Assembly: GCA_965216875.1 (NCBI GenBank)
Contig: OZ244207.1
Span: forward strand, 5,216,001-5,280,000
Direction: 5' to 3'
Length of the DNA: 64,000 nt
Source of the DNA: Rubripirellula sp.
GTDB lineage: Bacteria; Planctomycetota; Planctomycetia; Pirellulales; Pirellulaceae
Shown: positions 1 to 64,000 of the stretch, one piece after another
Numbering within the stretch: the stretch's first letter is position 1
How the letters are laid out: each line of letters starts with the position of its first letter
The notes under the pieces: model-generated
The model's input: the letters and a program-made list of their open reading frames with translations, nothing else
The model's database searches: none
What the model was told of the DNA's origin: nothing
Program-made: the position numbers and the translations under genes

Positions 1-842
1 CAGTCATAGATCTTGCCATCCCAGCCAATCGACAAAAGTGATTTGCACATCACGCGCTCGGCTGCGACGGGATTGAAGTTGTCGGCAAGCAGCCGCATGT
101 AGTCATCAAGCTTTCCCTTCTTGAGCAAGTACCGAGCGTACCGTTTGATTGGGATGTTCGTGATGGCAAGCAAGTGATCGAATTCGATACCAAAGCGAGC
201 TCGCAATTCGCGGTGATAGTCGGCTTCGAGTTTGGCCTGGTCGGGTGGAAGCGATGGACCGGTCGGGTTAAAGACCAAATCGAGCCGCAAGTTAGTCTCT
301 CGTCCGTAGCCAAGTTCGTTCAGTTTCAAGAGCCCATCGATGCTGCGGCCAAAAACACCTTTGCCGCGTTGCCCATCGACGTTGTCTTCCAAATAGCAGG
401 GCAGGGAAGCGACCACATCGACTTGATGATCCGCCAGGAAGTTCGCGACCCACTCGTAACCTGGTTCGGACAGGATGGTCAAATTGCAGCGGTCGATGAT
501 TCGCAATCCGCGTTTCCGGAATGCTTCGACCAGTCGACGAAAATGAGGATTCATCTCGGGCGCGCCGCCTGTCAAATCGACGGTCGTCAACGTATCGCAC
601 GATTCAGAAAGTTCGAGGATGCGGTCCGCCGTTTTGGCGTCCATGTTTTCGCGTGTCTTTGTCGGTCCCGCTTCGACATGACAATGTGTGCACGTCTGAT
701 TGCAGAGCTTTCCAAGATTGATTTGCAGATCGGTCAGACTCGTTCGAACCAACGGGCCGCCTTGCCGAGTCACCCGAGATGCAAAAGCCTCGACCACCCC
801 AGTGGGCAGACCTGCGTCGATGACCGGCAACAATGAAGACAT
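1..842 (-). CDS. arsS: ArsS-family (rSAM/selenodomain, DUF3641) radical SAM protein; 3' end runs off the window
   Basis: Absent from the ORF track because it has no stop in the window. Manual translation from ATG at 842 gives MSSLLPVID...LQINLGKLCNQTCTHCHVEAGP...VDLTGGAPEMNPHFR...DRCNLTIL...VVASLPCYLEDNVDGQRGKGVF...VMCKSLLSIGWDGKIYD, with CxxxCxxC and ArsS-type motifs. Confidence 0.88.
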   Translation of the reverse strand, partial: MSSLLPVIDAGLPTGVVEAFASRVTRQGGPLVRTSLTDLQINLGKLCNQTCTHCHVEAGPTKTRENMDAKTADRILELSESCDTLTTVDLTGGAPEMNPHFRRLVEAFRKRGLRIIDRCNLTILSEPGYEWVANFLADHQVDVVASLPCYLEDNVDGQRGKGVFGRSIDGLLKLNELGYGRETNLRLDLVFNPTGPSLPPDQAKLEADYHRELRARFGIEFDHLLAITNIPIKRYARYLLKKGKLDDYMRLLADNFNPVAAERVMCKSLLSIGWDGKIYD

Positions 843-951
843 GAACTGGCAACCAAAGAAGTGGCTCGTGAACTGAAGACGACCGATTGTAACGCAATGG
901 AAATCCTCGCGGATGTGATGCCCAAATCGATCGCGTACCCGCCAGAGTTTT

Positions 952-1198
952 CGTGAGCCGAACGCCGTTTGTAGTACCGAGCTTTAGCCGGAATCTTCAC
1001 GCAATCCGCCCAAAGGCGGTACGACAGACTCGTTTTACCGCAGCTAGTGCTGCGGATTGCAATTGCGTTTCCATCAGCAGAAATCCTTGCCCAAGTTGAC
1101 ACAACTGAGCCGCGATCGCGTAAGCGGCCGGGCCTTGCTCGCCTTCACTCTAGCTCCGCGGTGGCAAGGGCCCGAGGCCTGACGGCCAGCGGCTCACG
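952..1198. repeat. REP-like palindrome cluster
   Basis: gtagtaccgagctttagccggaatc (971) recurs at 17052. 1105-1198 has the same arms as the element at 40136-40222, in reverse orientation. Confidence 0.8.
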
Positions 1199-1238
1199 CG
1201 CCCAAGACTGCGTTGACCACTCAGAAAGAGCGCGTCAA

Positions 1239-4200
1239 CTAAAACAGCACACCGGCGTAGCCCACCACCCGGTCACGATCGCCGGTGATGTCACCCGATG
1301 TGCAATAGGCGATTTTTTCGTACTCGGGAGTTTGCCCCAACTCGGCAAGGGTCATCAAGACAAGTGCTGCGGGAACACGACCGCACATGCTGATGCTCTG
1401 TTCGTCGCAAACGCGAAGTAGCGATTTAGGATCATTCTTTTCAACAAGCTCGAGCGCGATCGCGTCGCGGCGGCGATTCTCTTCGTCATCGGCAAAGTGA
1501 TTCATATCACTGCTGATCACTAACAGCGGTGGATCTTCGAGGCCGCGGATCCAATCGGCCATCGCTTTGGCAACCGGCACGAGTTCGGTGTAGCTTGCGT
1601 GGCCCATCGCGATTGCGGCGATCCGCGTTTGGGGCGCCAGACGATGCAGGATCGGCAATTGAACTTCAATCCCGTGTTCGGCTCGATGGGCGATCGCGTC
1701 CAGTTGCATACCGGGAATCTGGTCGGCAATTTGAGACGCCAAGTCGGCAGCGCCCTCGAGTTGCGTTGTCTCGGAAAGTTGCCAAACATCATGAGGCGCG
1801 ACTGCCCAATCGACGCCATCACGCGTGTGCTTTGGTCCGATGATCAACACGTTATTGGGAATCTCAATCCGTCGCCAAACATCGGCTGCCACTTTACCCG
1901 AAAACATCAAACCGGCATGCGGTACCATTGCGGCACGCACTTTTCGAGGCTTGATGTCTTCATCGTCAAGGAACTTATCAACGAGTTCTTCGCGTTGCTT
2001 GTCTCCAGCTGGATAGAAACGTCCGGCAACACCAGGGGAACGGGTCGACGTAACGGTCTCGCCACGTGGACCACTCGCCATTGCGATCTTTGAAACGTTA
2101 CAATCACAAACCGCCGAAAAGATTGGGGTCACTCCCCGATGAAACGGTTCGGCCTCGATCACGTTTTGCATCAACTCATTTGGCTCGCCCGATCGGTCGT
2201 ACTGGAACGACCACCGCGCACCATCCACAGCCAAGATCCCGCGGCGTTTGCAATCAAGCGAAGCCACATCCGCTTGAGCATCGACGCCATGTTGAACAAT
2301 GCTCGATAGGACGCCAATTCGCACTTGCCAATCGGCCACATGACCAACTCCGTTGAGTTCGGCCGCAATTCGCTGAGTCATGTGGTACAGCGTTGACTGA
2401 AGCGGTACACCATCGCGAATCGTGAATTGCATCAAACTCGATGGGCGTTGATTGGGATCAAAAGCCACTTGCAGCGCAATGCCGGGAACGGTCGCGTCCG
2501 CAACGCTGTTGGCATAAAACATCGGTGTCGCGCCAGTTTGAAAGGCAACGATGTTTTGATGAACCCAGCGACAGAGTTGTTCGATCTGGTCCGGTGCAAT
2601 CAAACCAACCTCTTGGATGTCATCCAAACGCACCAACTCGGCGAGCGATCGTCCGAAATCAACTCCATCAAAGACAGACACGTTAACGTTTTCGCCTCTC
2701 CATGTTGCTTCGCTGAGCCCTGCCTTGCGACACACGGCGTCTAGGAATTGACGACCATCCCAATCGCGTTCTCGAGCCACCGAGGGCAACAACAACCCAG
2801 CACGACCGTTGTGCTCGATGCGCAGTCCCTGTTTGCCGATTTCGACGGCGTTGATTCGATCATCTCCCTCGACCTCAATGGGACGTGCAGGACCAATCAT
2901 CGAAACGGACAAATGCAGATCCTTGAGTTCGACCGCCGACACCGGTGGCATCCGGGGATCATGAAGTGCCGTGCGCCCCGCCGAGTTGACCAGCGCATCC
3001 ACTAAACGGTACGCCTCACCCTGGACGCCACAACAGCCTCGTAACACCTCGCCTCGCTTTAACGTCACATAGACGCCGGCGATCGGGCGGTTTGCTGTGT
3101 CACCTAACAAATCATGAACGCCCGCTGGCTGGGTGCGAAAAACGGAACCACAAACAACACGAGCGGCCGCCTGCATGATGCGCTGTTGCTCATCCTCGCT
3201 GAATTCCAGCCGATTTTTCTTTACGTTTTCTTCCATGGTTCTTTCCTGGGCGTCGGTTGAATGCGACTCGCGGTCTCGGCGCGGCTGACTCTCGGTTGCT
3301 GAGTTGGCAGCCGGGGCAGGGCAGGGGGACTGGGAAACGGGTTCGATCCGAATGGGCTGTCGTCGTTGCCCCCAATTGCCAGGCGCCGCTTCAAAGTGTC
3401 CTGCAACTTCGAATTGGCAATGCCGGCAACGGTTCCCTTCCATTGCGTAGTGACCAATTTGGTGCCAGTCTCTCTCGATCAACAGCTGCCGACAAGACGG
3501 ACAATACGTGCTCTGCCGCGCAACGTCGTGGACATTGCCAACGTAGACATAGCGCAGTCCGGCTTGGTTGGCGATGTCGTAAGCTCGGATCAGTGTGTCG
3601 TGCGATGTCCGGGGGCGATCGGTCATTCGGAAATCGGGATGGAATGCCGTGAAGTGCACGGGCACGTCGCTTCCCACGGCCTCGAGAATCCAATCGACCA
3701 TCTTTCGAAGCTCGTCGTCGCCGTCGTTGGCGTCGGGAATGATCAGATTGGTGAGTTCCACCCAACAGGATGTCTCACGACAAACGTAGGCAATCGTGTC
3801 GAGCACGTTTTGGAGGTGGGCACCGGTCAGGCCAAAGTAGAACTCCTCACTAAACCCCTTCAGGTCGATGTTGGCGGCGTCCATCGAATCAAAGAACTCG
3901 CCGCGAGCTTGTTCGGTGATGTATCCGGCGGTCACAGCGACAGACTTGATTCCGACGGCTCGACAAGCCGCTGCGGTGTCGATCGCATACTCGGCCCAGA
4001 TCACCGGGTCGTTGTAAGTGAAGGCGACGCTCCGGCATCCCGATTTCTGTGCCGCAGCCGCGATCGCATCGGGAGTCGCCACGTTGCTCAGCCGTGCCAC
4101 CTCGCGACTTTTTGAGATATCCCAATTCTGGCAGAACTTGCAGCCAAGATTGCAACCAGCCGTTCCAAAACTCAGGATGGGCGTACCCGGCAAGAAATGG

Positions 4201-4436
4201 TTGAGCGGCTTCTTTTCGATCGGGTCAATGCAAAACCCTGTGCTGCGTCCATACGTATCGAGCACCATCTGTCCGTCGACGTTGGTGCGGACGAAACAAA
4301 AACCACGATCACCCGGCTTCAGACGGCAGGCACGTGGGCAGAGTGTGCAGAGGATGCGGCCGTCGTCTTCCTCGTGCCACCACCGTCCTAGAGCGTGCCC
4401 TTGGTCATCAAAATCGACGATCGGAAGAACACTCAT
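1239..4436 (-). CDS. amrS: AmmeMemoRadiSam fusion: radical SAM + AMMECR1 (protein A) + MEMO1 (protein B)
   Basis: Radical SAM part: CTLCPRAC, DPIEKKPL, GCNLGCKFCQNW, VAFTYNDP, then CPSC/CRHC. AMMECR1: GVYVTL..LRGCCG, GLLLPSVA. MEMO1: VAGRFYP, PHAG, EHGIEVQLP, SSDMNH, SMCG, VVGYAG. Start taken as MSVLP at 4436. Confidence 0.9.
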   Translation of the reverse strand: MSVLPIVDFDDQGHALGRWWHEEDDGRILCTLCPRACRLKPGDRGFCFVRTNVDGQMVLDTYGRSTGFCIDPIEKKPLNHFLPGTPILSFGTAGCNLGCKFCQNWDISKSREVARLSNVATPDAIAAAAQKSGCRSVAFTYNDPVIWAEYAIDTAAACRAVGIKSVAVTAGYITEQARGEFFDSMDAANIDLKGFSEEFYFGLTGAHLQNVLDTIAYVCRETSCWVELTNLIIPDANDGDDELRKMVDWILEAVGSDVPVHFTAFHPDFRMTDRPRTSHDTLIRAYDIANQAGLRYVYVGNVHDVARQSTYCPSCRQLLIERDWHQIGHYAMEGNRCRHCQFEVAGHFEAAPGNWGQRRQPIRIEPVSQSPCPAPAANSATESQPRRDRESHSTDAQERTMEENVKKNRLEFSEDEQQRIMQAAARVVCGSVFRTQPAGVHDLLGDTANRPIAGVYVTLKRGEVLRGCCGVQGEAYRLVDALVNSAGRTALHDPRMPPVSAVELKDLHLSVSMIGPARPIEVEGDDRINAVEIGKQGLRIEHNGRAGLLLPSVARERDWDGRQFLDAVCRKAGLSEATWRGENVNVSVFDGVDFGRSLAELVRLDDIQEVGLIAPDQIEQLCRWVHQNIVAFQTGATPMFYANSVADATVPGIALQVAFDPNQRPSSLMQFTIRDGVPLQSTLYHMTQRIAAELNGVGHVADWQVRIGVLSSIVQHGVDAQADVASLDCKRRGILAVDGARWSFQYDRSGEPNELMQNVIEAEPFHRGVTPIFSAVCDCNVSKIAMASGPRGETVTSTRSPGVAGRFYPAGDKQREELVDKFLDDEDIKPRKVRAAMVPHAGLMFSGKVAADVWRRIEIPNNVLIIGPKHTRDGVDWAVAPHDVWQLSETTQLEGAADLASQIADQIPGMQLDAIAHRAEHGIEVQLPILHRLAPQTRIAAIAMGHASYTELVPVAKAMADWIRGLEDPPLLVISSDMNHFADDEENRRRDAIALELVEKNDPKSLLRVCDEQSISMCGRVPAALVLMTLAELGQTPEYEKIAYCTSGDITGDRDRVVGYAGVLF

Positions 4437-4448
4437 CGCCTGTCCCTC

Positions 4449-4520
4449 ATCTGGCCCCGAAGCGTACGCGTGATCTGGCCCCAACGCGTACGCGTGATCT
4501 GGCCCCAACGCGCACGCGTG
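4449..4520. repeat. 24-bp tandem repeat x3 (atctggccccaacgcgtacgcgtg)
   Basis: Units at 4449, 4473 and 4497, with 1-3 mismatches to the middle copy and no spacers. Confidence 0.9.
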
Positions 4521-4717
4521 CCAATCCTAACCGGCCCAAACAACGCGGATAACTCCTGTAATCGGAATTTACGTATGGCGACTGGGCAGAGCACTTCAGT
4601 GGCGTCGTTGAATCGAGTTGCACATGACGACCATACTAGACCGATTGACGCCATTATCGGCACTGGTGCGCTGAGACAACAGTCGCATTGGTCTCAAAAT
4701 CCACGACGAGGCGGTCG

Positions 4718-6136
4718 GTGAGACACTTCATTACGTTCGTTCTACTGTTGCTTGTGATCGCGAAAGTCATCGCGGTCCTCGCCGGCGGACCGGTCGCACT
4801 TGAGTACGATTCGATGTCTTATTGGCGTCTCAGTTCGATCGTCATGTCGGGCGATGTGCTGCTGCTGAGCGATCCGATCGCTTATCGCACGCCGCTGTTT
4901 CCGTATTTCATCGCCATCATTCGCAGTCTTGCCGGGCCCTGGTCAATGGCGGCGATCGCGGCCTGTCAGGGTTTGATGTGGATTGCATCGATCTTGATCG
5001 CCAGTCGCATTGCGGCCAGGATGACCAAGCTTCCTTGGGCGATGCCGCTCACCCTGCTTGCATCCCTTCCCGCCGTTTCCGCACTCACCTTTTCGGCGGC
5101 CGTCCTTTCGGAATCATTGTTTGTCTTTTTCTTGATGTTGCATCTCCTTGCTGCGATGGACTACGCCAAGCACAGCAACAAGAAATCGGCGATCTGGTTT
5201 GCGATCACCTTTAGCCTCGCATTGCTGACTCGGCCGATCGTGATCTTGTTGTGGATCCCGCACTTGCTGTTCTTGCTTTGGATCCATATTCGACGACACG
5301 CGCGTTTGAAGAAAGATGGTTTGCAGTCAGCCGTCAAACTTCATCATCGCGTCGGCCACTTGATTCTTGCCGGGGCGATCGTTGTCACCATGGCAGCTCC
5401 CTGGCTGGCGCGCAACCATCACCTCTTTGGCAGTCCTTTCCTTACCGAGTTTGTGGGCCGCAACATTTGGATCGTCACCTTCCAAGAGGGCTCCGGAACA
5501 GGACTCGATATTCTTGAGACGCCCGAAGGAAACCAACTCAAGCGTCGACTGGCCAACGTCAGTGCCTCGGAAGATTGGCGAACCACATGGAAAGTCTCCG
5601 ACGCGTTGGTCAAGTCGGGACTCGATGACGCGCAAGCTGACCGGTTAATGAAGACGGTCTCGATCCAAGCCATTGAGGCCAACCAAGAAGCCTTCGGCGA
5701 AAAAGCGTTTCGGCGGATCGTCAACTATTGGCGGTGTGCGGCCACCGATCTCCCAATCCAATTGACCACGGGCGACTATCAAGACCAACAGACTTGGGGC
5801 TGGGTGATGCCGCCGATCGAAATGGCGATCGAACATCGAGCGAGCCAACTTGTCTGGGCCAACACGCTACTTGCGGCCGTACTCGGACTTTCAGTGCTCG
5901 TCCTGTTGGTCAACGGCCCCACCCGACCTTACGGTCTTTGGCTGCTGTTGATCTTCAGCTACTTTGCCGTCGTCACGGGAACATTAGAAATCCCAGACTA
6001 TCGATATCGAATTATCGTCGAGCCGCTAATCTCACTTTCCATTGGTGCGGCTGCGGCTGTGCTCCTGTCACGCCGCAGCAAGCCGGCCAAAACGATCAAA
6101 TCAAGTAAACAAACCACGCCGGAGCCTGCTAAATGA
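4718..6136 (+). CDS. GT-C fold (ArnT/GT39-like) membrane glycosyltransferase
   Basis: Multi-TM protein with YDSMSY, YRTPLFPYF, LSESLF, LTRP, PWLARN and RY motifs. GTG start at 4718 assumed. Confidence 0.65.
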   Translation: MRHFITFVLLLLVIAKVIAVLAGGPVALEYDSMSYWRLSSIVMSGDVLLLSDPIAYRTPLFPYFIAIIRSLAGPWSMAAIAACQGLMWIASILIASRIAARMTKLPWAMPLTLLASLPAVSALTFSAAVLSESLFVFFLMLHLLAAMDYAKHSNKKSAIWFAITFSLALLTRPIVILLWIPHLLFLLWIHIRRHARLKKDGLQSAVKLHHRVGHLILAGAIVVTMAAPWLARNHHLFGSPFLTEFVGRNIWIVTFQEGSGTGLDILETPEGNQLKRRLANVSASEDWRTTWKVSDALVKSGLDDAQADRLMKTVSIQAIEANQEAFGEKAFRRIVNYWRCAATDLPIQLTTGDYQDQQTWGWVMPPIEMAIEHRASQLVWANTLLAAVLGLSVLVLLVNGPTRPYGLWLLLIFSYFAVVTGTLEIPDYRYRIIVEPLISLSIGAAAAVLLSRRSKPAKTIKSSKQTTPEPAK

Positions 6137-7335
6137 GCGATGACGATCTTGAATTGTCGGTCGTCATGCCTTGCTTGAACGAAGCCGACACCGTTGGAAT
6201 CTGTGTCGAGAAAGCGATACGTGCCATGCGCGAGGCAGAGATCCAAGGCGAGGTTGTTCTCGCCGACAACGGCAGCACGGACGACTCGAAAAAGATTGCC
6301 GAATCTCTTGGTGCTCGTACCATCGATGTCACCGAGCGTGGTTATGGCGCTGCGTTGATGCATGGCATCGAATCCAGCAAAGGCAAGTTTGTCATCATGG
6401 GCGATGCCGATGACAGCTACGATTTCTTGGAGATTCCCAAGTTTGTCGATCGGCTCCGCGAAGAATTTGACTTGGTTCAAGGATGCCGTTTGCCACGCGG
6501 TGGCGGTCGTGTGATGCCCGGTGCGATGCCCTTTCTTCATCGCTGGATCGGCAACCCGATGCTGTCGTGGCTCGTGCGACAAATGTTCCGTATTCCCATC
6601 AACGATGTCTACTGCGGGATGCGTGGGTTTCGACGCGAGCACTACGATCGGCTTGACATGCGATCACCTGGAATGGAATTCGCGACCGAAATGATCATCA
6701 AGAGTGGCCTGTACGGCGCGACGATGTCGCAGGTTCCTATCACGCTGCACCCCGATGGCCGTAAGGTTCATGGGCCACACCTGCGTACGTTTCGCGATGG
6801 CTGGCGCACGTTGCGTCTGTTCTTGGTATTCAGTCCGAAGTGGACCTTTTTCATTCCCGGATTGGTTTTGATCGCGCTTGCCGCGCTCGGTTACTTGCTC
6901 GCGATCCCGCAAGTTGCGATCTTCGGCGCGGCGCTCGACGTACACACCTTGCTGATTGCGAGTCTCGCCGGACTGATGGGCTGGCAATGCATTTTGCTCG
7001 CCACGCTGGCGCGCATTTTCGCCGGACGCGAGGGGATGATGCCGCCGCATGAAAAACTCGAGAAGCTGACAGTCGAAAAAGGGCTCATCTTCGGTTCTGC
7101 TGCCGCCGTCATTGGCGTTGGACTCGTCGCTGCAGTCGTCTACCAGTGGTGGCAAACGGACTTTGGTCGGCTCGACTATCCCGTCACCATGCGTTTGGTC
7201 GTCCCAGGCGTGACCTTGGTCGCGATCGGTTTCCAAACGTCGATGGCTGCGCTGATGGCAGGTGTCCTCAAAATGCACCGTCGGACTCGGCAAACCAATC
7301 CGATCGAATCTGCATCCGAGGCGGCTACCGAATGA
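6133..7335 (+). CDS. GT2 glycosyltransferase (polyprenol-phosphate sugar synthase-like) with C-terminal TM helices
   Basis: SVVMPCLNEA, DNGSTD, GYGAAL, MGDADDSYD, DVYCGMRGF, LRTFRDGWR. ATGA overlap with the upstream gene. Confidence 0.9.
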   Translation: MSDDDLELSVVMPCLNEADTVGICVEKAIRAMREAEIQGEVVLADNGSTDDSKKIAESLGARTIDVTERGYGAALMHGIESSKGKFVIMGDADDSYDFLEIPKFVDRLREEFDLVQGCRLPRGGGRVMPGAMPFLHRWIGNPMLSWLVRQMFRIPINDVYCGMRGFRREHYDRLDMRSPGMEFATEMIIKSGLYGATMSQVPITLHPDGRKVHGPHLRTFRDGWRTLRLFLVFSPKWTFFIPGLVLIALAALGYLLAIPQVAIFGAALDVHTLLIASLAGLMGWQCILLATLARIFAGREGMMPPHEKLEKLTVEKGLIFGSAAAVIGVGLVAAVVYQWWQTDFGRLDYPVTMRLVVPGVTLVAIGFQTSMAALMAGVLKMHRRTRQTNPIESASEAATE

Positions 7336-7940
7336 CCATTTCGTGGTTGCACCAAAGGTATGTCCATCAACGCCGCATCGAAGTCCTCGCGTCGCACCTT
7401 GGAGACATGCTTGTCGAAAACGCTCGTGTCTTGGATGTTGGTTGCGGTGACGGACAACTCGCGTCCATACTTTCAAACAAACGTCCGGACATTCACATTC
7501 GCGGGATTGATGTGCTGGTTCGTGAGCAAACTGCGATCCCCGTCGAACCGTTTGACGGCCAAACGATTCCTGCCCAAGACGATGCATTTGACGCAGTCGT
7601 CTTTGTCGATGTCCTACATCACACGGACGATCCTCAACCACTGCTAGCCGAGGCGAAACGTGTCTCCAAGCAACAGATCCTGCTGAAAGACCACTACCGC
7701 AACGGCATCGCTGCGCAGCAAACCTTGGCCTTTATGGACAACGTAGGCAACAAGCGACATGGCGTTGAAATCCCCTGCAACTACCTGTCGCGATCGGAAT
7801 GGGACGAACTGTTCGACGCGCTGGAGCTAACAGTGAACGCCTGCCGCGAAAAATTAGGGCTTTATCCGCCACCACTTAGCTGGGCTTTCGAACGGGGACT
7901 CCACTTCATCGCCGCACTCTCCAGCAAACCACAAAACTGA
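7332..7940 (+). CDS. Class I SAM-dependent methyltransferase
   Basis: VLDVGCGDG motif I and DVLHH. ATG at 7332 overlaps the GT2 stop. Confidence 0.85.
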   Translation: MTISWLHQRYVHQRRIEVLASHLGDMLVENARVLDVGCGDGQLASILSNKRPDIHIRGIDVLVREQTAIPVEPFDGQTIPAQDDAFDAVVFVDVLHHTDDPQPLLAEAKRVSKQQILLKDHYRNGIAAQQTLAFMDNVGNKRHGVEIPCNYLSRSEWDELFDALELTVNACREKLGLYPPPLSWAFERGLHFIAALSSKPQN

Positions 7941-8647
7941 TGTCCAACGCGAACGCCACTCCAAACATTGTTCGGCACATCGATGCGGGCGAAGTCTGCT
8001 GCGATCCCCAGTGGGAAGATGCGTATCGACGTTTTGAAACGGCCGAGGAAGAGATCGCAAAGTTCGTTTCACGACTAAAGCGATTCGGATTCGAAAGGCT
8101 TCCCAAAGAGGCACCAACGGTCGAACTTTTTTGCGGTCGTGGCGGCGGGTTGGTCGCCTTGGAAAGACTAGGATTTCAAAACATTGCGGGTGTCGATCTT
8201 TCCGACACGCTTCTTGCCCAGTACCGCGGCCCAGCCCAATTGCATCTTGCCGATTGCCGCGAACTTCCGTTTGAGGACGACGCATGGGAGATTGCGATTG
8301 TCCAAGGAGGACTGCATCACTTGCCGACGCTACCCGATGACCTTGACAAGGTACTGTCGGAAGTGCGCCGAGTTTTGAAACCAACCGGTACGTTTTACGT
8401 CGTCGAACCTTGGCTGACTCCGTTTCTTCGTTTCGTGCATGCCGTGGTCAGCCAGCCAATGGTTCGCAAAGTCTATGCCAAAGGCGATGCGTTGGCGGCC
8501 ATGATTGACCACGAGCGTGAAACGTACGAACAATGGCTCGCTCAACCCGACGTTTTACTGAAAGTGTTCCACCAACACTTTGAACCATCGGTGCAACAAA
8601 CCTCGTGGGGAAAACTGGTCTTTGCCGGAGTTCCGCGCGGCGGTTGA
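7940..8647 (+). CDS. Class I SAM-dependent methyltransferase
   Basis: VELFCGRGG, GVDLS, ADCRELPF, GGLHH, EVRRVLKPTG. Confidence 0.85.
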   Translation: MSNANATPNIVRHIDAGEVCCDPQWEDAYRRFETAEEEIAKFVSRLKRFGFERLPKEAPTVELFCGRGGGLVALERLGFQNIAGVDLSDTLLAQYRGPAQLHLADCRELPFEDDAWEIAIVQGGLHHLPTLPDDLDKVLSEVRRVLKPTGTFYVVEPWLTPFLRFVHAVVSQPMVRKVYAKGDALAAMIDHERETYEQWLAQPDVLLKVFHQHFEPSVQQTSWGKLVFAGVPRGG

Positions 8648-8652
8648 AAACC

Positions 8653-8735
8653 GTAGTGGATATGGCAAGGAGTGCGTTCAGGGACTCGTGGCCTCGTCCA
8701 CTACAGGGCCTGGGACTCGTAGCCTCGTCCACTAC
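8653..8735. repeat. REP-like cluster (GTAGTGGACGAGGC family) between convergent genes
   Basis: One degenerate forward copy (gtagtggatatggcaaggagt) followed by two reverse copies gggactcgtRgcctcgtccactac. Confidence 0.75.
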
Positions 8736-8744
8736 GTTGTGTCC

Positions 8745-9845
8745 CTAGGGTTCTTGATGTGGCAAGTCGAAGGCTTTCGCGACGGCGGCGTTGGTCACTT
8801 TTCCGCGATGCACATTGATCGCATCGCGAAGCGGGCCCGAAGCCTCGATGGAACCGTCGACACCAATGTCGGCCAGTCGCATCACCCAGGGAAGTGTCGC
8901 ATTGCAAAGGGCAAACGTGCTCGTCCGGCCAACCGCTCCGGGCATGTTGGCGACACAGTAGTGGACCACTTCATCGACGATGTAAGTCGGGTCACTATGC
9001 GTGGTCGGTCGGCTTGTCTCAATACACCCTCCTTGGTCGACGGCAACATCGATCACAACGCTACCGTGCTTCATCAGCCGCAGGTCTTCTTTGCGAACAA
9101 GTTGCGGTGCCTTTCCACCTGGAATCAAAACGGATCCAACCACAAGGTCGGCTCGCTGGATCTGTTCCAACACCGTGTGTCGGTCACAGTAAAGCATGTT
9201 CACATTGGCCGGCATGATATCGTCGAGATACCGCAAGCGATCAAGATTGACGTCAAGGATCGCGACGTCCGCTTGAAAACCAGCGGCAATCTTTGCAGCA
9301 TTTGCCCCCACGACGCCGCCGCCAAGAATCGTGATGTGTGCTGGGGGCACACCCGGGACGCCTCCGAGTAGAATCCCACGCCCCATCTGTGGCTTCTCGA
9401 GAAACTTCGCACCCTCCTGAATGCTCATCCGCCCCGCCACTTCGCTCATCGGCGTCAGTAGCGGTAGCCGTCCTCGATCGTCTCGAAGTGTTTCATAAGC
9501 AAAGCATGAAGCACCGCTTTCAATCATCGCGGTAGTCAAATTCAAGCTCGCGGCAAAGTGAAAGTAGGTGAAGACAATCTGACCGGGTCGAATCAGCGCG
9601 TACTCTTCCTCTTGCGGCTCTTTGACTTTGACGATCATGTCCGCCCGAGCGAACACGTCTTCGGCCGAGGCGGACAATTCTGCACCAGCCCGGAGGTACT
9701 CGTGATCAGGCAACCCCGACCCCAGGCCGGCCCCCGATTGGACCAACAGCGTGTGTCCACGACTAACCAACTCTTCGACACCAACGGGCAACATCGCGAC
9801 GCGGTATTCGTCTGTCTTCACCTCGGTCGGCACACCAATGATCAT
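8745..9845 (-). CDS. ald: Alanine dehydrogenase
   Basis: MIIGVPTEVKTDEYRV, KVKEP, FTYFHFAA, LLTPMSEVAGR, GGGVVG, DVAVDQGGC, YCVANMPGAV. Confidence 0.96.
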   Translation of the reverse strand: MIIGVPTEVKTDEYRVAMLPVGVEELVSRGHTLLVQSGAGLGSGLPDHEYLRAGAELSASAEDVFARADMIVKVKEPQEEEYALIRPGQIVFTYFHFAASLNLTTAMIESGASCFAYETLRDDRGRLPLLTPMSEVAGRMSIQEGAKFLEKPQMGRGILLGGVPGVPPAHITILGGGVVGANAAKIAAGFQADVAILDVNLDRLRYLDDIMPANVNMLYCDRHTVLEQIQRADLVVGSVLIPGGKAPQLVRKEDLRLMKHGSVVIDVAVDQGGCIETSRPTTHSDPTYIVDEVVHYCVANMPGAVGRTSTFALCNATLPWVMRLADIGVDGSIEASGPLRDAINVHRGKVTNAAVAKAFDLPHQEP

Positions 9846-9993
9846 CTTTTTTCGTCCCTCGATTCAGTCTCAAAAACGCGGCTGTCACGATGCGCACCAG
9901 AAAGCGTGTTCCGGTCAGCGAAGCATGCAAAAGTTGAGCGAAGTTTATGGTATACGATTCGCCCGAACGGCGAACAAATCGGAGACTTCGCCT

Positions 9994-11217
9994 CTAGCTC
10001 TTGAACGGACGCGCTTCGCCTGACAACCTCGTGAGCATCGCAGAGAGTTGCGTCGAGAGTTGCTCCATCAACGGATCGGCTTGCCCTCGAGGCGCACGTT
10101 CGGTTGGAACCTTGATCGCCTCGTCAAACTCAATCACAACCTTCAGCGGCACCGAAACGTCTGCCTTGCCGTACAGCGTCTCCTGCATCCGCTGGATCGT
10201 TTCGACAATCCTTGTGTCGGTCACTTCATCGGGAAGCAGGTAACAGTCAGGGTACGAAAGTAATTCTTGAGCCAAATCGGCGGCAATCACATCGTTGCGT
10301 AACCGTGTCGTCTCGCCAGAGTCTTTGGAAGCACCACCATCGAAATAGCGTTTTACAACTTCCGACCGAATCGAACGCACGCGAGCGCGGATATCGGGAT
10401 CAGAAGGGTCCATTGTTAGTCGGTCCTCGGTGCGCTCGAGCAGATGCTCGATCAAACCATCGCGTCGCTCAGGAAGCTCTCCAGAACGTGAGCTACCAAA
10501 GTACTGGACTTCTTTAAGCGACAACAATGCTTCGGCCAAACAAACGGTTCGCTGCAGCAACGACTGGTCGGTAGGCCTGTGCCACCCAAGGCTTTTTTCA
10601 ATGCGCGTCAGCTGCTGATCAATCCACGGCGAGACATCGTCGTCAACGCACAAGTATTTCATGCCAACAGGATGCACCACTACATTGCCGCCATCATTCT
10701 TGCTTCGCTTGCGCGCTGCCGAACGGGCAATGAAGGCGACGCCATCAAGCAACGGCTTCAAAACATCGTTGGTTCGGTTGGTAGTCCCTTCAGGAAACAA
10801 AATCAACGGGCGCGTTGCGTTGACCAAGATATCGATTGCCGTTTCCAGGCTTTGCCGATCGCTCCCTTCGCGGTTAATACTGAAGCCGCCCATTTTTTGA
10901 ATGGCAAAGCTATCAAACCACCCCTCATTGAACAGATGCCAGGATGCCATCGCGAAGACATGCGTCCCGGCCTCCCGAGCGGGCCACCCGAGCGCAAGCG
11001 GATCGGCATAGCGACAATGATTCGGGGCCAAGAGAATGCCATCACCTCGGTCGAGCGAATCACGCAGTCGATCCAAGTGGCGACATTCGCGTCCCACCAC
11101 GCCTTCTTTGGACTTGAGGTGTCGATCAACCAGGCGAAACGTTTGAATGAACGACGGCCACAGGTTTCCCCGATGCGCCGGCACAAACTCGTAGGGTCGT
11201 TCAAAAACGACAGTCAT
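9994..11217 (-). CDS. PlsC-family acyltransferase
   Basis: NHCRYADP (HxxxxD) and FPEGT motifs. Start taken at MTVVF. Confidence 0.85.
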   Translation of the reverse strand: MTVVFERPYEFVPAHRGNLWPSFIQTFRLVDRHLKSKEGVVGRECRHLDRLRDSLDRGDGILLAPNHCRYADPLALGWPAREAGTHVFAMASWHLFNEGWFDSFAIQKMGGFSINREGSDRQSLETAIDILVNATRPLILFPEGTTNRTNDVLKPLLDGVAFIARSAARKRSKNDGGNVVVHPVGMKYLCVDDDVSPWIDQQLTRIEKSLGWHRPTDQSLLQRTVCLAEALLSLKEVQYFGSSRSGELPERRDGLIEHLLERTEDRLTMDPSDPDIRARVRSIRSEVVKRYFDGGASKDSGETTRLRNDVIAADLAQELLSYPDCYLLPDEVTDTRIVETIQRMQETLYGKADVSVPLKVVIEFDEAIKVPTERAPRGQADPLMEQLSTQLSAMLTRLSGEARPFKS

Positions 11218-11293
11218 CGAAACTCTCTTATGGGGCCAGTAGGGGCAATTTCCGAAAGGATCCCAACACCCCAAAGACGCGCCGAGGGAGAGA

Positions 11294-12841
11294 TCAGCTT
11301 CCGGTCACACGTGCCAGGAAGAAACCTAGCGCGACGGCGACAATGAATAGAGCGAGGATCAACGCGCCTAGCAACATCGGGTCGATTCCCTTTTTCTGTT
11401 GCCGTGACGACCGCGACTTGCGAGAGCCATAGATGTCGGATTCGTCGCCGATTTGCACATCGGATTGGCTCGACGAATCAGGACGTGCTGCCACCGGCCC
11501 CTCTTTTGCCCGCGCAGCAGGATCAGCGCTGGCGCGATAGCCCGATTCCAATTGCAGGTCTAAGAAGCTGCCTTCAATCAAATCGGGCCGTTGTTTGATG
11601 TCGACAAGTCGGCCACTGTCGCTCGCGCTCAAGCCTTTACCACGGACTAACTCTCGCTTGCTTGTCAGCGTGTCGTCATTCTTGTTGGTCACCGTGTCGC
11701 CCGGGACAGACGAGCGATCACCTTCATCGAGAGAGATGGACGACGAACCGTCGTCTACCTCAAAATCCGGCGACGCGCCCAATCCGGAGGTCACCTTTTG
11801 TCCCTTGGGCACTGCATTGACAAACTTCTCCATCACCTCAGCAACATCTTTTGCTGTTTGGTAACGGTAGGCCGGGTCCTTTTGGATCATCTTGACACAG
11901 ATGCCTTCAAGTTCGCCTGGACAATCGGGACGCAATTGTCGAATGGGCGTTGGCATCTCCGTTTGATGCTTGGCGATCCGCTGTGCCAACGTCCCGTCGC
12001 TGAACGGTGGCTTGCCTGTCAACAAAAAGTAAAGCGTGCAACCGAGGCCATAGATGTCGGCTCGATGATCCACCGTATGGCTGTTGAGTGCCTGCTCGGG
12101 CGCCAGATAGTCGGCGGTGCCCAAAACGTTTTCGTTGTTCGCAACGGTCAGCGATTCTTCATCGTCAGAATTGACGAGAGCTAACCCCATATCGAGCAAG
12201 CGGACAATGTTGTCTTGATCAATCAGCAGATTGGCCGGTTTCACATCACGATGAATCACGCCCTTGCTGTGAGCATGTTCCAAACCGCGAGCCGCTTGGC
12301 CAATCACTTCGGCCGCGGTTGAACAATCGAGCGCTCCGTCTCGCTTGACGAGCATCTGCAAATCGAGACCGTCGACATACTCCATCACGATGTAGTGAAC
12401 ATCGCCTTCATTATCGATGTCGTACGCCAAGACAATGTTGGGATGGTTGAGTGTCGCGATCGCTTTGGCTTCGAGCTGGAAGCGAGCCAAATAGGTTGCA
12501 TCATCGACACGCTTTTTGGGAAGCACCTTGATCGCCCGGCGGTCACCCATCTTGGTGTGCTGGGCCAGGTAAACACTGCTCATGCCGCCAGTGCCGATGT
12601 GCCCAAGCAACTTGTACTTGCCCAGGAAGAAGCCCTTGTATTTTCCGGTCAGCAACTTTTCGATGTGCCAATCGGTCAACAAATCTTCGCGTTTGAACAA
12701 CGCGGCGAGTTTCTTGGGCGAGGTGGGCAGGCCGTCGTACTTCGCACGGATCTTCTCCACCAAGCGATCTTGAGCCTTGGCGTCGACGAGGCCGCTTTTT
12801 GCGACCATATCGAGAAATCGTTCCGAAGTGAGCTGCGACAT
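11294..12841 (-). CDS. Hanks-type Ser/Thr protein kinase with C-terminal TM anchor
   Basis: GTGGMSSVY, AIKVL, HRDVKPANLL, DMG, GTADYLAPEQ, DIYGLG. Hydrophobic C-terminal helix. Confidence 0.93.
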   Translation of the reverse strand: MSQLTSERFLDMVAKSGLVDAKAQDRLVEKIRAKYDGLPTSPKKLAALFKREDLLTDWHIEKLLTGKYKGFFLGKYKLLGHIGTGGMSSVYLAQHTKMGDRRAIKVLPKKRVDDATYLARFQLEAKAIATLNHPNIVLAYDIDNEGDVHYIVMEYVDGLDLQMLVKRDGALDCSTAAEVIGQAARGLEHAHSKGVIHRDVKPANLLIDQDNIVRLLDMGLALVNSDDEESLTVANNENVLGTADYLAPEQALNSHTVDHRADIYGLGCTLYFLLTGKPPFSDGTLAQRIAKHQTEMPTPIRQLRPDCPGELEGICVKMIQKDPAYRYQTAKDVAEVMEKFVNAVPKGQKVTSGLGASPDFEVDDGSSSISLDEGDRSSVPGDTVTNKNDDTLTSKRELVRGKGLSASDSGRLVDIKQRPDLIEGSFLDLQLESGYRASADPAARAKEGPVAARPDSSSQSDVQIGDESDIYGSRKSRSSRQQKKGIDPMLLGALILALFIVAVALGFFLARVTGS

Positions 12842-13085
12842 GGGCTGCCGGCCGTGACCCCATGGAGAATGTGGTGGTGGTGTGAGAAGATAACAGGTTT
12901 GTAACGGGTGGTTAACCGTTCGGTCCACAATCGACGATTTTCGGACTTGGGACCGAACCGGTAGGGCACTACCCGAATTGGCGCATTTCCCATCAACTTC
13001 CCGTCACGGCTCCCTAATTTAATCGGGATCCTTTTGGTCGCGACGGGATTCATGCCCCCGAACACGCTGTCTTCTGCCTAGCTCC

Positions 13086-13976
13086 TTGAATTCGCCCTCC
13101 AATTCCCCCCAATCCGATTCTTCGGACGCCCCAACGCCCCCGAAAAGCCGCCATGTCCTGGGGCTAATGACCAAATTCTGGGATCCGGGCAGGGTCAAAA
13201 CTCGCCTCGGTGAGTCCATTGGAATGGGTCAATCCGCGCTCCTGCACCAAGCTTTCACGACCCATCTTTGCCGGCAACTCCATGCGGCAGGCGATGCTCG
13301 GGAAATCTGCTTCGCGCCCGATTCGGGCCAGCAAGCCTTCGAGGCCTGGCTGACGCAACTCGCAATCCGCCAAGGACCAGGACGAGAAAGCGAATCGGAC
13401 CAACGCGGCTGGGGACTGTGGCCTCAAGGAAAGGGGGATTTGGGAGAGCGAATGTCACGCTGGTTTCGCCGGCACTTGGTTGCCCCCAATGCCGACGATG
13501 CAATCGAAGCCAAAAATGCAATCAACACGCCAACCGATGTGCTCCGTGAAGGAAATGACGTCCCCGCCCCCAATGCGACACCTGACCAAGCGGTGCGAGC
13601 CGTGCTGATCGGCGCCGACCTACCGACGCTAGGCGAATCCGTGATCGCGGATGCCTTCGCCAAACTCGCCGATCACGACGTCGTGCTCGGCCCGGCCGCC
13701 GATGGCGGGTACTACCTGATCGGGTTGGCTGGCCCCTGGACGCAGCCATTGGAGACTCTGTTTCGAGACATCCCCTGGAGCGAGAGTGAAGTCTTCGCGA
13801 CCACCTGCGACAGAATCACTCACGCCAACCTTTCGCTTGCCATCTTGCCGATCGCAGAAGATATCGACACGATCACGGAACTCGAGCATCTGATCTCGAA
13901 ACTGGGCCAAAAGGCCTCCTCGGGCGACGAGACCGCGGCAAGTCTGCTCGGTCAGATCAATCACGTGATCGAATGA
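13086..13976 (+). CDS. DUF2064 / TIGR04282-type CofC-like glycosyltransferase
   Basis: K..PGRVKTRL, QGKGDLGERM, LIGADLP, VVLGPAADGGYYLIGL, DIPWS, DIDT. Confidence 0.85.
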   Translation: MNSPSNSPQSDSSDAPTPPKSRHVLGLMTKFWDPGRVKTRLGESIGMGQSALLHQAFTTHLCRQLHAAGDAREICFAPDSGQQAFEAWLTQLAIRQGPGRESESDQRGWGLWPQGKGDLGERMSRWFRRHLVAPNADDAIEAKNAINTPTDVLREGNDVPAPNATPDQAVRAVLIGADLPTLGESVIADAFAKLADHDVVLGPAADGGYYLIGLAGPWTQPLETLFRDIPWSESEVFATTCDRITHANLSLAILPIAEDIDTITELEHLISKLGQKASSGDETAASLLGQINHVIE

Positions 13977-15178
13977 TCTCGACACGCCAACCTTCATCAC
14001 CGACGACGAAACCACCAACCATCTTGAGCGATCGAATCCTAATCATCGGCGGCGGTGCCATCGGTCTTTCCACCGCGTGGGAACTCGCGCGTCGTGGATG
14101 CGCCGTCACTCTGCTCGAACGCAATCAAAGTGTTGGCCGCGCAACGTCATGGTCAGCCGCTGGGATTCTGCCGCCAGCCAATTTCGAGACCGCAACGGAC
14201 CCCATCGATCGACTCCGCGGGCTTAGTCACAACCTCTTTCCCGAGTGGGTCGCCAACCTACAAGCGACCACTGGAATCGACCCAGGACTACGGCGATGTG
14301 GTGGTTGGTACCTTGCGAACACGCCTGGCGAAAAAGCCAGCATGATTGGCATGACCGACTATTGGCAAAGTCTCGAAATCGAATGCCAACCCATTTCAAG
14401 TGACGAACTTGCCAAGCAAGAACCGGCGTTATCAAACGCCATCGTCGAAACGGCGGCGGCCTGGTGGGTGCCCGACGAATACCAATTGCGATGCCCCGAT
14501 CATCTCAAAGCGCTCGAGACGGCGTGTCAGATCGCAGGCGTAGAAATCAAAACTGACGCCAAAGTCACGGACTTGCGTTGGAACGCCGACTCGGTCTCGG
14601 CCCAGTGCGATGACGTCTGGCTCGACGCGGACCATGTTGTGGTTTGTGGCGGCGCATGGACGGGATTGGTTGCCGATGAGCTTGGTCTCGAATCGAGTCT
14701 GATTCCCGTTCGCGGACAAATCATGCTCTTTCAAACCGACACGCCTCTTCTTCGTGGCATCGTCAACGTTGGGCATCGGTATGTTTTGTGCCGCGACGAT
14801 GGCAACACACTGGTTGGGTCGTGCGAGGAAGAAGTCGGCTTCCAACTTGGCACAACCGAAGTAATGCTAGAGACTCTGCGACAGTTTGCGGTCGAGTTGG
14901 TACCTGAACTCGAAGGGGCCACGATCGCCAAGTCATGGTCAGGACTGCGACCGTTGACCTTTGATGGCTTCCCGATGATCGGTCCGATCCCGCAGTGCAA
15001 CCGTGTGCACATCGCAGCAGGTCATTTTCGAAGTGGCATCCATTTATCGCCTGCGACCGCAACCGTGATCGCCGACAACATCCTGGGCGTTCCCCCCAAA
15101 GTCGACCTCGACCCGTTCCGCGTCGGCAAGCAACAACATCAACCCATCACACAACCAAACTCTTTTTCCAACCTATGA
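13973..15178 (+). CDS. Glycine oxidase ThiO-like FAD-dependent oxidoreductase
   Basis: GGGAIG, SWSAAGIL, PVRGQI, WSGLRP, GHFRSGIHLSP. Confidence 0.8.
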   Translation: MISTRQPSSPTTKPPTILSDRILIIGGGAIGLSTAWELARRGCAVTLLERNQSVGRATSWSAAGILPPANFETATDPIDRLRGLSHNLFPEWVANLQATTGIDPGLRRCGGWYLANTPGEKASMIGMTDYWQSLEIECQPISSDELAKQEPALSNAIVETAAAWWVPDEYQLRCPDHLKALETACQIAGVEIKTDAKVTDLRWNADSVSAQCDDVWLDADHVVVCGGAWTGLVADELGLESSLIPVRGQIMLFQTDTPLLRGIVNVGHRYVLCRDDGNTLVGSCEEEVGFQLGTTEVMLETLRQFAVELVPELEGATIAKSWSGLRPLTFDGFPMIGPIPQCNRVHIAAGHFRSGIHLSPATATVIADNILGVPPKVDLDPFRVGKQQHQPITQPNSFSNL

Positions 15179-15846
15179 GCGAGATCACTTACGAGGACGA
15201 CCTAACGCTTGACCCACCAGGTTCGATTGCAATCATCGGCGCCGGTCCACTTGGCATCGAAGCAGCACTTTACGGCCGGTTCCTCGGGTACGACATCACC
15301 CTCTTTGAAGCGAATGAGATTGCAAATTCTCTGCAAGCTCGACGCGACGAGCCGCTGCCGATGCTACCCGACCGCGTCCTTTCTCCACTCGCGCTTTCGG
15401 CGCTGGCGGCCCAAATCGAATCGGATCAACTCACCCTACCGACAACGTGCGGCGAATGGATCGACAAGGCGCTCGTGCCGCTGACGGAAACCGATCTACT
15501 CGCAGGCCGTGTTCGCGTTCCCGATGAAGTGACCTCCATCACCACGGTCCCCATCGAACTGGAAGAGGGCGACGAAGAAGAAGACGTCGCAGACATTCCA
15601 GCCGACTTTCAGTTGTCATCGACCCAGGGCGAAGCATCAACCTTCGAAGCGGTCATCGTCGCGACGGGAACAGCTGATGTCGACCTCGACTTTTCGCTCC
15701 CCACGCCCTACTTCTTCCGCATCGGCAGCACGGAACTTGAGTCGGAAGAGGAGACGCTCGATGCAGGCCGCAAAGCGATTGTCACCCTCTTTGCAACCCT
15801 CGCGGGCCGCAAAGACCTCGATCTGTATCGCCCTAGACGCGGCTAA
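15175..15846 (+). CDS. Short FAD/NAD(P)-binding Rossmann-fold protein
   Basis: IAIIGAGPLGIEAA and VIVATG. ATGA overlap at 15175. Confidence 0.65.
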   Translation: MSEITYEDDLTLDPPGSIAIIGAGPLGIEAALYGRFLGYDITLFEANEIANSLQARRDEPLPMLPDRVLSPLALSALAAQIESDQLTLPTTCGEWIDKALVPLTETDLLAGRVRVPDEVTSITTVPIELEEGDEEEDVADIPADFQLSSTQGEASTFEAVIVATGTADVDLDFSLPTPYFFRIGSTELESEEETLDAGRKAIVTLFATLAGRKDLDLYRPRRG

Positions 15847-15860
15847 GTCTTCGCTGCTCG

Positions 15861-16940
15861 CTATTCCACCTTCAGCGGAATCTGCACGTTGAAGGTGCGA
15901 ACACGTTCTTTGTTGGTGGCGGCGGCACAACTGAGCGCCACCGGCTTGCCATCCACCACAAGGATTTGAGGTCGCTCGAGTGCGGACATCTTTTCAATGC
16001 CACCCTCTTCCCAATTGATTTGCAGCGTCGAAACCAATGGCGACTTGGCACGCTTCCAATCAAGTCCATCGGTTGACTCGAACAACGCCATCGAAACTCC
16101 GGCGCCGGTAAAGTAACCGCGCATGTCTTTGACGATCGCCCAGTACCGATCGTCGCCTCGCCAAATATAAGGGTCTTCGGCGGCAAAGTTTTGACCGGGA
16201 ACGGTGAATGCTTCCTTGTACGTTTTCTTGAACGGGCCGGTGGGACTGTCGGCAATCGCGACGAGATGCGAGACGGGCCCACCAAACGGAAGTGGCTTCT
16301 CTTTTCCGACGCACTTGTAGACCATCAACACACCACCATCTGGTCGAAACGCGACCGATGGATTCGAAACGCAAAGCGAGTCCGGCTTTTCGGCGTCAAC
16401 GCTGATGTCGATCACCGGCTGATCAAATCGCTTCCAAGGGCCGCTAGGAGAATCTGCCACAGCGACGCCGATCCGCTGCAGGTTTCGGTGTTCCCAATTG
16501 AGAGGTGTCTCGACGACGTTGTTGCCGCGATTGCCCATGTAGTAGAGGTAGTACTTCTTACCGCGTTTCAAAACGGTCGGGTTGTGCGTACAGGATCCAT
16601 CCCAAAACTCTCCGCCTCGAGCTGGCAACGCGACATCAACGTGCTTCCATGGTCCCGTCGGCGAATCGCTGACGGCATGAGCGATTTCGGAGTGCGTGAC
16701 CCACGCCCAGTGACTGAGTTTTCGTGGCCAGCGCGAGTAGAACATGTGGTACTTGCCGTCGTCCCCTTTCACCGGCGCACCACCCCAAATCTCATATTCG
16801 TCATCGATGAATTTTGCCGTCGCAGGCACCGGCTGCATCATCTTAGAAAAGTCGTACTCAATGGATTGAGCAGCAACTTCGGAGCTCGGCGTACCAAGGG
16901 AAGCAAAAAGCAGGACGGCGGCAAAAAGTAGTCGTATCAC
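15861..16940 (-). CDS. Secreted five-bladed propeller glycoside hydrolase (GH43/GH117-like)
   Basis: Signal peptide; YHMFYSRW, HNPTV, YYLYY, ADSPSGPW, EDPYIW, ERPQ. Confidence 0.75.
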   Translation of the reverse strand: MIRLLFAAVLLFASLGTPSSEVAAQSIEYDFSKMMQPVPATAKFIDDEYEIWGGAPVKGDDGKYHMFYSRWPRKLSHWAWVTHSEIAHAVSDSPTGPWKHVDVALPARGGEFWDGSCTHNPTVLKRGKKYYLYYMGNRGNNVVETPLNWEHRNLQRIGVAVADSPSGPWKRFDQPVIDISVDAEKPDSLCVSNPSVAFRPDGGVLMVYKCVGKEKPLPFGGPVSHLVAIADSPTGPFKKTYKEAFTVPGQNFAAEDPYIWRGDDRYWAIVKDMRGYFTGAGVSMALFESTDGLDWKRAKSPLVSTLQINWEEGGIEKMSALERPQILVVDGKPVALSCAAATNKERVRTFNVQIPLKVE

Positions 16941-17051
16941 AGCGGAAGTTCATCGAGTGGGCGTGGAGTTTTAGATCCCGCATTGTAGATCAAATCCGCA
17001 AAACGAAAACGCGTGACGAACGAACGCGCAGTTGCTGAGTCGCGTCCGCTT

Positions 17052-17107
17052 GTAGTACCGAGCTTTGGCCGGAATCTTCAGGCCCTTCCGCCTAAAAGCG
17101 GGACTAC
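17052..17107. repeat. REP-like inverted pair (GTAGT..CGC family)
   Basis: gtagtaccgagctttggccggaa ... ttccgcctaaaagcgggactac. The first ~29 bp nearly match 971-999. Confidence 0.8.
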
Positions 17108-17113
17108 GAACGC

Positions 17114-18007
17114 CTAGGAGCTCGCACTCCGGTAGCTTAGGAGCGCCTTTTTGAAGACCCAGCGACTCGCGGCAACACTCATCACCGTTGCAACGACCGC
17201 CCAAAGCACCAACATCCATTCCCAATCCTCGCGAGGATTCAGCGGCCGAGCGATGAGCCTTGCTGGAACATTGACAACCAACAAGACAGGCACGACGAAT
17301 GTGAAGAACCCAAACAGTGGCTTCCCCCAACCGCGATTGTAAATCTCCATCGGGTAACGGCTGAAGTTGGTGATGTAAAACCAGAAGTTGTACAGGGATT
17401 GGTTGCGTCCCAACCAAATGCTTGTGGCGCTAAGGCTGATCATCAAGCTGTACATGATGGCAACGCCACAGAGCAGGAAGATGAGGTACAGCACCAACGA
17501 AAGGGCGGTGGGAACCATCGCATCGACTTCGCGGTTTGCGAGCGTGTGCAAACAGACCGCGGCGATGATCAGGCCTGCTGCAAAATTCGACAGCGCACTC
17601 CAATCGATCCGACGGAACGAGATAAGAAACTGAGTGTCGATTGGTTTGAGCAGCGCAAAATCGAGCCCACCGGTGCGAATCAGTTCGCTGAACTCTTGTG
17701 CGTTGGGCATAAAGAACGCCTGCACCATCGAGTTGATGAACCAAGTGGTCGCGATGAACAAAAAGAACTTCTCGCGGTCCCACCCGCTGTCCTGGCCGAT
17801 CGTGTTGGTGTACTGAAAGATGATCAGATAGAAGCCAACATTCATCAACGTCCAGCCGATGCTGCTAACGCATTGCATGATGAAGTTCGTTCGAAAGGTC
17901 ATGTCACGCACAATGCTGTTACGTGCGAAGGTTAAGAAAACCTTCCAATACTTGGGCCTTGCCCTCGAGCCCTGTTCGATTTGCGTTTCGTCGATCGTTG
18001 CTGACAT
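17114..18007 (-). CDS. ABC-2 (DUF990-type) transporter permease
   Basis: FRTNF, IRTGGLDFALLKPID, RYPMEIY, C-terminal YRSASS. Confidence 0.85.
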   Translation of the reverse strand: MSATIDETQIEQGSRARPKYWKVFLTFARNSIVRDMTFRTNFIMQCVSSIGWTLMNVGFYLIIFQYTNTIGQDSGWDREKFFLFIATTWFINSMVQAFFMPNAQEFSELIRTGGLDFALLKPIDTQFLISFRRIDWSALSNFAAGLIIAAVCLHTLANREVDAMVPTALSLVLYLIFLLCGVAIMYSLMISLSATSIWLGRNQSLYNFWFYITNFSRYPMEIYNRGWGKPLFGFFTFVVPVLLVVNVPARLIARPLNPREDWEWMLVLWAVVATVMSVAASRWVFKKALLSYRSASS

Positions 18008-18010
18008 CGC

Positions 18011-18910
18011 CTAGCCTCCGAATCCGCTATACCGCCGAACGCCACGGTTATAGGCGAATCGACAAACGACGATGAAGAAAAGCAACCACGCAGCTTCGAC
18101 CGCCATTTCCAAAGGCAACTCTTCCTCGGGAATCTTTTGCAAAAAGATCGCTGCCGGAAAATATGCCAAGTACTTGAACGGCAAAAAGTTGACCACCGAC
18201 TCGATGCCGTCGGGCAGCAGCGTCAGCGGAAACATATGTCCGGAGAGAAAAAAGCTGAACAACATAAAGACGAACAGCAACGACGAGACTTCGAGGAACC
18301 AGAATCCGATCATCCCAATCGCCGCTTCCAAAAAGAAGCCGATCAAAAAGCCCATGATCAACGACGCAACAAAGGCGACAAACACTTCCGGTGGTGGAAA
18401 GCCTGCGACGAAGTAGTCGCGACACAGGAAGAAGACGAGCGCAAACGGCAGTACGGCAATCGCATAGTAAGCCAACTTGTGCGCCACTCGCGTCAGCAAC
18501 AGAAACCCGATCAAATCGAGCGGTTGAATCAGATACTTTTTGATCTCGCCATCACGAATTTGCGTCGCGATGCCTGATGCCAAACCGGGCATACTCGAAA
18601 AGGCGCGGCCAATCATGGTTAACAGGTAGTACGCGACCATGTCGTTGAAGCCGAATCCACCAATCGTCTTTTCATCATTCCCGGACGATTCGATCGACTC
18701 GAAGACGGCCCACCACAAAAAGATCTGGGTCACGATCGGCAAGAAACGCATGAGAGTGCCGAGCGCAAAATCGCCTCGATACACAAGTCGCTCGCCGAGC
18801 GCGGTCTTCAGGATCATCCACCAGACCGCCATCCGCTGACGCAGACCTGTTTGGTGGATCACTGCTGGAGGATCTGTTGTCGCTGTCGACACAGTTATCT
18901 TCTGTCCCAT
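18011..18910 (-). CDS. ABC-2 (DUF990-type) transporter permease
   Basis: YRGDF, IRDGEIKKYLIQP, LSGHMFPL, LPFKY, C-terminal YSGFGG. Start uncertain. Confidence 0.85.
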   Translation of the reverse strand: MGQKITVSTATTDPPAVIHQTGLRQRMAVWWMILKTALGERLVYRGDFALGTLMRFLPIVTQIFLWWAVFESIESSGNDEKTIGGFGFNDMVAYYLLTMIGRAFSSMPGLASGIATQIRDGEIKKYLIQPLDLIGFLLLTRVAHKLAYYAIAVLPFALVFFLCRDYFVAGFPPPEVFVAFVASLIMGFLIGFFLEAAIGMIGFWFLEVSSLLFVFMLFSFFLSGHMFPLTLLPDGIESVVNFLPFKYLAYFPAAIFLQKIPEEELPLEMAVEAAWLLFFIVVCRFAYNRGVRRYSGFGG

Positions 18911-19418
18911 TCGTTCTCGCAAAACGGCGTGCCAAAACCCATGGCGGGACGCCAAGCCGAGCAAAATGTGGTTTGAGTAACAAAAAGCGCGCCTGCGACG
19001 CGACTTTCTGGAACCTGAAATCTAGCGCGTCAACGAGTTCCTGGCGAGGCGGGTAGGCATGCGCGTTTCACTCGCGTCGTGGCAATGGCGTTTCGATGCC
19101 GCTGTCCGACGTCACCTTTCCGCTGTCAGGCCACCTTGCCAGGCCACATCGAAATCTCGATTTTCGTATTGCACGCCGCTGAGACATACTGTCTGTTGTT
19201 AATGGGAAACACTGGGGATCAATTCGAGGCACAATGCGCAATTGTTGCCCACAAACGCTCCGGTCTACGTATCCTGGTACTTACGGTTCCTGACGGGAAA
19301 GCCTTCGACCTTTGGCCTATCTGAACGCAATCCAAAGCGAGCGAGGCAGTGTGAACGCAATCTCCACACATCGGTTTGTGAAGCAATTAACTCTTCTTTT
19401 CAAAGGGATAACGGGGTC

Positions 19419-21431
19419 ATGAAATCGAGATCATCGATTTGGACGTGTACTGGCATGGGGCTCGTCTGGAGCCTGTTGGCCGTCACCGTGATGAGCAGCT
19501 TTTCTGCCGCTGCAGAGAGTGATTCGAAAACCAAAAAATCGGACCAACTGCAATCACCAACTCACCGGCAAGTCCGGATGATCACGCCCAAGGTGAAGGG
19601 TAATCCGGTCGAACTGCATACCATGGCAACCAATGCCGATGGGTTGATCGTGGCCGGCGTTTCATCGGGCTCGCAGGGCATGGTGCTGTTGATCGATTCC
19701 GAAGGCGAAACCAAATCCCAGTGGAACCTCGAGTTGACTCCAACCGGCGTCACCGTCGCGCCGGACGGAACCATCTTTGTTGCGGGCAGTGGCCGAATTG
19801 CTGAACTTGGCCAAGACGGCGAAGTTACAAAGATGATCGATTCGCCTCACGTCGGTGACATTGACGAACTCAAAAAGAAGACGGCCGACGCGATTCGTCA
19901 AAGCCGCAAACAGATGAGCGCATCGTTCGGAAAGCAGATTGAAATGCTGAAAGAACGGATTGCCGACATCGAAAAGAAAGAGGAAGCCGATCGCAGCAAG
20001 CTCGAGACGGCCCAGCTTGACGCGTTCGAGCAACAACTCGAGATGATCGAAGCCTATGCGGCACCCGAAGACGCTGACATTCCGGACGAGTATTTGAATT
20101 CAGCGATTCAACAGTCGTTGAACGTCACGTCGATGGCTGCTTCGGACAAGGATGTCTTCTTGTGTGCGATGGATCCTGGCGGTGGCGGCTATTCCGTATG
20201 GCGAGTTGGCCGAGACCTCGACACCGAATCGGCAGAGATGATCATGGACGGCCTGCGCGGTTGCTGCGGCCAAATGGACATTCAATGCTGCAACGGGCAA
20301 CTTGTCGTCAGTGAAAACACCAACTTCAAAATTGCAGTCTACGATCGCAACGGACGAGCCCAAAACACCTTTGGTCGTCGTGACCGAACCAGTCGAGGCG
20401 GTTTCGGAAGCTGTTGCAATCCAATGAACTCACTTCCCATGGCCGATGGCACCGTCCTGACGGCCGAGTCGTCGATTGGACACATCAAACGATTTGACAT
20501 GGACGGCAACCTCGTCGCGTATATCGGAAAAGCATCGATTGGCGGTGGCTGCAAACACTGTGCACTTGGGTACGACGAAGAAAATGACTTGTACTACATG
20601 ATGTACGAAGACAAGAACGCAATCTGCGTGCTTGCCAACAACGCTGACACTCCGATGTCGGTTGCCGAACAAGAACTCGAACAACGTCGCATCGACTTTC
20701 TGGCGCAAGCGGCTGGCAAATGGGATGTGGACGAAGGCAAGGCGGACGAAAGTTCGACCGGCGGTCTGTTGAGTCTGTTCGGTGGTGGTCGCGGTGGGTC
20801 ATCACAACACCCCGTGACATCACTGCAAATCGAATCCAATGGCAACGCCAAAATCCTCGACGGGATGTACAAGGCTTACGGTGATGTCGCCGGCCTTGAA
20901 TTGATGCAATCGGATTCGGAAGAGGAATTCGCTTTCGCACTGGCAATCGACCAAGTCCGCTTCCTCGAAGGCACTTGGAAGTTTGAAAGTGATGATTCGG
21001 CAACGGTCTCGTTCCAGGGTCTCACCAGCGTGAAGATGAAACGTGACGCTGCAGCAGACAAGAAGTGTGCCGGCGCAAACTGCAACGACGAAAAATGCGC
21101 CGACGAGGATTGTCCCAATCACAACAAACCTGCCGAAGCGGATGTCGCGGACATTGTCGTCGCCATCGACTCGGTCGAAGAGGCGATGGAGGATTTCGAC
21201 GGCTCGTTTGACCAAGCCTACGAGTTCTCCTCGACCGCTTTGACGCCCAAGTTTGAATACAAACTGGTCGGCAGCGGAAAACTTGGCGACGAGCCCGAAT
21301 CCGCACTCAATGAGCTTGGTGCCGATGGCTGGGAATACTGCGGCCGCTTGGGCAAAAAACTGATGTTCAAACGTGCCGTTTATGAAACCGGCGCATTGCT
21401 CGGCCTTACCGATCTTTCAGTCGAAGAATGA
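19419..21431 (+). CDS. Secreted Cys-motif NHL/6-bladed propeller-like protein with coiled-coil insert and C-terminal DUF4177-like motif
   Basis: Signal peptide; PTGVTVAPDGTIFVAG; GCCGQMD, SCCNP, GGCKHC; C-terminal FEYK...LNELGADGWEY. Confidence 0.6.
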   Translation: MKSRSSIWTCTGMGLVWSLLAVTVMSSFSAAAESDSKTKKSDQLQSPTHRQVRMITPKVKGNPVELHTMATNADGLIVAGVSSGSQGMVLLIDSEGETKSQWNLELTPTGVTVAPDGTIFVAGSGRIAELGQDGEVTKMIDSPHVGDIDELKKKTADAIRQSRKQMSASFGKQIEMLKERIADIEKKEEADRSKLETAQLDAFEQQLEMIEAYAAPEDADIPDEYLNSAIQQSLNVTSMAASDKDVFLCAMDPGGGGYSVWRVGRDLDTESAEMIMDGLRGCCGQMDIQCCNGQLVVSENTNFKIAVYDRNGRAQNTFGRRDRTSRGGFGSCCNPMNSLPMADGTVLTAESSIGHIKRFDMDGNLVAYIGKASIGGGCKHCALGYDEENDLYYMMYEDKNAICVLANNADTPMSVAEQELEQRRIDFLAQAAGKWDVDEGKADESSTGGLLSLFGGGRGGSSQHPVTSLQIESNGNAKILDGMYKAYGDVAGLELMQSDSEEEFAFALAIDQVRFLEGTWKFESDDSATVSFQGLTSVKMKRDAAADKKCAGANCNDEKCADEDCPNHNKPAEADVADIVVAIDSVEEAMEDFDGSFDQAYEFSSTALTPKFEYKLVGSGKLGDEPESALNELGADGWEYCGRLGKKLMFKRAVYETGALLGLTDLSVEE

Positions 21432-22297
21432 TGCGAACGTTCGCCAGTCTTTTCGCCGCGATCGCGATGATCGCGGCGTCCGTCCCCGCATTCGCTGACC
21501 CGTTTGTCTTGGTGGTCATGGACCCATTAAGCAAGCCACTGTCATGCGATTGTGTTCAAGGATACGCCCAGCGCGAGTACAAACTACTCGGCAAACACCT
21601 CGAGGCTGAATTAGGTCGCGAAGTAAAAGTCGTTTGGTATGAGTCGCTTGCCGAAGCACTCGATGAAACCGATGGCCACGCTGACTTGGTGATCGGAAAA
21701 CACTCGGTCGTGTTGGCCGATGAGAAATCGACGGGACATCAAGTCAAACCGATTGCTCGCTTGACGGGCAAGGATGGGGAAGTCGATCAAAAAGGTCTGA
21801 TCGTCGTTCGCCGAGAGGATTCGGCAACGTCACTGAGCGACTTGCAGGACTATCGAATTCTGTTTGGCCCAACCGACGCCGAAGAGAAATCATCGGCACC
21901 CGAGGCCGCTCTTGTCGCCGCCGGTATCGAGCTCTCGAAGAAACGAGAACGATTCGGAGCATGCAGCGAGGCGGCGACTGCATTGTTGAAACTGCCCGCG
22001 GACACCGACGCGGCTGCAGTGATCAGCAGTTATGCCGAACCACTGCTCGAAGGCTGTGGTTCGATCAAGAAAGGGGATCTTCGGGTTGTTGGCGAAACGC
22101 AGCCCGTTCCGTTCATCACCGCGTTTGTCGCCGAGGACATGCCGAGCGACCTTTGTGCTCAAGTTGAAATCGCATTGGTAAAGGCTGGCACGAAACCAGA
22201 GTTGCTGCTCGGCCTGGAAACACTTGCCGGGTTCCTAACTTGGGAAACCAGCAAGCCAGCACCAAAAAAAAAAGTGACCACAGCAAACCTTCGATAA
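21428..22297 (+). CDS. PhnD/phosphonate-type periplasmic substrate-binding protein with CxC motif
   Basis: Signal peptide; LSCDCVQGYAQR, LEAELGREV, GLIVVR, LRVVGET. Ends PKKKVTTANLR across an A10 run. Confidence 0.7.
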   Translation: MMRTFASLFAAIAMIAASVPAFADPFVLVVMDPLSKPLSCDCVQGYAQREYKLLGKHLEAELGREVKVVWYESLAEALDETDGHADLVIGKHSVVLADEKSTGHQVKPIARLTGKDGEVDQKGLIVVRREDSATSLSDLQDYRILFGPTDAEEKSSAPEAALVAAGIELSKKRERFGACSEAATALLKLPADTDAAAVISSYAEPLLEGCGSIKKGDLRVVGETQPVPFITAFVAEDMPSDLCAQVEIALVKAGTKPELLLGLETLAGFLTWETSKPAPKKKVTTANLR

Positions 22298-23442
22298 CCA
22301 ACGCTGCGGATTGGTCTCAGTTTCGTGGCTCGGATCGATCGGGCCGTGTCGCGCATCTTCCTGACCGACTTCCGACCGAACAGGACTTGGTTTGGGAAGT
22401 TACCTTGCCAAGCCCCGGCGTTGGTGGCCTGATGGTTGCCGATGGAATGGTCATTGTCAGCGGCCGTGATGCTACCGATCGCAAAGACCGATTCACTGCA
22501 TTCGACCTGCAATCGGGCGACCAACGTTGGGTGTTTCAATACGATGCTCCAACCGACCTCGACTATGGCAACACACCGCGAGCAACACCGGTTTGGGTCG
22601 ACGGTTTGTTGATCACACTTGGTGCCACCGGAATGCTGTCGGGGTTGGATGGACAATCGGGGGTGCCGCTTTGGCGGATTGATTTGGCACAAGAATTTGC
22701 TGCCTCCGTGCCAACCTGGGGATTCAGTGCGTCGCCGCTTGTCGTCGGCGATCACCTCTTTGTACAAGTCTCAGGCGATGCCTCCCTGGTCGCGATCGAC
22801 ATGATCAACGGCCAGACCCAATGGCAGGTCAAGGGCGCCGAACCGGCGTACGCTTCGATGATGTTGGACATCGACGGCAAGACGATCCTTGGCGTCGACC
22901 AAGACGGCTACTTCGCACGTTCGAGCAAAGGCGGCGAGTTGCTTTGGTCACTCGAACCAGAGATTTCGGGTGACTTCGGCGTCCCGTCTCCAGTCGTCTT
23001 CGATGCAGGTGTGGTGTTCACTGGCGAAAACAACGGCGTTCAATTGATTGGCCGACAGGGCGATTCGTTAGCGAAATCCCGCGCGGCTCTGAACGACCTT
23101 TTGATTCCTGATTCACACACCCCGGTTTTGGTCGACGAGACACTTCTTGTCGCTTACGACGGTTTGCACGGACTCGATGTCACCGACGACTTGGCAGAGC
23201 GTTGGTCGATTGGCGAGTCGATCATCACGACCTATGCATCCATCATTGCATCGCCAAATCGTGTACTCGTGATGACCGAGGAAGGGGTATTGGCTCTCTT
23301 CGAATTTGACGACCACAAAGCGAAGTTGCTCGACAAACAAACCATCGCCTCGTCCAAATCGGCTGTCCTGTCGCACCCCGTCGTGGTCGGTGATCGGCTT
23401 CTGGTTCGACTTGGCAACGTGGTCCGTTGTTTCAGGCTGTAG
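22240..23442 (+). CDS. PQQ-like (BamB-type) beta-propeller; no own signal peptide, possibly reached by frameshift
   Basis: DWSQFRG, PRATP, WGFSASPLV, repeated G...W blades. Overlaps the upstream ORF by 58 nt in the -1 frame. Confidence 0.75.
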   Translation: MGNQQASTKKKSDHSKPSITNAADWSQFRGSDRSGRVAHLPDRLPTEQDLVWEVTLPSPGVGGLMVADGMVIVSGRDATDRKDRFTAFDLQSGDQRWVFQYDAPTDLDYGNTPRATPVWVDGLLITLGATGMLSGLDGQSGVPLWRIDLAQEFAASVPTWGFSASPLVVGDHLFVQVSGDASLVAIDMINGQTQWQVKGAEPAYASMMLDIDGKTILGVDQDGYFARSSKGGELLWSLEPEISGDFGVPSPVVFDAGVVFTGENNGVQLIGRQGDSLAKSRAALNDLLIPDSHTPVLVDETLLVAYDGLHGLDVTDDLAERWSIGESIITTYASIIASPNRVLVMTEEGVLALFEFDDHKAKLLDKQTIASSKSAVLSHPVVVGDRLLVRLGNVVRCFRL

Positions 23443-23464
23443 CAGATTGGGCCTTTGATTCCGT

Positions 23465-24862
23465 ATGAAGTTACCAACCCGCTACCCACTGATCCAAGAT
23501 CTCGGCTACCCCGATGGCGTGCCCGAAGCACGCCGCCGCTGGGTTGCTGATGCCAAAATGCGTCGACGTTGGCAACATCTCGGCCCCATCATTGCTGCGC
23601 TCGTGGTCACGATGACGTTTTCGATGTTTGGCGTCCTGCCATGGGCTCTTCGACGTGTTGCATCGCCGCAACAACTGGCCAACCAGCTCAATGCGCCGAT
23701 GCCAATGGGCAACGCTCATCTCGGCGCCGAGTATTACAACATCGCTTCGGCGATGGTCGACGGTCGCGGGTTTGCAGACCCTTTTGTGATCGAAACGGGT
23801 CCTACCGCGTGGATGCCACCGCTGCTGGTTTGGCTGCAAGCCGCTCTCATCTCCGTGCTTGGTGGCGATCGTTTTCTTGTCATGCTTGCGGTGGTCTTAT
23901 TGAAAACGATCGTGCTGGCAAGCTGCGCGGTCCTGATCGTTCGACAAGGCAATCGATCGCTCACAGGCTGGGCAGCCTTTGGCGTGATCTGCCTGTACTT
24001 CGTCTCCGAGCACCATGACTGTTTCGCATTCACTCATGACAGTTGGCTGATTCTTGGATCAGTCACCGGTACCCTTTGTGGGTTGGTCTGGGTCGATGGC
24101 AACCTTCGCCGTGGAACCTGGACGCTCGGCAAAACGATCGCTTGGGGATGTTTCGGCGGAATCGTCGCGTTGTCGAGTCCTGTGGCCGGTTTCGCCTGGG
24201 CCGTCGGCACGACCTGTTGCATGTCAGTTCGCGCGCCGAAGGCTTGGATCGCAGCAGGGATCATTTCGATGGCTGTGATTACACCATGGGGGATTCGAAA
24301 CAAGGTCGTGCTGGGAAAATTCGTCCCGATCAAAAGCAACGTCTTTTTCGAGTTTGATCAATCGATGGCCGTTGATAACGACGGCCTGCTTGATTGGTCC
24401 ACCTTTGCAACGCACCCTTACCACGAGAATGCCGAACGCAAGAAATATGCACAGATGGGTGAGATCGCCTACTTGGAAACGAAGAAGGAACGGTTCTTTG
24501 ACCAAGTCGCCGCCAACCCTCGTAAGTACGCCAATCGCGTTAGCCTTCGACTGTTTGCAACAACCGTCTTGCCGATTGGATTCAGTGGCTACAAACAGGG
24601 CAGTTGTTCGCTTCCGCTGCGTTGGTTGATCTACCCACTGCCACTGATCGCAATCATCGTTTTGGTCGGGTTCTGTCGGCCGCTGACACCGATCCAAAAG
24701 TGGGCGATCGTTCTGTACGCCGCGTATCTATTTCCTTACGTCCTTTGTTCCTACTATCCGCGGTACGGCTTCCCCCTGATCGCAATTAAGATGCTGCTCT
24801 GTTTTTGGGTGATCGAGGCGATTGTGCTCCGATCGCGTAAGTCGCAATCAGGCGTGGTATAA
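23465..24862 (+). CDS. GT-C-like multi-pass membrane protein
   Basis: EYYNIA..MVDGRGFADPF, TAWMPP, PWGIRN, FVPIKSN, PRY. Confidence 0.6.
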   Translation: MKLPTRYPLIQDLGYPDGVPEARRRWVADAKMRRRWQHLGPIIAALVVTMTFSMFGVLPWALRRVASPQQLANQLNAPMPMGNAHLGAEYYNIASAMVDGRGFADPFVIETGPTAWMPPLLVWLQAALISVLGGDRFLVMLAVVLLKTIVLASCAVLIVRQGNRSLTGWAAFGVICLYFVSEHHDCFAFTHDSWLILGSVTGTLCGLVWVDGNLRRGTWTLGKTIAWGCFGGIVALSSPVAGFAWAVGTTCCMSVRAPKAWIAAGIISMAVITPWGIRNKVVLGKFVPIKSNVFFEFDQSMAVDNDGLLDWSTFATHPYHENAERKKYAQMGEIAYLETKKERFFDQVAANPRKYANRVSLRLFATTVLPIGFSGYKQGSCSLPLRWLIYPLPLIAIIVLVGFCRPLTPIQKWAIVLYAAYLFPYVLCSYYPRYGFPLIAIKMLLCFWVIEAIVLRSRKSQSGVV

Positions 24863-24909
24863 CCTGCAAGTGATTCCTGCCAGCCAATCCTCCCGAGATC
24901 CCCGCAGCC

Positions 24910-25809
24910 ATGATGCCGTTTCGATTCGCACTCGCCCTCTGTTTCGTCACTCTGACTTCCACACTTTTTGGACAAGCACCTGAGCGGACGACATTGCCAC
25001 TCTGGCCCGATGTTCCTCCCGGAACCACTGCCAATGGCGAGGGTGATCGCCCCAGCCTGATCCTTACAAAGGTTGCTTCGGATTCGCCGACTGCCGCGGT
25101 GGTGATTCTTCCGGGTGGCGGCTACCACGGCCACGCGATGGACCACGAGGGTGTTCAATTTGCCGACTGGTTCCACTCACTTGGAATCACATCGGTCATA
25201 TGCGACTATCGATTGCGTGGCAAAGGAAACGATGGCAAGGGCTACGGCCATCCCGCTCCAATGCTCGACGCGTCACGAGCGATCCAAACGCTTCGTGCCC
25301 GCGCCGCGGAATGGAACATTGATCCCAATCGAATTGGCGTGATTGGTTTTTCGGCTGGCGGACATCTTTGCTCGACCGTCTCGACCAAGTTCGCCACAGG
25401 TGACCCCGATTCGGAGGATCCGATTGCCCGTGTTTCTTCGCGTCCCGACTTCAGCATCCTGTGCTATCCCGTGATCGCCTTTGATCAACCACACACGCAC
25501 AAAGGCAGCCAGCGCAACCTGCTCGGCAGCGATCCAACCGAAGAGTTGCTGCGGTCACTGTCAAACGAAAAGCAGGTCTCGGAAAAGACGCCACCAACGT
25601 TTCTCTTTCACACCGCTGCAGACAAGCCGGTCCCCGTGCAGAACGCGATCGACTACTTCGTTGCCTGCCAAAAACAGGGTGTTCCCGCCGAGATGCATAT
25701 CTTTCCCGAAGGCCATCATGGACTGGGGCTTGCGCAAAAGCAGGAAGGTGCCGCCCAGTGGCCGGAACTCTGCGCCAATTGGCTTCGTCGTCTGGGCATG
25801 GTCGACTAG
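24910..25809 (+). CDS. Secreted alpha/beta hydrolase (acetylxylan esterase-like)
   Basis: PGGGY, GFSAGGH, RPDFSILCYPVI, TPPTFLFH, GHHGLG. Confidence 0.88.
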   Translation: MMPFRFALALCFVTLTSTLFGQAPERTTLPLWPDVPPGTTANGEGDRPSLILTKVASDSPTAAVVILPGGGYHGHAMDHEGVQFADWFHSLGITSVICDYRLRGKGNDGKGYGHPAPMLDASRAIQTLRARAAEWNIDPNRIGVIGFSAGGHLCSTVSTKFATGDPDSEDPIARVSSRPDFSILCYPVIAFDQPHTHKGSQRNLLGSDPTEELLRSLSNEKQVSEKTPPTFLFHTAADKPVPVQNAIDYFVACQKQGVPAEMHIFPEGHHGLGLAQKQEGAAQWPELCANWLRRLGMVD

Positions 25810-25902
25810 CAGCGGGCGGGCGTTGCGGAACGAGTGGCCCACGACTCACCCGCGTTGCTCACTGTAGTAGTGCGCACCGCGTTCCCGCATCGCCGTCGAT
25901 CT

Positions 25903-27333
25903 CTAAGAAGGCTCGTCGCTCTTCGCTTCGGCAGACTTGGCCCAACGCAACGCGATGAATACCAAGACGGCCACGATCGCCGAAACGGCGAGTGCTGATG
26001 CGGCCAGCGGCACTCGTTCCAACACTAACAGGGGCAGGGCAATGGTGATGATGCCCCCGCCAACAAAAGGTGACGAAAGGGGTGCGGCCAGGGCATAGTC
26101 TTCTGCCGCACCCGATTCCAACTCCGGATCAACAACTCTTAGCAAGACGAACCCCGTCGCGGTCGTTCCAGTCGACATGCCGTAGTTGATCAGCCCAAGG
26201 GGAAACCAGTAACGCTTGGGCAGAATTCGCTTTGCCAGGACGAGCAAACAGACGCCTGCCCAAATCGCGCCGGCGACAAACAGGATGCTGAAGGGCACGA
26301 GTAGACTGGCGACAGCTTCCAAATTGAGTGACGTGATCGCCGCAACCACCAACACGTCCATTGCGGTCGCCGTGATCCGATTGACGGTCTCGCGATCCAC
26401 CGCCCGTTCATGCCCGAAAAGGGCGAGCGATTTGCGAACGATCAAGCCGCCGAACAACGCATAGATGAACAACGGAAAGTCAAGCACTTGCGATGCGGAC
26501 AACTTGCTTGAAAGCACTTCACGCGCTTCGTCGACTTGCGGATCAGCAACCAGCCACGCATCGACGCCGCCCGCAAACCACGCGACTGCCGTCTTCATCA
26601 CCACGCCGACGCCAACGGCAAGGAATAGCCAAACGAGTTGCAGCAATAGCGGGTCAATCGTTTCGCTGCCCACCTTGGCATAGCCAATCGGTGGTTCCTC
26701 GTTCGCCGGTCCCCGATCGTCGGCCATCTCGCGTTCAGCAGCAGGTTGAACCCAACCTCTACGAACGGCGAGGTTGATCCAAAAGATCCCCGTGACGACG
26801 CCATAGACCAATCCGCCAGTAGCCATCAGCGTGCCCAGGTCCATGCCGCTGGGGAAGTCAATTCCCTCACTGGCGTAGACCTTTCCCATTGCGGCTGCGG
26901 TTGAATGCCCACCAGCGAATCCTGTTTCGATCAACATGCCGATCGAATTGGGGACGTCGAAATAGGGTTTGATCAGTAACCAGGTTGCAACAAGCCCGAC
27001 AGCTGTCTGACCAAGAACGATGATCCACACCATCAAGCCTTGTCGCCCGACTTGTCCCACGCTGTCTCGCATCGGGCTCGGCTTTCGTTCGAGCAACATG
27101 CCGGCGAAAACAAACGCGATCAGCACTTTAGGCCACTCGCGCAGCGTGCCTGTTATCTCGGTCAGCGAGGTTTGAACGTTCTCGGGATAGTAGCCGATGC
27201 CTTGAACGACAAGTAAACCGATTCCACCAGCGATCACCGAGGCAGGGATGTACAGCCAATGAAAAACGCGAAACTGCAGCCGCAAGATGACTCCGGCGAG
27301 CAACAACACCGCGACGAAAAGCAAAGCTGACAT
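25903..27333 (-). CDS. Sodium/glutamate symporter family (GltS-like)
   Basis: IPASVIAG, GFAGGHSTAAA, YGMSTGT, LLRVVDP; multi-TM. Confidence 0.82.
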   Translation of the reverse strand: MSALLFVAVLLLAGVILRLQFRVFHWLYIPASVIAGGIGLLVVQGIGYYPENVQTSLTEITGTLREWPKVLIAFVFAGMLLERKPSPMRDSVGQVGRQGLMVWIIVLGQTAVGLVATWLLIKPYFDVPNSIGMLIETGFAGGHSTAAAMGKVYASEGIDFPSGMDLGTLMATGGLVYGVVTGIFWINLAVRRGWVQPAAEREMADDRGPANEEPPIGYAKVGSETIDPLLLQLVWLFLAVGVGVVMKTAVAWFAGGVDAWLVADPQVDEAREVLSSKLSASQVLDFPLFIYALFGGLIVRKSLALFGHERAVDRETVNRITATAMDVLVVAAITSLNLEAVASLLVPFSILFVAGAIWAGVCLLVLAKRILPKRYWFPLGLINYGMSTGTTATGFVLLRVVDPELESGAAEDYALAAPLSSPFVGGGIITIALPLLVLERVPLAASALAVSAIVAVLVFIALRWAKSAEAKSDEPS

Positions 27334-27453
27334 AGGCAACCAGCACCCAAAAAAATCACGACAGCGGATTCAAACAGCACGTGATGTTACTTTGCCAGAC
27401 CGTTGCTGGTCACTGTGGGGTGCGAAACAGAGCTGCCCAGGCCGTGATTTCCA

Positions 27454-27653
27454 CGTGAGCCGCGATCGACGATCAGCCGCAACACCATAGCGTGCGGTTC
27501 CCGTCGTCGGGCAATCGTCGTAACCGCGAGCTATTGTGTTGCGGCTCGTGAGCCGAATGCGCTAGCGTCGGGCCTTGAACGCTACACGGTATACGAACGC
27601 CTGTCATGCAGAGCATGACCTACGACGCTGCTTTTGCGGAGCGAAAGGCGACT
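27454..27653. repeat. Mosaic REP-like cluster
   Basis: agccgcaacaccatagc...gctattgtgttgcggct palindrome; gtgagccgaatgcgctagcgtcgggcc; gtcatgcagagcatgacctac (forward copy at 31753). Confidence 0.75.
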
Positions 27654-27686
27654 CTAAGCAATCTCAGCTAGAGGTGATTGCTTTCT

Positions 27687-28376
27687 CTATGCGGTTGCGA
27701 ACAGACGGCCGCGGCTCCGCTGTTCCGACTTGGCCTCGGTGCCGGTGAATCCACCGTTGACCGGTTCTTGCTCGATCGACTTGAGTGTTGTCGCAAACGT
27801 TTCACCCGATTTCCCAAGACAGCTGGCCGTTAGTGCGCGGACTTCTTCGGGATCGGTGATTTCGGAGAGAGGATGAATCCCAGTGGCGGTTTTTGCCAGC
27901 ACGAGAATTCGATTCCCGCATCGCAACATCGTCACGGTGGTTCGGCCGTCGAGTGATGTGCTGCCGAGACTTTGCATCACTTCGCGCGGAATCGCTCCAC
28001 CACCTCCAACACCTTTGCTGCCGAACTTCCGCGTCGCCCAGACGAGCGCCGCGAATAGGCCAAGCACAACGGCGAGGCTTGAAGTCACCGTCACGAGTGG
28101 CCCGGTAGTCGATTCCTTTTCAGGACGTGTCTCGTCTGCGGTCTCATTCAGTCCGCCTGTCGCAAGACTGGGGAATTCGGCAGCGTCCAGCGAGGTATGG
28201 TTCGATTGCGTATCGTTTTGAGCAAGTAGCGGTGTCGACTGGCCGGTGTACGGTTCCGAAATCACCGTCGGTTGTTTGACCCAGCGCGTGGGTTCGGTAC
28301 TCGGTTGCTGTGCGGTGGCGGTCGCGAAACAACAGACGGACGCGACAAAGGTTGAGATTACGGCGGACGACTTCAT
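27687..28376 (-). CDS. fliO: Flagellar export accessory protein FliO
   Basis: Single TM (SSLAVVLGLFAALVW), then LRCGNRILVL and LSEITDPEEV. Lies after fliN. Confidence 0.75.
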   Translation of the reverse strand: MKSSAVISTFVASVCCFATATAQQPSTEPTRWVKQPTVISEPYTGQSTPLLAQNDTQSNHTSLDAAEFPSLATGGLNETADETRPEKESTTGPLVTVTSSLAVVLGLFAALVWATRKFGSKGVGGGGAIPREVMQSLGSTSLDGRTTVTMLRCGNRILVLAKTATGIHPLSEITDPEEVRALTASCLGKSGETFATTLKSIEQEPVNGGFTGTEAKSEQRSRGRLFATA

Positions 28377-28393
28377 GTTTGCACCTTTCGTTT

Positions 28394-28450
28394 GGTGACA
28401 GCTCAAGCTCCTGGTGACAGCTTAGGCCCCAGGTGACAACTCAGGCTCCG
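28394..28450. repeat. 19-bp tandem repeat x3 overlapping the fliN stop codon
   Basis: ggtgaca at 28394, 28413 and 28432; units ggtgacagctcaagctcct / ggtgacagcttaggcccca / ggtgacaactcaggctccg. Confidence 0.75.
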
Positions 28451-28920
28451 ACCAATTCCGTCACACGAATGCAGAAGTTGTCATTCATCACCAACACTTC
28501 GCCGCGTGCGATGAGTCGTCCGTTGACGAACACATCGACGGGGTCACCTGCAAGTTTGTCGAGCGCGACGACGGAACCACCTCGAAGCTGCAACACTTCA
28601 TCCAGTCGCATTTCGGTGCGTCCTAGCTCGATCCGCAAATCCATTTCGACTTCGCCCAGGAGGTCGATGGGTTGGCGTTCGGCAGATTCCGATTCGGGTG
28701 TCAGATCACCCAAACTGTAGGGAGCGGGTTCGGCCGATGTTGAGACTTCGTTCCCGGCGGCTTGATCAAGCGATGCGGAAGCTTGATCGAGCAGCTTTTC
28801 GATGTCGTCGGTATTGAGACGGCCATCCTCATCCGGCGTGATTTCGTCCGCAGCCGCATTGATTGCTGCGGCGCGTTCTTCTTCAGGCGTTTGAGTTGGT
28901 TCGTCTGGCGTATCGGCCAC
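28441..28920 (-). CDS. fliN: Flagellar motor switch protein FliN
   Basis: LRIELGRT, GSVVALDKLAGDPVDVFVNGRLIARGEV. GTG start after aggaagg. Confidence 0.92.
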   Translation of the reverse strand: MADTPDEPTQTPEEERAAAINAAADEITPDEDGRLNTDDIEKLLDQASASLDQAAGNEVSTSAEPAPYSLGDLTPESESAERQPIDLLGEVEMDLRIELGRTEMRLDEVLQLRGGSVVALDKLAGDPVDVFVNGRLIARGEVLVMNDNFCIRVTELVGA

Positions 28921-28975
28921 GAGTGACGTCCTTCCTTGGACGGAACGTTTCACGCGTGAGTTTCACGCGTTGGGT

Positions 28976-29533
28976 CTATTCTTCGGTCAGCTGATAGCTA
29001 TTGAAACCAATACCTAGCAACAGATCCTCATCCAGTAAGTGGTTACATTTCGTCAAAATGCGGCGTTCCAGCAACCCCAATTGGTTCTCTTTCAACTCCG
29101 CGAGCTCGCTATTTCGGATTCTCATCCGAATTGCGTGCCGTAACCGGCCCTCTTTGGCTGTGAACTCGGTCTTCATTTTTTCCAAGTTTTTCTTACGAAC
29201 GAGCCCGTAGAGGTTCAATTCGACGCGAAACGTCCGCTCCGTATCGATCGGGCTGAACGTCTCGCCGTACATGCCCAATTTGAACTCTTCGACCTTGTTT
29301 TCGTCCGAAGCCTGCTCCTCGGCAGCCTCTTCGCCTTCCTGGACCGACTTGATCAGCTTCGCTTCGGCCAATGCCGAAACCTCTTCAGCGCTCGGCACGA
29401 GGAAGAAGAACATCAGGGTTTCCATCAGCACCACGACGCCGACAAACGCGATGATCATCGCGCGACTGCCGCCGCCCTTGGGAGCCTCTTGGACCTCTTC
29501 GCCACCTTCTGGATTGTCTTGTTCGTCAGCCAT
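28976..29533 (-). CDS. fliL: FliL-like flagellar basal body protein
   Basis: N-terminal TM followed by a soluble domain; position between motB and fliN. Confidence 0.6.
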   Translation of the reverse strand: MADEQDNPEGGEEVQEAPKGGGSRAMIIAFVGVVVLMETLMFFFLVPSAEEVSALAEAKLIKSVQEGEEAAEEQASDENKVEEFKLGMYGETFSPIDTERTFRVELNLYGLVRKKNLEKMKTEFTAKEGRLRHAIRMRIRNSELAELKENQLGLLERRILTKCNHLLDEDLLLGIGFNSYQLTEE

Positions 29534-29534
29534 A

Positions 29535-30308
29535 TCAATTCTCCGAGTTTCCGTCGGACGTCGTGATGTTTTCTGAGTTTCGTTCGTCTGCCGTTCCGCG
29601 CAAGTCTTCGACGGTCTCGTCGAGCAGGAAGACTTCCACGCGTGGGTTCTTCGCCAAAGCGTTGCCGCGTCCACTGCGACTCATCGGTTCGCTATCGCTA
29701 GCAGACGAAATGCGAAACCGCGATTCCTTGATTCCCTCACGTTCAACCAGAATCCGTCGTACGGCAGCGGCTCGGCGGAAGCCCAGCATGACCGCTTCGT
29801 CGGTCCCTTCGGTTCGTGCCGCGAATTCACTCGACACGTGCCCGCGTACTTCGATCTTTTGTGGTTTGCCGCGAAGTTGTTCGGCAACGTTTTTCAACAC
29901 GCCATCAGCAGCTTTGGTGATTTCGTCGCTTCCAAATTCGAAGAAAACGACGCTACCGACAGCCGTCAATTGTCCGGGTCGCACGATACGCACAACCGGC
30001 TCTTCACCGGTCGGCGCTTTTTCAGGCACGCCACCTTTGGCAGTATCCTTCTTCTTGGCGCGCCCGGTCGTCGCCAACACGCTGAACTCGGTGCTTCGCG
30101 GTCGTGAATCACCAGGTGTAAGTGCGTCGAGCGTTCGTGTGTATCCGAATTGTCGCTGCATCGAATCGACCAGCGCCTGGTAGGTCTCTTCCTCTTTAAT
30201 CTCGCTAAGCGAAACCAACATGATGAAGAACGTCAGCAACAGACTCATCATGTCGCCGAACGTGACAACCCATTCGGGAATGCCCATTTCTTCTGGTTCG
30301 TCGTCCAT
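29535..30308 (-). CDS. motB: Flagellar stator B subunit (MotB/PomB)
   Basis: WVVTFGDMMSLLLTFF and an OmpA-like domain (IEVRGH, RAAAV, NPRVEV). Confidence 0.92.
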   Translation of the reverse strand: MDDEPEEMGIPEWVVTFGDMMSLLLTFFIMLVSLSEIKEEETYQALVDSMQRQFGYTRTLDALTPGDSRPRSTEFSVLATTGRAKKKDTAKGGVPEKAPTGEEPVVRIVRPGQLTAVGSVVFFEFGSDEITKAADGVLKNVAEQLRGKPQKIEVRGHVSSEFAARTEGTDEAVMLGFRRAAAVRRILVEREGIKESRFRISSASDSEPMSRSGRGNALAKNPRVEVFLLDETVEDLRGTADERNSENITTSDGNSEN

Positions 30309-30378
30309 CGTTCTTCTTGTTGGTTAGGTTGGAAAAATGTCTTGTCGGCGATGGGCCAAAGCAGCGCCGGTCCGCTTC

Positions 30379-31140
30379 TCATTCCGCATCGCGTTGTTTT
30401 GGCGGCAGGAACGTGCGTAGTTTTTGGTCGATCGCGCGCGGACTTTCGCCCGATTGAATCGCCATCACACCACGAATCGCAATCTCAAGGCTGACCATCT
30501 CGTTGCGGCTGATCAGTCCCAGCTTTTCAGCGAAGGGCGAAAAGAAAACGTTCGCCACAATCGCCCCGTACAACGTTGTGATCAGCGCGACCGCCATACC
30601 AGCACCAATCCCGGAGGGATCGCTCATGTCTTGAAGCATCATGATCAGACCCATCAGCGTCCCGATCATCCCGTACGCAGGTGCGAAACGTCCGAGCTGG
30701 TCCATGATGCTCTTGCCTTCACGATGCCGCGTTGCAATCGCTTCGACTTCGGTACGCAGAACTTCTTCGACAACCTCGGGTGTGCTGCCGTCGACTGCCA
30801 TCTGAATCCCGGTCTTGACCAAGGGGTTTTCGATGTCACCCACCTTCGATTCGAGAGCCAACAAACCATCGCGACGTGCGGTTTCGGCCAACTCAACGAT
30901 CTGCTTGATCAATCCAAGGCGATCTTCACCTTTGTTCAACAGAACTTTTAGTGCGATCATTGGCGACTTGAGCATGCTGCCGAGTGGGAAACAGATCAAC
31001 GCAGCTGCAATCGCACCCCCGACCACAACCAAGAGCGACGGGATGTCGATAAAGGCAGAGAAGGGCGCATTACCAAGCGCGATCGATGCGATGATCAGGC
31101 CGAGAGCGAGGATCAACCCTACGAGGCTGGCAATATCCAT
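30379..31140 (-). CDS. motA: Flagellar stator A subunit (MotA/PomA)
   Basis: ARRDGLLALE, APAYGMIGTL, MAVALITTLYG. Confidence 0.94.
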   Translation of the reverse strand: MDIASLVGLILALGLIIASIALGNAPFSAFIDIPSLLVVVGGAIAAALICFPLGSMLKSPMIALKVLLNKGEDRLGLIKQIVELAETARRDGLLALESKVGDIENPLVKTGIQMAVDGSTPEVVEEVLRTEVEAIATRHREGKSIMDQLGRFAPAYGMIGTLMGLIMMLQDMSDPSGIGAGMAVALITTLYGAIVANVFFSPFAEKLGLISRNEMVSLEIAIRGVMAIQSGESPRAIDQKLRTFLPPKQRDAE

Positions 31141-31191
31141 GTTTGTTTCTTTTCGTCGTTGTCGTGTTTACCGATTTCGGTTGCTAGGCCC

Positions 31192-31431
31192 TTACGCCTG
31201 CGACGATCCCATCGTCTGTCCAACACGGCTCGTCGCCGGAGGTGGAGGCATGAAGTGCTTTTGCTGTTGGTAAGCAACGGCCCGATCGATGACGTCTTCC
31301 ATCGTTTCGCTGACGACGATGCGGTCGCCCGAAGTCAATGTCACGAAAGTGTCCGGTCGACACTCGACGTAACGGATCAGTTCAGCGTTGAGTACAAACG
31401 GCTCGCCGTCGATTCGCGTTAACTTGATCAT
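31192..31431 (-). CDS. flbD: Flagellar FlbD family protein
   Basis: MIKLTRIDG..FVLNAELI..VE..PDT.VTL..G. Confidence 0.9.
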   Translation of the reverse strand: MIKLTRIDGEPFVLNAELIRYVECRPDTFVTLTSGDRIVVSETMEDVIDRAVAYQQQKHFMPPPPATSRVGQTMGSSQA

Positions 31432-31696
31432 GGAAGAATGCCCCCGTCAGAGCCCGTGCTTATCTTTCTGTTGAAGCGTCGTGGCGCAAGCATCCTTGGA
31501 CGCTGCGCCTAGAAAACGCCTCTGAAAGTTAGGTCACGGTGACGCAACGAGACGGGTGTGGCAAAAAAGAAACATCGCCCATTTGGGTTGCCTGATCCGA
31601 ACAATCGGAACAACCGGGACGATTGATTCGCGATCAAGAGGATGGAAGCCGGACGAAGGGGCGACAGCAACGCAAATCCGAAGTGCTCGTCCTCGA

Positions 31697-31832
31697 CCTC
31701 GTTACCCCGCTCCGCGTGGTAACGCACTCTTCGGACGCTCCGCGTCCTCTTCGTAGGTCATGCTCCGCATGACGGGCGTTCGGATTGCGTGGAGCGGAGT
31801 GCAAGGCCCAACGCGAGCGCGTTCGGCTCACG
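31697..31832. repeat. Mosaic REP-like cluster
   Basis: cctcgttaccccgctccgcgtggtaacgcactc...ggacgctccgcgtcctcttcgtag nearly matches the reverse complement of 52905-52963. Also contains the gttcggctcacg arm. Confidence 0.8.
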
Positions 31833-31856
31833 AGTTGGCGTGGCTCATCAATCGAT

Positions 31857-32792
31857 TCACTTGCTCTCGATCTTTTCGAGCAGCTTGTCTGCCGCTTCTT
31901 CGGCTTCGGCGAGCGGGAGACCTGGCTTAACGCCCGGTCGTTTGTGTCCAACTTCGCTGAGCCAGGCGTCGTGCATCACTTTGTGACGCTGTGACACGAG
32001 CTTGTACAAGTCTTTGTCAATGTCGCCGGAGTCATCAACATCCCACGCGTCGAGGATTGCGGCGGCCAGAACAACGTGGCCTTCGTGAAAAACATGCACA
32101 CCGTCGGGAGACATCACATACTCGGGATCAGCCTTGCGTTTGTTAGCCAGATAGACTGTGACCGGCGTGTAGAGATCGATCACCATTTCGACCTCGTCGC
32201 TTTTTGATTTCACGTAGGCCGCAAACTCGGACATCACGTCGTTGTAATTCTCGTAGATCTGATTCCACGAGTACTTCGGTGCGCCGCTGGGAAGCAGTTT
32301 GCCTTTCTTTCGAAATGGCAGCGGATCGTAAGCGGGCGGTGTCATCAGGATCAGCTTCGCTCCCGATGCGTGCACCTTTTTGATGATGCCGTCGATACCC
32401 TTCTTGTAGGCATCAAGTCGCTCTTTGCTTGGCGGATAGTAGATGCCGTCGTTCATGCCATAACAGGCAACAACGACATCGGGCTTCATCTTTTCGAGTG
32501 CGCGCTCGAGTCGTTCGTGGACGTTCGGACGTGGGAACGGATGGTCTGGTTCGGACATTCCGTTGCAGGTCTCACTGGGCAAACCCATGTTGATCAGCTC
32601 GGGAACTTCCTTGCCGGCCATCCGAAGGCGCGTTTCAACCACCGAAATGTAGTCGCCCGCGTTAGTGATCGAGTCACCGAAGAACACAATCCGTTTACCT
32701 TGCAATGGAAATTGCTGTTCGGATTGAGCGGTGTTGCAGACTACAAGTGACAGCAGCAAAGTGGTGGCGGCCGAAAGCAAGCTCGTTCTCAT
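31857..32792 (-). CDS. Secreted SGNH/GDSL hydrolase
   Basis: FGDSIT, YGMND, DGVH; signal peptide. Confidence 0.9.
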   Translation of the reverse strand: MRTSLLSAATTLLLSLVVCNTAQSEQQFPLQGKRIVFFGDSITNAGDYISVVETRLRMAGKEVPELINMGLPSETCNGMSEPDHPFPRPNVHERLERALEKMKPDVVVACYGMNDGIYYPPSKERLDAYKKGIDGIIKKVHASGAKLILMTPPAYDPLPFRKKGKLLPSGAPKYSWNQIYENYNDVMSEFAAYVKSKSDEVEMVIDLYTPVTVYLANKRKADPEYVMSPDGVHVFHEGHVVLAAAILDAWDVDDSGDIDKDLYKLVSQRHKVMHDAWLSEVGHKRPGVKPGLPLAEAEEAADKLLEKIESK

Positions 32793-32838
32793 GGATTCAT
32801 CTCTTCTCGGACAATTGCGAGTGACTTGTTGTGCACGA

Positions 32839-35055
32839 TTATGCAGCGCCAATGCCGGCCAACCAGACCAGGAGGCTGATGATCACGACACATACTAGAC
32901 AGGCCGCGACGAAACCGACCACATCTTTGGTCGTCGGCCAAACAAATTCCCAATCACTTTGGGGCATGATCTTGCGAGATGCCGCTTGCTGGGGATTCTG
33001 GTAGGCGGCCTCGATCGCCGCTTGGTCTTCCTTGGGGTCTGCCAAAACGGGTGTGTTCATTTTTGCAAAATACTGGTCGAGCGCCTGCTTGCTGCCGCGC
33101 GGCGTGATGTAGCTGAGCAACACGAGCACAAGGAACGGCGTGAGCACGCGGGCGGGCAAACGCAACGTTTCCAACGTCGCCTTCGATGCTCCGCTCAAGT
33201 CGATCCCGACAGCTGAATAAAGCAGCATGTCGATATTGAGCGAGCCTTGCCCCGTTTGATCGCCCACGCGACGTTGCCGCTGAATTGTCGCGCCGTCAAC
33301 CGTCTCAGTGCCGATCTCTTCGTATTTCGGCTCGGCGGCGTCTATCTTGTCCGGAGACTCAGCAACCGGCATCACGCCGCCGCGCCAAAAGATCGACTTA
33401 TCACCCGATGTCGATTCGATCTTGGCTTCTTCGCCTTCGACTGCCGCTGGCGGTTTGGGACCGAGCAACTTTTTCTTTGCTTCGTACGCTTTGGTTGCGT
33501 CGGGATCGTCATTACTTTCAGCCAGTCCCGCTTCGATCACGCTGGATGCCTCAACCCAGGCTTCGTACCGCGCGACGTCTGCTGCCGTTGCAACTCGCGT
33601 GAACGTCTTGGTAACCCGATCGGTGGTGGTTGCGAGCGATTGGTTGTTTCGAATCTGGGGCATCATCATCGGCAATGCCCATGGCACGACGAAGAACGTG
33701 ATTGCTGAAACCAAGATCGTTCCCCAGACCGCAGTCCGATTGGCGCGTCGCCAGTACATTCCGATCCAGAACGGAGCAGCAAACAGGATTGGCAATTCAA
33801 CAGCCAGCTTGAACTGCCCAAACACGTCACCGACCACCAACGCGACAACCGAGGCGCCGACAATGATCACCAAGCCAGTCAAGCGACCAACCAATACGTA
33901 TCGCTTTTCACTCGCGTTCGAATCGATGTAGGGCTTGTAGACATTTCGCACAACCAGCGCCGATGTGACGATCATGTAAGTGTCAGCCGAACTCATCATT
34001 GCCGCGAGCAGACAGGCGAGCATCAAACCAACCAGGCCAAGATTCAACGGTCCCAAAATCTCGCGTGCGGCCACGCCCCAAACCCAATCGGGGTCCGACG
34101 CGATGTCAACGTTCCCGGCAAGAAGTGCAAGGGCGATCAAGGCGGTCAGAGCCCAACCGACCGTGCAAAGCCGTTTTAAGAAGTTACCGACCACCAATCC
34201 GATACGCGCTTCGTCTTCGGTCTTGGCCGAGCCACCGCCGGTTGCAATGAAGTGCGGCTGGACAACGATGCCGACCATCGCCAGGATCGAGAGCGACACA
34301 ATGTATTGGAGATTAAATTCACCACTACTCGGGCCGGAAAAGAGGCTGAAGTAATCGGCGGAAACACGCTCGTGCATGATCCGAAACCCGTCCATCATCG
34401 TCTGTTGTCCCGGGTCACCAAACTTCTCGGCGATCGCCCACAAGCCGTAGGGGATCAGGAGGACGGACAACAAAATGATGAAGAGACCTTGAATCAGGTC
34501 GGTCCAATATGCGGCGGTCAGACCACCCAAAACGCCATAAACAATCACAACGCCAGCGATCGCGGGAATCAAAACGTATTTCAGTTCGACCTCAAGCCAA
34601 GGCACCGTTTCGACGTTCATCAGCGGCACAGCGAATTTTGCAATCGCCGACAACATCGTCGAGAGATAAAACATGTAGAACACAATCGCAAACAGCGTGT
34701 AGGCGACGCCAAGGGCGCGCGATTCATAGCGTTCGACGAACCAGTCACCAAGTGTCAAGTGACGCATGCGGCGATACCACACCGCGGTGATCCAATAGAC
34801 CGGCGTGACGAACAACCACATCAGCGCCGACCAGACTCCGCTGAGTCCGCTTGTCCACCCCGTGCGGCCAACCTGGACCGGTTCGTGGGCCCCCGTGCCG
34901 GCACCGAAGGCTGCAAATGTTTGCAGGAGTTTTCCGAAACCGCGTCCGCCCATGAAGTAATCTTCTTGGTCGGAAACGCGTCGCATCGCCCAAAGACCGA
35001 TCGCGACCATCACCACGAAATAGGTGATCAAGACGACATAGTCGATCAAAGTCAT
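32839..35055 (-). CDS. Sodium:solute symporter family protein
   Basis: DYFMGGR, GGLTAAYWTDLIQG, LAAMMSSAD. Large hydrophilic insert near the C-terminus. Confidence 0.9.
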   Translation of the reverse strand: MTLIDYVVLITYFVVMVAIGLWAMRRVSDQEDYFMGGRGFGKLLQTFAAFGAGTGAHEPVQVGRTGWTSGLSGVWSALMWLFVTPVYWITAVWYRRMRHLTLGDWFVERYESRALGVAYTLFAIVFYMFYLSTMLSAIAKFAVPLMNVETVPWLEVELKYVLIPAIAGVVIVYGVLGGLTAAYWTDLIQGLFIILLSVLLIPYGLWAIAEKFGDPGQQTMMDGFRIMHERVSADYFSLFSGPSSGEFNLQYIVSLSILAMVGIVVQPHFIATGGGSAKTEDEARIGLVVGNFLKRLCTVGWALTALIALALLAGNVDIASDPDWVWGVAAREILGPLNLGLVGLMLACLLAAMMSSADTYMIVTSALVVRNVYKPYIDSNASEKRYVLVGRLTGLVIIVGASVVALVVGDVFGQFKLAVELPILFAAPFWIGMYWRRANRTAVWGTILVSAITFFVVPWALPMMMPQIRNNQSLATTTDRVTKTFTRVATAADVARYEAWVEASSVIEAGLAESNDDPDATKAYEAKKKLLGPKPPAAVEGEEAKIESTSGDKSIFWRGGVMPVAESPDKIDAAEPKYEEIGTETVDGATIQRQRRVGDQTGQGSLNIDMLLYSAVGIDLSGASKATLETLRLPARVLTPFLVLVLLSYITPRGSKQALDQYFAKMNTPVLADPKEDQAAIEAAYQNPQQAASRKIMPQSDWEFVWPTTKDVVGFVAACLVCVVIISLLVWLAGIGAA

Positions 35056-35193
35056 GGTGTGCCCTGAGTAGGAGGGGGGAGGGGGAAGATACCGGCAAAA
35101 CCGCGGTTTCTTCGTTGCGTGGTGGGAACAACAGCGTAACCGAAATCACACCGTCGGTTGTCGATCGGGCGGATGCCGACTACGAATAGACTC

Positions 35194-37131
35194 ATGACAT
35201 CGCATTCAAGCCGACAACGTTTTACCGACTACCGCCAAGAAGTCCGCGAGCGAAACGCGCGCGGCGAAGTCCCCGCGCCTCATGGTCGCGGCGATCGCAA
35301 TCCCAAGAAACTCGGTGAACGCGACCGAAGCTTTTGGGAGTTATTTCGGTCCTTCCTTGGATTGATCCACGGTCATCGCGGGACGATCGCGATCGCTCTT
35401 TCCATGCTGACGGTCAGCATTGGGCTGCGGCTTGTTCCACCCATCGGGACCAAGCTTGCCATCGACGTCGCGTTGACCGATCCTCCCAAGCCCATGCCCG
35501 AGTGGTTGGATACGCTTGCCCTGCCAACGTCGCCGATGTCACTTCTGTGGTCGATCGCGGCGATTGTTGTCGCTGTGACACTTGTGGCCACGTTCATCCA
35601 TTTGACCAGTCGCTGGATGGCGACCAAAGCGGTCAACAAGACCCAGGTCTCGATCCGCCGCGAAGTCTTTGATCACGCGATCAAAATGCCACTTCATAAT
35701 GTGCACGACATGAAGAGTGGCGGCGCAGCGAGTTTGCTGAGAGAAGATGCCGGCGGTGTTGCCGATCTGATCTTCAGCATGCTGTACAACCCTTGGCGAG
35801 CCATCGTTCAGTTTATCGGTTCGCTGATCATCCTGATGCTCGTCGATTGGAAGTTGATGGCGGGTGGACTCTTGCTGTTGCCAATCGTTTGGGTCACCCA
35901 TCGAACATGGATCAACCGCATCCGTCCTCTCTACCGCGATATCCGCAAGCAGCGACAGCGCATCGATTCAAACGCGACGGAAACGTTTGGTGGTATTCGC
36001 GTGGTGCGAACCTTTTCGCGTGGACGAAGTGAATCGACTCGTTTTGTGCGCGAAGGCGATTTCCTCGTCCGACAACAACTCTTCACATGGTGGTGGACTC
36101 GGATCATCGAGACGATTTGGGAAGTCGTGATCCCATTGGCGTCGACCGGCCTGTTGCTTTATGGCGGTTACCAAATCATCGGTGGTGAACTGACCCTTGG
36201 TGATTTGATGATGTTCTTGGTCTACCTGACGATGCTGCTTGATCCGCTTGCGACGATCGCGGCAAGCGCGGTTGGTTTTCAAAACAACCTCGCAGGCCTT
36301 GATCGAATTCTCGATGTCTTGGAAATCGACGAAGAACTGCCGAGTACCGAAACCGCCGTGGAACTCAAACGCGGCGAAGTCGAAGGGGCCATTTCGATCC
36401 GAGACGTTTCGTTTTCGTATCCAAGTAGCGACGCGGTCGTTTTGCACGGGATCGATCTTGAAATCGAAGCAGGACAAACGGTCGCGTTGGTTGGGCGTAG
36501 CGGCGCCGGAAAAACCACACTCACCAACCTGGTCGCTCGGTTCTATGACCCGGCATCGGGATCGATCTCGCTGGACGGTCGAAACCTGCGCGACATCAAA
36601 CTAGATAGTTACCGGCAACTCTTGGGCATGGTCGAACAAGATGTCTTTTTGTTTGACGGCACGATTCGCGACAACATCGCTTATGCCCAGCGACGAGCGA
36701 CGGACGAAGCGGTCGTGAAGGCGGCCGAAGCTGCAGCGGCCGACGAATTCATTCGAAAACTCCCCGATGGCTACGATTCGGTGATCGGCGAGCGGGGCGT
36801 CAAACTTTCGGGTGGGCAACGACAACGCATTGCCATTGCCCGCGCGATCCTTGCCGACCCCAAGATCTTGATTCTCGATGAAGCGACCAGCAACCTCGAC
36901 AGTGAAAGTGAGCGGCTGATTCAAGAGAGCTTGGCTGAACTTCTAGAAGACCGAACCGCGTTCGTGATCGCTCATCGGCTGAGCACGATTGCAGGAGCTG
37001 ACAAGATCGTGGTGCTCGACGAGGGTCGGATCATCGAGGTCGGCACTCACGAGGAACTTTTACAGAGGGACGGTGTTTACCGGGACATGGTGCAATTGCA
37101 GATGAGCGATTCCGTGCCCGTACGAAGCTAA
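35194..37131 (+). CDS. ABC exporter, fused permease/ATPase (MsbA-like)
   Basis: GRSGAGKT, LSGGQRQR, LILDEATS; N-terminal TMD. Confidence 0.93.
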   Translation: MTSHSSRQRFTDYRQEVRERNARGEVPAPHGRGDRNPKKLGERDRSFWELFRSFLGLIHGHRGTIAIALSMLTVSIGLRLVPPIGTKLAIDVALTDPPKPMPEWLDTLALPTSPMSLLWSIAAIVVAVTLVATFIHLTSRWMATKAVNKTQVSIRREVFDHAIKMPLHNVHDMKSGGAASLLREDAGGVADLIFSMLYNPWRAIVQFIGSLIILMLVDWKLMAGGLLLLPIVWVTHRTWINRIRPLYRDIRKQRQRIDSNATETFGGIRVVRTFSRGRSESTRFVREGDFLVRQQLFTWWWTRIIETIWEVVIPLASTGLLLYGGYQIIGGELTLGDLMMFLVYLTMLLDPLATIAASAVGFQNNLAGLDRILDVLEIDEELPSTETAVELKRGEVEGAISIRDVSFSYPSSDAVVLHGIDLEIEAGQTVALVGRSGAGKTTLTNLVARFYDPASGSISLDGRNLRDIKLDSYRQLLGMVEQDVFLFDGTIRDNIAYAQRRATDEAVVKAAEAAAADEFIRKLPDGYDSVIGERGVKLSGGQRQRIAIARAILADPKILILDEATSNLDSESERLIQESLAELLEDRTAFVIAHRLSTIAGADKIVVLDEGRIIEVGTHEELLQRDGVYRDMVQLQMSDSVPVRS

Positions 37132-37216
37132 CCTTGCGACGTCGTGGACGCGGTAGAATCGTGACCTCACCCCTTCCGCAGCCCGCCTTACCCTTTACTG
37201 CAGCAACGACGAGCCC

Positions 37217-38518
37217 ATGAACCGATCACTTCTGCCATCCCAACTCGCCCTCATTGTGTTCTGCGTTACAGTCTCGCTGGGCCCAGTCGCTCTTTGTAAC
37301 GAAACCGATTGGGCACAGTGGCGTGGCCCTGATCGCGACGGACACGCCGCAGATCAATCGTTGCTGAAAAGCTGGCCCGAAGGTGGGCCGAAACTGAAGT
37401 GGACGTTTTCCGATTCGGGCGTGGGTTATTCTTCGGTCGCGATCTCAGACGGGTTCCTGTACACGATGGGCTCGGACAAAGAGAACTGCTATGTCATTTG
37501 TGTCGATGCCAAGACCGGTACGGAGTCATGGCGTCAATCGATTTCACGTGCTGGCGTCAACGGCGACTACTTGGGTGGTTGGGGCGTTGGGCCACGAAGC
37601 ACGCCAACCATCGATGGCGGACAAGTCTTTGCATTGAGTGATGTTGGCACGCTCGCCTGTTTGACACTCAAAGGTGACATCACTTGGAGCGTCGACTTGG
37701 TCGCTGATTATGGCGGATCGATTCCCAAATGGGGTTACAGTGAGTCGCCACTGATTGATGGCAACCGTGTTGTGGTCACGCCAGGCGGAGACAACTTCAT
37801 GATTGCCCTCGACCGCAAGTCGGGCGATAAGATTTGGGGCAGCTCGGGCGACACACCGGTCGCCGAGTACGTTTCGGTGATGAAGGGCAGGGTAGGGGAG
37901 ACCAATTACTACGTGACAGCCAGTACGCCAGGTCTCCTTGCCTTTGACTGCGAAAGTGGCAAACAACTCTTCAGCGATGAAGCCACCGGCAATCCGACCG
38001 CTGTCATCCCAACGCCGATCATCACCGGTGACCTGCTGTACCACACCAGCGACTACGGCGCGGGCAACACGCTGTTGAAACTCTCATCAAATAGCGAGGG
38101 TATCGACGCGGAATCGGTCTACGCTCTGCAAGGCAAGACAATGCTGAATCATCACGGCGGCGTGGTGTTGGTCGACGGAACCATTTACGGATTCAGCAAA
38201 ATGAATGGCGGCGTTTGGATGGCGCAAGATCTTGAGTCGGGTGACCTGCTTTGGAACGAAAAGATTGGGCGTAACCGAAGCGGTTCGATCTGTTACGCCG
38301 ACGGCATGCTCTATTGCTACAACGACAAAGACGGCAGTGTCCATTTGACCGAAGCAAGCCGAGATGGTTGGTCTTCCAAAGGAAGCGTTACGCTACCCAA
38401 GCAAACGGACATTCCCCGTGACCGCGGTGCCATCTGGGCTCATCCGATCGTTGCCAATCAAATGTTGATCATTCGCGACCAGGATTTGATCTACGCCTTC
38501 GACATTGCCGGCGACTGA
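37217..38518 (+). CDS. Secreted PQQ-like beta-propeller protein
   Basis: Signal peptide, then DWAQWRGPDRDG, GPRSTPT, WGYSESPL, WAHP. Confidence 0.88.
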   Translation: MNRSLLPSQLALIVFCVTVSLGPVALCNETDWAQWRGPDRDGHAADQSLLKSWPEGGPKLKWTFSDSGVGYSSVAISDGFLYTMGSDKENCYVICVDAKTGTESWRQSISRAGVNGDYLGGWGVGPRSTPTIDGGQVFALSDVGTLACLTLKGDITWSVDLVADYGGSIPKWGYSESPLIDGNRVVVTPGGDNFMIALDRKSGDKIWGSSGDTPVAEYVSVMKGRVGETNYYVTASTPGLLAFDCESGKQLFSDEATGNPTAVIPTPIITGDLLYHTSDYGAGNTLLKLSSNSEGIDAESVYALQGKTMLNHHGGVVLVDGTIYGFSKMNGGVWMAQDLESGDLLWNEKIGRNRSGSICYADGMLYCYNDKDGSVHLTEASRDGWSSKGSVTLPKQTDIPRDRGAIWAHPIVANQMLIIRDQDLIYAFDIAGD

Positions 38519-38618
38519 GTGGACGAGCTCTGAAACGTCAGCATGGTCGTCGCCCGACTCATCGTGGTGGGACCTACAATGGCACTCTTCCGGTAAAGGT
38601 AGCGACGAGGAGATTGTC

Positions 38619-38861
38619 ATGAGCGTTGAATTGTTGACTCAGTTCCTGATGTGGTGTTCGATCATCAATGTGGGGCTGCTGTTGTTTTGGACCGCCGTTC
38701 TCTCGGCGGCGCCCGATTTCGCATACAAACTCCAGCGTCGTTGGTTCCCGCTTTCTCAGGAATCTTGGTCGACGGTGATGTACGGTTTTTTGGGATTGTT
38801 CAAGATTTTCGTGATCATCTTCAACATCGTTCCGTACATCGCGATGCTAATCGTCACGTGA
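38619..38861 (+). CDS. Small two-TM membrane protein (DUF6868-like)
   Basis: FLMWCSIINVGLL...Y.FLGLFKI..IIFNIVPYIA; gaggag upstream. Confidence 0.7.
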   Translation: MSVELLTQFLMWCSIINVGLLLFWTAVLSAAPDFAYKLQRRWFPLSQESWSTVMYGFLGLFKIFVIIFNIVPYIAMLIVT

Positions 38862-39009
38862 TTTGCGACGGTTTAGGGTGCTCCCGTTGGCTGGCGCAAT
38901 TGAAGTTCGTCAGCTGAGACCGACTTGGTAGAATGAGAGGTCGGTCAAGCTAGCGGGCCGTTCCCCATGGCCCGTTCCCCACCGAATGCCTTCCCTTGCA
39001 GGTGCCAAC

Positions 39010-40083
39010 ATGGATTCCAAAATCTCACGAAGAAACTGGATTCGCCAAGCGGCCGCAGTTTCTGCCATCGGTGCCTATGGCTTGGCCGGGGCGCGGCAAG
39101 CGAGCGCGTATCCGCAGGCTGCCGATGGATCGGATCGGCGCACGCGATGGAACGAATCGATCAGCAAAGGACTCAATTGGCTCGCGAAAACTCAATCGTC
39201 ACGCGGACAGTGGAACACTCAGGTCTATCCGACGGCAATGGCCGCGTTGGCTGGCACGGCGATGATCGCCAGCGGAAGCACAACCACGCAAGGGCCGTAC
39301 GCGCGTGAGATTGGTCGCGCGTGCGATTACTTGATCAGTAAGAGTCGTGACAATGGATTGATCGGTGACCCTCAAACCGATTCACGCTACACCTACGGGC
39401 ACGGCTTTTCGATGCTGTTCCTTTCGCAGGTGCTCGGCGAGGAGGGGTTGCTTGATCGTCGCGAAGAATTGGTCGAAGTGCTCACCAAAGCGGTCGAGTT
39501 CAGCGGGAACGCTCAAACGGATGCTGGCGGTTGGGGCTACGTCTCGGCTCGCGAAGGAAACGACTTTGACGAAGGCTCGACGACCATCACTCAAGTGCAA
39601 GGTCTCCGTGGTTGTCGCAACGCTGGCATTCCTGTCAGCGGCACGGTGATCACCAAAGCGAAAGAATACATCTACGGATGCAAGAATCCCGACGGTGGCA
39701 TCAGCTACAGCAGTCGACAAAAGGGAAGTAGCCGACCCGCGATCACGGCCGCGGCGCTCGCGGCACTTTACAACGCTGGCGACTACGACAGCGAGCACGT
39801 TCCCGAAATGTGGAAGTATGCCAAGGAAGAACTGCACGACATCAGCGACGGCACGCGCGCTTTCGGACACTGGCACTACACCTACCTGTACTACAGCCAA
39901 GTGGTTTACCGCCAAGGTGATGAGCTTTGGAAACCCTTCCGCGATCGCCTGTACGATCGCATCGTCAGCCAACAACGGCCCGACGGGTTTTGGGAAGGAC
40001 AAATCCACCCGGTCTACGTGACCGCATGCAATCTGGTCATGATGCAACTCGACCGCGGATACCTACCGATCTATCAGCGGTAG
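39010..40083 (+). CDS. Tat-exported prenyltransferase/squalene-oxidase-repeat protein
   Basis: SRRNWI Tat motif; QxxxGxW repeats; YGHGF, GGWGY. Confidence 0.85.
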   Translation: MDSKISRRNWIRQAAAVSAIGAYGLAGARQASAYPQAADGSDRRTRWNESISKGLNWLAKTQSSRGQWNTQVYPTAMAALAGTAMIASGSTTTQGPYAREIGRACDYLISKSRDNGLIGDPQTDSRYTYGHGFSMLFLSQVLGEEGLLDRREELVEVLTKAVEFSGNAQTDAGGWGYVSAREGNDFDEGSTTITQVQGLRGCRNAGIPVSGTVITKAKEYIYGCKNPDGGISYSSRQKGSSRPAITAAALAALYNAGDYDSEHVPEMWKYAKEELHDISDGTRAFGHWHYTYLYYSQVVYRQGDELWKPFRDRLYDRIVSQQRPDGFWEGQIHPVYVTACNLVMMQLDRGYLPIYQR

Positions 40084-40110
40084 TGGTCATATGAGTGTCT
40101 GCCGACGTTT

Positions 40111-40222
40111 GTAGTCCCGCCTTTAGGCGGAATGCGTGAGCCGCTGGCCGTCAGGCCTCGGGCCTTTGTCGAACGCGAAATAGAACAAAGAAAGCCCGGC
40201 CGCTTACGCGATCGCGGCTCAC
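40111..40222. repeat. Composite REP-like element
   Basis: gtagtcccgcctttaggcggaat + gtgagccgctggccgtcaggcctcggg...cccggccgcttacgcgatcgcggctcac. Confidence 0.82.
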
Positions 40223-40299
40223 AGGTGAGCGGCAAGGTCCTAGCCGCCGGATCTGCGTCGCTGTCGCTCCTTGTTCCGGCCTACGCTTCTTTTTCCGGC

Positions 40300-41172
40300 C
40301 TACGCGATTGTCTCATGCAATCCGGTCTTGCGTTGACAGACGGGGCAGAAAAAGGTGCTTCGCTGTGCTTGGACGATTCGTCGAACGTCCGCTTCGTCAC
40401 ATCGCGGGCATCTCATGTCGGCGCGATCGTAGACGCGATGGTAATTCTGATAGCCGCCGGGATCATTGAGCGCGTTTCGGTAGGTCCCGTCACTGAGCGT
40501 GCTCCCTTCGTGCCGGATCGCTTCGCCGAGCACTTCCTTGGTCGCATCCGCAATTCGTTCCCACTGGGCTTTCGACAATCGGTCACAGCGTGTGCGAGGG
40601 TCGACGCCAGCAACAAACAACAGTTCGGACGCGTACAGGTTCCCGATCCCTGCAACCGCGGCCTGGTCGAGCAGGGCGACCTTCACCGCTCGTCGACTTT
40701 TCCCGAGCGCCGATCGCAGCGACGGCCCGGTCACATTGAGAGCATCCTCACCAAGTTTTCCATCAATGAGTGTCTCAACCTCCTTGGGAAAAAGCAGGCG
40801 AACCGTCCCCAGCCCGCGGCGGTCCCAGAACAAGAGTTGCTTTGGCCCCCCATCGCCTGCCCCTCCAGCGCCGAGATGTAATCGAAGCCGCAGGTGCTCG
40901 TCGCCCGGTGGGTCGGCAAGCAGCACCAGTCCGGTCATCCGCGGCTCGATCACGATCGTTTGTCCGTCTTCAATACGAATCATCACCCGTTTGCCGCGGC
41001 GATCGACCGCATCGATTCTCTTGCCTTGAACACGTTGATTGAACGAATCGATTCGCGGTTTAAAGAGGATCGGCTTCCGTTTACAGGGAGGCCGCTCGAC
41101 CTCGCGAATCCGGCAACCGACGATTTCGAGGACACCGCGTCGCATCGTTTCGACTTCAGGAAGTTCTGGCAT
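40300..41172 (-). CDS. mutM: Formamidopyrimidine-DNA glycosylase
   Basis: MPELPEVET, RRGK, LLDQ..VAGIGNLYASE, CPRC...CPVCQ zinc finger. Confidence 0.96.
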   Translation of the reverse strand: MPELPEVETMRRGVLEIVGCRIREVERPPCKRKPILFKPRIDSFNQRVQGKRIDAVDRRGKRVMIRIEDGQTIVIEPRMTGLVLLADPPGDEHLRLRLHLGAGGAGDGGPKQLLFWDRRGLGTVRLLFPKEVETLIDGKLGEDALNVTGPSLRSALGKSRRAVKVALLDQAAVAGIGNLYASELLFVAGVDPRTRCDRLSKAQWERIADATKEVLGEAIRHEGSTLSDGTYRNALNDPGGYQNYHRVYDRADMRCPRCDEADVRRIVQAQRSTFFCPVCQRKTGLHETIA

Positions 41173-41388
41173 CAGTCATCGCTTGGGAAAACCAGGTGGC
41201 ACGTGGGAAAACCGGATGTCGGGCCGTTAGATCGATTCGAGCCGTTCCCGATGGCCTGCGTTGACCTGGAATGAGACTGTGGTGAGAATCTAGACGGATC
41301 ATACAACGATTAGCCCGGACAGGCAGTTTGCCCCGCAGTTTGCCTGTCCCAATCCCCTCGACACCCTGCTTTTTTGAACCCGCTGTCC

Positions 41389-42612
41389 ATGAGTACCACC
41401 CCGAGCCCATCCAACGCCACCGCCTCCGTTCCCGACGAGCGTGGCCGATTCGGAGGTTTTGGCGGCCGCTTCGTTCCCGAAACGCTCACACGTGCCCTGG
41501 ACCAGCTTTCTGAAGAGTACGACCGAGCCAAGACCGACCCCCAATTCCAGCGTGACCTGAATGAGCTGCTCAAAACGTTCATCGGTCGGCCGAGTCCCCT
41601 CTACCACGCCAAGCGGCTGACCGAAGCGGTTGGAGGCGCCCAAATCTGGCTCAAGCGTGAAGACGTCAATCACACCGGCGCCCACAAGATCAACAATACC
41701 GTCGGCCAAGCGTTGCTGACGCTGCGAATGGGCAAGACACGCGTGATCGCCGAAACGGGCGCGGGCCAACACGGCGTTGCCACTGCCACCGCCTGTGCCC
41801 ACTTCGGATTGCCTTGCACCGTCTACATGGGCAGCGAAGACATCCGCCGTCAAAAGCCAAACGTTTTCAGCATGAAATTGCTCGGCGCCGAAATTTGTCC
41901 CGTCGAAAGTGGCTCCAAAACGCTCCGCGATGCCGTCAACGAAGCGATGCGGGACTGGATGGCCTCGGTTGAAGACACCCACTACATCATCGGCAGCGTG
42001 ATCGGACCACACCCCTTTCCGATGATGGTTCGCGACTTTCAATCGGTGATCGGACGCGAGACGCGCGAACAATGTCGCGATTCGTTCGAGCGGCTTCCCG
42101 ATTGCGTGGTCGCATGCGTCGGCGGCGGCAGCAACGCCGCGGGTATGTTCTATCCCTTTATCGAAGATGATGGCGTTCGCTTGGTCGGCGTCGAAGCGGG
42201 CGGCCGAGGACACACTCCTGGCGACCACGCATCGCCGCTGACCTACGGAAGCCCCGGCGTGTTGCACGGCAGCTACAGCTATGTCATGCAAGACGAAGAC
42301 GGCCAAACGTGTGACGTTCATTCGATGAGCGCCGGATTGGACTACCCAGGCGTCGGTCCCGAACACAGCTATTGGAAAGAGACCGGGCGCGTTGACTACG
42401 AAGAATGTGGTGACGACGCGGCAATGGCGGCATTTGATAAACTCGCTCGCACCGAAGGGATCATTGCGGCACTCGAGTCGAGTCACGCGATTGCCAAAGC
42501 GATGGCCGTCGCCGCCGAGATGCCTTCCGATCAACACTTGGTCGTCTGCTTGTCTGGCCGCGGTGACAAAGACGCCATGGAAATCGCCCGTCTGCGTGGC
42601 GAGTCCTGGTAA
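41389..42612 (+). CDS. trpB: Tryptophan synthase beta chain
   Basis: [51 protein letters not shown]. Confidence 0.97.
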
Positions 42613-42677
42613 AGTCGATTCGTTGGCAGCCAACCTTTCGACATCTCGTCCAAACTTCAAGTTCTAAGGAAAGAGCA

Positions 42678-43361
42678 ATGACGCGTTTGACATGGTTATC
42701 CCACGGAAGTTGGCTTATCAAGACGGGTGACGCACGCATCCTGCTCGACCCCTTTTTGACCGACAATCCCGCCGCAACGGCAAAGGCTGACGAGTTTGAT
42801 TCGATCGACCACGTTTTGATTTCGCACGGTCACTTTGACCACGTTGCCGACGCCGCTGCGATCACGAACCGCAACGGCGCCACGTTGATCGGATCGTTCG
42901 AAATCGCTCAATGGTTTTCAGCCAACCATGATGTCCAGTCGACGATTGGGATGAACCTCGGGGGTGCGACAACGCTGCCCTGGGGCACAGTCAAGATGAT
43001 CCCGGCTCTTCACAGCAATTCGCTTCCCGACGGGAGTTATGGTGGCGACCCCGCAGGTTACCTGCTGACCATCGAGGGCAAACGAATCTACTTTGCTTGT
43101 GACACAGCCCTTTTCAGTGACATGCGGCTTTACGCTCACCAAGTCGACCTCGCAATCCTGCCGATTGGTGATCTGTTCACGATGGGGATCGAAGACAGTG
43201 TGGCAGCGACCAAATTGATTGAACCAAAGAAAGTCATGCCGGCCCACTACGGAACCTGGCCGCCGATCGAGCAAGATGCCAATGCGTGGGCCGAGAAGAT
43301 CAAAGCGGAAACGAGCGCCGAACCGATCGTCATGAAGGTTGGCGAGGCAATCGAGGTGTGA
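42678..43361 (+). CDS. Metallo-beta-lactamase-fold hydrolase (UPF0173)
   Basis: SHGHFDH, DTALFSDM, LPIGD.FTM, P.HY.TWP.I. Confidence 0.9.
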   Translation: MTRLTWLSHGSWLIKTGDARILLDPFLTDNPAATAKADEFDSIDHVLISHGHFDHVADAAAITNRNGATLIGSFEIAQWFSANHDVQSTIGMNLGGATTLPWGTVKMIPALHSNSLPDGSYGGDPAGYLLTIEGKRIYFACDTALFSDMRLYAHQVDLAILPIGDLFTMGIEDSVAATKLIEPKKVMPAHYGTWPPIEQDANAWAEKIKAETSAEPIVMKVGEAIEV

Positions 43362-43372
43362 AGCGTCGACCT

Positions 43373-43490
43373 GTGAGCCGTTTGTAGTACCGCCTTCAGG
43401 CGGAATCTCCGTGGGCCGCTGGCCGTCAGGCCGTGGGCCCTTGCTGCGGGCAAAAGAGTTCAAGGCCCGACGCTAGCGCGTTCGGCTCAC
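43373..43490. repeat. Composite REP-like element
   Basis: gtagtaccgccttcaggcggaat + gccgctggccgtcaggcc...ggcccgacgctagcgcgttcggctcac. Confidence 0.82.
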
Positions 43491-43496
43491 TAGAGA

Positions 43497-43814
43497 CTAC
43501 TCAGCGACACGAACCATCACGTCTTCGCCTTCGATTTTGACTTCAAAGCAATCGACTTTGACCTTGGGGTTGTCTTCCCAACTGCCGTCTTTCATGCAGA
43601 AACGCCAAGCGTGCCAGGGACAGGTGACCGTTTTGTCGTCGACGTAACCTTCTGCCAACGAGGCCCCCATGTGAGGGCAGAGGTCGTCGATTGCAAACCA
43701 CTCGTCACCTTGTTTGAAGACGGCGACCATTCGGCCATCGACGGGGACGGCTCGTCCTTGCCCCTCCTCGAAATCGCTCACTTTGCCGACCGTCTCAAAA
43801 TCACTCACTGCCAT
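43497..43814 (-). CDS. Rieske [2Fe-2S] ferredoxin (NirD-like)
   Basis: CPH...CPWH Rieske ligands. Confidence 0.9.
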   Translation of the reverse strand: MAVSDFETVGKVSDFEEGQGRAVPVDGRMVAVFKQGDEWFAIDDLCPHMGASLAEGYVDDKTVTCPWHAWRFCMKDGSWEDNPKVKVDCFEVKIEGEDVMVRVAE

Positions 43815-44045
43815 TCTCACTTGTTTTGGGGCGGGCGTACCTGAATTAGTCGTACTTCGCTCAGGATTCCCTTGCACATTTTGCGTCGCTCTTGTCACAC
43901 TTTACCGTGGAAATCGAGTTTGCCCAGCTAGCCGGCAGATTGCACCGTCACAATCGCGCGTGTGGCAATCCCATACCGCACCAAAGCTCGCTTGTCCGCG
44001 AATCACTGACCACCAGATACCAATCGCCCCAGTAACCTACCGTCC

Positions 44046-45881
44046 ATGATCAATCATCAGCGACGTCGTCTGCTCGAATCTCGCATTTGGCCTCACGTTC
44101 AAACCCCCGCCCAGTACGTCGGTGGCGAACGGAACATCGTGGTCAAAGATCACCGCAACGTGCGCGGCAAAGTCTGTCTCGGTTTCCCCGATGCTTACAC
44201 GATCGGAATGAGCCACCATGGGCTTCAGGTGCTCTATTCGCTGATGAACCGCCGCGAGGACTGGTGCGCCGAACGTGTCTTCACGCCCTGGCCAGACATG
44301 GAAGCGTTGCTTCGCAAGCACGAGATTCCACTCTACAGCCTCGAGACGTTCACGGCGCTGAGTGAATTCGACGTGATTGGGTTGAGCTTGCAGTACGAGA
44401 TCAGCTCGCCCAACGTGCTGACGATGATCGATCTCGGCGGCATCCCACTGGAAGCGGCCGATCGAACGATGGCCGATCCGCTGGTCTTGGGTGGCGGTCC
44501 CTGCTGCCAAAACCCGGAGCCGATGGCCGAGTATTTTGACGTCATGATCACCGGCGACGGTGAACCGGTCCTGCCTTTGGTCTGTGACCTTTGGTTGGAA
44601 CTGAAGAATAAAGTGCGGCTCGAAGATGGTTCCTTTGCCACCGGCGAAGTCGGCCGCAAGCAACGCGAAGACGCCTTGGCCATCGTTGCCCAAAAGATTG
44701 AATCGGCGTACGTCCCACGATTCTATCAACCCGAATACGCCGGTGGGCGAATCGCTGCACTCAATCGAACACGCACCGACGTTCCCGAAACGATCGCGCC
44801 AAGTGTGATCAGCGACTTGGATGGAATTCCGCTGCCGACCAAGCCAATCGTGCCTTACATCGAATGCGTCCACGACCGTATCGCGGTCGAAATCATGCGC
44901 GGTTGCCCACACCTTTGCCGCTTTTGTCAAAGCACGGTCATCAAACGACCGCTTCGGATTCGCGAAGTCGACACGATTGTCGACGCGGCCATCGAAAGCT
45001 ATCGAAACACTGGCTACAACGAGATCAGCATCCTGTCACTCTCCAGTAGCGATTACCCTCACTTCGAACCACTCGTGCGGCGATTGCATGAAGTCTTCAA
45101 GCCGCTCGGGGTCAACATTTCCGTCCCGAGTTTGCGAGTCAACGACCAACTTCGCTCGCTGCCACAATTGATTGGCACCGATCGCCGCAGTTCACTGACA
45201 CTCGCACCCGAAGTCGCTCGCGACGACATGCGAGAACAGATCCGAAAGAAGATCAAAAACAGCGACTTGATCGAGGGCTGCCGCGCAGCGTTCAAGCACA
45301 ACTTCGAAAGCGTCAAGCTCTACTTCATGTGCGGCTTGCCCGGCGAACGTCCCGTTGACTTGGATGGGATCGTCGACCTCGCCGAAGAGATTGCAACGGT
45401 TGGCAAGGAAGTCAAAGGCCGGTACGTGCGGGTGACGGCGAGCGTTTCCAACTTTGTTCCCAAAGCTCACACGCCTTACCAATGGAACGGAATGCAGCGC
45501 CGCGAGTATTTCAAATGGGCTCACAAATACATGTGGAACCGCCGCAAGATTCGCAGTGTGAACATCAAGTGCCACGACATCGAAACGAGTTTGCTGGAAG
45601 GTGTGCTCAGCCGCGGTGATCGACGTACCGGTAAAGCGATTCGCCTGGCTTGGGAACGCGGCGCCCGAATGGACGGTTGGACCGAACACCTCGATCCCGA
45701 GCGTTGGTGGACGTCACTGGCTGATGCTGGCATCGACATCGAAAGCCAGGTCCATGAAAAGTACGAAATGATGGACAAGCTTCCTTGGGATCACGTCAAC
45801 GTCAAGTTTGGACGTGCGTACCTCGAGAAAGAGCAGGGCAGGGCAACGGTGCAACTCGCCGCCATGGCCGACGCTGAGTAG
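44046..45881 (+). CDS. TIGR03960-type B12-binding-domain radical SAM protein
   Basis: P.QYVGGE, FPDAYTIGMS, EIMRGCPHLCRFCQ, LAPE, FVPKAHTP.QW. Confidence 0.88.
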   Translation: MINHQRRRLLESRIWPHVQTPAQYVGGERNIVVKDHRNVRGKVCLGFPDAYTIGMSHHGLQVLYSLMNRREDWCAERVFTPWPDMEALLRKHEIPLYSLETFTALSEFDVIGLSLQYEISSPNVLTMIDLGGIPLEAADRTMADPLVLGGGPCCQNPEPMAEYFDVMITGDGEPVLPLVCDLWLELKNKVRLEDGSFATGEVGRKQREDALAIVAQKIESAYVPRFYQPEYAGGRIAALNRTRTDVPETIAPSVISDLDGIPLPTKPIVPYIECVHDRIAVEIMRGCPHLCRFCQSTVIKRPLRIREVDTIVDAAIESYRNTGYNEISILSLSSSDYPHFEPLVRRLHEVFKPLGVNISVPSLRVNDQLRSLPQLIGTDRRSSLTLAPEVARDDMREQIRKKIKNSDLIEGCRAAFKHNFESVKLYFMCGLPGERPVDLDGIVDLAEEIATVGKEVKGRYVRVTASVSNFVPKAHTPYQWNGMQRREYFKWAHKYMWNRRKIRSVNIKCHDIETSLLEGVLSRGDRRTGKAIRLAWERGARMDGWTEHLDPERWWTSLADAGIDIESQVHEKYEMMDKLPWDHVNVKFGRAYLEKEQGRATVQLAAMADAE

Positions 45882-45891
45882 CAGGCTGGCT

Positions 45892-46280
45892 CGTGAGCCG
45901 GGCACTTGATGCGCGTAAAAGAGAATGCAGGGCCCGACGCTAGCGTTCGGCTCTCCGTTCGCGGTACCGCCTTCAGGCTACCCCAATTGAATCTGTCGCC
46001 CTCCGGGCTTCGCAGTGAGCGAACCAGCATACCGGCGGCTGACGCCGCCAGCTGTGATTTGCCGCCCTCCGGGCTAAGCGGGATTTTGAAACTGTAGCCC
46101 GGAGGGCGATATATCCTTGCCGGTGGCGTAACTCCAATCCGCTACGGGAGCGAGTTCGGACACCGTTCGTAGCACCGCCTTCAGGGGGATTCCCCGTGAG
46201 CCGCTGGCCGTCAGGCCTCGGACCCTTGTCGCGCGCCAAAAGAGAGAATGCAGGGCCCGACGCTAGCGAGTTCGGCTCAC
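45892..46280. repeat. Large mosaic REP-like cluster between convergent genes
   Basis: gagaatgcagggcccgacgctagcg occurs twice; cgccctccgggct twice with the inverted agcccggagggcg; plus the composite element at 46169-46280. Confidence 0.82.
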
Positions 46281-46288
46281 TTGCGCGC

Positions 46289-47224
46289 CTAATCAACGAA
46301 CTCGTGTTGTTCGATGTACGGTTCGATATGCACGTGCACGTCTCGGACGCGCGGCATCGATTCGAGCAGTTCGTCTTTGACTTGGTGGCCGATGCGATGA
46401 CCTTCGTCGACCGTTAGCTTTCCGTTGACTTGAATGTGGATCTCGATGAAGTACTCGAGTCCACTTTTGCGAACGCGCAACTTTTCGACCTCAGTCACAC
46501 CCGCGACCGAAGCGGCGCTGTCGCGGATCGCCAAGACCGTTTCTTCGTCGGCTTGTTGGTCCATCAACTCCGTTGCCGTCGACATGAAGATGCGCAGCCC
46601 CATGATCACCAACAACGTGCACACTCCCATGGCGGCCACCGGATCGACGTAGGGCGCGAACGTGCCGGTGTAGGGTGCAACGAGCAGCGAGATCGCGACG
46701 ACGGCCGATGCGAGGGCGTCGCTGCGATGGTCCCACGCAACGGCGTGCAGCGCCGAGGAACCGAGGTTTTTGGCGACGCGACGCGTGTACTGATAGACGA
46801 CTTCTTTGACAACTGCACAGACGATTGCGATCACCCCCGCAGCCATCGCTGGGACTTCGAGTGTCTCGCGAAACCGACGAATCGTTTCGAGTCCCAGGAT
46901 GCCGGCACTGAAGGCAACCAGCAGGGCGACGCAGAGTCCGGCAATCGATTCCGCTTTGGTATGACCGTACGGATGATCGTCGTCTTCTTTGAGCTGAGCG
47001 ACTGCCAGTGCCCCGCGCACGGCAAGCGCGCTGGCCACGTCACCAATCGAGTTGACCGCATCCGCGATCAGCGCGGACGAACCGGTCAGGATGCCACCGA
47101 CAAGCTTGGCGACCATCAAACAAATGTTGACGCCGAGTCCCCAAACCGCTGCGCGTCCCGCTTCACGGTAGACCTGATCGCGCCGCGCAAGCGTCGATTC
47201 GTCTCGTGGCGGGCTGATCGACAA
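46289..47224 (-). CDS. Cation diffusion facilitator (FieF-like)
   Basis: SSALIADAVNSIGD, HPYGHTKAE, DHRSD, VHVHIEP. Confidence 0.92.
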   Translation of the reverse strand: MSISPPRDESTLARRDQVYREAGRAAVWGLGVNICLMVAKLVGGILTGSSALIADAVNSIGDVASALAVRGALAVAQLKEDDDHPYGHTKAESIAGLCVALLVAFSAGILGLETIRRFRETLEVPAMAAGVIAIVCAVVKEVVYQYTRRVAKNLGSSALHAVAWDHRSDALASAVVAISLLVAPYTGTFAPYVDPVAAMGVCTLLVIMGLRIFMSTATELMDQQADEETVLAIRDSAASVAGVTEVEKLRVRKSGLEYFIEIHIQVNGKLTVDEGHRIGHQVKDELLESMPRVRDVHVHIEPYIEQHEFVD

Positions 47225-47295
47225 AGAATTGCTCGGCGAAAAGGGATGCGTTTGCCTGGGTCCATTGGAATTCTAGTTCATGAGGCGGCTATGCC

Positions 47296-47365
47296 GTAGC
47301 GACGTTCGCAAGAACGTGGGCAACACTTGACCTTTGGTGGACCACCGTCTGGCGAAGGTAGCAAC
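47296..47365. repeat. REP-like inverted pair (GTAGCTAC.TTCGCCAGA family)
   Basis: gtagcgacgttcgcaagaacgtgg ... ccaccgtctggcgaaggtagcaac; same family as 51111-51186. Confidence 0.75.
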
Positions 47366-47454
47366 GGACTTGTCTCATTCGACGTTTCCGCACTGGTGCA
47401 AAGTGTGACCTACGCTTTTGCGAGAACTCTCGCGCTAACCCTCAGGCCTCATAA

Positions 47455-49548
47455 ATGTCACACGCCGCATCATCGGACCAGGCAACGGTCACCCCCGCAT
47501 CACGTCCCATGTTTTGGTTCGCGGCCACGACCCTCTTGGGTGCGTTTCTGGTTTTCCAAGTTCAACCGGTGATCAGCAAGTGTGTGCTGCCATGGTTTGG
47601 CGGGACGCCTGCCGTTTGGACAACCTGCATGTTGTTCTTCCAGATCCTGTTGTTTGGCGGCTACCTGTACGCGCATGTGCTGCGGAGCTGTTTTCGCCCG
47701 GGAATTCAAGCGGCCATTCACTTGGCGCTGCTTTCGGCTGCCGCGTTACTGTTGCCAATCGAACCTTCGGCCGAGTGGAAACCAACCGGTGCCGAATCAC
47801 CGATGTTGCACCTGCTTTGGATGTTGGCCGCTCACGTCGGGCTTCCCTACTTTGTCCTTTCCAGCACCGGTCCTTTGATCCAAGCGTGGTTGAGCTACCA
47901 AGACAACAGCGACCGCGTTTATCGCCTCTATGCGTTGTCCAATGCGGGTTCGCTGGTGGCTTTGTTGAGCTATCCGTTTGTGGTCGAACCCGTGTTGTCG
48001 GTCTCGAATCAATCGGTTGTCTGGTCGCTGATGTTCTGCCTGTTTGTGCTGGCTCAGGGCATCGTGGCCACGGGACTCTTTGGGCGCCGCTTATCGACAG
48101 ACAAAGCCGTCACGGGCGCAACGAACAGCAACGAACAAACCACCGCTTGGAGCATCAAAGCCACTTGGATCGCTCTGCCGGCTTTGGCGTCGACATCGCT
48201 GCTTGTGGTCACCAACCACGTCTGCCAAGACATCGCTGTGATTCCATTCATGTGGGTGCTTCCGCTAAGTCTCTACTTGATCAGCTTCATCGTTTGCTTC
48301 GACTCACCCCAGTGGTATCGCCCTAAGCCGATCGCGGCAACGACACTCGTTGCGATCCTGACGATTCAAGCCAAACACCTGCTGCCAGGCCCAGTGCAAC
48401 TGATCGCCGAAGCATCCTGCTACTTGGTCACGCTGTTGGGTGTCTGCTTGCTGTGCCACGGTGAAGTTGTCCGGTTGAAACCGGCTGCCAGCAAACTGAC
48501 CCAGTACTACGCGATGCTGTCGGCCGGCGGCGCCGTGGGCGGCATCATCGTCGCCATCGTCTGCCCAATCTTGTTTGACAGCTTCCTTGAGTTGCCACTT
48601 ACGTTGGGCGTCGTCACCGCATTGACCTGCATTTTGTACTTCGCGTGCTTGGGCTGGAAAGAAACGACTTACGATTGGTCTGCCGCGAAGCGTTTGCAAG
48701 TGCCAGCGATCGCATTGATGATTGCTCCGATTTTGACTGTCACGCTCGCGCCACAAGACGAAACGATTGCATCGGAGCGAAACTTCTTTGGCGTTCTGGC
48801 AGTGCTTAAGAACGACGAGGGCGTTCGATTGGTCCACGGCAGCACCATCCACGGAATGCAGCGACTTGGTGAACATGCGGCTGAGCCGACCACGTACTAC
48901 GGCCGCGAAAGTGGTGTTGGCCTGGTGCTCGGTCACATGCAATCCGAAAAGGACTCGCTTGACGTTGGCGTCGTCGGATTGGGATGCGGCGTGCTCGCAA
49001 CCTACGGACGCCCCGAGGATCGTTTCGACATGATCGAAATCAATCCGGCGGTGATCGATATCGCGCAAACCCACTTCACCTTTTTGTCGGACAGCCGAGG
49101 TCAGATCGAACATCACATCGGCGATGGTCGATTGGTTCTCGAGCGGATGACCGAAAAGCGGTTCGATGTCCTAGTGCTCGACGCATTCAGCAGCGATGCC
49201 ATTCCGGCCCACCTGCTGACTCGCGAAGCCATCGCGTTGTACCAACAGCGGTTGGCCGAGGGTGGCGTCTTGGCGGTCCACGTCTCAAACAATCACCTCG
49301 ATCTTGCTCCGCTTGTCCATCGCCTTGCCGATGAAGCAGGTCTGCACAGCCGCTTGGTGCTGGGAGCGGGGGACGACGCGGCGGGCATCCACCCCTCGCT
49401 GTGGGTGATCTGTGGCGACCCGTCGAACTCGGTCTGGGGCGAGACAACGATTGCTGAGGCCTCGAAACCGACGCCGACCGAGCTGGAAACGGCCCCCATC
49501 TGGACCGACCAACAGCACAATTTGGTCAGTGTCCTGCGCCTTTGGTAA
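47455..49548 (+). CDS. Fused membrane / spermidine-synthase-like protein
   Basis: LPWFGG, LYALSNAGS, RNFFG, HGSTIHG, GLGCG, GDGRL, DAFSSDAIP, WTD. Confidence 0.88.
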   Translation: MSHAASSDQATVTPASRPMFWFAATTLLGAFLVFQVQPVISKCVLPWFGGTPAVWTTCMLFFQILLFGGYLYAHVLRSCFRPGIQAAIHLALLSAAALLLPIEPSAEWKPTGAESPMLHLLWMLAAHVGLPYFVLSSTGPLIQAWLSYQDNSDRVYRLYALSNAGSLVALLSYPFVVEPVLSVSNQSVVWSLMFCLFVLAQGIVATGLFGRRLSTDKAVTGATNSNEQTTAWSIKATWIALPALASTSLLVVTNHVCQDIAVIPFMWVLPLSLYLISFIVCFDSPQWYRPKPIAATTLVAILTIQAKHLLPGPVQLIAEASCYLVTLLGVCLLCHGEVVRLKPAASKLTQYYAMLSAGGAVGGIIVAIVCPILFDSFLELPLTLGVVTALTCILYFACLGWKETTYDWSAAKRLQVPAIALMIAPILTVTLAPQDETIASERNFFGVLAVLKNDEGVRLVHGSTIHGMQRLGEHAAEPTTYYGRESGVGLVLGHMQSEKDSLDVGVVGLGCGVLATYGRPEDRFDMIEINPAVIDIAQTHFTFLSDSRGQIEHHIGDGRLVLERMTEKRFDVLVLDAFSSDAIPAHLLTREAIALYQQRLAEGGVLAVHVSNNHLDLAPLVHRLADEAGLHSRLVLGAGDDAAGIHPSLWVICGDPSNSVWGETTIAEASKPTPTELETAPIWTDQQHNLVSVLRLW

Positions 49549-49656
49549 TGTGGCAAATCCAACAAAATCGCCACTTTGACTCAAGCCTGCGCGATTGCTC
49601 TTGCTGACTGTTTCACGCCTTTGCTACGGTCGCGAAGTCCCTGTTTTCAGGAAGTC

Positions 49657-49672
49657 TGGCAGTTGATTTGCA
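49657..49672 (+). promoter_or_regulatory. Candidate sigma-54 (-24/-12) promoter upstream of flgM
   Basis: TGGCAGTTGATTTGCA has exact GG-N10-GC spacing, about 280 nt before the flgM start. Confidence 0.35.
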
Positions 49673-49949
49673 TTTGGGCTGGAGAAGGCAGCGGGATCAG
49701 TCGATAAGCGTACTGTTTCCGCCATTTTGCGCTCAAAAGTCTCTAATCGCTGACGGATTGCATCCTGGGACAAGGATAGCGGCGCTAACGACCAACGCGG
49801 AAACACTTCAAATTTGATGGTCTCGGACGACCACGAGTTTGATAAGGTCACATGCGCTTTCCATGCCACGATGCCTTTACCAGGCCGCGAATTGCGGTCT
49901 CGGAGGGGTGTTTGTGGTGGTTCCAGTCCCACACGGGAGCAATTCGACA

Positions 49950-50237
49950 ATGCAGATTTACGGTCCATACCGGGTTTCGACCACTCAATCCAACTCCGGA
50001 CCTCAGCGCGCCCAGTCTCAACCACCGGCCGAACAGCCGAAGAAGAGCACGCCCACCGATCAACTTGATCTTTCCAGTGGCGTGAATCGTCTCGAGACCA
50101 CCTCGCCTGTGGCGGGAAGCGGTGAAATTCGCATCGATCGCGTCGCCGAGATCCGTCGTCAAATCGCCGATGGCAGCTACGAGACCCCCGAAAAGCTCGA
50201 CGCAGCACTCGATCGACTGCTCGACCAATACGCCTAA
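49950..50237 (+). CDS. flgM: Anti-sigma-28 factor FlgM
   Basis: DQLDLS, IRIDRVAEIRRQIADGSYE. Confidence 0.88.
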   Translation: MQIYGPYRVSTTQSNSGPQRAQSQPPAEQPKKSTPTDQLDLSSGVNRLETTSPVAGSGEIRIDRVAEIRRQIADGSYETPEKLDAALDRLLDQYA

Positions 50238-50313
50238 ACGGCTAGACACCCTGACGCCTTGACGCCCAAACGCTCGAGTCGTGGGTCAGGTCTCCTCCGC
50301 AGATGACCGATGA

Positions 50314-50349
50314 CGCGGCAGCCAATCTTCGTGGTTGCCGCGCGGTTTT
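50314..50349 (+). terminator. Possible intrinsic terminator after flgM
   Basis: cgcggcagcca-atcttcg-tggttgccgcg hairpin with a weak U tract. Confidence 0.35.
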
Positions 50350-50511
50350 GACGCTCAAAAGGGACGTCAATTCGGCACAGCGACTGCCCAAAACTGGACG
50401 GTTGAATATATTGTGGGGAAGAAGAAGCGTTGATCTGACGGCCTCCCATGGCCCGATTCGGTTTCCGCTTCCAATCACCCAATACCCATTGCATGCTCTG
50501 GTCACCCCACT

Positions 50512-51009
50512 GTGAATGCTCCCTCGCTGAAACCACTCGACGTTTCGCTATCGCCTCAAGAGCGATTCGAGGAGTATTTGCAGACCCGTGGGTTGCGGCA
50601 AACGAGTCAACGCAAATTCCTGATCGCGGAAGTCTTTAGCAGCCACGATCACTTTGACGCTGACGAACTGATCGATCGGCTGCCCCGTCGTGGCGAAGAG
50701 AACTACGTCAGCCCGGCGACTGTCTATCGAACGCTACGCGACTTGGTTGACGCTGGGTTGTTGCGAGATTTTCAGCTCGATGGCCGAACGGTTTACGAAC
50801 ACGACTACGGCTACCCCCAACACGATCACCTCTACTGCACTCGCTGCCGAAAGTTGATCGAGTTTCAAAGTGACGAGATCCTCGAACTGCGAGACAAGGT
50901 TGCCGCCGAACAAGGTTTCCGCGTCACCGGTCACCGGTTGATCATTCAAGGCGTTTGCCGTGAATGCAGCCGCAGCCGGCGCAAGAAACGCAAACAAGAC
51001 CTCGTGTAA
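50512..51009 (+). CDS. Fur-family transcriptional regulator
   Basis: T.QR..I, HFDADE, ATVYRTL, HDHLYCTRC, GVCREC. Confidence 0.93.
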   Translation: MNAPSLKPLDVSLSPQERFEEYLQTRGLRQTSQRKFLIAEVFSSHDHFDADELIDRLPRRGEENYVSPATVYRTLRDLVDAGLLRDFQLDGRTVYEHDYGYPQHDHLYCTRCRKLIEFQSDEILELRDKVAAEQGFRVTGHRLIIQGVCRECSRSRRKKRKQDLV

Positions 51010-51017
51010 ACGCGTTC

Positions 51018-51186
51018 GTAGTACCGCCTTTAGGCGGAATCGCCGCCGGCCGTCCAGTACGCCCCGGAGAGGCCCGACGCTAGCTAGCGCGTTCGGCTCA
51101 CGAGGATACCGTAGCTACCTTCGCCAGAAGGTGGTCGTGCTGGTAGGCGGCTCTCCACGACACCACGCTCTGGCGAGCGTAGCTAC
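51018..51186. repeat. Mosaic REP-like cluster
   Basis: gtagtaccgcctttaggcggaat...gttcggctcacg, then gtagctaccttcgccagaaggtgg...ccacgctctggcgagcgtagctac. Confidence 0.82.
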
Positions 51187-51219
51187 GGAATAGGCTAGGC
51201 AGCTGACCCGATTCACGGC

Positions 51220-51639
51220 TCAAACGGCTTCGCGGATCTGTTTCAGAATCGCGCCGAGAACGGGTTGGTTCTCGTCAAAGTCTCGGCTCTCGGTTTGAAA
51301 CTGCACGAGGTATCGGTCCGCTCCGATATTCATCAGGATCAACCGCGACACGATCACCAGGTCGAGGTAGTAGAAGCGGAAGTCGACGATTCGCTCGCCT
51401 TCCTCCCCAGGCACATCCTCACGCTCGAGCTCCGAATACTCTTCCGCCAACATGTTGGCCACCTCTTCGATCAACTCATCGTCGAGCGATCCGTCTCGAT
51501 TGCGTTCGAGCGAAAAGAACCCACCTGAGGGCATTTCGAGCGTCACTCCTTGCTCGGCGTCGTCTTCATCGCGAAGCACGACTTGCCAATTATCGGGATA
51601 AAGAAATTTGAGTCCAAACGATTCAAAGGTTGCTGGCAT
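51220..51639 (-). CDS. Hypothetical protein (acidic)
   Basis: Protein-like ORF with F.YPDNW and FYYLDLV motifs; start MPATF. Confidence 0.7.
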   Translation of the reverse strand: MPATFESFGLKFLYPDNWQVVLRDEDDAEQGVTLEMPSGGFFSLERNRDGSLDDELIEEVANMLAEEYSELEREDVPGEEGERIVDFRFYYLDLVIVSRLILMNIGADRYLVQFQTESRDFDENQPVLGAILKQIREAV

Positions 51640-51812
51640 GATGACGACATTGCGGGGTTTTCGAGTTCTCGAGGCTCCATGATGGCCTGTCGAGAAAGAT
51701 TGGGGAAGTGAGTCAAGCCGCCCCGGCGGCAATCCGAAACGACAAATGGGCCAACCATTTATTGCTTTTTGCATCGGGCTTTTGATAAGACCGCAAAGAC
51801 TCATCACCTCTT

Positions 51813-52754
51813 ATGGGCCCCCGAATGGAATCGTTTGCCAGCAAAAAACTGCTGACACTCCTCGCCCTCGCGCAGCTTCTAGCTGTCGCGAGTGGATGTC
51901 GAGCGATCCGTCGGTTCGGTGACAGCCACCAAACGATCGCAGCCCGCCGACTCTCGGGCCAGGGGTTTCAGGCGATGCACGATGGTCGCTGGGAAGTGGC
52001 CGAGTCGCTGTTCAATGACGCATTGGATGTGTCCAAAGCGAATGACCGCGCCCATTGGGGACTGGCCGAATCGCATTGGCAGCGCGGCGAACGCGAAACC
52101 GCGATCGAACACATGGAACATGCCGTTCGCCTGAGTGCCGACGACCCGCGGATGGTCCAACGGCTCGGCCGCATGTACCTGGAAACGGGCCGATTGAAGG
52201 ACGCCGATGCGCACAGCCTCTGGGCACTCGAATTGCAACGCGACTCGGAAGAAGCTTGGGCGCTTCGAGGCGATTGTTTGAAAGCGGCCGGTTATGGTGT
52301 CGAAGCACTCGAAGCCTATCATCGCGCTTTAGCGATGCGTCCTGACTTTCCCGAAGTGCAATTGGAAGCCGCCGAAATCTATCGCGCCGGCGGTCAATTC
52401 GATCGCGTCCTCGCGACACTCAACCAGTTGCAAGACGGTGTCGGAATCGAAGACGCCCCGGCGCGAGCCGACATGTTGCAAGGCATCGCGATGAAACACC
52501 TAGGGCGAACCAACGAAGCGAGACGCTGCTTCTCACGAGCCGCAACCAAGAGCCCCGAGGACGCAGCACCCCATTTGGAACTCGCGGCGCTCGCTCTGGA
52601 AAGCGGCGAAGTTCAACAGGCCCAAGAATCACTCAGCACCGCCATGCGTTTGGCCCCCGGGACACTTCAACAGTCCGAACTGATGCGGCAACTGCAAGGA
52701 TCCTCCGAGAGATTAGCGATCGACCCCAACGACGCCACGCCCGAATTGCGATAA
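51813..52754 (+). CDS. TPR-repeat lipoprotein
   Basis: ASGC lipobox-like motif; several TPR-type helical repeats. Confidence 0.8.
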   Translation: MGPRMESFASKKLLTLLALAQLLAVASGCRAIRRFGDSHQTIAARRLSGQGFQAMHDGRWEVAESLFNDALDVSKANDRAHWGLAESHWQRGERETAIEHMEHAVRLSADDPRMVQRLGRMYLETGRLKDADAHSLWALELQRDSEEAWALRGDCLKAAGYGVEALEAYHRALAMRPDFPEVQLEAAEIYRAGGQFDRVLATLNQLQDGVGIEDAPARADMLQGIAMKHLGRTNEARRCFSRAATKSPEDAAPHLELAALALESGEVQQAQESLSTAMRLAPGTLQQSELMRQLQGSSERLAIDPNDATPELR

Positions 52755-52767
52755 CGGATCAGCAATC

Positions 52768-52963
52768 ACCCTCCCGCTTGCGGGAGGGTCGGGCGCTAAA
52801 GCCCGGGGAGGGCCGTTCGAGGTGCCCCTCTCCGGGCCTGAGAGCCCGACTCTCCCAAGGGAGCGTGCCAGCCGGATGCATGACATTTTGAGCTAGACCG
52901 ACCACTACGAAGAGGACGCGGAGCGTCCATGAGTGCGTTACCACGCGGAGCGTGGTAACGAGG
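52768..52963. repeat. Mosaic REP-like cluster
   Basis: ccctcccgcttgcgggagggtcggg...cccgactctcccaagggag, plus an inverted copy of the 31697 element. Confidence 0.78.
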
Positions 52964-53274
52964 CGGAACGGCGGGACCGTTTCCGATCCTAACGATTGTT
53001 CCGTTAACTCTGTTGGTTGTGCGTGGCAGCGAGAGGTTGTCAGTTTTCCGTTTATTCCAAGCTGAAATCTTTGCTGAGGGCGGAATGCGGGAATGTTTCA
53101 CCTTGTTGGGGAAATCCAGCAAGAATCTGACGCCACCTACAAATTCTTGACGTAAGTTTCGTTCGTACACTGTCTATGAACGTGCGCGCTCATAGGCCTG
53201 TGGAACTGGCATGCATGGGTACAAATCTTCAATCGGCATGCCCAAGCACTTTTCCGTGAAGCGAGAAGCAACTT

Positions 53275-53577
53275 ATGTCCCAAAACGAAGTCACTCCTGG
53301 CATCGCCAACCCTGCGACGGGCATGGCCAATGCGGCGGCAGCCAACTTTTCGGTCGGCCCTGGTTCGAGCGAGTTCGTGGATCGACGTAGTTCCGGTGGA
53401 ACCTCACGTGGACAAGGTGAACGGCGCCAATTCGGCAGCTCGCACACTGGCCTGTCCGATGAAGGTCGCGAACTTGCAGCGGCAATCGACCAGTACAAAA
53501 TTGAACACCATCGCCGCTACCTGACCTGTGACGAAATGCTGGTTGTGCTTGGCGATCTCGGATACAGCAAGAGCTAA
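53275..53577 (+). CDS. Hypothetical protein
   Basis: DRR/ERR motifs and AIDQYK..H.RRY.T..E.L.VL..LGY. Confidence 0.7.
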   Translation: MSQNEVTPGIANPATGMANAAAANFSVGPGSSEFVDRRSSGGTSRGQGERRQFGSSHTGLSDEGRELAAAIDQYKIEHHRRYLTCDEMLVVLGDLGYSKS

Positions 53578-53602
53578 GTACGAATCGTCTGATCCAAGTG
53601 AT

Positions 53603-54544
53603 TCACTTGATCAGCGGCTGCAAGAGTTGTCGACGCGTGACAACTCCTTGCCGCTCGCCCTTCTCATCGACCAAAACGGCAACCTCGCTGCGTGCATCGT
53701 AAAGTCGAAGCAGCAATCCGAGGTGTCGATCGGTCGTTTCCCCAACGATCACATCGCGTGGGTTGAGGTTGGGTTCTTTCAAACAAAGGTCGGCATAGCG
53801 TAGAAACCCGATAATCTTGTCGTCACGGCGAACAAGCACGATCGGATGGTTTCGGCGTCGCGCTTCGCGGCGAGCCAACTTGGGATCGACCGGTTCGTCC
53901 ACCGTCGCAAGCCGATCTGCGGGAACGCCAAACGCCATCGCCGGTTGTTCACCGACGTCAAACAGATTGGTAGCGAGCGTCCGCTGTTTTGCAGCCAAGA
54001 TGCCTGCCTCGTGACCATCACGTAGCACTTGATCAAGCTCATCACGCGCCATCACCAGTCGCAGACGAAACGGGGTTTCACCAGTGATCAATTGCAACAC
54101 GCTGCCCAGCAATCCCAGCACCAACGAAACGGGTGCGAACAACACCGTCGCGACCAACAAAAACGGGCGGGCGGCTCCGATCAAGCGATAGGGCGCGTGG
54201 TAGAAAAGGTACTTCGGTAGCAATTCGCCAAAGACGAACACCAAAGGCGTCAACAAGATTGGCCCTAGCAGATCAGCACTCGTTCCGGGACCGAACATTG
54301 ACGCAACGGCCATCACGATCGCAAAACTCGTCAGGTAGTTCGCGACGTTGTTACCAACGAGTGTTGTGGCGACAAAAATGGCCGGGCGATTCAAGAGCCA
54401 TACGATTCCTTTGGCGGCTGTCGATCCACTCAAGCCATCCATGATCAAACGTGTGCGTGACACACGGTACAGACCGGTTTCGCTTCCGCTGAAAAAGGCG
54501 CTGAGCATCAACCCGACGAAGAACAGGATCACGGCGAGGGTCAT
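53603..54544 (-). CDS. CNNM (DUF21) domain protein
   Basis: SAFFSGSETG, TLVGNN, FVFGELLPK; degenerate CBS region. Confidence 0.85.
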   Translation of the reverse strand: MTLAVILFFVGLMLSAFFSGSETGLYRVSRTRLIMDGLSGSTAAKGIVWLLNRPAIFVATTLVGNNVANYLTSFAIVMAVASMFGPGTSADLLGPILLTPLVFVFGELLPKYLFYHAPYRLIGAARPFLLVATVLFAPVSLVLGLLGSVLQLITGETPFRLRLVMARDELDQVLRDGHEAGILAAKQRTLATNLFDVGEQPAMAFGVPADRLATVDEPVDPKLARREARRRNHPIVLVRRDDKIIGFLRYADLCLKEPNLNPRDVIVGETTDRHLGLLLRLYDARSEVAVLVDEKGERQGVVTRRQLLQPLIK

Positions 54545-55803
54545 CGCAGTTCCTCCTTTTGCTCGATGCGTTGCACCTCGACCCACGTTTCCCGGGGACT
54601 CTGTTCGACGATCGCGAGCAAGAACGTCCCGAGCTCGGCCGCATCTCCCACGCGTGGCAAACGCTCGTTGTTGCGTTGAATGAAACCAACCACCGTGGTG
54701 ACCGATTCATCAGGCGTCTCCATCCCCAAACGCTTGGCCAATCGCCGCAAGCTCATCGAACCGAGCACACGAAAGCGGCCGGGAGCGATCTCTTGGAATG
54801 CCGCCTCTTCGATCGATTCGTCGGCTGCGCGGCGTGGGTCGAGCCCGCGACGCAAGATGTCGTCGATCGAAAGTGCGCCGACCACTTCGCCAAATTCATT
54901 GACCACCGCAGCGACCGAACGATTCTCGCGGATCAATTGATCGAGCACTTGCGAAACAAGCGCCGACCAGGGGACGTAGATGACCGGTTCACAATTGCCA
55001 GCGAGATCATCCATCTGACTTGGTCGCAACATGGTGATCGCAACGGAGCCCGTGATGGCGCCACCTTGATCGGTGACCATCAAGTAGCCGCCAGGCGGTG
55101 TCCCGTCGGCGATCGCGTCGATGCTGACATCGGCCGAGACCATGGTCAGCTTGCTGCGTGGACGCATCAGTTCACCGACGCGGGTTTCGGCAAACTCGAC
55201 CAAACCCTTGAGCACTTCCTTTTCGCGTTGGATCATCACCGCGTCGTCCGTCCCCAACTCGATCGCGCGTTCGATGTCTGCCAGATCGATCTCGGTCTCG
55301 GGCTGAAACCCGGGCCAAATCAATCGACTTGCCAACAAGTTCGCTGCGCGCACCACAGGCAAGATTGGGCTGACCAAGCGAACGGCCAACGAGAGTGGTG
55401 GGCCAACCATCATTGACAAACGCACCGGCGCGAGGACCGCGACACTCTTTGGCAACATCTCACTAAAGAAGATGATCGTCAGCAGGCTGACGATCGTAAA
55501 AACGATCGCCGCCGACGGTCCGGCTTCGGGGTCCGCTTCCAACTTTGCACCGATGATCGCGGCGATTGCAAAGTAAAGCATGTTGATCAGCAGATTCCAA
55601 AACAGGATCGCTGAAAGGAGACGTTCTGGATCATCGAGCAGACGCAGCGCGATGCGGCCGCTAACGCCACCGCGCGCCAGTAGGGCGCGTCCACGTTTCT
55701 GGAGTGAAAAAAGTGCGGCCTCACTGCCGCTAAACAGGGCGCTAAAAAGAGTCAGCACCCCCATCGCTAAAAGCCAAAGCCATGCGTCAGCGATCCAGGT
55801 CAA
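54541..55803 (-). CDS. CNNM/CBS/CorC (TlyC-like) protein
   Basis: SALFSGSEAA, FSEMLPK, LMRPR, VVNEFG, RLPRVGD. Confidence 0.87.
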   Translation of the reverse strand: MTWIADAWLWLLAMGVLTLFSALFSGSEAALFSLQKRGRALLARGGVSGRIALRLLDDPERLLSAILFWNLLINMLYFAIAAIIGAKLEADPEAGPSAAIVFTIVSLLTIIFFSEMLPKSVAVLAPVRLSMMVGPPLSLAVRLVSPILPVVRAANLLASRLIWPGFQPETEIDLADIERAIELGTDDAVMIQREKEVLKGLVEFAETRVGELMRPRSKLTMVSADVSIDAIADGTPPGGYLMVTDQGGAITGSVAITMLRPSQMDDLAGNCEPVIYVPWSALVSQVLDQLIRENRSVAAVVNEFGEVVGALSIDDILRRGLDPRRAADESIEEAAFQEIAPGRFRVLGSMSLRRLAKRLGMETPDESVTTVVGFIQRNNERLPRVGDAAELGTFLLAIVEQSPRETWVEVQRIEQKEELR

Positions 55804-57569
55804 CCGCCGTCTCCACCAGCCCCGCGATCACGCTCGAGCGAGACATCGAATTCGCTCAGCGCGGGCACCATCATGGCTGCTGTGGTGAACCCATAGCCGA
55901 CAATCAAAGGAAAGACGACCAACAGATGGTCGGTCTGCAGCAAGAACTGGGTGATCACATAAAACGTCACCAGCGGCAACATAAAGGAGGCCGCAAAAAT
56001 GGCGGACGACGGATTACGCCAACCGAGCGATGCAAACAACGCCGCACCGCCACCCAAAATCATGACCAAGAAGGGCGCCAACTGGTACTGAAACGCACCG
56101 CGAAAGCTGACCATGATCGTCATGCAAATCGCGATGCCAACGCACAAGAAAAAGACCGTCCCGAGACTGGCCAACGTCGCCGTGCGTCCCGCGGCATAAT
56201 TCAATCCCGAGTGAATGCCCAACATCGAAACGAAGATGTAAAGCATCGCCCCGCCAACGATCGTGTAGCACATATTCTCGAACGTCATCACATTGGCCTG
56301 CCCCAAATACAGGACCAACAGCAACGGCAGGATGATCATTTCTTTGGCAACGTAAAGCACGCCCAGCAATTTGCCAAAAACAAATTCGCTCGGTCGCAGA
56401 TCCGTGACCAGCAATAGATCGAGTGCTAAACCATCTCGCTCGCCGGTCACCGCGTTGACAGCGAGTGCATTGACCAACACCAGGCTGATCACACCGATCA
56501 TCGCCAGCGGAAGCGTTGCCGAGGGCAGGGCACGTCCGATCCGCGCGGCAGGTTCAAATGCGACTCCCGTCTGAACTTGGTAGTAGACGATCGCTGCAAC
56601 CAAAGCGAACAACAATGCAAAGGCGACGCGGATCACGACCACTTTGCGGCCGTAGGCCCAGGTCCGAATCTCGCGCCAAAGGATGGGATTGTTCCAAACC
56701 GGACGTGGCGCGCGTACTTTCCAGCTCGTCGGCGTTGCCTCTGATTCGGCCTCTTCACCCGTTTCGGGCTCGGGCGCTTTCATGCGAACTTCGCGCGACG
56801 GGTTCCAAACTCGCACCCGCGCCACACCAAGGGCCACGACAAGAATCGCCAGCGTGACGGTAACGCCCACGAACATACTGACGGCCGTTGCCACTTCCGC
56901 GTTCAAACTTGCCATCGGCGAAGCCACGGCGAACAAAGCTCCCGCGGGGCTAAGAACCAAACGCAAAGCTGCTGGTACCGCATCGATACGACTGACCACC
57001 TCGCCGACCACGACGTACATCAACAGCAGCAATACGGTCAACGCGATCGCTTGGAACGTTTTCTCACGCCACATGCCCACGACCGTTCCAATCGACCCGG
57101 CAAAGACGACCGTTGCTGCGGTGACCGCGTAAACCCCGAGCACTTGGCCTGGCGAAACGCCGCCGAACAGTGGCAGCGTCAACATGAGCGGCAAGCTGCA
57201 GACCAACAGCGATAGAGGCGCAAGCAGCGTTGCGGTTAGTTTTCCGGCAACGACTTCGAATCCGGAGAGCCGAGTCAGCAACAGCAAGATCAGCGTTCGA
57301 CGATCCTTTTCCTGAGCCACACTGCTGGCCGCCCCGACGGCCGCGAGACTGCTCAGGATCAACAGCTGGAGTGGGGCGAGGATCGTAAACATCCACCCAC
57401 CGAATCTTGCCGCATCCGAGGCGGTTGCAAGTGAGCGGGCACCATCGAGCACCAGGTAACCGGTGGCCAAAAGAGTGAAAAGCGAAAGCACGTAAACCGC
57501 ACGAGCCAAGTAGGTCTTTGGCCGTTTGGGGACGATGATCGCCTCACGGTTGAAAATCGGTCCAAGCAT
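55800..57569 (-). CDS. ABC-2-type permease with internal duplication
   Basis: EKDRRTLILLLLT..GKL and ERDGLALDLLLVT..GKL halves joined by NPILWRE. Confidence 0.82.
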   Translation of the reverse strand: MLGPIFNREAIIVPKRPKTYLARAVYVLSLFTLLATGYLVLDGARSLATASDAARFGGWMFTILAPLQLLILSSLAAVGAASSVAQEKDRRTLILLLLTRLSGFEVVAGKLTATLLAPLSLLVCSLPLMLTLPLFGGVSPGQVLGVYAVTAATVVFAGSIGTVVGMWREKTFQAIALTVLLLLMYVVVGEVVSRIDAVPAALRLVLSPAGALFAVASPMASLNAEVATAVSMFVGVTVTLAILVVALGVARVRVWNPSREVRMKAPEPETGEEAESEATPTSWKVRAPRPVWNNPILWREIRTWAYGRKVVVIRVAFALLFALVAAIVYYQVQTGVAFEPAARIGRALPSATLPLAMIGVISLVLVNALAVNAVTGERDGLALDLLLVTDLRPSEFVFGKLLGVLYVAKEMIILPLLLVLYLGQANVMTFENMCYTIVGGAMLYIFVSMLGIHSGLNYAAGRTATLASLGTVFFLCVGIAICMTIMVSFRGAFQYQLAPFLVMILGGGAALFASLGWRNPSSAIFAASFMLPLVTFYVITQFLLQTDHLLVVFPLIVGYGFTTAAMMVPALSEFDVSLERDRGAGGDGG

Positions 57570-57992
57570 CGATGTCTGCCGTGATTGGGCGGTATTTCGC
57601 TGAGGGTATTGCCGGGGGGTTTGGTCGACTCTGCCAATCCGGACGGCGCGGCTGAGACGTCGATATGACTAATAGGGTACCCAGAACGGTTTGGTTCATC
57701 ACCCGGTCCACCGAAGTACCGCAATGCCCCTTTTTTTTCTCCAACCGCTACAAACCGAACAACGATCATCCCAGAGGGTGGTATCAGAGCGAAGTGACGT
57801 CATTTGTGCCGCATTGCGGCGTTTCACACCGCCGGCGCACTATGGTTCCAGTACGGGGACGTTCTGCGTCATGCACCCAACACCGTGCATCGTCACGTTG
57901 CAACTCGGGTCATCGACGGGGGAACACAAACGCCCGGGATCAGAACAACGCGGAACCTCACACGCCACAGCTGTCCCACCAAAGCAACCACA

Positions 57993-58184
57993 ATGTTCAA
58001 ACCATCCTTTGCCCGAACGATCGAGTTCTTTCAAGAAGAAGATGCTGCAACCGCCGTCGAGTACGCGGTCATGTTGGCATTGATCATCGTTGTCTGTGCT
58101 GCGTCGGTCACCACGTTGGCGACTCGCACCAAGGAGAGCTTTGATACCTCAGGAGCCGCCATCTCGGGCGCGTGGGGCAACTGA
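57993..58184 (+). CDS. Flp-family type IVb pilin
   Basis: F..EEDAATAVEYAVMLALII. Confidence 0.88.
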   Translation: MFKPSFARTIEFFQEEDAATAVEYAVMLALIIVVCAASVTTLATRTKESFDTSGAAISGAWGN

Positions 58185-58244
58185 TGCTCACAGCTTGGAA
58201 GCAAGCTTCCAAGACGGAATGGATCGATCCAGGGGGGATCATCA

Positions 58245-58781
58245 ATGGTACTGCTGCGACACAAACTGTTCGTCGATGGTGACATCCAAGGCCTGCTGCT
58301 AAGACGCGTCGGCCTCTATGGCTTTGCGTGCAGTCTCTATTTCGCGATCATCCTGTTGCTTGCCGAGTCGATGGCGCACCCGGACGAACCTTGGCTCGAT
58401 GGTGTGTTTCGAGCGTTCGATGAAGCAATCTACTGGGTCCCAGGGCTCGCCGTCCTCGCCCCGATCATTGCTTACGACCTGTTACGCGTCAGCAACCGGT
58501 TTGTGGGCCCGATGTTCCGCCTTCGCCGCGAACTACGTCGACTGGCCAAAGGGGAATCGGTTGAAAACCTGACCTTCCGAGAGGACGACTACTGGTGCGA
58601 AATGGCAGACCTGTTCAACCAAGTACGCGGCGAAATGGAACAGCTGCGCACTTTGCAAAAGGCCCTTGAATCCGTACCAGCAGACGACAACGCCACCGAA
58701 GAGAGTGTGCCGACCCAAAGTCGCCTTTTTCACACCGACGAGGACGACGCGCCAAACTTCTTGGCCGCCAACGAAGCCTAG
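58245..58781 (+). CDS. Two-TM membrane protein with HAMP-like segment
   Basis: SNRFVGPMFRL...LAKG...FREDD...MADLFN. Confidence 0.7.
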   Translation: MVLLRHKLFVDGDIQGLLLRRVGLYGFACSLYFAIILLLAESMAHPDEPWLDGVFRAFDEAIYWVPGLAVLAPIIAYDLLRVSNRFVGPMFRLRRELRRLAKGESVENLTFREDDYWCEMADLFNQVRGEMEQLRTLQKALESVPADDNATEESVPTQSRLFHTDEDDAPNFLAANEA

Positions 58782-59006
58782 TCGTCGCAAGCGGTAGACA
58801 GCCACAGGGTTCCCGCTGGGCCGCCACTGCGTTTTTTTCTTATCAACTGCGTGCGGTGGCCCCTCAACTGACCACGCAAAGACAAGCGATTCCCCGCTAT
58901 ACTCTTGCTGCTTGAGCCGAGAGCCACCCCCATGGCGAGCCGGCGAAAGCAGATTGGCCTATGGATTGGTTAGTGATGGCGTGCACTGGATGAGGGTCAT
59001 CTTGTC

Positions 59007-61064
59007 GTGAAGTTTTTGTTTGAATCGGTTTCCGAAGGCAGCTGTCTGCTGAATCTTGACGCGAGGGAAATGGATGAAATCATCCAAGCCTCGGTCGATT
59101 TTCTCGTGCAAACGGGTCGCCTGCCGGAAGAACAGCGTGATCATGTCCTCGAAGGGATTTTGGAACGAGAACGAACCGTGCCCACCGTCATCGGGCATGC
59201 CTTCGCCGTCCCTCACTTCTACGACGATACCATCGAAAAACCGGCGTTGGTTTTTGTTCGGTTGCGGCACGCGGTCAATCTGGGCGCTCCCGACGGCATC
59301 GCCACCCGATACGTCTTCTTGATGATCGGCTCTCGGGCACAGACACAACAGCATCTCGATCTGTTGTCGTCGATCGCCCGATTGATGTCCGACAACGTCT
59401 TTCATTTCGAAGCGACCTACGCCAAGACTCAACAAGACGTCCTCGATGCGATCGAGCGGCACGTCAACCGCAACGTGTTGGCGGCTCCGCCCAAACCGCG
59501 GACGGTCAGCGAAGGCTTGCAGGCTGAAGCCAAGCCGCTTTCCGGGATTGTCGGCGACTTGAGGAGGCGATTGCCTCACCTTGTCGATGACTTCCGCAGC
59601 GGACTGCAGGGAAAATGCGTCGCCTCGATCATCTTCCTTTTCTTTGCCTGCCTCGCCCCAGCGATCACCTTTGGCGGGATCATGGGGATCGCGACCGGGG
59701 GCCAAATCGGCGCCTCGGAGATGCTGCTCGCTTCTGCTGCGTGCGGGATCCTGTATGCGATTTTCGCTGGTCAGCCGCTCATCATCCTGGGCGGGATCGG
59801 GCCGTTGCTGATCTTCACCATCATCCTGTACAGGTTATGCGGTGACTTCGGGCTCGAGAACCAGTTCCTGGGGGTCTACGGCTGGGTCGGGATCTGGACG
59901 TCCGTCTTGACCGTTGTGCTTGGCATCACCAACGCCAGCAATCTGATGCGGTTCTTTACTCGGTTTACCGATGAAATCTTTTCGGTACTGATGTCGCTGA
60001 TCTTTATCTATGAAGCCTTCAAAGCGATCGTCATCAGCTTTCAAGAAACCAAAGAGCTCGACTATGAAAGTGCGTTCCTCGCACTGATCCTGGCCCTTGG
60101 CACGTTCTACATCGCGATGACGCTGGCGGGGATTCGCCGCAGTAATTACCTGTTCCCGTGGATGCGTGAGTTCCTGGCCGACTTTGGACCGTCGATCGCC
60201 CTGGTCTGCATGGCTCTTGTCGCGTTCTTCTTCAGCGACGGTGTCGACCTGAAAACACTCGAAGTGGGTGCAGGAGGCATCGGCACCACAAGCGGCCGGC
60301 CTTGGCTGGTCGATCTGGGGAGCGTGCCGGTTTGGGTGCGGTTCGCAGCCATCGGGCCCGCGGCTCTGGCGACCGTGCTGGTCTTCCTTTCACAGAACAT
60401 CTCCGCCCGATTGGTCAACAGTCCACAGAACAAGTTGGTCAAAGGCGAATCCTATCACTGGGACCTGACCCTGGTCGGACTCTTGATTGGTGGTTGCTCG
60501 TTCTTTGGGTTTCCTTGGCTGGTTGCGGCGACCGTCCGCTCACTCGCCCATGTTCGGGCACTCGCCGACGTAGAAGAAATCATCGACGGTGGCGGCAACA
60601 AACGTGAACAGATCATTCACGTGACCGAGAACCGCGTCACAGGTCTCGCGATTCATCTCTTGATTGCGGCAGCCCTGTTCGTGTTACCGCTATTGAAATA
60701 CGTCCCGATGGCGGCCCTGTACGGCATCTTCCTGTACATGGGCTTTGTATCGCTGCGTGGCGTTCAGTTCGTCGAACGGTTGGGACTTTGGATCACCGAC
60801 TCGTCGATGTACCCGCTGAATCACTACACACGGCGCGTTCCGATCAAGACGATCCACCTGTTTACGTTCATACAGTTCGTCTGCCTTGCGATCCTTTGCG
60901 TGATCAATGTCAGCCCGTTTAAGCCAGTCCAGATTCTCTTCCCGGTCTTCATCGCATTGCTTGTCCCGGTGCGATGGTGGATCACTCGCTTCTTCGAGTC
61001 CGACCATCTGGCATTCCTCGACGCCGACGAAGAACCCGAAGCCGAAGAATCGCACTGGTTCTAA
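59007..61064 (+). CDS. PTS EIIA domain fused to an SLC4 (HCO3- cotransporter/band 3) membrane domain
   Basis: EIIA: ILERE, TVIGHAFAVPH, HLDLLSSIARL. SLC4: FFACLAPAITFGG, FAGQPL, FTRFTDEIF, KLVKG.SYHWDL, PWLVAATVRS, ENRVTG, YGIFLYMG, IHLFT.IQ. Confidence 0.9.
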   Translation: MKFLFESVSEGSCLLNLDAREMDEIIQASVDFLVQTGRLPEEQRDHVLEGILERERTVPTVIGHAFAVPHFYDDTIEKPALVFVRLRHAVNLGAPDGIATRYVFLMIGSRAQTQQHLDLLSSIARLMSDNVFHFEATYAKTQQDVLDAIERHVNRNVLAAPPKPRTVSEGLQAEAKPLSGIVGDLRRRLPHLVDDFRSGLQGKCVASIIFLFFACLAPAITFGGIMGIATGGQIGASEMLLASAACGILYAIFAGQPLIILGGIGPLLIFTIILYRLCGDFGLENQFLGVYGWVGIWTSVLTVVLGITNASNLMRFFTRFTDEIFSVLMSLIFIYEAFKAIVISFQETKELDYESAFLALILALGTFYIAMTLAGIRRSNYLFPWMREFLADFGPSIALVCMALVAFFFSDGVDLKTLEVGAGGIGTTSGRPWLVDLGSVPVWVRFAAIGPAALATVLVFLSQNISARLVNSPQNKLVKGESYHWDLTLVGLLIGGCSFFGFPWLVAATVRSLAHVRALADVEEIIDGGGNKREQIIHVTENRVTGLAIHLLIAAALFVLPLLKYVPMAALYGIFLYMGFVSLRGVQFVERLGLWITDSSMYPLNHYTRRVPIKTIHLFTFIQFVCLAILCVINVSPFKPVQILFPVFIALLVPVRWWITRFFESDHLAFLDADEEPEAEESHWF

Positions 61065-61068
61065 GAAA

Positions 61069-61299
61069 GTAGGGTGTGTGCTTGCACGCACCACCCACTC
61101 AAGAAACGAGGATGGCCACAAAAAGCACAAAAGAACACGAAAAGAAGGTTGCAGGTCTTTTCGTGACTTCTTGTGTTTTTCGTGGCTCACATCGGCAGTC
61201 GTTTCCCGGCACGCCGCAACTGCGAAACGCGCGAACGCTACTTTCGGCGGAGCGATCGGCGAGAATGGTCCATCGGGTGCGTGCTTGCACGCTCCCGAC
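61069..61299. repeat. Mosaic palindromic repeat cluster between convergent genes
   Basis: gtagggtgtgtgcttgcacgcacc ... gggtgcgtgcttgcacgctcccgac flank gccacaaaaagcacaaaagaacacgaaaa...ttttcgtgacttcttgtgtttttcgtggc. Confidence 0.78.
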
Positions 61300-61324
61300 G
61301 AAAACTGGCACAGCTTCCTGGTGG

Positions 61325-62131
61325 CTATTTCTTGCGACGGCGGTACCAGACAACGGCGCCGCCGAGCAAAGCGAGAACACCTAGGCTACCTGGCTCAGGC
61401 ACGCGGGCGGCCTCGAATTGAATGTCGTCGATCGCCACGTAGGTTGGCGTGTTGATGCCGAACGACCCAACGTCGGTGCTGGTGAATTCAATCCCAATGC
61501 GGGTTGCTTCGCCCAGCGATGTCAGGTCGACCCGTTGCCAATCCTCGACAATGAAATCGTTCGCAGGGTCGGCAAAACGATAGTCAGCCAAAATGTGCTC
61601 GACGAATCCGCCACCACCCGGTGTGAGGTCATTGAATCGCACCGTAAACAGGTCGGGCTCAGCTCCAGTGGGACCACCAAACGGATCCGCAAAGGCGTTG
61701 CCAAATTCCAAGATGAAGGCAGCGGTCGCTGTGTTGGTAACCCACAACGAGTCGAAGAACATCCCGCTCGGTGCTTCCATCACCGCCGTGTTGGGACTGA
61801 ACGAGTTTGCGACGGCCCAAGTGGACGAACCACCAACGCCGGCGCGCGGCTCCGAGGTCGTATCGTTGTCGTCGTTGAATTCCGCAAAGCCACCCGATGC
61901 ATGCGACGTGCGGTTGGAGTAGGCGAAGCCGTTCCAACTCTGAAAGGTGGGATCGTAATTGTTGTTGAAGCTGGCGCCATTCTCACTGAAACCGCCAGCG
62001 GCGTCGGCACCCACGTAGGCACTATCAGGTGAAAGGCCGGCGCCGAGCGTTTCGAAATCGACCACGGTGGTCGACCAACCGATCGGTTGGATCAAAAGAA
62101 CGCCTAGCACCATCAAAAAGATCCGAGGCAT
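61325..62131 (-). CDS. DUF4465-domain protein with PEP-CTERM sorting signal
   Basis: Signal peptide; SWNGFAYSN, LADYRF, DWQRVDLTSLG, STDVG.FGINTPTYVAID; VPEP + TM + RRRKK. Confidence 0.88.
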   Translation of the reverse strand: MPRIFLMVLGVLLIQPIGWSTTVVDFETLGAGLSPDSAYVGADAAGGFSENGASFNNNYDPTFQSWNGFAYSNRTSHASGGFAEFNDDNDTTSEPRAGVGGSSTWAVANSFSPNTAVMEAPSGMFFDSLWVTNTATAAFILEFGNAFADPFGGPTGAEPDLFTVRFNDLTPGGGGFVEHILADYRFADPANDFIVEDWQRVDLTSLGEATRIGIEFTSTDVGSFGINTPTYVAIDDIQFEAARVPEPGSLGVLALLGGAVVWYRRRKK

Positions 62132-62182
62132 GGTTTATGAACTCCCATTAAGGACTTGAAGCAAATCGTGTTGTGTTTGTGG

Positions 62183-62977
62183 TTAGAACGTGTCGGCCGG
62201 AATGACTTCGTGGCCAGCACGCGTAATTAATTGTCCGAGCACTTGAGTATCGATCGACTCGTTAAGCAAATGTGTCGACCCATCAAGCAACAGCACCATC
62301 GCGCCGGCCGGATGAAGTGATCGGATTTCGTTGTCGCCGATCCAGACGTTCTTGTCGTTGATCGGATGCGCCTGAACAAAAACGTTGCCGCCGTTGATCC
62401 ATTGGCTTTCCAAACTGAGCATGTCTTCGCCAGTCGCCATCGTGTTCGACAGGCCATCGATGCAATCGCGAAAGGCAATCTCTTTGTCGTAAAGGAAGAC
62501 GCCGTCATCGGGGCGACGGTCGACCAGGCGTTCGCCGAACAGGCCACCATAGGTGATTTCGCCACGCGGCCCGTCCTTTGGAATCGCGGTGGGACAAAGG
62601 TAGGCCTCGACGGGCGTCGCGGCCGCTTCGGCGTTGTCGGGATGGTCGTAGGCGAGATCAAAATCGACCGCTTCGTACAACGGTTGGTGCCCCATTTGAG
62701 GCAAGATCTGGGCCGACCAAGCGATCTGCTTGCGCGTGTCGGGTTGGCCCCAACCGCGTCGCTCGATGCACCCGATCGGCAGCGTGCGATGCAAGTTGTG
62801 ATACGCGTGAAGTGCCAAACCAATTTGATGCTGGTTGTTGCGACAGCTGGTTTGCCGAGCCGATTCGCGCGCAAACTGAACCGCCGGCAGGAGCAATCCG
62901 ACCAGGATGCCGATGATCGCGATCGAAACGAGTAGTTCGACCAACGTAAATGCGGTGCGGTGACCTCTTTGGCCCAT
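62183..62977 (-). CDS. DUF1559 prepilin-type N-terminal cleavage protein (H-X9-DG C-terminus)
   Basis: AFTLVELLVSIAIIGILVGLLLPAVQ.ARE.AR...C.NN..QIGLALH.YH; HPAGAMVLLLDGS. Confidence 0.93.
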   Translation of the reverse strand: MGQRGHRTAFTLVELLVSIAIIGILVGLLLPAVQFARESARQTSCRNNQHQIGLALHAYHNLHRTLPIGCIERRGWGQPDTRKQIAWSAQILPQMGHQPLYEAVDFDLAYDHPDNAEAAATPVEAYLCPTAIPKDGPRGEITYGGLFGERLVDRRPDDGVFLYDKEIAFRDCIDGLSNTMATGEDMLSLESQWINGGNVFVQAHPINDKNVWIGDNEIRSLHPAGAMVLLLDGSTHLLNESIDTQVLGQLITRAGHEVIPADTF

Positions 62978-63093
62978 GAATCAACCCGGCAGTGAAAATT
63001 GCGCAGGATCAATCGGTAACAAACTAGAATCGTAAGTTCGCACGGAATGCACGATTCGTGACGCCGACCTCGCCCAAGAAGGTCACTTGCGTC

Positions 63094-63340
63094 CGATGAG
63101 AGGTAGGTCTTCTGACTCTCGATGCACTAAGTGATTCGCCTTCTCGCCCAGGATTCCTGACCCGGAGCAATGGCCAAAAGAGTGAATCATTAGTTGGAAG
63201 CCCCGGTCGGGTTGCCAACGGCTGGCAGCCTAGCAATTGGGGATTTCCGCATCGAATACAGCGGCCGGGCCGTCCCGGAATTTCACCGGAGTTCCCTGTT
63301 CACGCGAAGAAAAGTCCTTCATTCGCGTCACCACTCATCG
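63094..63340 (-). promoter_or_regulatory. Cobalamin (B12) riboswitch
   Basis: Minus strand reads ggtg...AACAGGGAActccGGTGAAATTCCgggacggCCcggccgCTGTa...GCCATTG...GAGAAGGC...GAGTCAGAAGACCTACC (B12 box), closed by cgatgag/ctcatcg. Confidence 0.93.
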
Positions 63341-63421
63341 TTGGCGTGGAACTTAGCAATCGAGTCACGCACTGTCAAACGCCGATAGAGAGAGCATGCC
63401 GGTTCGACAAAGGGTGTAATC

Positions 63422-64000
63422 ATGATCTCCTTTTCCCGTGTTTCCGATTCGCGAGCGAGGACGGTTGTCCGCGAAATCGCCGTTGGCTCTCAAGCTCGCG
63501 GTCGTTTTTTTGTGATGCTGGTCACCGCCTCGATGATCGCGGCCTTCGGATTGTTAGCAAATAGCACCGCCGTGATTATCGGGGCGATGCTCGTTTCGCC
63601 TCTAATGACCCCCATTTTTGGGATCGCCCTGGGAATGCTCCGGGGGAACACCCGGCTGTGGTGGAGTGCCTTAGCGAGCGAATCGCTTGGCGTGGTACTG
63701 GCCGTGGGTTCATCCTTCCTGGTCGGGCTCGCACCCTACCTAGCGACGGGGGATGCCACAGATGAGATGCTGATTCGGACCCAGCCCAACCTGATCGACC
63801 TGTTCGTTGCCATCTTCGCCGGATTCGCAGGTGCCTATGCCTTGTTGGACGAGCGAGTTAGTCCGGCCATGCCAGGAGTTGCGATTGCAACCGCCATCGT
63901 GCCACCACTTTCGACCTGCGGCCTTTGTCTGGCGTTCGGGTCGTGGTCAGGTGCTTTTGGCGCGATGTTGCTGTTTCTTGCCAACTTCGTTGCGATCCTG
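63422..64000 (+). CDS. DUF389 (TIGR00341-type) membrane protein; 3' end runs off the window
   Basis: Manual translation: IAAFGLLANSTAVIIGAMLVSPLMTPI, RTQPNLIDL, PGVAIATAIVPPL. Confidence 0.88.
   Translation, partial: MISFSRVSDSRARTVVREIAVGSQARGRFFVMLVTASMIAAFGLLANSTAVIIGAMLVSPLMTPIFGIALGMLRGNTRLWWSALASESLGVVLAVGSSFLVGLAPYLATGDATDEMLIRTQPNLIDLFVAIFAGFAGAYALLDERVSPAMPGVAIATAIVPPLSTCGLCLAFGSWSGAFGAMLLFLANFVAIL

Follow-up and report, generated by a model that had tools for sequence, protein, structure and literature searches.

The window, the whole 64,000-nt stretch of Rubripirellula sp. DNA that was analysed, carries a run of ten adenines where the end of a gene for a substrate-binding protein meets a β-propeller read in the -1 frame. 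The features considered here are the following.

19416 to 21431, plus strand: upstream partner gene, secreted and Cys-rich (ORF; tblastn relatives).
21428 to 22297, plus strand: ORF1, translated in the zero frame, a substrate-binding protein of the PhnD/PF12974 type with 289 aa, ending ...SKPAPKKKVTTANLR before the stop (ORF and Pfam).
22264 to 22273, plus strand: putative A10 slip site, read CC[A AAA AAA AAA] GTG in the zero frame and ACC [AAA AAA AAA A]GT in the -1 frame.
22274 to 22297, plus strand: zero-frame tail VTTANLR and TAA stop (22295-22297), ending the short product.
22273 to 23442, plus strand: -1-frame continuation with linker, DWSQFRG motif, BamB-like PQQ_2 β-propeller and TAG stop (23440-23442).
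23465 to 24862, plus strand: downstream polytopic membrane protein, 465 aa (ORF).
37217 to 38518, plus strand: paralogous stand-alone PQQ_2 propeller (PQQ_2, E 2.5e-23).

The longest ORF of the upstream partner opens at TTG 19242, and its likely start is ATG 19416 ('MKSRSS...', with hydrophobic residues after it); its TGA stop and the start codon of the binding-protein gene share the ATGA at 21428-21431. In 70 of the 80 loci fetched, whether split or fused, tblastn places a relative of this partner immediately 5´ of the binding-protein domain. The partner matched no Pfam family at E <= 0.001; its top protein-atlas match was an NHL-repeat cluster (score 0.83), which is a lead only. The downstream 465-aa membrane protein likewise had no Pfam match, and tblastn matched it in L001 and L003 only, the two closest relatives of the window. 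Since it adjoins the pair only in these two, it probably lies outside the conserved cassette.

Reading the sequence directly, we found the A10 run preceded by c-a-c-c and followed by GTG. From ATG 21428 the zero frame reads CCA AAA AAA AAA GTG ACC ACA GCA AAC CTT CGA TAA across the junction, whereas the -1 frame is open from 22168, contains ...TKKKSDHSKPSITNAADWSQFRG... and ends at TAG 23440-23442. A -1 shift, or one added A, would join 282 and 389 residues into a fusion of 671 aa. The preliminary description had placed an A10 at these coordinates as an out-of-frame join, with a zero-frame stop at 22297 and an exported fusion of about 670 aa within reach of one extra A or a -1 shift; the sequence and the ORF check agree on each point, with seven codons between run and stop. 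No other homopolymer of at least nine is present in the window (GC 0.566), the next longest being one T8 and three runs of seven, and an independent-base model predicts about 0.02 A or T runs of at least ten in 64 kb.

ORF1 matches PF12974 Phosphonate-bd (E 2.7e-23, residues 48-266), in agreement with its earlier labelling as PhnD-like, and its nearest solved structure by sequence is the phosphonate-binding protein 5jvb (E 9.4e-05). By eye, residues 1-23 (21428-21496) form a signal peptide with cleavage at AFA|DP. Across the run, a linker of 12 residues (SDHSKPSITNAA) precedes DWSQFRG (22309-22329), the first conserved motif, and a domain that matches PQQ_2 (E 1.4e-22) and, among solved structures, is closest in sequence to BamB (8orr, E 9.9e-10). 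In a structure model of a natural in-frame fusion homolog, two confident domains (both pLDDT above 85) flank a disordered linker (residues 279-307, pLDDT < 50), and the propeller aligns with BamB at a TM of 0.76. As the junction corresponds to this disordered inter-domain linker, a KKK-coding run would be predicted to cost nothing structurally there. Relatives in the protein database are bimodal, fusions versus shorter calls: of the 94 best ORF2 relatives, all with E below 1e-40, 40 have both PF12974 and PQQ and measure roughly 520-700 aa, and 54 are shorter and without PF12974. A KK(K) tail ends 20 of 76 short ORF1 relatives.

The only ATG, GTG or TTG in the propeller frame upstream of DWSQFRG in the window is TTG 22240; none occurs between the run and the motif, and the first ATG, at the 'MVADG' position, is downstream of the motif. 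The paralog at 37217-38518, an example of an independently exported family member, has a hydrophobic N-terminus or signal sequence immediately before its DWAQWRG. The start-codon scan and the paralog thus bear out the earlier observations that TTG 22240 is the sole start, that the first ATG falls past the motif with no signal peptide ahead of it, and that the paralog places a signal peptide directly before the same motif. On this anatomy, the propeller is predicted to lack both a usable start codon and a signal peptide.

We surveyed the junction in relatives, of which 257 were found and 80 loci were kept and fetched; both domains were present in 77, and these together with the window gave 78 places for comparison. 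The propeller lies at -1 in 52 of the 78 (51 fetched loci and the window), and all 52 carry a junction run of A8 (n=9), A9 (n=38) or A10 (n=5). The zero-frame stop follows the run after 0 codons in 27 of these split loci and after 1 codon in 19, so that in 46 of 52 the binding protein ends ...KK(K) with a stop 0-1 codons on. Only the window and L001, its closest relative, have A10 in this phase and a seven-codon gap between run and stop. The preliminary description had named an alignment of orthologous loci as a test for programmed recoding, and the out-of-frame run and the ...KK(K) ends proved conserved at these frequencies. The junction consensus is C-A9-G, with eight invariant run positions and less than 0.55 bit at each flanking position. 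L035 and L045, which are truncated close to the junction, share this split pattern.

The remaining places are plain in-frame fusions (24 of 78, 23 of them without an A run of at least eight) and two exceptions to the pattern: L055, the sole +1 locus, which has no A run and sits on a long branch, and L068, which has an A8 run at -1 but whose propeller frame meets a stop within the linker. The fusion with a run, L060, has an in-frame A11. Homopolymers of at least eight number 77 in the 500,878 nt of loci, and the junction windows hold 53 of them (the L035 and L045 junctions two more), where independent bases would give about 2 A8+ runs per strand. The association between A run and split state has a raw Fisher p of 1.4e-18 with shared ancestry ignored; the phylogenetically corrected comparison rests on 4 independent pairs (sign test p = 0.125), too few for power. 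On the tree, built by a 'quick' method with 27 of 74 inner branches unsupported, the split form occurs in Pirellulaceae, Planctomycetaceae, Gemmataceae and Isosphaeraceae, and the split or fused state changes at least 8 times, 4 of these changes being forced by starred branches.

These loci allowed us to ask whether the pair might be two separate genes, the propeller being translated alone from TTG 22240 or by re-initiation after the ORF1 stop, or else a decaying pseudogene. A TTG is present at 22240, a 4-nt overlap of the ATGA type also yields a -1 offset, and gene callers report a 336-aa protein. That database call, however, begins at the 'MVADG' ATG inside the conserved domain, and a product from TTG 22240 would have no signal peptide, whereas the paralog and the fusions are exported. 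Moreover, 33 of 52 split loci have no propeller-frame ATG, GTG or TTG at all upstream of the W-motif, the interval from run to motif is free of them in 42 of 52, and in 5 a propeller-frame stop overlaps the start of the run. The propeller match of roughly 380 aa contains no stop in any split locus, at 34% to 62% identity to the window; the only stop reported in this intactness check is in ORF1 of L064. That the frame has stayed intact in all 52 loci, deeply divergent as they are, excludes decay, and this conservation indicates that the downstream frame is under selection. We therefore regard two separate genes or a pseudogene as extremely unlikely.

A second concern is that the window's true run is in frame, A11 or A8, and that an assembly or sequencing error has broken an ordinary fusion. 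Some platforms are prone to miscall long homopolymers, in-frame fusions are common (24 of 77 loci) and include the A11 of L060, and the arrangement of the window is common to L001 alone, such that under-called homopolymers in both, if present, could conceal a true in-frame A11. Against this, L001 independently has A10 in the same phase, L003, which groups with the window in a starred 9-row clade, is split with A9, and many split loci are on contigs with short-read assembler names (k141_, NODE_). Random miscalls would also produce +1 as well as -1 relations, yet of the run-bearing junctions read on both sides, 53 are out of frame, without exception at -1, and a single one is in frame. The caveat of a sequencing error raised in the preliminary description is thus implausible for the family and is retained for the window's own A10, where we consider it unlikely.

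The same junctions bear on the suggestion, also made earlier, that the locus is phase-variable, the A tract being a hypermutable on/off switch of the propeller part through replication slippage. Homopolymer tracts are the classic switch of contingency loci (PMC3711429, in its accessible text), the product here is exported, and run length differs among species (8, 9 or 10). A switch, however, should be found 'on' in many genomes and 'off' in either frame in others, whereas the junctions divide into 52 at -1 and open, 1 at -1 and blocked (L068), 1 in frame and 0 at +1. We read the length differences as edge substitutions that keep the frame (an A8 in phase 0 shares its 3´ phase with an A9 in phase 2), and an off-state would need to last across families of the phylum with the downstream frame intact. 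Like contingency loci, this pair has a homopolymer within the sequence encoding a surface or exported protein; unlike their toggling frame, its frame is fixed at -1 across 52 loci. Phase variation is thus disfavoured, and we hold it to be very unlikely.

The same out-of-frame A run kept in dozens of distant relatives looks like deliberate recoding rather than error, and we propose, with a probability of about 0.85, that the run serves as a conserved site of programmed recoding, placed in the inter-domain linker of an exported two-domain protein. Decoded in the standard way, the message would yield the 289-aa periplasmic PF12974 binding protein, whereas a -1 frame change on the run would yield the 671-aa protein with signal peptide, binding domain, short disordered linker and BamB-like 8-bladed propeller. 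Either RNA polymerase could slip on the T10 template, adding one A, or the ribosome could slip -1 on A_AAA_AAA; both routes would give an identical ...PKKKSDHSK... junction. That a fusion is made, at whatever ratio and by whichever machinery, is what we infer from the sequence anatomy, its conservation, the intact downstream frame and the lack of an independent start.

One observation that counts against recoding is the absence of a typical efficient -1 frameshifting stimulator. A weak stem proposed at 22276-22316 did not survive comparison with shuffled sequence: the 60 nt 3´ of the window's run have a folding energy of -10.5 kcal/mol (z = +1.08), which 171 of 200 shuffles equal or better; a second value for the window's downstream fold was z = +0.43. 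Across loci, the 60 nt downstream of the run had a mean z of -0.55 versus -0.13 in control windows (p = 0.025), a weak effect, and no conserved 3´ structure was found when split loci were folded against shuffles and controls. Nor was a conserved upstream SD-like stimulator found, SD-like words being present upstream in 5 of 52 split loci. E. coli dnaX carries elements of both kinds, an SD-like one upstream and a 3´ stem-loop; the planctomycete pair is unlike it in having neither in conserved form.

We expect both polymerase slippage and ribosomal shifting to contribute. That the shift is essentially ribosomal, driven by an A_AAA_AAG-type heptamer and helped by an adjacent zero-frame stop, with polymerase slippage minor, seems to us somewhat less than an even bet. 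In its favour, the zero-frame phase A_AAA_AAN ends the run in 42 of 52 loci (G 36, C 4, T 2) and the remaining 10 still offer A_AAA_AAA; the tree shows at least 5 changes of phase class, and still a single class predominates, and the stop is close in most loci, as given above. The accessible text of PMC4066793 links A_AAA_AAG to high frameshifting efficiency in E. coli, and by the criteria of Antonov et al. (PMC3711429, accessible text) a direction conserved in orthologs, here always -1 in split loci, indicates ribosomal frameshifting, and a mixed one transcriptional realignment.

On the other side, the heptamer needs six A's and a G, yet all 52 loci have at least eight A's and 43 have at least nine. 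Runs longer than the heptamer requires point to selection for run length, a hallmark of polymerase slippage. A_AAA_AAG is especially slippery in E. coli because this species has no tRNA-Lys with anticodon CUU. The genomes surveyed here probably have this tRNA, as AAG encodes 57% of the lysines in the two domains; no tRNA-Lys gene was present in the window or in the 60 loci scanned. For the window's A10, we place transcriptional slippage slightly ahead of ribosomal shifting, because the phase is A_AAA_AAA|G, GTG follows with the stop seven codons away, and a stimulator is lacking. In most relatives, with A_AAA_AAG and then a stop, the ribosomal share may be larger.

Known systems provide partial parallels, given here as the available portions of the cited sources describe them. 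In dnaX, an A-rich slip site likewise gives two products, tau and gamma, with a common N-terminus at a set ratio, and E. coli -1 frameshifting at A_AAA_AAG and Thermus thermophilus transcriptional slippage at A9 reach the same outcome (PMC1088944; PMC3711429); there, unlike here, the recoded product is the shorter one. Nine A/T is the run length at which selection against slippage shows in many genomes (PMC1088944). Transposases of the IS3 and IS1 families make a short zero-frame OrfA and, by a -1 shift, the OrfAB fusion, using the heptamers A_AAA_AAG and A_AAA_AAC (PMC4066793), both of which also occur among the split planctomycete loci. They differ in that they are mobile, that a pseudoknot or stem-loop usually acts as stimulator, and that the heptamer alone suffices, whereas the planctomycete run is never shorter than 8. 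The Mg-chelatase-like genes (a GeneTack cluster; Antonov et al. 2013) are, like this pair, non-mobile cellular genes with a -1 relation, A_AAA_AAR and poly-A of 7-11, for which E. coli reporter efficiency rises with run length, being 10%, 40% and 63% for cassettes with 7, 9 and 11 A's (PMC3711429; PMC5009743); they belong to another protein family and other taxa, and potential 3´ structure was noted there (PMC5009743). That survey covered 2 Planctomycetes genomes only, and its searchable parts do not list the binding protein/propeller family (PMC3711429). We found no published description of this recoded gene pair.

Shigella flexneri mxiE also consists of two overlapping ORFs, joined through transcriptional slippage that adds one non-templated nucleotide at a homopolymer run, the recoded product being the longer one (PMC1088944, in its accessible text). 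Whereas mxiE encodes a cytoplasmic transcription activator in one genus and uses a U run, the planctomycete pair encodes an exported two-domain protein, uses an A run and is kept across several families of the phylum. In these bacteria, one message with a common start codon and signal peptide would give rise to the binding protein in free and in tethered form.

A run of ten A's at 22264-22273 lies where the frame of a periplasmic binding protein meets that of a BamB-like propeller, in a locus with the following features.

19242..21431, + strand, ORF of a 729-aa secreted Cys-rich protein with a hydrophobic leader, likely start ATG 19416
21428..22297, + strand, zero-frame binding protein (ORF1), 289 aa
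22264..22273, the A10 run
22273..23442, + strand, -1-frame propeller part (ORF2)
23465..24862, + strand, 465-aa polytopic membrane protein, 22 nt 3´ of the propeller stop
37217..38518, stand-alone propeller paralog

Read from the ATG at 21428, the zero frame passes through the run as CCA AAA AAA AAA GTG ACC ACA GCA AAC CTT CGA TAA and stops at 22295-22297, seven codons past the run. The -1 frame (ACC AAA AAA AAA AGT GAC ...) is open as far as the TAG at 23440-23442. Standard decoding thus gives the 289-aa binding protein, with the C-terminal end ...PAPKKKVTTANLR. This protein matches PF12974, a PhnD-type periplasmic binding-protein family, over residues 48-266 of 289 (E = 2.7e-23; 83 bits against a curated cut-off of 27), and begins with a signal peptide, MMRTFASLFAAIAMIAASVPAFA followed by DP, read by eye, as was the absence of a lipobox Cys. 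The -1 frame matches PQQ_2, the BamB-like propeller (E = 1.4e-22). Its sole possible start 5´ of the first conserved propeller motif, DWSQFRG (22309-22329; hereafter the W-motif), is a TTG at 22240, and no start codon was found in this frame between the run and the motif; the database gene call is a 336-aa protein whose ATG falls within the conserved domain. The paralog carries a hydrophobic leader immediately 5´ of its DWAQWRG. The A10, the two frames, the domains and the missing propeller start are all as the preliminary description had them. Shifting to the -1 frame within the run would instead yield a 671-aa protein comprising signal peptide, binding domain, linker and propeller. We regard the run as a real recoding site, with a probability of roughly 0.85.

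The preliminary description had proposed that an out-of-frame run conserved among orthologs would indicate programmed recoding. We collected relatives' genomic DNA, one genome per species, keeping the best 80 loci from 257 relatives, and placed both domains by tblastn; both were present in 77 of the 80, the other three beginning at or near the junction between the domains. The propeller was at -1 relative to the binding domain (split) in 51 of the 77, or 52 loci with the window, and a run was found at every one of these 52 junctions (A8 in nine, A9 in 38, A10 in five, none shorter than eight), as the proposal anticipated, and the reading as programmed recoding is thereby supported. The shift was -1 in all 52 and +1 in none. 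A single continuous in-frame gene (fused) was found in 24 of the 77, and 23 of these have no junction A run of eight or more. The exception, a Fuerstiella MAG locus (L060), is an in-frame fusion that keeps an A11 in its linker at 2853-2863 (TCA AAA AAA AAA AGC); it is either the arrangement in reverse, with slippage shortening the protein, or a derivative that came into frame recently, or a miscalled homopolymer. Of all run-bearing junctions with both flanks readable, 53 are at -1, none at +1 and one in frame. Two loci that start just 5´ of the junction (L035 and L045) show the same ...KKK-stop and -1 continuation as the split loci. Two further loci are exceptions: in L055 (2216-2332) the propeller is at +1, there is no run and the branch is long (1.18), and L068 has an A8 run with a TAG in the propeller frame within the linker (943-1026), its junction reading A8-AAC-TAG as in its close relatives L049, L057 and L074. 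Both may be pseudogenes or assembly faults. In another locus (L064, 285-1124) a stop codon falls within the binding-domain match; coverage of this contig is low (its name gives cov 2.4), and the stop is probably an assembly error.

Protein databases reflect the same two states. Close relatives retrieved with the -1-frame product are bimodal in length, at ~680 aa (PF12974 plus PQQ) or ~330-370 aa (propeller alone), and the N-termini of the propeller-alone proteins lie at scattered internal positions. A search of representatives with ORF1 returned 36 proteins of at least 600 aa and 76 of 255-400 aa, 20 of the latter ending in a KK(K) tail.

The run is specific to the junction. The window has no other homopolymer of nine or more; its second longest is a T8 at 57731-57738, apparently between the start of a minus-strand gene (55800-57569) and small ORFs, and probably intergenic. 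Across the 500,878 nt of fetched loci there are 77 homopolymers of eight or more, of which 55 are junction runs, and base composition predicts ~2 A8+ runs per strand. When the 52 split loci were aligned on the run end, eight positions were invariant A, the preceding base was C in 41 and the following base G in 46; every position outside the run and this flanking C/G carried less than 0.55 bit. The linker between run and W-motif can be as short as 3 or as long as 73 residues, so the conserved feature is the nucleotide run rather than a peptide. Other A8 runs, in L026, L073, L077 and L079, were considered and set aside, being in K-rich stretches or at gene ends and not at domain junctions. Those of L077 (Singulisphaera-labelled, 2112-2119) and L079 (Gemmataceae, 459-466) lie at the ends of upstream NHL-like genes, with a stop three to four codons on (C-termini ...KSEKKNAN and ...KASKKNKR); a fusion is not evident in L077, where the -1 frame closes after ~20 codons, and in L079 the upstream gene is present in two tandem copies.

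Could the window's run simply be miscalled, the true gene being in frame? Were both of the relevant assemblies made on platforms that read long homopolymers too short, the real run could be an A11 in frame, like that of L060, and an A10 in this phase with a seven-codon tail is confined, among the 52, to the window and its closest relative, L001 (62% identity in the propeller and 73% in the binding domain). L001 is nevertheless an independent assembly and agrees on A10, and many of the other contigs bear short-read assembler names. Moreover, random miscalls would yield both frame relations, in contrast to the 53, 0 and 1 observed. L003, in the window's starred clade, is split as well, with an A9 and a stop four codons later, so this clade does use the split form. 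A sequencing or assembly error is accordingly improbable. The one-sided distribution likewise bears on phase variation, which the preliminary description had offered as an alternative. Were the tract a switch, one would expect many genomes in the "on" state and the "off" genomes to be spread over both frames; tract toggling among relatives is absent, and the split state is instead spread over Pirellulaceae, Planctomycetaceae, Gemmataceae and Isosphaeraceae, so that the idea of a phase-variable locus is not supported. Nor is the propeller a decaying pseudogene: a match of ~380 residues without internal stop is retained in 52/52 loci, at identities to the window down to 34-40%.

The remaining alternative, that the two parts are separate genes with an independent start or re-initiation for the propeller, we also reject. 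In 33 of the 52 loci there is no ATG, GTG or TTG in the propeller frame before the W-motif, in 42 no such codon intervenes between run and motif, and in five the run's first A's are part of a propeller-frame stop codon. The propeller also has no signal peptide of its own, unlike the exported fusions and the paralog.

On the propeller tree the split or fused state changes at least eight times, four of these changes being forced by well-supported branches, which points to repeated moves between a recoded and a hard-wired fusion, with the run absent whenever it is unneeded. The association of run with split state gives a raw Fisher p of 1.4e-18, a value that ignores shared ancestry; there are only four phylogenetically independent pairs (sign test p = 0.125), a number with which the test has no power to reach significance. 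Loci labelled Akkermansia muciniphila, Chitinophaga and Candidatus Kuenenia (L016, L036, L042, L044 and L058) nest among Planctomycetaceae/Pirellulaceae on the tree, and are likely mislabelled bins or binning contamination rather than gene transfer.

RNA polymerase slippage and a ribosomal -1 shift would yield an identical protein, and there are sequence features in favor of each. Run length counts for the polymerase, since a ribosomal heptamer needs just A6 and one further base and the run, usually nine, is never shorter than eight in the 52 loci. In PMC1088944, selection against slippage is described as evident from a run length of nine in many bacteria, and T. thermophilus dnaX and Shigella mxiE are given as users of such slippage runs. 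For Mg-chelatase cassettes, longer runs are reported to give higher frameshifting efficiency (PMC3711429).

Other features favor the ribosome. The window offers a slippery heptamer of the X_XXY_YYZ kind, A_AAA_AAA followed by GTG, and across the family the zero-frame phase at the end of the run is A_AAA_AAN in 42 of the 52 (N being G in 36), the other ten offering A_AAA_AAA. The phase class has changed at least five times on the tree, yet one class accounts for 42/52; this bias and the uniform direction tend to run against transcriptional realignment, for which phase would not matter and direction could vary among orthologs, as a tendency rather than a strict requirement. In 27 loci the zero-frame stop comes immediately after the run (0 codons), and in 19 a single codon separates them. 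A common direction in all orthologs was used as a criterion for ribosomal frameshifting by Antonov et al. (2013; PMC3711429), and the 52 run-bearing split loci share theirs.

Neither a 3´ structure nor an upstream SD-like element is conserved, which also counts for the polymerase. The preliminary description had pointed to a weak stem downstream of the run, and this did not hold up: two foldings of the window's 60 nt after the run gave z = +0.43 and +1.08, the latter with 171 of 200 shuffled sequences folding as stably or more so. For the family, the 60 nt downstream gave a mean z of -0.55 against -0.13 for controls (p = 0.025), a weak signal from folding of pseudoknot-free structures. Upstream SD-like sequences (GGAG/GAGG/AGGA within 20 nt) were found in only 5/52 loci and are not a conserved feature. 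A_AAG is especially slippery in E. coli, which lacks tRNA-Lys(CUU); a search for tRNA-Lys genes returned only a tRNA-Ser in the window and no tRNA in the 60 loci scanned. We estimate that both routes contribute to the frame change. For the window's A10, with A_AAA_AAA followed by GTG and the stop seven codons away, transcriptional slippage is slightly likelier than ribosomal shifting to be the main route, and for the majority, with A_AAA_AAG and an adjacent stop, the ribosomal share may be larger.

As a stand-in for the predicted fusion product, a natural in-frame homolog (P0004, 689 aa) was folded using an alignment of 45 other fusions. The model has two confident domains, with pLDDT above 85 in most 10-residue blocks, and a disordered linker (residues 279-307, pLDDT < 50), so that the slip site sits in a structurally free tether; given a pTM of 0.63, the relative placement of the two domains is uncertain. 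The P0004 propeller matches BamB chains with target-normalised TM of 0.76-0.77 at 15% identity, and the window's propeller matches the solved BamB 8orr (E = 9.9e-10). It is an 8-bladed PQQ-like fold resembling BamB in fold only, and we do not assign it as BamB. ORF1 is distantly related to the solved phosphonate binder 5jvb (E = 9.4e-05). Among the neighbors scanned against Pfam (the upstream Cys-rich and downstream membrane proteins, an esterase, a Glt symporter-like protein and, encoded on the opposite strand, two ABC-2 membrane proteins), no PhnC/E match was found, and we stop short of naming the binding protein PhnD proper.

The gene directly upstream, whose stop overlaps the ORF1 start (ATGA), encodes the Cys-rich protein, with motifs such as GCCGQMDIQCC, SCCNPM and GGGCKHC. 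It has no Pfam match; an atlas match to an NHL-type propeller (score 0.83) is no more than a lead. Since 70 of the best 80 loci, whether split or fused, have this gene directly 5´ of the one for the binding protein, it is likely a functional partner; the neighbor that is conserved is thus this NHL-like protein and not a transporter. The 465-aa membrane protein, also without a Pfam match, is kept at this position in L001 and L003 only. As a working model, we envisage a periplasmic ligand-binding module that would act with the upstream protein, partly as a free binder and partly with a propeller attached as scaffold.

With its short zero-frame product and longer recoded fusion, the arrangement is like that of mxiE and of the IS3/IS1 OrfA-OrfAB genes, and the slip-site sequence is like those of Thermus dnaX (A9) and the Mg-chelatase cluster (A7-A11); the kind of recoding site is known, and the gene family is new to it. 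Conserved programmed frameshifting is rare in non-mobile, non-phage bacterial genes, the usual examples being prfB, dnaX and copA, with Mg-chelatase among a handful of candidates. Comparative support for the present family would be unusually strong for such a case, the site being kept in 50-odd species-level genomes, and with natural in-frame "controls" that lack the run beside the split loci. No description of a frameshift in this family was found in full-text literature searches, in the main text and two supplementary files of Antonov et al. (PMC3711429) or in the first 300,000 characters of a review (PMC5009743), though an earlier mention is possible. The phylum was barely sampled in earlier genome surveys, that of Antonov et al. 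(2013) having included just two Planctomycetes genomes (PMC3711429).

Gene callers emit a truncated, signal-less propeller at these loci (336 aa here) or would flag a pseudogene, so that for over half of the family protein databases lack the predicted full-length product, of 671 aa in the window. The signatures of both polymerase and ribosome slippage make these genes a good test bed for separating the two. A bolder reading, which we consider rather unlikely, is that the run is an ancient multi-family planctomycete device without the usual RNA stimulators, whose efficiency is regulated so that the ratio of free to propeller-tethered binder reports the state of the cell. If so, regulation could act through the supply of lysyl-tRNA, through ATP/GTP pools available to the polymerase, or through the efficiency of termination at the adjacent stop. 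Ligand would be captured by the free binder, which would either hand it on to the tethered copy or compete with that copy, itself at work with the conserved NHL-like protein. The family would then join a very short list of non-mobile bacterial genes whose frameshifting is deeply conserved, and be a natural system for the balance of transcriptional and ribosomal slippage on one site.

Follow-up and report, generated by a model that had tools for sequence, protein, structure and literature searches.

The window (the whole stretch of DNA that was analyzed, 64,000 nt) contained a single Rfam match, a cobalamin riboswitch followed on the same strand by genes encoding a DUF1559 prepilin-like protein and a DUF4465 protein (Table 1). 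The riboswitch match spanned the whole RF00174 model, for which the gathering score is 31.5 bits, and the aptamer carried a 79-nt insertion relative to the peripheral stem of RF00174. The ATG at 62977 lay 107 nt from the end of the aptamer model and about 116 nt from its closing stem. The two ORFs were separated by 51 nt, and a further 260 nt lay between the end of the unit and an SLC4-family gene of convergent orientation; neither btuB nor btuFCD was inside the unit. An earlier sequence-only reading had described a full cobalamin riboswitch ending ~115 nt upstream of a DUF1559 gene, a DUF4465 gene with a VPEP-TM-RRRKK tail 51 nt further on, and a unit abutting a convergent SLC4 gene without btuB or btuFCD. 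Each part of this description agreed with the covariance-model search, the profile matches and the distances measured here.

Table 1. Features of the riboswitch-led unit and its flank in the window
Feature	Position	Strand	Match or detail
SLC4-family gene, convergent	59007-61064	+	PF00955, 547 bits
DUF4465 (BtuJ-family) protein, 268 aa, hydrophobic N-terminus, PEP-CTERM tail	61325..62131	-	PF14717
PEP-CTERM sorting signal: VPEP, transmembrane stretch, RRRKK	61328..61402	-	TIGR02595, 21.4 > 16
DUF1559 (SBP_bac_10) prepilin-like protein, 264 aa, type A subfamily	62183..62977	-	PF07596, E 1.4e-47
H-X9-DG motif, residues 219-236	62270..62323	-	TIGR04294, 20.6 > 19
Prepilin cleavage/methylation motif, residues 7-30	62888..62959	-	Ala -1, Phe +1, Glu +5
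Leader, aptamer to start codon	62978..63084	-	
Cobalamin riboswitch aptamer RF00174	63085..63350	-	Rfam, 69.9 bits, E 3.5e-15, model 1-189

Neither a terminator-like site nor a clear Shine-Dalgarno sequence nor a sigma-70-like promoter was found at the leader, which folded no better than shuffled sequences (z -0.33). A sequencing run guessed to be RNA yielded three contigs of low depth that covered only the leader and the pilin gene, and it was not taken as evidence. On the other side of the unit, the SLC4/Band 3-like bacterial transporter has a PTS EIIA-like domain fused N-terminally. The gap between it and the DUF4465 gene contains an element of ~30 nt (61064-61095) present in about 155 copies in the genome, and rarer repeats extend beyond it to 61290.

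The DUF1559 ORF carried all three marks of its family, namely PF07596, the H-X9-DG motif and the N_methyl domain (E 1.5e-6; TIGR02532, 21.8 against a cut-off of 16.3). An AlphaFold model based on 68 sequences (pLDDT 92.7, pTM 0.87) placed a globular head on a helix of 52 residues. Foldseek gave no match to this model at E <= 0.001, and the top 18 rows of a VIA fold search were all pilins or pseudopilins, the best being PilA4 (Z 5.3, rmsd 3.4) with only 116 residues aligned. The predicted frame resembles that of type IV pilins, into which a large stretch is inserted. The protein has the prepilin motif and, in the model, the long N-terminal helix and the C-terminal sheet of type IV pilins and pseudopilins such as ComP and Akkermansia MUL2A, but differs from them in its length of about 256 residues, in a large insertion that has no known fold match and in the absence of assembly genes nearby. 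ComP, which acts in uptake, is named as a DNA-binding pilin in PDB titles among the fold matches. No vitamin ligand for any pilin was described in the literature searched.

The DUF1559 family is heavily expanded and of unknown function according to the accessible text of PMC8567305 and PMC10632474, and PF07596 is treated likewise in that of PMC2754498. The window pilin is a clear member of this family, but in contrast to its paralogs has its own conserved residues and a ligand-specific regulator. The residues specific to type A (S88, N115, G144, E149, I194, N198, F200 and Q202) gather at 86-88, 115, 144-149 and 194-202. Its named relatives are from a Rubripirellula MAG (78%) and Stieleria (76%), pointing to Pirellulaceae as the probable family of the host.

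The DUF4465 ORF matched PF14717 well above the cut-off (E 2e-34, 119.9 bits against 25), while its PEP-CTERM tail, recognized by TIGR02595, scored just below the Pfam PF07589 cut-off (19.4 against 20.7). Eight DUF4465 proteins have been shown to bind B12, among them one from the planctomycete Mucisphaera and D5EK51 (9HMU), and two conserved tyrosines, BtuJ1 Y146 and Y245, contact the ligand (PMC13398666). The text of that paper mentions neither pilins nor sorting signals, nor planctomycetes by name; the occurrence of DUF4465 in Planctomycetota is mentioned in the accessible part of 10.1101/2025.07.01.662609. The window protein belongs to the same Pfam family as BtuJ1 and BtuJ2 of Bacteroides thetaiotaomicron and the solved binders (PDB 9FCT, 9I2L, 9HMU; PMC13398666) and is likewise under a cobalamin riboswitch. 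With the family profile it matched all six solved DUF4465 members, and its best PDB match was D5EK51 (9HMU). The HI-loop tyrosine is kept (Y231, equivalent to BtuJ1 Y245, in a conserved NTPxY loop), whereas Thr136 occupies the position of the DE-helix tyrosine Y146, which is Tyr in 66 and aromatic in 70 of 72 relatives. Judging from the alignment, Phe139 may compensate for the lost aromatic residue. As one of the two contact tyrosines is kept and the other replaced, binding of B12 by the window copy is likely, not assured. The window protein also differs from BtuJ1/BtuJ2 in ending in a PEP-CTERM tail where these have a lipoprotein anchor, and in its neighbor, which is a prepilin and not BtuB, BtuG or BtuH. 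The proposal that DUF4465 binds B12, made in the sequence-only reading with reference to Bacteroides BtuJ, therefore stands for the family, and its extension beyond Bacteroides was already published. Since a planctomycete protein is among the published binders, the DUF4465 half of the module is already known and the new part is the pilin. The Bacteroides B12 relay is described without pilins in the accessible text of PMC13616437, and no paper linking DUF1559 pilins to B12 was found among the main texts searched, few of them subscription papers.

The host genome (8.26 Mb, 99% complete) encodes MetH, and searches for MetE, CbiC/CobH and CobS in it found none, so import of finished B12 is likely needed by the host. 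It has four cobalamin riboswitches including the one in the window; of the other three, one leads to a DUF6580 gene, one to a pair of ribonucleotide-reductase genes (identified by eye) and one to a second PEP-CTERM protein. None of the four precedes a TonB-dependent receptor. No BtuB scored over the cut-off in the host genome, the best TIGR01779 match being 79.5 bits to the plug of one receptor only, as expected from the early proposal of a BtuB-independent system. The two TonB receptors of the genome were not riboswitch-linked within the loci scanned, and either of them could import B12. Elsewhere in the genome lay two exosortase matches (PF09721), prepilin-peptidase (Peptidase_A24) matches and 11 secretin matches over the cut-off. 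There is one orphan PF01497 periplasmic binding protein.

The second riboswitch-led PEP-CTERM protein (L003:452-1375; C1:6167000-6167926) is a candidate new B12 binder. It had no Pfam or PDB match, and all that was retrieved was a LIC_13355 hit, which was weak, and Atlas clusters without a name. It was 35-46% identical to the third gene product of other units, and in 23 of 80 type A loci its domain formed one protein with two or three DUF4465 domains, so the host module is split over two riboswitches. The riboswitch at L001 (C1:3270931-3272728) is followed by the DUF6580 membrane protein, a candidate for the inner-membrane step, and a diphthamide-synthase-like ATPase. In L152 and L173, genes of DUF6580-like type were identified by eye behind the pilin.

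DUF4465 was present in 12 of the 401 genomes sampled from the phylum. At the other 12 DUF4465 loci, from 11 genomes, an Rfam cobalamin riboswitch was always detected, and a prepilin was located in or beside the unit at 11 of them, in varying order. The twelfth locus, a second paralog, had only a divergent long-branch DUF1559. The pairing of DUF4465 with a prepilin, which the sequence-only reading predicted to be conserved, was thus found in all 11 other genomes of the sample. In L022 and L033 the riboswitch led, in this order, a DUF4465 gene, a partner and the prepilin, behind which came genes for a periplasmic binding protein, an ABC ATPase and a FecCD permease; neither unit contained a TonB receptor. 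The last gene of the L027 unit was cobO/btuR. Secretin, ATPase and platform genes were absent from all of the units read.

A profile of seven partner prepilins, built with the window protein left out, retrieved the window pilin from its own genome as the first of 56 hits (266 against 222 bits). Riboswitches were scanned with an nhmmer profile that recovered 30/30 held-out riboswitches and exactly the 4 known in the host genome, with Rfam checks. When the C-terminal part of the pilin was used as the sole query, 354 relatives were obtained, and the best 80 of these 354 loci were retained. A riboswitch was located upstream on the same strand at 67 of these 80 loci, and one more had a cut fragment. 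The remaining loci comprised seven that were cut or short of upstream DNA and five that were truly riboswitch-free with at least 1 kb upstream. A DUF4465 gene was found at 72 of the 80, and five of five Rfam spot checks of the riboswitch calls were confirmed. The base rates in the host genome were 1 of 56 DUF1559 paralogs and 1 of 11 PEP-CTERM genes, and a generic adjacency of PEP-CTERM and DUF1559 genes was rejected on the latter count. By its sequence, the window pilin is a member of one orthologous, single-copy subfamily.

Some loci displayed other arrangements. In L060 (1413-3089) the DUF4465-PEP-CTERM protein and the prepilin share one open frame in which the basic cluster also serves as the prepilin leader; this fusion was seen in one MAG only and may be an assembly error. 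The pilin and DUF4465 genes faced apart in L025, L026 and L055, with back-to-back riboswitch pairs in L025 and L055 and metE-like genes flanking L026.

Cobalamin riboswitches were detected in 139 of the 151 class genomes. Behind the top-scoring riboswitch locus in 30 of these genomes, a prepilin was identified by motif search and reading by eye in 25, as the first gene in 24 and as the second in one. In the phylum-wide sample, a prepilin followed only 1 of 30 riboswitches and about 11 led to genes read by eye as TonB receptor-like. In a quick tree of 74 rows, with 15 rows dropped as long branches or near-duplicates, the riboswitch-linked prepilins separated into type A, which includes the window pilin, and type B, each forming one side of a branch with a support of 100. 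The two types are distant homologs (HHalign 96.6%, 17% identity), and a single origin was compatible with the data (p-AU 0.57). Type B was encoded in 75/151 class genomes, mostly without a DUF4465 partner in view and often as the first gene, and a riboswitch lay upstream of it at 14 of the 16 held-out loci and at 20 of the 24 from the family. The riboswitch had been expected to give a ligand clue for one DUF1559 paralog; the clue concerns two widespread prepilin lineages instead of one paralog. In the Planctomycetia loci L132, L157 and L165 a small ORF that is lipoprotein-like and has a CxxC motif comes after the type B pilin, and in L159 a different PEP-CTERM protein lies behind the riboswitch, with no pilin within the 1.5 kb read.

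BtuB-like receptors, defined by a TIGR01779 match at E <= 1e-40 (none scored over the curated cut-off), were found in 16 of the 151 genomes of the class and in 43 of the 121 of the family. An Rfam cobalamin riboswitch was located directly upstream of 16 of the 19 BtuB-like genes scanned, and DUF4465 was beside none of 20. The riboswitches ahead of BtuB-like genes (L175-L192) were shorter and scored weakly with the pilin-linked riboswitch profile. Type A was encoded in 50 of the 121 family genomes and occurred together with a BtuB-like receptor in four, against 17.8 expected. Type B was then searched for as a prediction and turned up in 17 of the 32 genomes that had neither and in 1 of the 43 with a BtuB-like receptor, a 16-Mb bin with 8% contamination. 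In the final tally 63 genomes had a pilin only, 38 a receptor only, 5 both and 15 neither, with cut-offs set by us, 24 candidates scored per genome and incomplete MAGs included. The receptor was riboswitch-free in two of the genomes with both that were examined, and in G394 receptor and pilin each had a riboswitch. The pilin is therefore nearly mutually exclusive with riboswitch-linked BtuB-like receptors.

This distribution was compared with a RecA tree of 119 genomes (two lacked RecA), a single marker gene with a weak backbone, on which each trait changed state about 20 times and whole large clades had one state in common. A Pagel-type test gave LR 19.5 for type A against BtuB-like receptors (p 6e-4, simulations 0.5%) and LR 43 for any pilin (p about 1e-8), which supports dependence between the two traits. 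The independent-pairs test on well-supported branches, which was underpowered, was not significant for any pilin (2.4 pairs the same way, 0.1 opposite, median p 0.5), nor was it for type A alone (2.0 versus 1.1, p 1). Since relatives mostly have the pilin or the importer and not both, the pilin likely does the job of the importer, along a route that has no description so far in the literature searched. The pilin module shares its regulator and apparent need with riboswitch-controlled BtuB and BtuFCD, and in L022 and L033 the pilin occupies the operon place of BtuB ahead of the ABC genes, but unlike BtuB it has no beta-barrel or plug.

The unit is real, and these genes probably form a B12-uptake regulon with an undescribed core part, the pilin. 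We lean slightly towards a two-gene, riboswitch-led B12-capture module in which the pilin takes over the outer-membrane step of BtuB. Under B12 shortage, the switch would be left open and the module turned on. The DUF4465 protein is the predicted binder of B12 at the cell surface. The DUF1559 protein would be processed by a prepilin peptidase and then become a dedicated minor subunit of a type IV pilus or a type II pseudopilus. Its large inserted head would bind the corrinoid, and the pilin would carry it through a secretin into the periplasm, with the exosortase-sorted DUF4465 protein and the second riboswitch-led PEP-CTERM protein concentrating B12 for it. Import would be completed by the riboswitch-linked DUF6580 membrane protein in the host, or by a BtuFCD-type ABC system in other classes. 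Within this scheme we infer the repression, the processing, the surface display, the binding of B12 by the pilin and the transport through a secretin. Surface capture by both proteins had been put forward from the sequence alone; the comparative part of that proposal was borne out by the conserved pairing, the genome without a BtuB over the cut-off or a riboswitch-linked TonB receptor, the presence of exosortase, prepilin-peptidase and secretin genes, and the near-exclusion, and capture itself stands as a proposal. Counted against a pilin in the place of BtuB were Thr136, the two TonB receptors, the lack of assembly genes in the units, the independent-pairs result, the genomes with both or neither, the five riboswitch-free loci and the weak fold match.

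Some of these observations would fit a DUF1559 protein that acts as a B12-binding trap or chaperone in the periplasm and is kept in the inner membrane by its pilin helix, the outer membrane being crossed via an unregulated TonB receptor or a wide channel. The host has two such receptors and just one orphan PF01497 protein, the units read lack pilus-assembly genes, and PF07596 is termed a solute-binding protein family in the accessible text of PMC2754498 (compare the name SBP_bac_10). However, in L022 and L033 a gene for a periplasmic binding protein accompanies the pilin gene, so the pilin is no substitute for BtuF there, and a trap gives no reason to expect exclusion of BtuB-like receptors. 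We regard this as unlikely, if worth serious thought. The pilin may also never contact B12 and instead alter the pilus for attachment to B12 producers or particles, or serve in display or export of the PEP-CTERM binders, with DUF4465 as a surface reservoir. This would agree with the predicted pilin fold, with an Akkermansiaceae MUL2 pilin read as an attachment device (PMC13174399, accessible part) and with BtuJ1 described as a reservoir (10.1101/2025.07.01.662609, accessible part), but it leaves unexplained both how an apparent auxotroph without a riboswitch-linked BtuB imports B12 and why the pilin and BtuB nearly exclude each other. Many type B pilins also come first behind a riboswitch, with no DUF4465 detected by the genome search, a gene found in far fewer genomes (12/401, against 75/151 for type B), and we hold this explanation to be quite improbable.

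The exclusion might be a by-product of ancestry, the unit serving another ligand (an incomplete corrinoid or cobalt) or a B12 bypass, and the DUF4465 copy may have drifted. The replacement of a conserved Tyr by Thr136, the independent-pairs test and the uniform state of large clades would all be in line with this. About 20 state changes per trait and a significant dependent model speak against it, as do the retained HI-loop Tyr and the possible replacement of the lost aromatic by F139, and incomplete corrinoids would be of little use to the host because CobS was not found. This seems to us very improbable. On balance we retain the capture module with the pilin at the outer-membrane step. A wider idea, that in planctomycetes a pilin/secretin route for B12 has repeatedly displaced BtuB and that the DUF1559 paralogs, tens in each genome, form an interchangeable library of ligand-specific adaptors, a TonB-free counterpart of SusC/D, is speculative and we would sooner doubt than believe it. 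Among 15 TPP riboswitches in 101 genomes, all 14 that were readable led to a ThiC-like gene (by eye) and none to a prepilin, so the B12 case is the sole footing of this wider idea.

DUF1559 is among the largest planctomycete families of unknown function. One ligand, one regulator and a selectable phenotype, growth of a MetH-only cell on limiting B12, make the function of this subfamily directly testable. If the pilin replaces BtuB, a vitamin would pass the outer membrane independently of TonB, and surveys of B12 uptake that count btuB would misjudge a common bacterial group.
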